This document shows, piece after piece, positions 1 to 8,306 of a stretch of DNA of 8,306 nt. Positions within the stretch are counted from its first letter, which is position 1. Every line of letters starts with the position of its first letter. The DNA lies in NCBI GenBank assembly GCA_964507075.1, contig CAZDOL010000016.1, positions 1,326-9,631 of the forward strand, read 5' to 3'. Under the pieces are notes generated by a model, which saw only the letters and a program-made list of their open reading frames with translations, searched no databases and had not been told where the DNA came from. A program made the position numbers and the translations under genes. This stretch comes from an uncultured Gammaproteobacteria bacterium (GTDB lineage: Bacteria; Patescibacteriota; Patescibacteriia; UBA2591; UBA6264).

Positions 1-40
1 TTAATCATTTTATATAAAATAATAATTAAAATATTAAAAT

Positions 41-598
41 ATGGAAAATTTTAAACGAAATAGTAGATTCGGTGGAAGGGGAGGCAGTGGGGGATTTGCA
101 GGTAGAAATTCTGGAAAAACAGAAATGCATAAGGCAATTTGTAGTAAATGCGGACAAGATTGCGAAGTGCCATTCAAACCAAGAGGCGATAAACCCGTTC
201 TTTGTAGCGATTGTTTTAGGAAAGATGGCAATAACGAGCAGAGAAGATTTAGTGGAAGAGATTCAAGAAGGTCCAGTTTTAGTGATAAAAAAATGTATGA
301 AGCAGTTTGCGCTGAGTGTGGAGAAAAATGTGAAGTCCCTTTCAGACCTACAGGCGATAAACCCGTTTATTGCAGTGAATGTTTTAGTAAAGGAAGCAAG
401 AGCAAAAGTTCTGAGCAATCAACGAAACAATTTGATTCAATAAATACTAAACTTGATAAAATCTTGGAATTATTAACTCCAGCTCTTCCTGTAGCAACAA
501 AAGAGAACAAAAAAGTTGTTAAAAAAGAAAAAGTTGTTAAACCTAAAAAAGCAAGCAAGGATAAAAAGACAAAAGTAACAACAAAAAAGAAAAAATAA
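41..598 (+). CDS. Tandem CxxC-x17-CxxC zinc-ribbon protein with an N-terminal RGG-rich segment and a C-terminal Lys-rich tail; putative nucleic-acid-binding protein
   Basis: 185-aa track ORF. It has two internal repeats: aa 29-61 MHKAICSKCGQDCEVPFKPRGDKPVLCSDCFRK (nt 125-223) and aa 85-117 MYEAVCAECGEKCEVPFRPTGDKPVYCSECFSK (nt 293-391). Each repeat is CxxC, exactly 17 residues, then CxxC. The N-terminus is RFGGRGGSGGFAGR and the C-terminus is KKVVKKEKVVKPKKASKDKKTKVTTKKKK. The overlapping +ORF 72..443 has no such structure. Confidence 0.8.
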   Translation: MENFKRNSRFGGRGGSGGFAGRNSGKTEMHKAICSKCGQDCEVPFKPRGDKPVLCSDCFRKDGNNEQRRFSGRDSRRSSFSDKKMYEAVCAECGEKCEVPFRPTGDKPVYCSECFSKGSKSKSSEQSTKQFDSINTKLDKILELLTPALPVATKENKKVVKKEKVVKPKKASKDKKTKVTTKKKK

Positions 599-634
599 AA
601 ATTAATAGCTACCTTAAAGACCATATAAGATATG

Positions 635-670
635 CAGAATCATCTCGATTTGTGAGATGGTTTCTGTTTT
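635..670 (+). terminator. Probable intrinsic terminator or attenuator hairpin between the zinc-ribbon gene and typA
   Basis: CAGAA-t-CATCTC (635-646) pairs with GAGATG-gt-TTCTG (654-666) around a 7-nt loop and is followed by TTTT (667-670). The stem has a bulge and the T-run is short. typA starts only 19 nt downstream, so read-through is plausible. Confidence 0.5.
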
Positions 671-688
671 AAATTAACAAACAACGAT

Positions 689-2485
689 ATGGAAATAAGA
701 AATATTGCGATTATTGCCCATGTAGATCACGGAAAAACAGCTTTAACCGATGCTTTGATGCGCCAAACAAAAATGGCTGATGAAAGTGTGAGTATGGATT
801 CAAATGCATTAGAAAAAGAGAGGGGTATTACAATCTATTCAAAAAACACATCTTTAATCTATAAAGATACAAAAATAAACATTGTTGACACCCCTGGTCA
901 TGCTGATTTTAGTTCGGAGGTAGAAAGAATTTTAAGATCCATTGACTCTGTTTTACTTTTGGTGGATGCTCAGGAAGGACCTATGCCCCAAACAAAATTT
1001 GTGTTAAAGAAATCACTTGAACTTAATTTAAAGCCGATAGTAGTAATCAATAAGATAGATAAACCAGCATCTAGAGCAAAAGAAGTTCATGATATGGTAC
1101 TTGAGTTGTTTATGGATTTAGGAGCAAGCAATGAACAGCTTGATTTCGAAATAATTTATGCTATAGCTAAAGATGGTATTGCAAAAAGAGAATTGGAAGA
1201 CAAAAATGAGGACTTATCTCCACTTCTTGATTTAATATTGGAAACAATAGAACCAGCTTCGGGTGATGAAATAAATAAAAAACCACTTAAAATGCAATCT
1301 TTTAATTTAGCTTATGATAACTATATAGGAAGAATGGCTATTTGTAGGATATATCAAGGCAAGATAAGAAAAGGCATGAATGTCATTGTAAGAGAAAGTG
1401 AAGATAAATGTAGAGCAGGCCAGATAAGTAATTTATATACTTTTTATGGATTAGAGAGGAAAGAAATTGATGAAGCGGTTGCTGGCGATATTGTGATGAT
1501 AGCGGGTATACCAAATATAGATATTGGAGAAACAATTTGTGAAAATAAAGAACAAGATATGTTGCCAGCTATTAAAATTGATGAACCAACAATTTCACTT
1601 GATTTTATGGTGAATAGTTCTCCTCTTGCCGGAAGAGATGGTAAATATGTAACAAACAGTAAATTACAAGAAAGATTGAAGAAAGAATTAGAGGTTAATG
1701 TTGGTTTAAAAATCGATTTTAGTGCAACAAATGGACGACATAAGGTTTATGGTAGGGGAGAATTACACATTGCCATTCTTTTAGAAAATATGAGAAGAGA
1801 AAATTTTGAAATACAGGTTTCTCAACCAAAGGTGATTATTAAGGATAATGAGGGGGTAAAACAAGAACCATATGAGGAGGTAACTATAGATGTACCGAAA
1901 GAAATGGCTGGTATGGTAATTGAGAAATTATCAAAAAGAAAAGGGAAAATGCTTGATATGAAATCCGAGCAAAATCATCAAAGATTAATTTTTGAAGTCC
2001 CAACTCGTGGTATTTTGGGATATAAAGGAAATTTTATTATTGACACAAGAGGTGAGGGTATTTTCACTAGTCGTGTTATTGGTTTTAAAGATTATGCTGG
2101 CGATATAGAGAAACATGAACTTGGGTCTATGGTATCTATGGAACACGGAAAGGCTTTAGCCTATGCATTATGGAAATTGGAAGAAAGGGGCAAAATTTAT
2201 ATTCACCCAAATACCGCTGTTTATAGCGGAATGATTATAGGCAATGTATCAAAGGGAAATGATATGTGGGTAAATCCAACTAAAGGAAAGAATTTAACTA
2301 ACATTAGAGCTTCTGGATCTGATGATTCTATTGTATTATCTCCTCCTGCAGAAATAACATTAGAAAGGGGCTTAGAAATTATGAAAGAAGATGAATTTTT
2401 AGAAATTACACCTCAAAACATTAGGTTAAGGAAAGAATATTTAAGCAAAAATGAAAACGCAAAGAGAATAAAAGGGTTGATATAG
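689..2485 (+). CDS. typA: Translational GTPase TypA/BipA
   Basis: 598 aa. N-terminus IRNIAIIAHVDHGKTALTDALM (G1), DTPGHADF (G3) and NKIDK (G4), followed by EF-G-like domains and the TypA-type C-terminal region. Full length, no internal stops. Confidence 0.95.
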   Translation: MEIRNIAIIAHVDHGKTALTDALMRQTKMADESVSMDSNALEKERGITIYSKNTSLIYKDTKINIVDTPGHADFSSEVERILRSIDSVLLLVDAQEGPMPQTKFVLKKSLELNLKPIVVINKIDKPASRAKEVHDMVLELFMDLGASNEQLDFEIIYAIAKDGIAKRELEDKNEDLSPLLDLILETIEPASGDEINKKPLKMQSFNLAYDNYIGRMAICRIYQGKIRKGMNVIVRESEDKCRAGQISNLYTFYGLERKEIDEAVAGDIVMIAGIPNIDIGETICENKEQDMLPAIKIDEPTISLDFMVNSSPLAGRDGKYVTNSKLQERLKKELEVNVGLKIDFSATNGRHKVYGRGELHIAILLENMRRENFEIQVSQPKVIIKDNEGVKQEPYEEVTIDVPKEMAGMVIEKLSKRKGKMLDMKSEQNHQRLIFEVPTRGILGYKGNFIIDTRGEGIFTSRVIGFKDYAGDIEKHELGSMVSMEHGKALAYALWKLEERGKIYIHPNTAVYSGMIIGNVSKGNDMWVNPTKGKNLTNIRASGSDDSIVLSPPAEITLERGLEIMKEDEFLEITPQNIRLRKEYLSKNENAKRIKGLI

Positions 2486-2487
2486 TG

Positions 2488-2515
2488 TTGACAAAAAGGT
2501 CATTTTTGCTATATT
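2488..2515 (+). promoter_or_regulatory. Near-consensus sigma70-type promoter with an extended -10, driving the small-ORF cassette
   Basis: TTGACA (2488-2493), a 16-nt spacer, then TGc-TATATT (2507-2515). It starts 3 nt after the typA stop codon. The predicted TSS is near 2522, about 40 nt upstream of the ATG at 2564. Confidence 0.6.
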
Positions 2516-2563
2516 AAGAGCATCAAAAGCAAAATTCTTTGAAATACTTTAAAAGGAGGAACC

Positions 2564-2710
2564 ATGAAAATAATCAAAATGATATTGCTATTCATGGGAG
2601 TTTTCGTGATTATTTGGCTTGTTAGCGGTATATGCGCGGAAAAAATTTTGATAGAAAGAAAGCAGAAGATAAAAAGCAGAAAAGTTTCTTCAAAGGAGGT
2701 TATAAAATGA
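2564..2710 (+). CDS. 48-aa single-pass small membrane protein with a basic tail (below the ORF-track size cutoff)
   Basis: Hand translation: MKIIKMILLFMGVFVIIWLVSGICAEKILIERKQKIKSRKVSSKEVIK. AGGAGG at 2554-2559 lies 4 nt before the ATG. One hydrophobic helix is followed by a K/R-rich tail. The stop overlaps the next start as ATGA (2707-2710). Confidence 0.6.
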   Translation: MKIIKMILLFMGVFVIIWLVSGICAEKILIERKQKIKSRKVSSKEVIK

Positions 2711-3111
2711 AGAAAATAATTTCGTGTTCTATGGGAACAGCCCTTTTCACTTGCTTGGTGTTTATGGCTTGTTTATGTCTTGCAGGGGAGGGTTTTTCCG
2801 AAATGAGAGGATGGACACTTGTTGTAACTGTTGTGATGGGTAGCGTTTTTTCTTTCTTAATTGCTCAAGATTTAGCAATTGCGACTTCCGTCAGCTGTAC
2901 TGCTGTTGCGTCAGTAGCAATAGCCGCGACTAGCACTGGATCCAATCCCATGGGTGTCGTTATAGCGGCGGTTGCTATTATTATAGGCGCATCTGCTGCA
3001 TATGAGGCAACAGGACCAAAGGAAAGAAAGAAATTTTATTCTTTTTTGGTCATAGAAGCTTTGATAATAATTGCAATTCTCGTCATGGTTACTCCAAAAG
3101 GCATTGCATAA
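2707..3111 (+). CDS. 134-aa polytopic membrane protein, Ala/Val/Ile/Gly-rich, about 4-5 TM segments, no recognised family
   Basis: This is the track ORF 2632..3111, re-started at the in-frame ATG 2707 (MKKIISCSMGTALF...). AGGAGG at 2694-2699 lies 7 nt upstream and the start overlaps the previous stop as ATGA. The 2632 start would overlap the better-supported 48-aa ORF in another frame. Confidence 0.75.
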   Translation: MKKIISCSMGTALFTCLVFMACLCLAGEGFSEMRGWTLVVTVVMGSVFSFLIAQDLAIATSVSCTAVASVAIAATSTGSNPMGVVIAAVAIIIGASAAYEATGPKERKKFYSFLVIEALIIIAILVMVTPKGIA

Positions 3112-3128
3112 CGAAAGGAGGTTATTCA

Positions 3129-3251
3129 ATGATCATTTTTAGACCCAGTAGAAGAACTTGGTTTTACAATTTCAAAACCAAATTGAAATTAAATTATTTG
3201 TTCCCCCTGAGAAAAACAATCAGATTATTCTATTTTTATAGAAAGGGGTAG
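3129..3251 (+). CDS. 40-aa highly cationic, aromatic-rich peptide (hypothetical)
   Basis: Hand translation: MIIFRPSRRTWFYNFKTKLKLNYLFPLRKTIRLFYFYRKG. It has 11 K/R, 0 D/E and 11 F/W/Y. AGGAGG at 3116-3121 lies 7 nt before the ATG. The 19-nt translation-initiation region (3114-3132) is 17/19 identical to the one at 2692-2710. It lies just upstream of the cassette terminator. The composition is odd, so it could be spurious. Confidence 0.4.
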   Translation: MIIFRPSRRTWFYNFKTKLKLNYLFPLRKTIRLFYFYRKG

Positions 3252-3278
3252 AAGGAGATAATTATTTCAACAATGTTT

Positions 3279-3306
3279 GGGGCGTAAAGGAGACGCCCCT
3301 TTTTTA
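3279..3306 (+). terminator. Rho-independent terminator of the small-ORF cassette
   Basis: GGGGCG (3279-3284), a 9-nt loop, CGCCCC (3294-3299), then TTTTTTATTTT. Confidence 0.8.
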
Positions 3307-3423
3307 TTTTGGTTTGTGTTATAATATATTTATATTTAGTTTGTTTAAACGAAATAAGCGTTTCTTTTAGATTGTAATATATAATAGAATCTGTGATGAG
3401 TAAAAGAAATATAAGTAGATTTT

Positions 3424-4002
3424 ATGTATATGGATCCATTGAAATTAAGTGACGAACAAATTGTAGAGGTAGTTAGGGTTGAAGATAAGGGGCTATATAG
3501 CGAAATAATTAAACGTTATCAAAACAAATTATCCCATTATCTGCGTAAATTTGTTTATAACCCAGATGAACTTGAGGATGTGCTTCAGGTGGTTTTTATT
3601 AAAACCTATAAAAATCTTTTTAGTTTTAATACCCACAAAAAATTTTCTTCTTGGATATACAAAATTGCTCATAATGAAGCAATAAATCATATTAAAAAGA
3701 ATTCTACTAACCATCAAATTTCTTTAGACAAGGTTGAATATCAAATAATTGACAAAAATATTGATTTAGGAGAAGGATTTGATCAAATCTTATTAAAAGA
3801 ACAGATAGAAAACTCCTTAAGCCAATTGAAATTAAAATACAGAGAACCCTTGATATTATTCTTTTTTGAACAAAAGTCTTATGGGGAAATAAGTGATATT
3901 TTGCGAATTTCGAGAAATACAGTAGGGACTTTGATTTCTCGCGGCAAAAAAATGTTAAAAGAAAAATTAATTATAAATAAGTCATATGAACCGAAGCAAT
4001 AA
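3424..4002 (+). CDS. ECF-family (sigma-70 group 4) RNA polymerase sigma factor
   Basis: 192 aa. Region 2-like DELEDVLQVVFIKTYKNLFSFNTHKKFSSWIYKIAHNEAINHIKK. Region 4.2-like YREPLILFFFEQKSYGEISDILRISRNTVGTLISRGKKMLKEKL. No region 3, and the size is typical of ECF sigmas. Confidence 0.9.
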   Translation: MYMDPLKLSDEQIVEVVRVEDKGLYSEIIKRYQNKLSHYLRKFVYNPDELEDVLQVVFIKTYKNLFSFNTHKKFSSWIYKIAHNEAINHIKKNSTNHQISLDKVEYQIIDKNIDLGEGFDQILLKEQIENSLSQLKLKYREPLILFFFEQKSYGEISDILRISRNTVGTLISRGKKMLKEKLIINKSYEPKQ

Positions 4003-4867
4003 TCCAATGAAGTTAGAAAAAAGAGTTATGTCGGAGATTAAATCTGGCAGAATTAAATTACGTTCTAAATATATTTTTTGGGCCAAGAAATTAGGATTAA
4101 ATAGCGCTCTTAGTTTGAGTATTGTTTTAGCTATTCTTTTCTTTAATTTGGTTCTATTTTACATGAAATCCACAGATAATTTAGGTTATCTAAGTTTTGG
4201 AAAAAATGGCCTTTTGGCTTTTCTTGAATCTTTTCCTTATCTTTTAGTAATAGTTTTTCTTTTTTTCTTATTAATTACTGGTTATTTGATAACTAAAACT
4301 GATTGGTCATACAAAAAACCATTTAAATATATAGCATTAACGTTATTGATAATTGTTTTATTGGTTGGCAGCGCATTAGCTTCTACTAACCTTTCCCAAA
4401 GAATAGAGGAACAAGCTTTTATTAACAAAGGCCCAGGACTATTTTTTAAACCATTTTTGAGAAGTGGAATGGGCTTGAGGAATAGTGGCTTAGTTGGCGA
4501 AATAGATGAAATAGGCAAAAATTATTTAATTATTGATACCCCCAAAGGGAAACAATATCTTGATTTGAGTCAACTACAGACAGAATTGATTCTTTCTGAA
4601 ATAGAAAAAGGACAATTAGTGGTAGCAATTGGAGAGAGAAAAGATGATATTTTTGTAGTTAATGAAATTCGCTTAAAGGGGGGAAATGGATTTTCTATGA
4701 TTAGAAGGGGTATCCATATCTATCCAGAACGAAATCCACGATTTTTGCATATGCCAAAAAATCATTTTTTTCGTCCAAACGAAGAAGTCAAAAAATGTTT
4801 AGATGACTGTATTGAAGATAATGGATTTGATCAATCTTGCTTTGAAAAATGTCGACCAATGAAATAA
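3986..4867 (+). CDS. Polytopic membrane protein co-transcribed with the ECF sigma; putative non-ZAS anti-sigma factor with a C-terminal beta-rich domain and twin Cx3C motif
   Basis: 293-aa track ORF overlapping the sigma gene by 17 nt; the alternative ATG at 4007 lies 5 nt after the sigma stop. It has a short basic N-terminus, three hydrophobic segments (about aa 40-60, 75-101 and 113-135) and a ~155-aa C-terminal domain ending CLDDCIEDNGFDQSCFEKC. The anti-sigma role is inferred only from position. The N-terminal soluble segment is short (~38 aa) and lacks HxxxCxxC. Confidence 0.6.
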   Translation: MNRSNNPMKLEKRVMSEIKSGRIKLRSKYIFWAKKLGLNSALSLSIVLAILFFNLVLFYMKSTDNLGYLSFGKNGLLAFLESFPYLLVIVFLFFLLITGYLITKTDWSYKKPFKYIALTLLIIVLLVGSALASTNLSQRIEEQAFINKGPGLFFKPFLRSGMGLRNSGLVGEIDEIGKNYLIIDTPKGKQYLDLSQLQTELILSEIEKGQLVVAIGERKDDIFVVNEIRLKGGNGFSMIRRGIHIYPERNPRFLHMPKNHFFRPNEEVKKCLDDCIEDNGFDQSCFEKCRPMK

Positions 4868-4943
4868 AAAGTTGTTATTGATTGTAGTATTATCAGACAA
4901 AGAGAAAGGTCGGCAAAATAAAATGAATTGTAATAAAAAATTT

Positions 4944-5414
4944 ATGAATAAAAAAATATTATTCTCAGCACTAGCTCTCAGTCTTTTATTCACTTTAGGT
5001 GTAAATTCAGCTTTAGCTCAAGGTTGGTTTCATGGTAGAGAAAACTTTGATCCTGAAAAAATTGTTGATAGACAAACAGAAATGTTTGAAAACCAGGCAA
5101 ATTTATTAGGTATTAGTGTAGATCAAATGAAAGAGTATTGGTCAGCGGGCAAGAATTTGAAAGAAATTGCTACAGAGCTGAACATTAGTGACGAAGACTT
5201 ACGCCTGAAGATGCAAGAAGGGCAAAAAGAGAGAATGAGAGAAGGTTTCAATGCTTTAGTTGAAAATGGAGTTATTACTCAAAAACAGGCAGATAGTCGA
5301 CTTACTTTTACGCAAGATAGAATGAATAATCTTGATGGTCAAATAGGTAAATTTGGCAAAAGAGGATTAAAAGAAGGCTTTGGGGGTTGTAAGTTTAATA
5401 AACTTGATAAATAA
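4944..5414 (+). CDS. Secreted alpha-helical protein (Sec signal peptide); third gene of the ECF sigma operon, possibly DUF2680/YckD-like
   Basis: Track ORF 4872..5414, trimmed to MNKKILFSALALSLLFTLGVNSALA|QGW, a classic n-h-c signal with an ALA cleavage site; ATG 4923 is an alternative start. The mature part is rich in E/K/Q/M. The motif VENGVITQKQADSRLTFTQDRMNN recalls DUF2680 from memory only. No terminator separates it from the preceding gene. Confidence 0.75.
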   Translation: MNKKILFSALALSLLFTLGVNSALAQGWFHGRENFDPEKIVDRQTEMFENQANLLGISVDQMKEYWSAGKNLKEIATELNISDEDLRLKMQEGQKERMREGFNALVENGVITQKQADSRLTFTQDRMNNLDGQIGKFGKRGLKEGFGGCKFNKLDK

Positions 5415-5445
5415 TTTAATTAATAAAAATTATTAACCTTTAATT

Positions 5446-5477
5446 AAAAAGTATCTCCCTTTGGGGAAATACTTTTT
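5446..5477. terminator. Bidirectional hairpin (A-run, stem, T-run) between convergent genes; likely the uppP terminator
   Basis: AAAAAGTATCTCCC (5446-5459) pairs with GGGAAATACTTTTT (5464-5477) with one mismatch, giving a U-run on either strand. Confidence 0.6.
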
Positions 5478-5486
5478 AATTATTAC

Positions 5487-5521
5487 AATGGTTGACCCTA
5501 GGGGTCAACCATTATTTTTTT
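5487..5521 (+). terminator. Strong rho-independent terminator of the sigma operon
   Basis: Perfect 12-bp stem: AATGGTTGACCC (5487-5498), loop TAG, GGGTCAACCATT (5502-5513). It is followed by A and T7 (5515-5521). The T-run overlaps the uppP stop codon on the other strand. Confidence 0.75.
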
Positions 5522-6257
5522 AGAAGATAAAGCCGATTATGGCGCTGATAAAACAAATAAAGCTAAAGATTAATGCAAACTTAAAAAAGTTTATTTTTTT
5601 AGCCCAATTAATTAAGAAATGTAAAGTTAAAATACCTGCTAAAAAGCTAAAAATCAAAGCAGGCCAAGATTGAGTAATTAACATAGGTTCTTGTAGAAAT
5701 AGGTATAAACTAGAGGCCAGAACAACAGGGACAGACATTAAATACGATATTTTTAATATTTCTTCAGGTTTGGTTTTGCTCAAAGAGAGCCCAAAAATAG
5801 TGGATCCAGAACGAGATAGTCCTGGTATAACCGCCAAACCCTGTAAAAATCCAACAATTAGAGCTAAGTTAGATGATTTTATATTAAATTTTGACTTCTT
5901 TTTATAGGCATAAGCAGTACCCAAAAGCCCAAATCCCATTAAAACAAGCAATCCATTGCCAAAAGCAAAGCTTTTTATTATTTTATAAAGAGGATAGCTG
6001 ATTATTAGAGATACAATAGTAGAAATTATTAAAAAATTGAGTAATTCTTTATTTTTAAAACTTAAAATTTTTATCCAATCTTTTCTAAAATAAATTATGG
6101 CAGCTAATAAAGTCCCCAGATGCAGAAAGAGAGCAAGGTCAATCGGATGAAATTCTTTAACAAAAAAGTTGCTTAGTAAAGAAGTTATACCTTCGCTAGA
6201 AATAGGCAACCACTCAAAAATTCCCTGAACAATTCCTAAAATAATATAGTTTATCAT
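5520..6257 (-). CDS. uppP: Undecaprenyl-diphosphate phosphatase (UppP/BacA)
   Basis: 245 aa, polytopic. Contains both BacA signature motifs: GIVQGIFEWLPISSEG near the N-terminus and PGLSRSGSTI. Confidence 0.93.
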   Translation of the reverse strand: MINYIILGIVQGIFEWLPISSEGITSLLSNFFVKEFHPIDLALFLHLGTLLAAIIYFRKDWIKILSFKNKELLNFLIISTIVSLIISYPLYKIIKSFAFGNGLLVLMGFGLLGTAYAYKKKSKFNIKSSNLALIVGFLQGLAVIPGLSRSGSTIFGLSLSKTKPEEILKISYLMSVPVVLASSLYLFLQEPMLITQSWPALIFSFLAGILTLHFLINWAKKINFFKFALIFSFICFISAIIGFIF

Positions 6258-6263
6258 ATGGGA

Positions 6264-6291
6264 ATAATAGCAGGGAGCTTAAAATTGTCAA
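6264..6291 (-). promoter_or_regulatory. Sigma70-type promoter of uppP, positioned for a leaderless transcript
   Basis: Minus strand reads TTGACA (6291-6286), a 16-nt spacer, TATTAT (6269-6264), then 6 nt (tcccat) and the ATG at 6257. No Shine-Dalgarno sequence is possible in that space. Confidence 0.55.
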
Positions 6292-6320
6292 CTTTCCTTA
6301 TCTCTAATAATCTGCTATAA

Positions 6321-6347
6321 TTAAATATTCATGTAATGAATATTTAA
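6321..6347. repeat. Perfect 12-bp inverted repeat with a 3-nt centre (candidate operator or hairpin)
   Basis: TTAAATATTCAT-gta-ATGAATATTTAA. It extends to 14 bp per arm with the flanking AA/TT (6319-6349). Confidence 0.9.
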
Positions 6348-6354
6348 TTTCAAG
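6339..6354. repeat. Copy 1 of the 16-bp direct repeat AATATTTAATTTCAAG
   Basis: Exact 16-mer that overlaps the right arm of the palindrome. It is followed by CTTTGC-TTATAATTAA. Confidence 0.9.
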
Positions 6355-6392
6355 CTTTGCTTATAATTAAAATACCTTAATTTTTATACAAT

Positions 6393-6408
6393 AATATTTA
6401 ATTTCAAG
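6393..6408. repeat. Copy 2 of the 16-bp direct repeat AATATTTAATTTCAAG
   Basis: Exact 16-mer, 54 nt downstream of copy 1. It is followed directly by the GC-rich array, which ends in TTATAATTAA (6542-6551). Confidence 0.9.
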
Positions 6409-6542
6409 GTTCCTGAGCGAAGCGAAGAGGTTCTTACTGTGAGCGTAGCGAACAGCAACGTTCTCGACGAACGAAGTGAGGAGGGGTTGTTACTATGAGA
6501 GTAACGAATAGCAAGGTTCTGCGAACGTAGTGAGCAGGTTCT
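6406..6542 (+). repeat. GC-rich degenerate tandem repeat and hairpin array with GGTTCT-like cores; candidate structured RNA or multi-site operator
   Basis: GGTTCT-like cores lie at 6408 (GGTTCC), 6429, 6459 (CGTTCT), 6485 (GGTTGT), 6515 and 6537. Two ~55-nt tandem copies (6428-6483 and 6484-6537) are about 80% identical by hand alignment. There are five stem-loops of 3-4 bp closing 11-15-nt purine-rich loops. G+C is about 50% against about 16% in the flanks. No ORF of useful length occurs on either strand. Confidence 0.85.
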
Positions 6543-6548
6543 TATAAT
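6543..6548 (+). promoter_or_regulatory. TATAAT -10 box positioned for a leaderless transcript of the 6555 gene
   Basis: TATAAT (6543-6548), 6 nt (taactt), then ATG 6555, with no SD. The -35 position reads TGCGAA/GCGAAC (6520-6526), which is poor for sigma70 but contains the GAAC core common in ECF -35 elements. Confidence 0.4.
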
Positions 6549-6554
6549 TAACTT

Positions 6555-6953
6555 ATGGAAATTATTAAACCAAATTCTAGACCAATACGCTTGCTTTTCT
6601 TTTGGTCAGGAATTATAGCTACTTTGGCTTATCGCATAATTATTGTTTTAAATTTTTATAGCCCTTTATGGGTAAAAATTTCTTGGTATATTGGAACTAT
6701 TGGTTTTATTATCTATTTTTGGCATCGTTTTGATATTCAAAAAAAGAGGTCAGAATTGGCTTTAGATCATAAACTAATTGATGCTGTAGAAAAAAATCAA
6801 TACGAAAGCCAAGAACAAAAAGAAGCTTTAAAATATATTGTCAAAACTAGTTTAACTTCAAAATCAAGATGGAATTCAGCATTTATTTGCTTGATGTCTA
6901 TCTTGGCTTTAGTAGTGGGATTAGTTATGGATATTACTCAAATGTTAAAGTGA
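6555..6953 (+). CDS. 132-aa membrane protein, three predicted TM segments, no recognised family
   Basis: Track ORF. Hydrophobic segments at about aa 13-35, 37-57 and 108-128, with a charged helical middle (KKRSELALDHKLIDAVEKNQYESQEQKEALKY). Ends in TGA. Confidence 0.75.
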   Translation: MEIIKPNSRPIRLLFFWSGIIATLAYRIIIVLNFYSPLWVKISWYIGTIGFIIYFWHRFDIQKKRSELALDHKLIDAVEKNQYESQEQKEALKYIVKTSLTSKSRWNSAFICLMSILALVVGLVMDITQMLK

Positions 6954-6971
6954 GTTAAGTTAAAAAATATT

Positions 6972-7076
6972 ATGCATAGAAAAAAATCTCGTCAAATTGC
7001 TAAGGTTCTCAAAGAAAAGGGAGTAAAAAAACTCTCTAAGAACCAAAAAAAGAAACTAAAGAACCGCTTTAAATAA
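6972..7076 (+). CDS. 34-aa Lys-rich peptide (hypothetical)
   Basis: Hand translation: MHRKKSRQIAKVLKEKGVKKLSKNQKKKLKNRFK, with 16 K/R and 1 acidic residue. No clear SD. It is in frame with the preceding ORF across the TGA at 6951-6953. It could be non-coding. Confidence 0.35.
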   Translation: MHRKKSRQIAKVLKEKGVKKLSKNQKKKLKNRFK

Positions 7077-7084
7077 AAGTGGAT

Positions 7085-7297
7085 ATGGACCAAAAGCTTT
7101 TGTCACAATTAAAAGAATGGAGAAAAACTACCGCTCAAAAAGAGGGGGTTGAACTTTTTAGAGTTTTTCCCAACAAAACCATTGAGAGCATCGCTCAAAT
7201 AAAACCTCAAAACAAAGAAGAGCTTATTGAGATTAAGGGCATTAAAGAAAAAAAGTTTTGTAAATATGGAGAAGATATTCTCAATATGATTAAAGGA
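7085..7297 (+). other. HRDC domain-coding segment fused to xseA
   Basis: The 71-aa segment matches the RecQ/RNase D HRDC pattern (L..L..wR...A...gv..f.vf.n.tl..iA...P.n..EL..i.Gi...K...YG..il..i). A 13-aa acidic linker (NEPIIKEEEIEKP) precedes the XseA OB-fold. Confidence 0.75.
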
Positions 7298-8306
7298 AAC
7301 GAGCCCATTATTAAAGAAGAAGAGATTGAAAAGCCTTATACTGTTAGCAGTTATTTAAATCTTTTAAATGATAGTCTTCGTCAAATAAAAGGGCGAATTC
7401 AAGGAGAAGTGACGGAATTAGATATTAGGAGTAGTTATTTGTTTTTTTCCCTAAAAGATCAAAAAGATGAAAGCATTTTAAGGTGTTTTATGTGGAGAAA
7501 GGATTATGAGTTGTGTGGAATTTCTTTGATAGAAGGTTCCGAGATTATAACTAATGGAGTTTCCGAAATCTATAAACCAAGTGGTCGTTTAAGCTTTAGG
7601 GCATCTACTATAGAATTAGTTGGAGAAGGAGCATTGAAAAAAGCTTATGAAAAATTAAAAGAAAAATTAAAAGAAGAAGGATTATTCGCTGCTGAAAAGA
7701 AAAAAGTCCTACCAGAATTTGTTCAAAGAATAGGACTAATAACATCTTCTAACGGAGCGGTTATTCATGATTTTCTGAATAATTTGGGCAAATATGGGTA
7801 TAAAATTAAATTTCAAGATTCCAGAGTAGAAGGACAAATCGCTGTTTCAGATTTAACTTTTGCAATTGATTATTTTGCCAATCAAAAAATTGACGTTTTA
7901 ATCATTATTAGGGGTGGCGGAAGCTTAGAGAGTTTACAGGCCTTTAACAATGAAGCTTTAGTTCGTAAAATTGCTAATTTTAATGTTCCGGTGATATGCG
8001 GGATAGGACATGACAAAGATGTACCTTTGGCCTCTTTGTGTTCTGATTTAATGGTTTCTACACCCACTGCAGTTGCCATTGTTCTAAACAAATCTTGGGA
8101 ACAGGCCATAAACACTATTCAGAAATTAGAAAGAGATATTTTAGATAAATACCAAAATATATTAATTATTCAAAAACATCGTTTAGAAATTATTGCCAAT
8201 GATTTGATTTCTAAGTTTGATTTTATTTTCAAAAAGTTTGATTTTATAAAATCCAGAATAAATGACGCTTTTATTTCTCTTAGCTATAAATTAGAACAAA
8301 AAAATA
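7085..8306 (+). CDS. xseA: Exodeoxyribonuclease VII large subunit (XseA) with an N-terminal HRDC domain; 3'-truncated by the window edge
   Basis: Open frame from ATG 7085 to the window end (407 codons), missing from the track because there is no stop. aa 1-71 is HRDC-like (LLSQLKEWRKTTAQKEGVELFRVFPNKTIESIAQIKPQNKEELIEIKGIKEKKFCKYGEDILNMI). From aa 85 it is XseA-like: the OB-fold region IQGEVTELDIRSSYLFFSLKDQKDESILRCFMW, then RIGLITSSNGAVIHDF, IIRGGGSLESLQAFNNEALVR and PVICGIGHDKDVPLASLCSDLMVSTPTAVA. Confidence 0.9.
   Translation, partial: MDQKLLSQLKEWRKTTAQKEGVELFRVFPNKTIESIAQIKPQNKEELIEIKGIKEKKFCKYGEDILNMIKGNEPIIKEEEIEKPYTVSSYLNLLNDSLRQIKGRIQGEVTELDIRSSYLFFSLKDQKDESILRCFMWRKDYELCGISLIEGSEIITNGVSEIYKPSGRLSFRASTIELVGEGALKKAYEKLKEKLKEEGLFAAEKKKVLPEFVQRIGLITSSNGAVIHDFLNNLGKYGYKIKFQDSRVEGQIAVSDLTFAIDYFANQKIDVLIIIRGGGSLESLQAFNNEALVRKIANFNVPVICGIGHDKDVPLASLCSDLMVSTPTAVAIVLNKSWEQAINTIQKLERDILDKYQNILIIQKHRLEIIANDLISKFDFIFKKFDFIKSRINDAFISLSYKLEQKN

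Follow-up and report, generated by a model that had tools for sequence, protein, structure and literature searches.

The window, i.e., the whole 8,306-nt stretch of DNA analysed here, contains a spacer that separates uppP from a divergently oriented gene for a 132-aa protein and that harbors a GC-rich island. The promoter of uppP shows 11 of 12 consensus matches plus the TG motif in a consensus scan, and uppP reads as leaderless because its ATG at 6257 is located only 7 nt downstream of the -10 box. This promoter sequence lies outside the repeat described below and is also present in relatives without the element. The window has an overall G+C content of 31.4% and its 100-nt composition profile reaches a maximum of 0.49, while the island at 6409-6540 consists of five short hairpin units with 50% G+C; the hand count of the earlier note, 66/132 for 6409-6540 as opposed to 16/100 for 6301-6400, was reproduced. 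The features are as follows.

6264..6291, minus strand: uppP promoter; TTGACA (6291-6286), 16 nt, TG-n-TATTAT ending at 6264
6315..6328, plus strand: R0, CTATAATTAAATAT, ancestral -10 region of the 132-aa gene
6339..6373, plus strand: unit 1 in its 'empty' form; direct repeat of 6393-6411
6360..6408, plus strand: AT-rich 'hairpin A' of unit 2; covariance-model match at 6362-6441
6409..6429, plus strand: U1, GTTC tag and Ha-type mini-hairpin CT-GA-GCGAAGC-GA-AG with a degenerate outer stem
6430..6459, plus strand: U2, GTTC tag and Hb hairpin TTACTGT-GA-GCGTAGC-GA-ACAGCAA
6460..6485, plus strand: U3, GTTC tag and Hc hairpin TCTC-GAC-GA-ACGAAGT-GA-G-GAGG
6486..6515, plus strand: U4, GTTG tag and degenerate Hb copy TTACTAT-GAGAGTAACGA-ATAGCAA
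6516..6541, plus strand: U5, GTTC tag and Ha-type hairpin CTGC-GA-ACGTAGT-GA-GCAG; closing GTTC at 6538-6541
6541..6557, plus strand: right arm R2, CTTATAATTAACTT; TATAAT at 6543-6548, 6 nt, ATG 6555 of the 132-aa gene
3146..3229, minus strand: possible degenerate second copy; weak covariance-model match (23.2 bits, E=0.09)

Upstream of the island, R0 aligns with the sequence ...TGGTAAAATTAAAT(C/T) directly followed by ATG in L255 and L257 and also with L011 and L256, so that what adjoins the ATG in relatives lies ~227 nt further upstream in the window. Unit 1 is composed of the left arm AATATTTAATTTCAAG (6339-6354), the centre CTTTG, and the right arm CTTATAATTAAAAT (6360-6373) with TATAAT at 6362-6367. 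Nine further instances of its CTTTGC-centre form were found at other loci, among them tandem arrays of L151 and L016, and in L011 an empty unit is found immediately 5' of the ATG. Hairpin A combines the right arm R1 (AATTAAAAT), a loop at 6374-6392 opening with the conserved ACCTTA, and the left arm L2, again AATATTTAATTTCAAG (6393-6408); two of its stem pairs are mismatched in the window and folding is not predicted for this copy. The weak match at 3146..3229 comprises the left arm AATAATTTAATTTCAA, an AT-rich hairpin and then GTTCTTCTA. A match to the left arm at 7800-7826 is regarded as chance, being inside xseA and kept as coding sequence in relatives.

The units of the island recur individually elsewhere. 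The family version of U1, GTTCCTGAGCGAAGCGAAGGGTTC, was found five times at other places, and the U3 unit with its Hb-CAAC-GTTC-Hc junction is present in L140, L150, L152, L159 and L226. The single-hairpin centre GTTCTGCGAACGTAGTGAGCAGGTTC found in both L233 and L145 has the same sequence as U5, and the Hb-CAAG-GTTC-Ha junction of U4-U5 is shared with the arrays of L236 and L258-L267. The apices of U1 and U2 are GCGAAGC and GCGTAGC, respectively, U3 and U5 carry the A:T variant ACG(A/T)AGT, and U4 has a degenerate apex whose mutations yield an alternative hairpin, GTTACT..AGTAAC.

The island is real sequence, being 99.3-100% identical across ten independent assemblies (NCBI, ENA, JGI, Logan) with the same array length in all of them; the sole SNP, C6413 versus A, falls in the outer stem of U1 and is uncompensated. 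All that the earlier note had read from the letters could be confirmed, i.e., the GGTTCT-like cores at 6408, 6429, 6459, 6485, 6515 and 6537, the 45 identities between the aligned tandem copies 6428-6483 and 6484-6537, the exact complementarity of the stems H1-H5, the wording of the purine-rich repeats, and the exact GTTC/GAAC tetramers at 6409, 6430, 6450, 6460, 6469, 6516, 6523 and 6538, with 6486 and 6506 as the one-off variants that it had called GTTC/GAAC-like. Tandem Repeats Finder (TRF) reported 6429-6538 with a period of 56, 2.0 copies, 82% matches and a score of 146. The 11-nt core GA[AG]CG[AT]AG[CT]GA occurs four times in the island, whereas a count over ~100 kb from this and three related genomes gave zero.

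Stems of 3-4 bp are by themselves not meaningful. The hairpin units were nevertheless found to be genuine and maintained by compensatory change, as ~80 independent copies elsewhere exhibit covariation: 98.4% of the cells are paired, versus 93.6% in shuffles (0/500) and 15-56% when the partners are slid, and double changes occur in 6 of 15 pairs with a covariation score of 0.210 versus 0.119 (0/500). Helix 1, which is hairpin A, is 97% paired across the family and has double changes in three pairs. Of the two compensatory changes claimed between the tandem copies, the one at H2/H4 (G6439:C6453 to A6495:T6509) is a pair covarying family-wide, whereas the H3/H5 change sets two hairpin types, Hc and Ha, side by side rather than copies of one unit and has to be withdrawn. 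The covarying R:Y pair in Hb is G:C in U2, L150 and L152 and A:T in U4, L140, L151, L159, L164 and L232; U2 also contains a conserved A·C mismatch. A set of 84 independent Ha hairpins has 15 G·T pairs but a single A·C pair as its non-Watson-Crick pairs, which indicates that one strand matters, although this G·T excess could instead stem from strand-biased C-to-T mutation and not from selection.

The fold check that had been proposed showed RNA folding of 6400-6560 no better than shuffles (z = -0.63 on the plus strand and -0.07 on the minus strand), single units had z values between +1.24 and -1.67, none of them significant against shuffles, and the nearest-neighbour energies of the units are ordinary; the lone standout among the DNA and RNA folds tried is the alternative hairpin of U4 (DNA z = -3.09). 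The GC-GNA-GC apex is the sequence of an extraordinarily stable DNA 'mini-hairpin', as d(GCGAAGC) melts at 76.5 C versus 39 C for r(GCGAAAGC), and standard thermodynamic nearest-neighbour models fail to capture this stability (PMC13037366). The hairpins would act as strand-specific single-stranded structures, more probably in DNA than in RNA.

Comparison with other contigs shows that a nested-palindrome repeat family occurs dispersed in the ultra-small Patescibacteria (CPR bacteria) and that the island represents the GC hairpins carried as cargo by a single one of its copies; the assignment to Patescibacteria/Parcubacteria is based on named homologues. The basic element begins with 5'-(T/C)ATAATTAAAYTAC, a loop starting with AC(N)TTA, ARTTTAATTTCAAG and GTTC, continues with 0 to more than 7 GC mini-hairpins, each followed by GTTC, and ends with TTAT(A/T)(A/T)T-3'. 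A GC unit is a 20-30 nt hairpin in which an outer stem (2-7 bp) is followed by a tandem G·A/A·G step and then by a GNA-triloop apex with two base pairs (GCGAAGC, GCGTAGC, ACGAAGT or ACGTAGT). Most of 60 copies have one GTT[CG] tag more than they have hairpins, and the centres seen in the slot measure 6, 20, 24, 26, 30, 44-47, 76-82, 105 and 133 nt. The conserved linkers include the GTTC tags, CAAC/CAAG and the AT-rich hairpin A, the hairpins of an array all have the same orientation, and TATAAT and AC.TTA are near-invariant in the alignment of family copies. The arms AATTTAATTTCAAG and CTTATAATTAAATT, complementary at 12 of 14 positions in a hand alignment, lie on both sides of the hairpin slot, or base-pair to form hairpin A, and are not the element termini.

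A covariance model trained on 34 copies from other contigs, with the window left out, matched the window at 6362-6441 (72.4 bits, E=8.4e-12) and 6491-6549 (49.1 bits, E=4.9e-7) and identified 111 copies with E<=1e-3 in 700 kb of other contigs, several of which contain 4-9 copies each; 16.9 kb of GCA_016783845.1, a Patescibacteria genome at NCBI, yielded at least six copies. The units, junctions and flanks of the island recur at 85-92% identity in other loci and genomes, with 6363-6492 being 92% identical over 132 nt (E=2e-48) to the L152 and L226 copies located 5' of a ClpC-like gene. In other contigs the element, including the same three-hairpin module, adjoins clpC, gyrB, smpB, rpsL, tuf, prfA and prs, and copies lie in front of these and further genes. 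A pattern of ~18 base-equivalents found at least 114 loci in JGI metagenomes, mostly with 30-40% G+C; the pattern came from the window's own hairpins, so the core conservation at these loci is partly forced, while their flanking arms and R/Y covariation are not. The 20 kb examined from this genome contain one locus and one weak match. Upstream of clpC, in contigs tied to the window's organism by co-occurrence in the same samples only, the array has the form Ha-(Hb-Ha)n with n=1 or n=3. Dispersal of the element within the window's own genome is probable.

The orthologous spacers between uppP and the 132-aa gene contain no unit in L255, L257 and L014, one in L011 and L256, and two in the window. 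The complete spacer of L255 and L257 has 70 nt, the single unit of L011 is empty, and that of L256 has hairpins unlike those of the window. The insert is always positioned between ...TAAATT (the -10 box plus 6 nt) and ATG, and its 3' end is TA(T/C)AATTAAATT or, in L256 and the window, the similar sequences GCTATTAAATT and TATAATTAACTT, respectively, by which a -10-like hexamer is rebuilt. The target and the right end of the element share ~12 nt, therefore the insertion breakpoints are ambiguous and a target-site duplication cannot be defined; neither clean terminal inverted repeats nor a target-site duplication were found at the compared orthologous spacers. In the lineage of the window, the leaderless 132-aa gene presumably gained units of the element between its -10 box plus 6 nt and its ATG, which would have moved the ancestral TGGTAAAAT promoter ~227 nt upstream and put the TATAAT-N6 of the element before the ATG, so that a promoter-like arrangement persists. 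The slot would next have been loaded with the three-hairpin module Ha-Hb-Hc of the family (U1-U3), and the Hb-Ha pair U4-U5, of the kind that multiplies tandemly at other loci, may have been added later. Judged from its sequence, R2 is a putative leaderless-type proximal promoter supplied by the element (TATAAT, 6 nt, ATG 6555); a -10 hexamer 6 nt before the ATG is seen at other genes of this genome (TAGAAT-AAAAAA-ATG; uppP). The local effect would be a replacement of the DNA upstream of the -10 box by GC-rich, hairpin-prone DNA.

We therefore consider it likely that the island is the cargo of a dispersed repeat that was gained at a promoter and propagated via its hairpins, and not a dedicated regulator of uppP or the 132-aa gene. 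The earlier note had favored either a structured leader or sRNA associated with the 132-aa gene or phased operators controlling the divergent promoters, and neither is supported by the comparison. A transcribed structured RNA, i.e., a 5' leader of the 132-aa mRNA initiated from TATAAT 6362-6367 or a ~70-nt small RNA per element that starts with AC(C)UUA and ends past the GC hairpin with the U-rich tail GGUUCUUAU, would account for that intact TATAAT directed into the island, for G·U-type pairs being tolerated solely on the purine-rich strand (15 vs 1) and for the T-rich tail GGTTCTTAT(T/A)(T/A)T after the hairpin. It is improbable, however, as the island is missing from the orthologous spacer of the closest other species, the element stands at unrelated genes in random orientation relative to them, the loop that would form the RNA body varies between subfamilies except for AC.TTA, the 5' arm of the covarying hairpin A is in the -10/discriminator region and thus outside such a transcript, and the apex motif is much more stable as DNA than as RNA. 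The unimpressive folding of 6400-6560 argues in the same direction, as does the result that the island at 6300-6560 remained without a match to a curated RNA family, as the earlier note had suspected (Rfam, E<=10), and that no family covers the repeats of 20 hairpin-array loci at the gathering score. The density of exact GTTC/GAAC tetramers, eight in 133 nt versus 6.7 per kb window-wide, with some spacings near 10 or 20 nt, would suit binding by a regulator of the divergent uppP and 132-aa promoters (e.g., the window's ECF sigma system or a response regulator), but GTTC marks the junctions of inserted hairpin units and GAAC belongs to the hairpin cores. Because GTTC is a junction tag, its spacing corresponds to hairpin length (20, 24, 26 or 30 nt) and not to helical phasing, and the actual GTTC-to-GTTC distances of 21, 30, 26 (to the GTTG variant), 30 and 22 nt are unphased. 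The same tags occur beside unrelated genes in many genomes, L011 and L014 have uppP, the 132-aa gene and the adjacent ECF sigma gene yet no island, and the uppP promoter lies outside the element, so we regard an operator array as extremely unlikely. Hardly more credible is a local neutral minisatellite (VNTR) arisen de novo by slippage and unrelated to the dispersed element: TRF finds two 56-nt copies, and the clpC locus has arrays of these hairpins with differing copy numbers, but the units, junctions and flanks exist elsewhere at 85-92% identity, the hairpins are kept by covariation and the length is constant in the ten assemblies. Slippage would account for the growth of an array, and here perhaps for the addition of U4-U5, but not for its origin, and as a full explanation the VNTR is contradicted.

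A host function as a portable promoter or terminator-promoter cassette, retained for its outward-facing -10 boxes, has a higher probability, although we consider it rather unlikely. The boxes would be the right-end TATAAT and the left-end TAANGT (the reverse complement of AC(N)TTA), serving leaderless genes on both sides, and the GC hairpins would serve as insulators or terminators against incoming transcription, or would modulate the promoter by DNA hairpin extrusion. The geometry of right-end TATAAT, 6 nt and ATG is found in the window, L138 and L163, many other copies have a gene start 8-40 nt away, and ~20 copies have a leftward gene starting <=10 nt from the left boundary, often with CAT directly abutting AATTAAA at that boundary; start codons are frequently located right beside a copy, at one end or the other, and the left end likewise has a conserved TATAAT. 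Divergent spacers hold 11 of 41 copies (background 10.4%, p=0.003) and convergent spacers 1 of 41 (background 9.6%), which could mean that the element is useful as a promoter cassette and not merely tolerated. The highly expressed neighbours tuf, rpsL, gyrB, clpC, smpB and prfA, the near-invariance of TATAAT and AC.TTA, and the already published concept of reused promoters (PMC3575422) point the same way. On the other hand, depending on hairpin number, 6 to >200 nt separate the AT-rich part from the -10 box, so there is no fixed upstream promoter geometry, and for 38 of 69 copies no co-oriented gene starts in the 160 nt next to the right end. The quick gain and loss at orthologous sites speaks against an indispensable role, the hairpins are not terminator-like in the consensus scan, and the genomes are compact (median tandem gap 64 nt), so any intergenic element adjoins genes.

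Several other candidates were examined and rejected. Weak Rfam matches at 5389-5516, including RAGATH-6 and Plasmid RNAIII, are chance matches to terminator hairpins, and a tRNA/tmRNA search of the window found none. A CRISPR remnant was considered because U2 (GTTC...GCAAC, 30 nt) resembles a CRISPR repeat; the would-be 'spacers' U3 and U5 are alike and are dispersed hairpin types, and no cas genes are present in the 20-kb neighbourhood. The 30-codon open frame of the island has no start codon and is unconserved, and a five-codon ATG ORF behind GGAGG (6479-6512) is taken as chance. No intrinsic terminator (GC-rich stem >=5 bp, loop 3-8 nt, T run) was detected on the plus strand of the island, and one minus-strand site lies at 6473-6459. 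A phage origin was dismissed, with three matches in 2 of 2.9 million IMG/VR contigs.

The dispersed repeat is best read as a REP/BIME- or MITE-like nested palindromic element that would multiply at promoters by insertion and tandem duplication, i.e., by copy insertion at GTTC sites and by slippage-type tandem duplication. A Y1/HUH-type (RAYT-like) enzyme would be a candidate mobiliser. Contig L258 encodes, at a distance of 4 kb from the clpC array, a 235-aa protein that matches Y1_Tnp of Pfam with 28.8 bits (E=1.5e-6), and a second Y1_Tnp gene was found in the relative L014. The L258 protein scores 20.8 bits against the NCBIfam REP_Tyr_transpos (RAYT) model, the cut-off of which is 80, and its gene is flanked and interrupted by another palindrome, ACTTGGGAGTCCGACTCCCAAGT, and not by GTTC hairpins, none of which were found around it; it may serve a different repeat. 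The orientation relative to neighbouring genes is unbiased (14 co-oriented and 15 anti-oriented), therefore lagging-strand-specific insertion of the kind known from IS200/REP-type elements is unsupported. We also hypothesize, as a quite speculative and improbable variant, that the family represents a promoter cassette which propagates itself in CPR bacteria, enters at the leaderless '-10 + 6 nt' site, rebuilds the promoter with its own TATAAT and carries GNA mini-hairpins active as ssDNA. The TSS-proximal '-10 + 6 nt' could be recognised, e.g., through the internal complementary arm, and a Y1/HUH enzyme acting at GTTC might use the mini-hairpins for cleavage or priming; alternatively, the mini-hairpins could be extruded DNA hairpins modulating transcription initiation in the style of phage N4 hairpin promoters. 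If true, the cassette would be a new class of mobile regulatory DNA, apart from REP/RAYT and MITEs.

The reading as a dispersed repeat has consequences for genome annotation. GC-rich islands in the AT-rich intergenic DNA of CPR bacteria mimic structured RNAs, and knowing their repeat identity averts false riboswitch and sRNA calls. Such hairpin arrays also explain assembly breaks, as six of the eight clpC-array contigs end within the array. The element is apparently undescribed: a literature search with the core and flank sequence strings returned only primers and other unrelated uses, the literature searched on CPR/Patescibacteria repeats and leaderless promoters contained no such element, and as far as Rfam 15 and these searches go, repeat families of Patescibacteria have not been described. 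The family is abundant and stands in front of the core genes tuf, rpsL, gyrB and clpC, and its turnover between species with 84-89% identical proteins suggests that it may be a major source of promoter rewiring where regulators are very few. The 0, 1 and 2 units at one locus, and the arrays of 1, 3, 5 and 7 or more hairpins, form natural series. The 11-nt apex GAGCG(A/T)AGCGA recurs on REP-type hairpins from Acidobacteriota to haloarchaea, and its core is a hyper-stable DNA mini-hairpin; stability as single-stranded DNA is a testable physical reason for this recurrence across prokaryotic repeats.

The earlier note had matched the island to no REP or MITE family, but repeats of the REP/BIME/MITE type are the closest known kind. 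REP/BIME sequences with RAYT (Y1/HUH) transposases include GTAG- and CGTC-tagged super-families (Nunvar 2010, PMC2817692; Di Nocera 2013, PMC3733652; REPINs, PMC3116915). Like these 20-40 nt palindromes with a conserved tetranucleotide beside the stem, U1-U5 are 21-30 nt long, form clusters with conserved linkers and tandem reiteration, and show compensatory stem changes and G·T pairs, and a Y1 transposase gene is present in the lineage. In no fewer than 120 genomes from many phyla, TGTC/CGTC- and GTAG-tagged REP arrays are capped by the apex GAGCG(A/T)AGCGA, and loops of the GCGAAGC/GCGTAGC type are also present in published enterobacterial REPs. In contrast to the GTAG or CGTC (TGTC/CCTC) tag at one end of a REP, the tag here is GTTC (once GTTG) on both sides of every unit, and the hairpins all point one way, whereas BIME palindromes alternate. 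REPs are located downstream of genes and in convergent spacers (PMC3733652), while the copies here are promoter-side and divergent. Moreover, the hairpins are nested in a second, AT-rich palindrome bearing TATAAT.

Correia/NEMIS elements of Neisseria are likewise small, non-autonomous and abundant intergenic repeats, the AT-rich ends of which create -10-like boxes and can drive neighbouring genes, but their terminal inverted repeats measure 26 bp, they come with a TA duplication and an IHF site, and they are not known to carry GNA mini-hairpin arrays. Neither such inverted repeats nor a TA duplication or an IHF site was seen in the Patescibacteria repeat. The small dispersed repeats (SDR) of Nostoc and other cyanobacteria are reportedly hairpins of ~21-27 nt that form nested mosaics and insert into each other or into specific short targets. 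They differ from the Patescibacteria repeat in sequences, hosts and targets, and are not known to be tied to a TATAAT-bearing carrier palindrome.

The reused or 'putative mobile' promoters of Nijveen, Matus-Garcia and van Passel (2012, PMC3575422) are defined through similarity alone, structure not being involved, and the present copies resemble them with an identity of 85-92% over ~130 nt before non-homologous genes and a consensus -10 box at the gene-proximal end. They differ in having two covarying hairpins and a variable slot, and about half of the copies lack a co-oriented gene directly downstream. The d(GCGAAGC)/d(GCGNAGC) mini-hairpins are found at single-strand origins of phages and plasmids and in phage N4 hairpin promoters (Hirao review, PMC13037366). 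U1 and U2 share the identical apex between purine steps, within what appears from the letters to be a transcription-initiation region, but while the known mini-hairpins are single functional sites for primases or the N4 virion RNA polymerase, here they are multiplied in a dispersed repeat.

The contig is an AT-rich Patescibacteria sequence (31.4% G+C), and its composition profile bears out the GC-rich island that the earlier note had described at 6409-6540. Every count, coordinate, stem and repeated word of that note was reproduced, and its tandem copies were recovered by TRF (6429-6538, period 56, 2.0 copies, 82% matches). The island locus, the spacer between the divergent uppP and the gene of a 132-aa membrane protein, recurs in nine metagenome contigs and one NCBI single-cell assembly, GCA_000405165.1, with an island identity of 99.3-100% and a constant length across these assemblies. 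Read straight from the sequence, with coordinates checked, the unit plan is a GTTC start, then a hairpin whose outer stem encloses, from outside in, a GA on each side, two base pairs and a central GNA.

Hairpin units of the island
U1, CT-GA-GCGAAGC-GA-AG
U2, TTACTGT-GA-GCGTAGC-GA-ACAGCAA
U3, TCTC-GAC-GA-ACGAAGT-GA-G-GAGG
U4, degenerate copy of U2
U5, CTGC-GA-ACGTAGT-GA-GCAG
Further hairpin sequences of the element, beside the Hb unit: CTGCGAGCGAAGCGAGCAG, CTGCGAACGTAGTGAGCAG

The island contains the 11-nt core GA[AG]CG[AT]AG[CT]GA at four places, and no other occurrence turned up in about 100 kb from the window's genome and three related genomes. Taken alone, the claim of structure is weak: z-scores for the fold of 6400-6560 were -0.63 (+ strand) and -0.07 (- strand), single units folded no better than shuffles, and Rfam at E<=10 had no match in the island. 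GC-GNA-GC at the apex corresponds to the 'mini-hairpin DNA' motif. Its DNA form d(GCGAAGC) has a melting temperature of 76.5 C, against only 39 C for r(GCGAAAGC), a stability unaccounted for by conventional thermodynamic models (PMC13037366); the computed folding energies of the units are therefore ordinary. Elsewhere in the window, two consecutive terminator-like hairpins after a 180-aa gene (5441-5482, with 19-nt arms 95% complementary, and ~5487-5512, GGTTGACCC..GGGTCAACC) caused spurious RAGATH-6 and RNAIII Rfam matches; both keep their position in the relatives L011 and L014 with differing sequences. A 109-nt direct repeat (123-231 and 291-399, 74% identity) within a 185-aa zinc-ribbon (zf_Tbcl_2) gene is a duplicated CxxC...CxxC module.

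A JGI metagenome scan with the window's hairpin frame (CTRY-core-RYAG, 0-4 nt, GTTC), a pattern with two occurrences in the window and none in shuffles, returned at least 114 loci, mostly of 30-40% G+C. Their likeness goes well beyond what the pattern required: (T/C)ATAATTAAAYTAC, a loop of ~25 nt starting AC(C/A/T)TTA, ARTTTAATTTCAAG, GTTC, a GC hairpin and GTTCTTAT(A/T)(A/T)T, and window 6360-6552 has exactly this frame. BLASTN of 6363-6492 gave 92% identity over 132 nt (E=2e-48) to the contigs L152 and L226, 91% to L150 and L202 and 87% to L232, with a ClpC-like gene (909-911 aa) downstream of the element in these contigs. The covariance model R1, for which 34 copies with a single hairpin were used and the window was left out, matched the window at 6362-6441 (72.4 bits, E=8.4e-12) and 6491-6549 (49.1 bits, E=4.9e-7), at least six sites in 16.9 kb of GCA_016783845.1 ('Patescibacteria group bacterium') and 111 sites at E<=1e-3 in 700 kb of metagenome loci. 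Copies adjoin, among others, gyrB, smpB (twice), rpsL, tuf, prfA, prs, methyltransferase and phosphoesterase genes; the hosts are Patescibacteria/Parcubacteria by named homologues, and IMG/VR viral contigs held three matches only. At the sequence level, these comparisons establish the island as part of a dispersed composite repeat, with an AT-rich hairpin A, a slot for GC mini-hairpins of types Ha, Hb and Hc, and a TATAAT-bearing right end. A possible degenerate copy lies at 3146-3229 (-), between a 159-aa gene and the ECF sigma gene (left arm AATAATTTAATTTCAA, AT-rich hairpin TTTGGTTTT..AAAACCAA, then GTTCTTCTA; covariance model 23 bits, E=0.09).

Contents of the centre slot
CTTTGC, empty form, 9 copies
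20-nt hairpins, e.g. CTGAC-GAA-GTCAG
24-nt and 26-nt hairpins, 34 copies
44-47 nt, apex containing another GC hairpin
80-82 nt, three-hairpin module Ha-Hb-Hc (L140, L150, L151, L152, L159, L232)
133 nt, window

GTT[CG] tags number one more than the hairpins in nearly all centres, two multi-hairpin centres with mutated tags having fewer. Nesting was seen as a GTCCCGC-TGA-GCGGGAC (or CCTGCC-type) stem-loop within the GAA apex of Ha, with GAA/CGAAG repeated on either side (L149 ~7897; L163 (-) ~417 and ~4414; L138 (-) ~144; L225 ~104).

The hairpins covary in alignment A1, which was tested with a two-hairpin structure specified by the analyst: 98.4% of cells are paired, against 93.6% when shuffled (0/500 reach it) and 15-56% with partners slid, both-sided changes affect 6 of 15 pairs (32 cells), and the covariation score is 0.210 versus 0.119 (0/500). 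Since the loci were found via the hairpin core, part of its conservation follows from the search itself, which imposed nothing on the arms, the loop or the R/Y covariation. Hairpin A varies as AAATT/AATTT, AAACT/AGTTT, AAGTT/AACTT and even AGATAC/GTATCT, and a single contig can hold different variants. In a set of 84 independent Ha hairpins, G·T accounts for 15 of the non-Watson-Crick pairs and A·C for one, under a search pattern that admitted both equally. This excess would reflect either selection of the purine-rich strand as a single strand or a C-to-T bias on that strand.

The 132-aa protein has hundreds of homologues, and orthologous loci were compared at the spacer before its ATG.

Orthologous spacers (protein identity to the 132-aa protein)
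L255, 87%, uppP divergent as in the window; entire spacer 70 nt, ending ...TGGTAAAATTAAATC directly before ATG
L257, 84%, 70-nt spacer arranged as in L255
L014, 83%, spacer ending CTGGTAAAATTGAGTT directly before ATG
L011, 89%, +55 nt (ACATTAATTT...AATATTTAATTTCAAGCTTTGCTTACAATTAAATT) between TAAATT and ATG
L256, 88%, +~97 nt at the same TAAATT/ATG point as L011; GC hairpins differ
Window, two units, 6339-6373 (empty) and 6374-6554 (five hairpins)

As relatives have orthologous spacers without the island and inserts recur at one point, the comparison identifies the island as a recent, lineage-specific gain at a repeatedly hit site and not a conserved leader. Every insert (L011, L256, window) closes with a copy of '-10 + 6 nt' and so restores a -10-like hexamer at a distance of 6 nt from the start codon: the window has the consensus TATAAT, L011 has TACAAT and L256 a weak GCTATT. 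TATAAT boxes of the window's spacer lie at 6316, 6362 and 6543. The start geometry is similar at uppP (TTGACA-16-TGnTATTAT, ATG 7 nt downstream) and at other genes of the window's genome. The gain in the window's lineage lies at the TSS-proximal junction of what reads as a leaderless promoter. Window 33-67 and 6547-6581, 35 nt that run from the end of the promoter into the first codons in each of two unrelated genes (MENFK..., MEIIK...), are 80% identical, and from this likeness '-10 + start' regions of leaderless genes may be exchanged or constrained. Directly after the 132-aa gene, a 34-aa lysine-rich ORF (6972-7076) is called in all relatives examined (L001-L015, L255, L256) and probably encodes a real small protein.

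The copies compared show the hairpin slot to be modular and to expand in tandem. P0175, a ClpC sharing 89% identity with the L152 protein, was found in samples that also contain the window's organism (ERZ27248953, 3300028167, 3300028168), and the DNA upstream of its gene carries the same element subfamily as an array Ha-(Hb-Ha)n, with n=1 in L260, n=3 in L263 and n>=3 elsewhere; 6 of 8 clpC contigs end within the array. Because the Hb-CAAG-GTTC-Ha junction of these arrays is also the U4/U5 junction of the window, the best reading of U4-U5 is the addition of an Hb-Ha pair, not divergence from U2-U3. Encoded 4 kb from a clpC array on the same contig (L258 7195-7902) is a candidate enzyme, a 235-aa Y1_Tnp protein bearing an HUH motif (Pfam 28.8 bits, E=1.5e-6; 20.8 bits to NCBIfam REP_Tyr_transpos, cut-off 80); the relative L014 has a further Y1_Tnp gene. 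No GTTC hairpins surround the L258 gene; its flanks and two in-frame interruptions are another 23-nt palindrome. This second small palindrome family, ACTTGGGAGTCCGACTCCCAAGT, has five copies round the Y1 gene (L258 7164-8012, also L259) and related copies in L236 and L159; the two in-frame copies each encode LGSRTPK and resemble intragenic REPs or Rickettsia RPEs.

The 41 classifiable clusters comprise 29 in tandem spacers (14 co-oriented, 15 anti-oriented), 11 in divergent and one in convergent spacers, against a background in those loci of 80%, 10.4% and 9.6% (divergent excess p=0.003; convergent deficit p=0.09). Many copies have their right end 6-40 nt from a co-oriented start, but 38 of 69 have none within 160 nt; in ~20 copies the left end directly adjoins the start codon of a gene that reads leftward, often as CAT followed by AATTAAA. 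In L159 (1438-1560) the right end (TTATTCAAT) lies ~12 nt before a tRNA 5' end, and in L226 (~10509-10620) a tRNA on the opposite strand directly follows the element hairpin.

The earlier note had proposed a structured leader or sRNA, or else a phased operator array. Both readings fail, because the island is absent from orthologues and the element is dispersed beside unrelated genes in random orientation. We hypothesize that the hairpins act as single-stranded DNA, in keeping with the apex chemistry and the strand asymmetry, and that they spread via insertion at GTTC and slippage, possibly involving a Y1/HUH enzyme. The chief local effect would be to replace the DNA upstream of the -10 box. 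As the strongest rival reading, the element may be kept as a useful promoter cassette, to which the placement of copies by starts and the divergent-spacer excess point; this reading may hold in addition to spread as single-stranded hairpins.

The same core caps REP-type repeats. A scan for two cores lying side by side, in one genome of each GTDB species (L018-L137), found such arrays in at least 120 species representatives, and the matches listed include Acidobacteriota, Chloroflexota, Bacteroidota, Planctomycetota, Actinomycetota, Cyanobacteria, several CPR lineages, haloarchaea and Methanosarcina. They are tandem hairpins with an invariant apex, GAGCG(A/T)AGCGA (11 nt), as cap and variable stems (e.g. 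GTCATCCTGAGCGAAGCGAAGGATC, GTCATTGCGAGCGAAGCGAAGCAATC). Among the matches listed, 43% of 379 cores have a perfect outer stem of >=4 bp, against 5% with flanks re-paired, and the unpaired tags are TGTC/CGTC (~72) or GTAG (11), which are the tags of the two REP super-families of Di Nocera et al. (PMC3733652). Loops of the GCGAAGC/GCGTAGC type also occur in published enterobacterial REPs (PMC2817692), and no Rfam family covers these core-capped arrays. Several lie just downstream of tRNA genes (L031, L036, L041, L093). In a Campylobacterales MAG (L106 1271-1390), three mini-hairpin units, GAGCGTAGCGA, GAGCGAAGCGA and AACGAAGTGA, break an IS256-type transposase-like ORF, which suggests that such units can insert into coding DNA.

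Repeats of this kind are already known as REP/BIME/MITE-like repeats, as are reused promoters (PMC3575422); no description of the present family was found in Rfam 15 or, by sequence or keyword, in the literature searched. The element differs from these repeats by its GTTC tags on both sides, its GNA mini-hairpins nested in a TATAAT-bearing AT-rich palindrome, its Patescibacteria hosts and its promoter-side location, a spacer placement opposite to the usual one of REPs.
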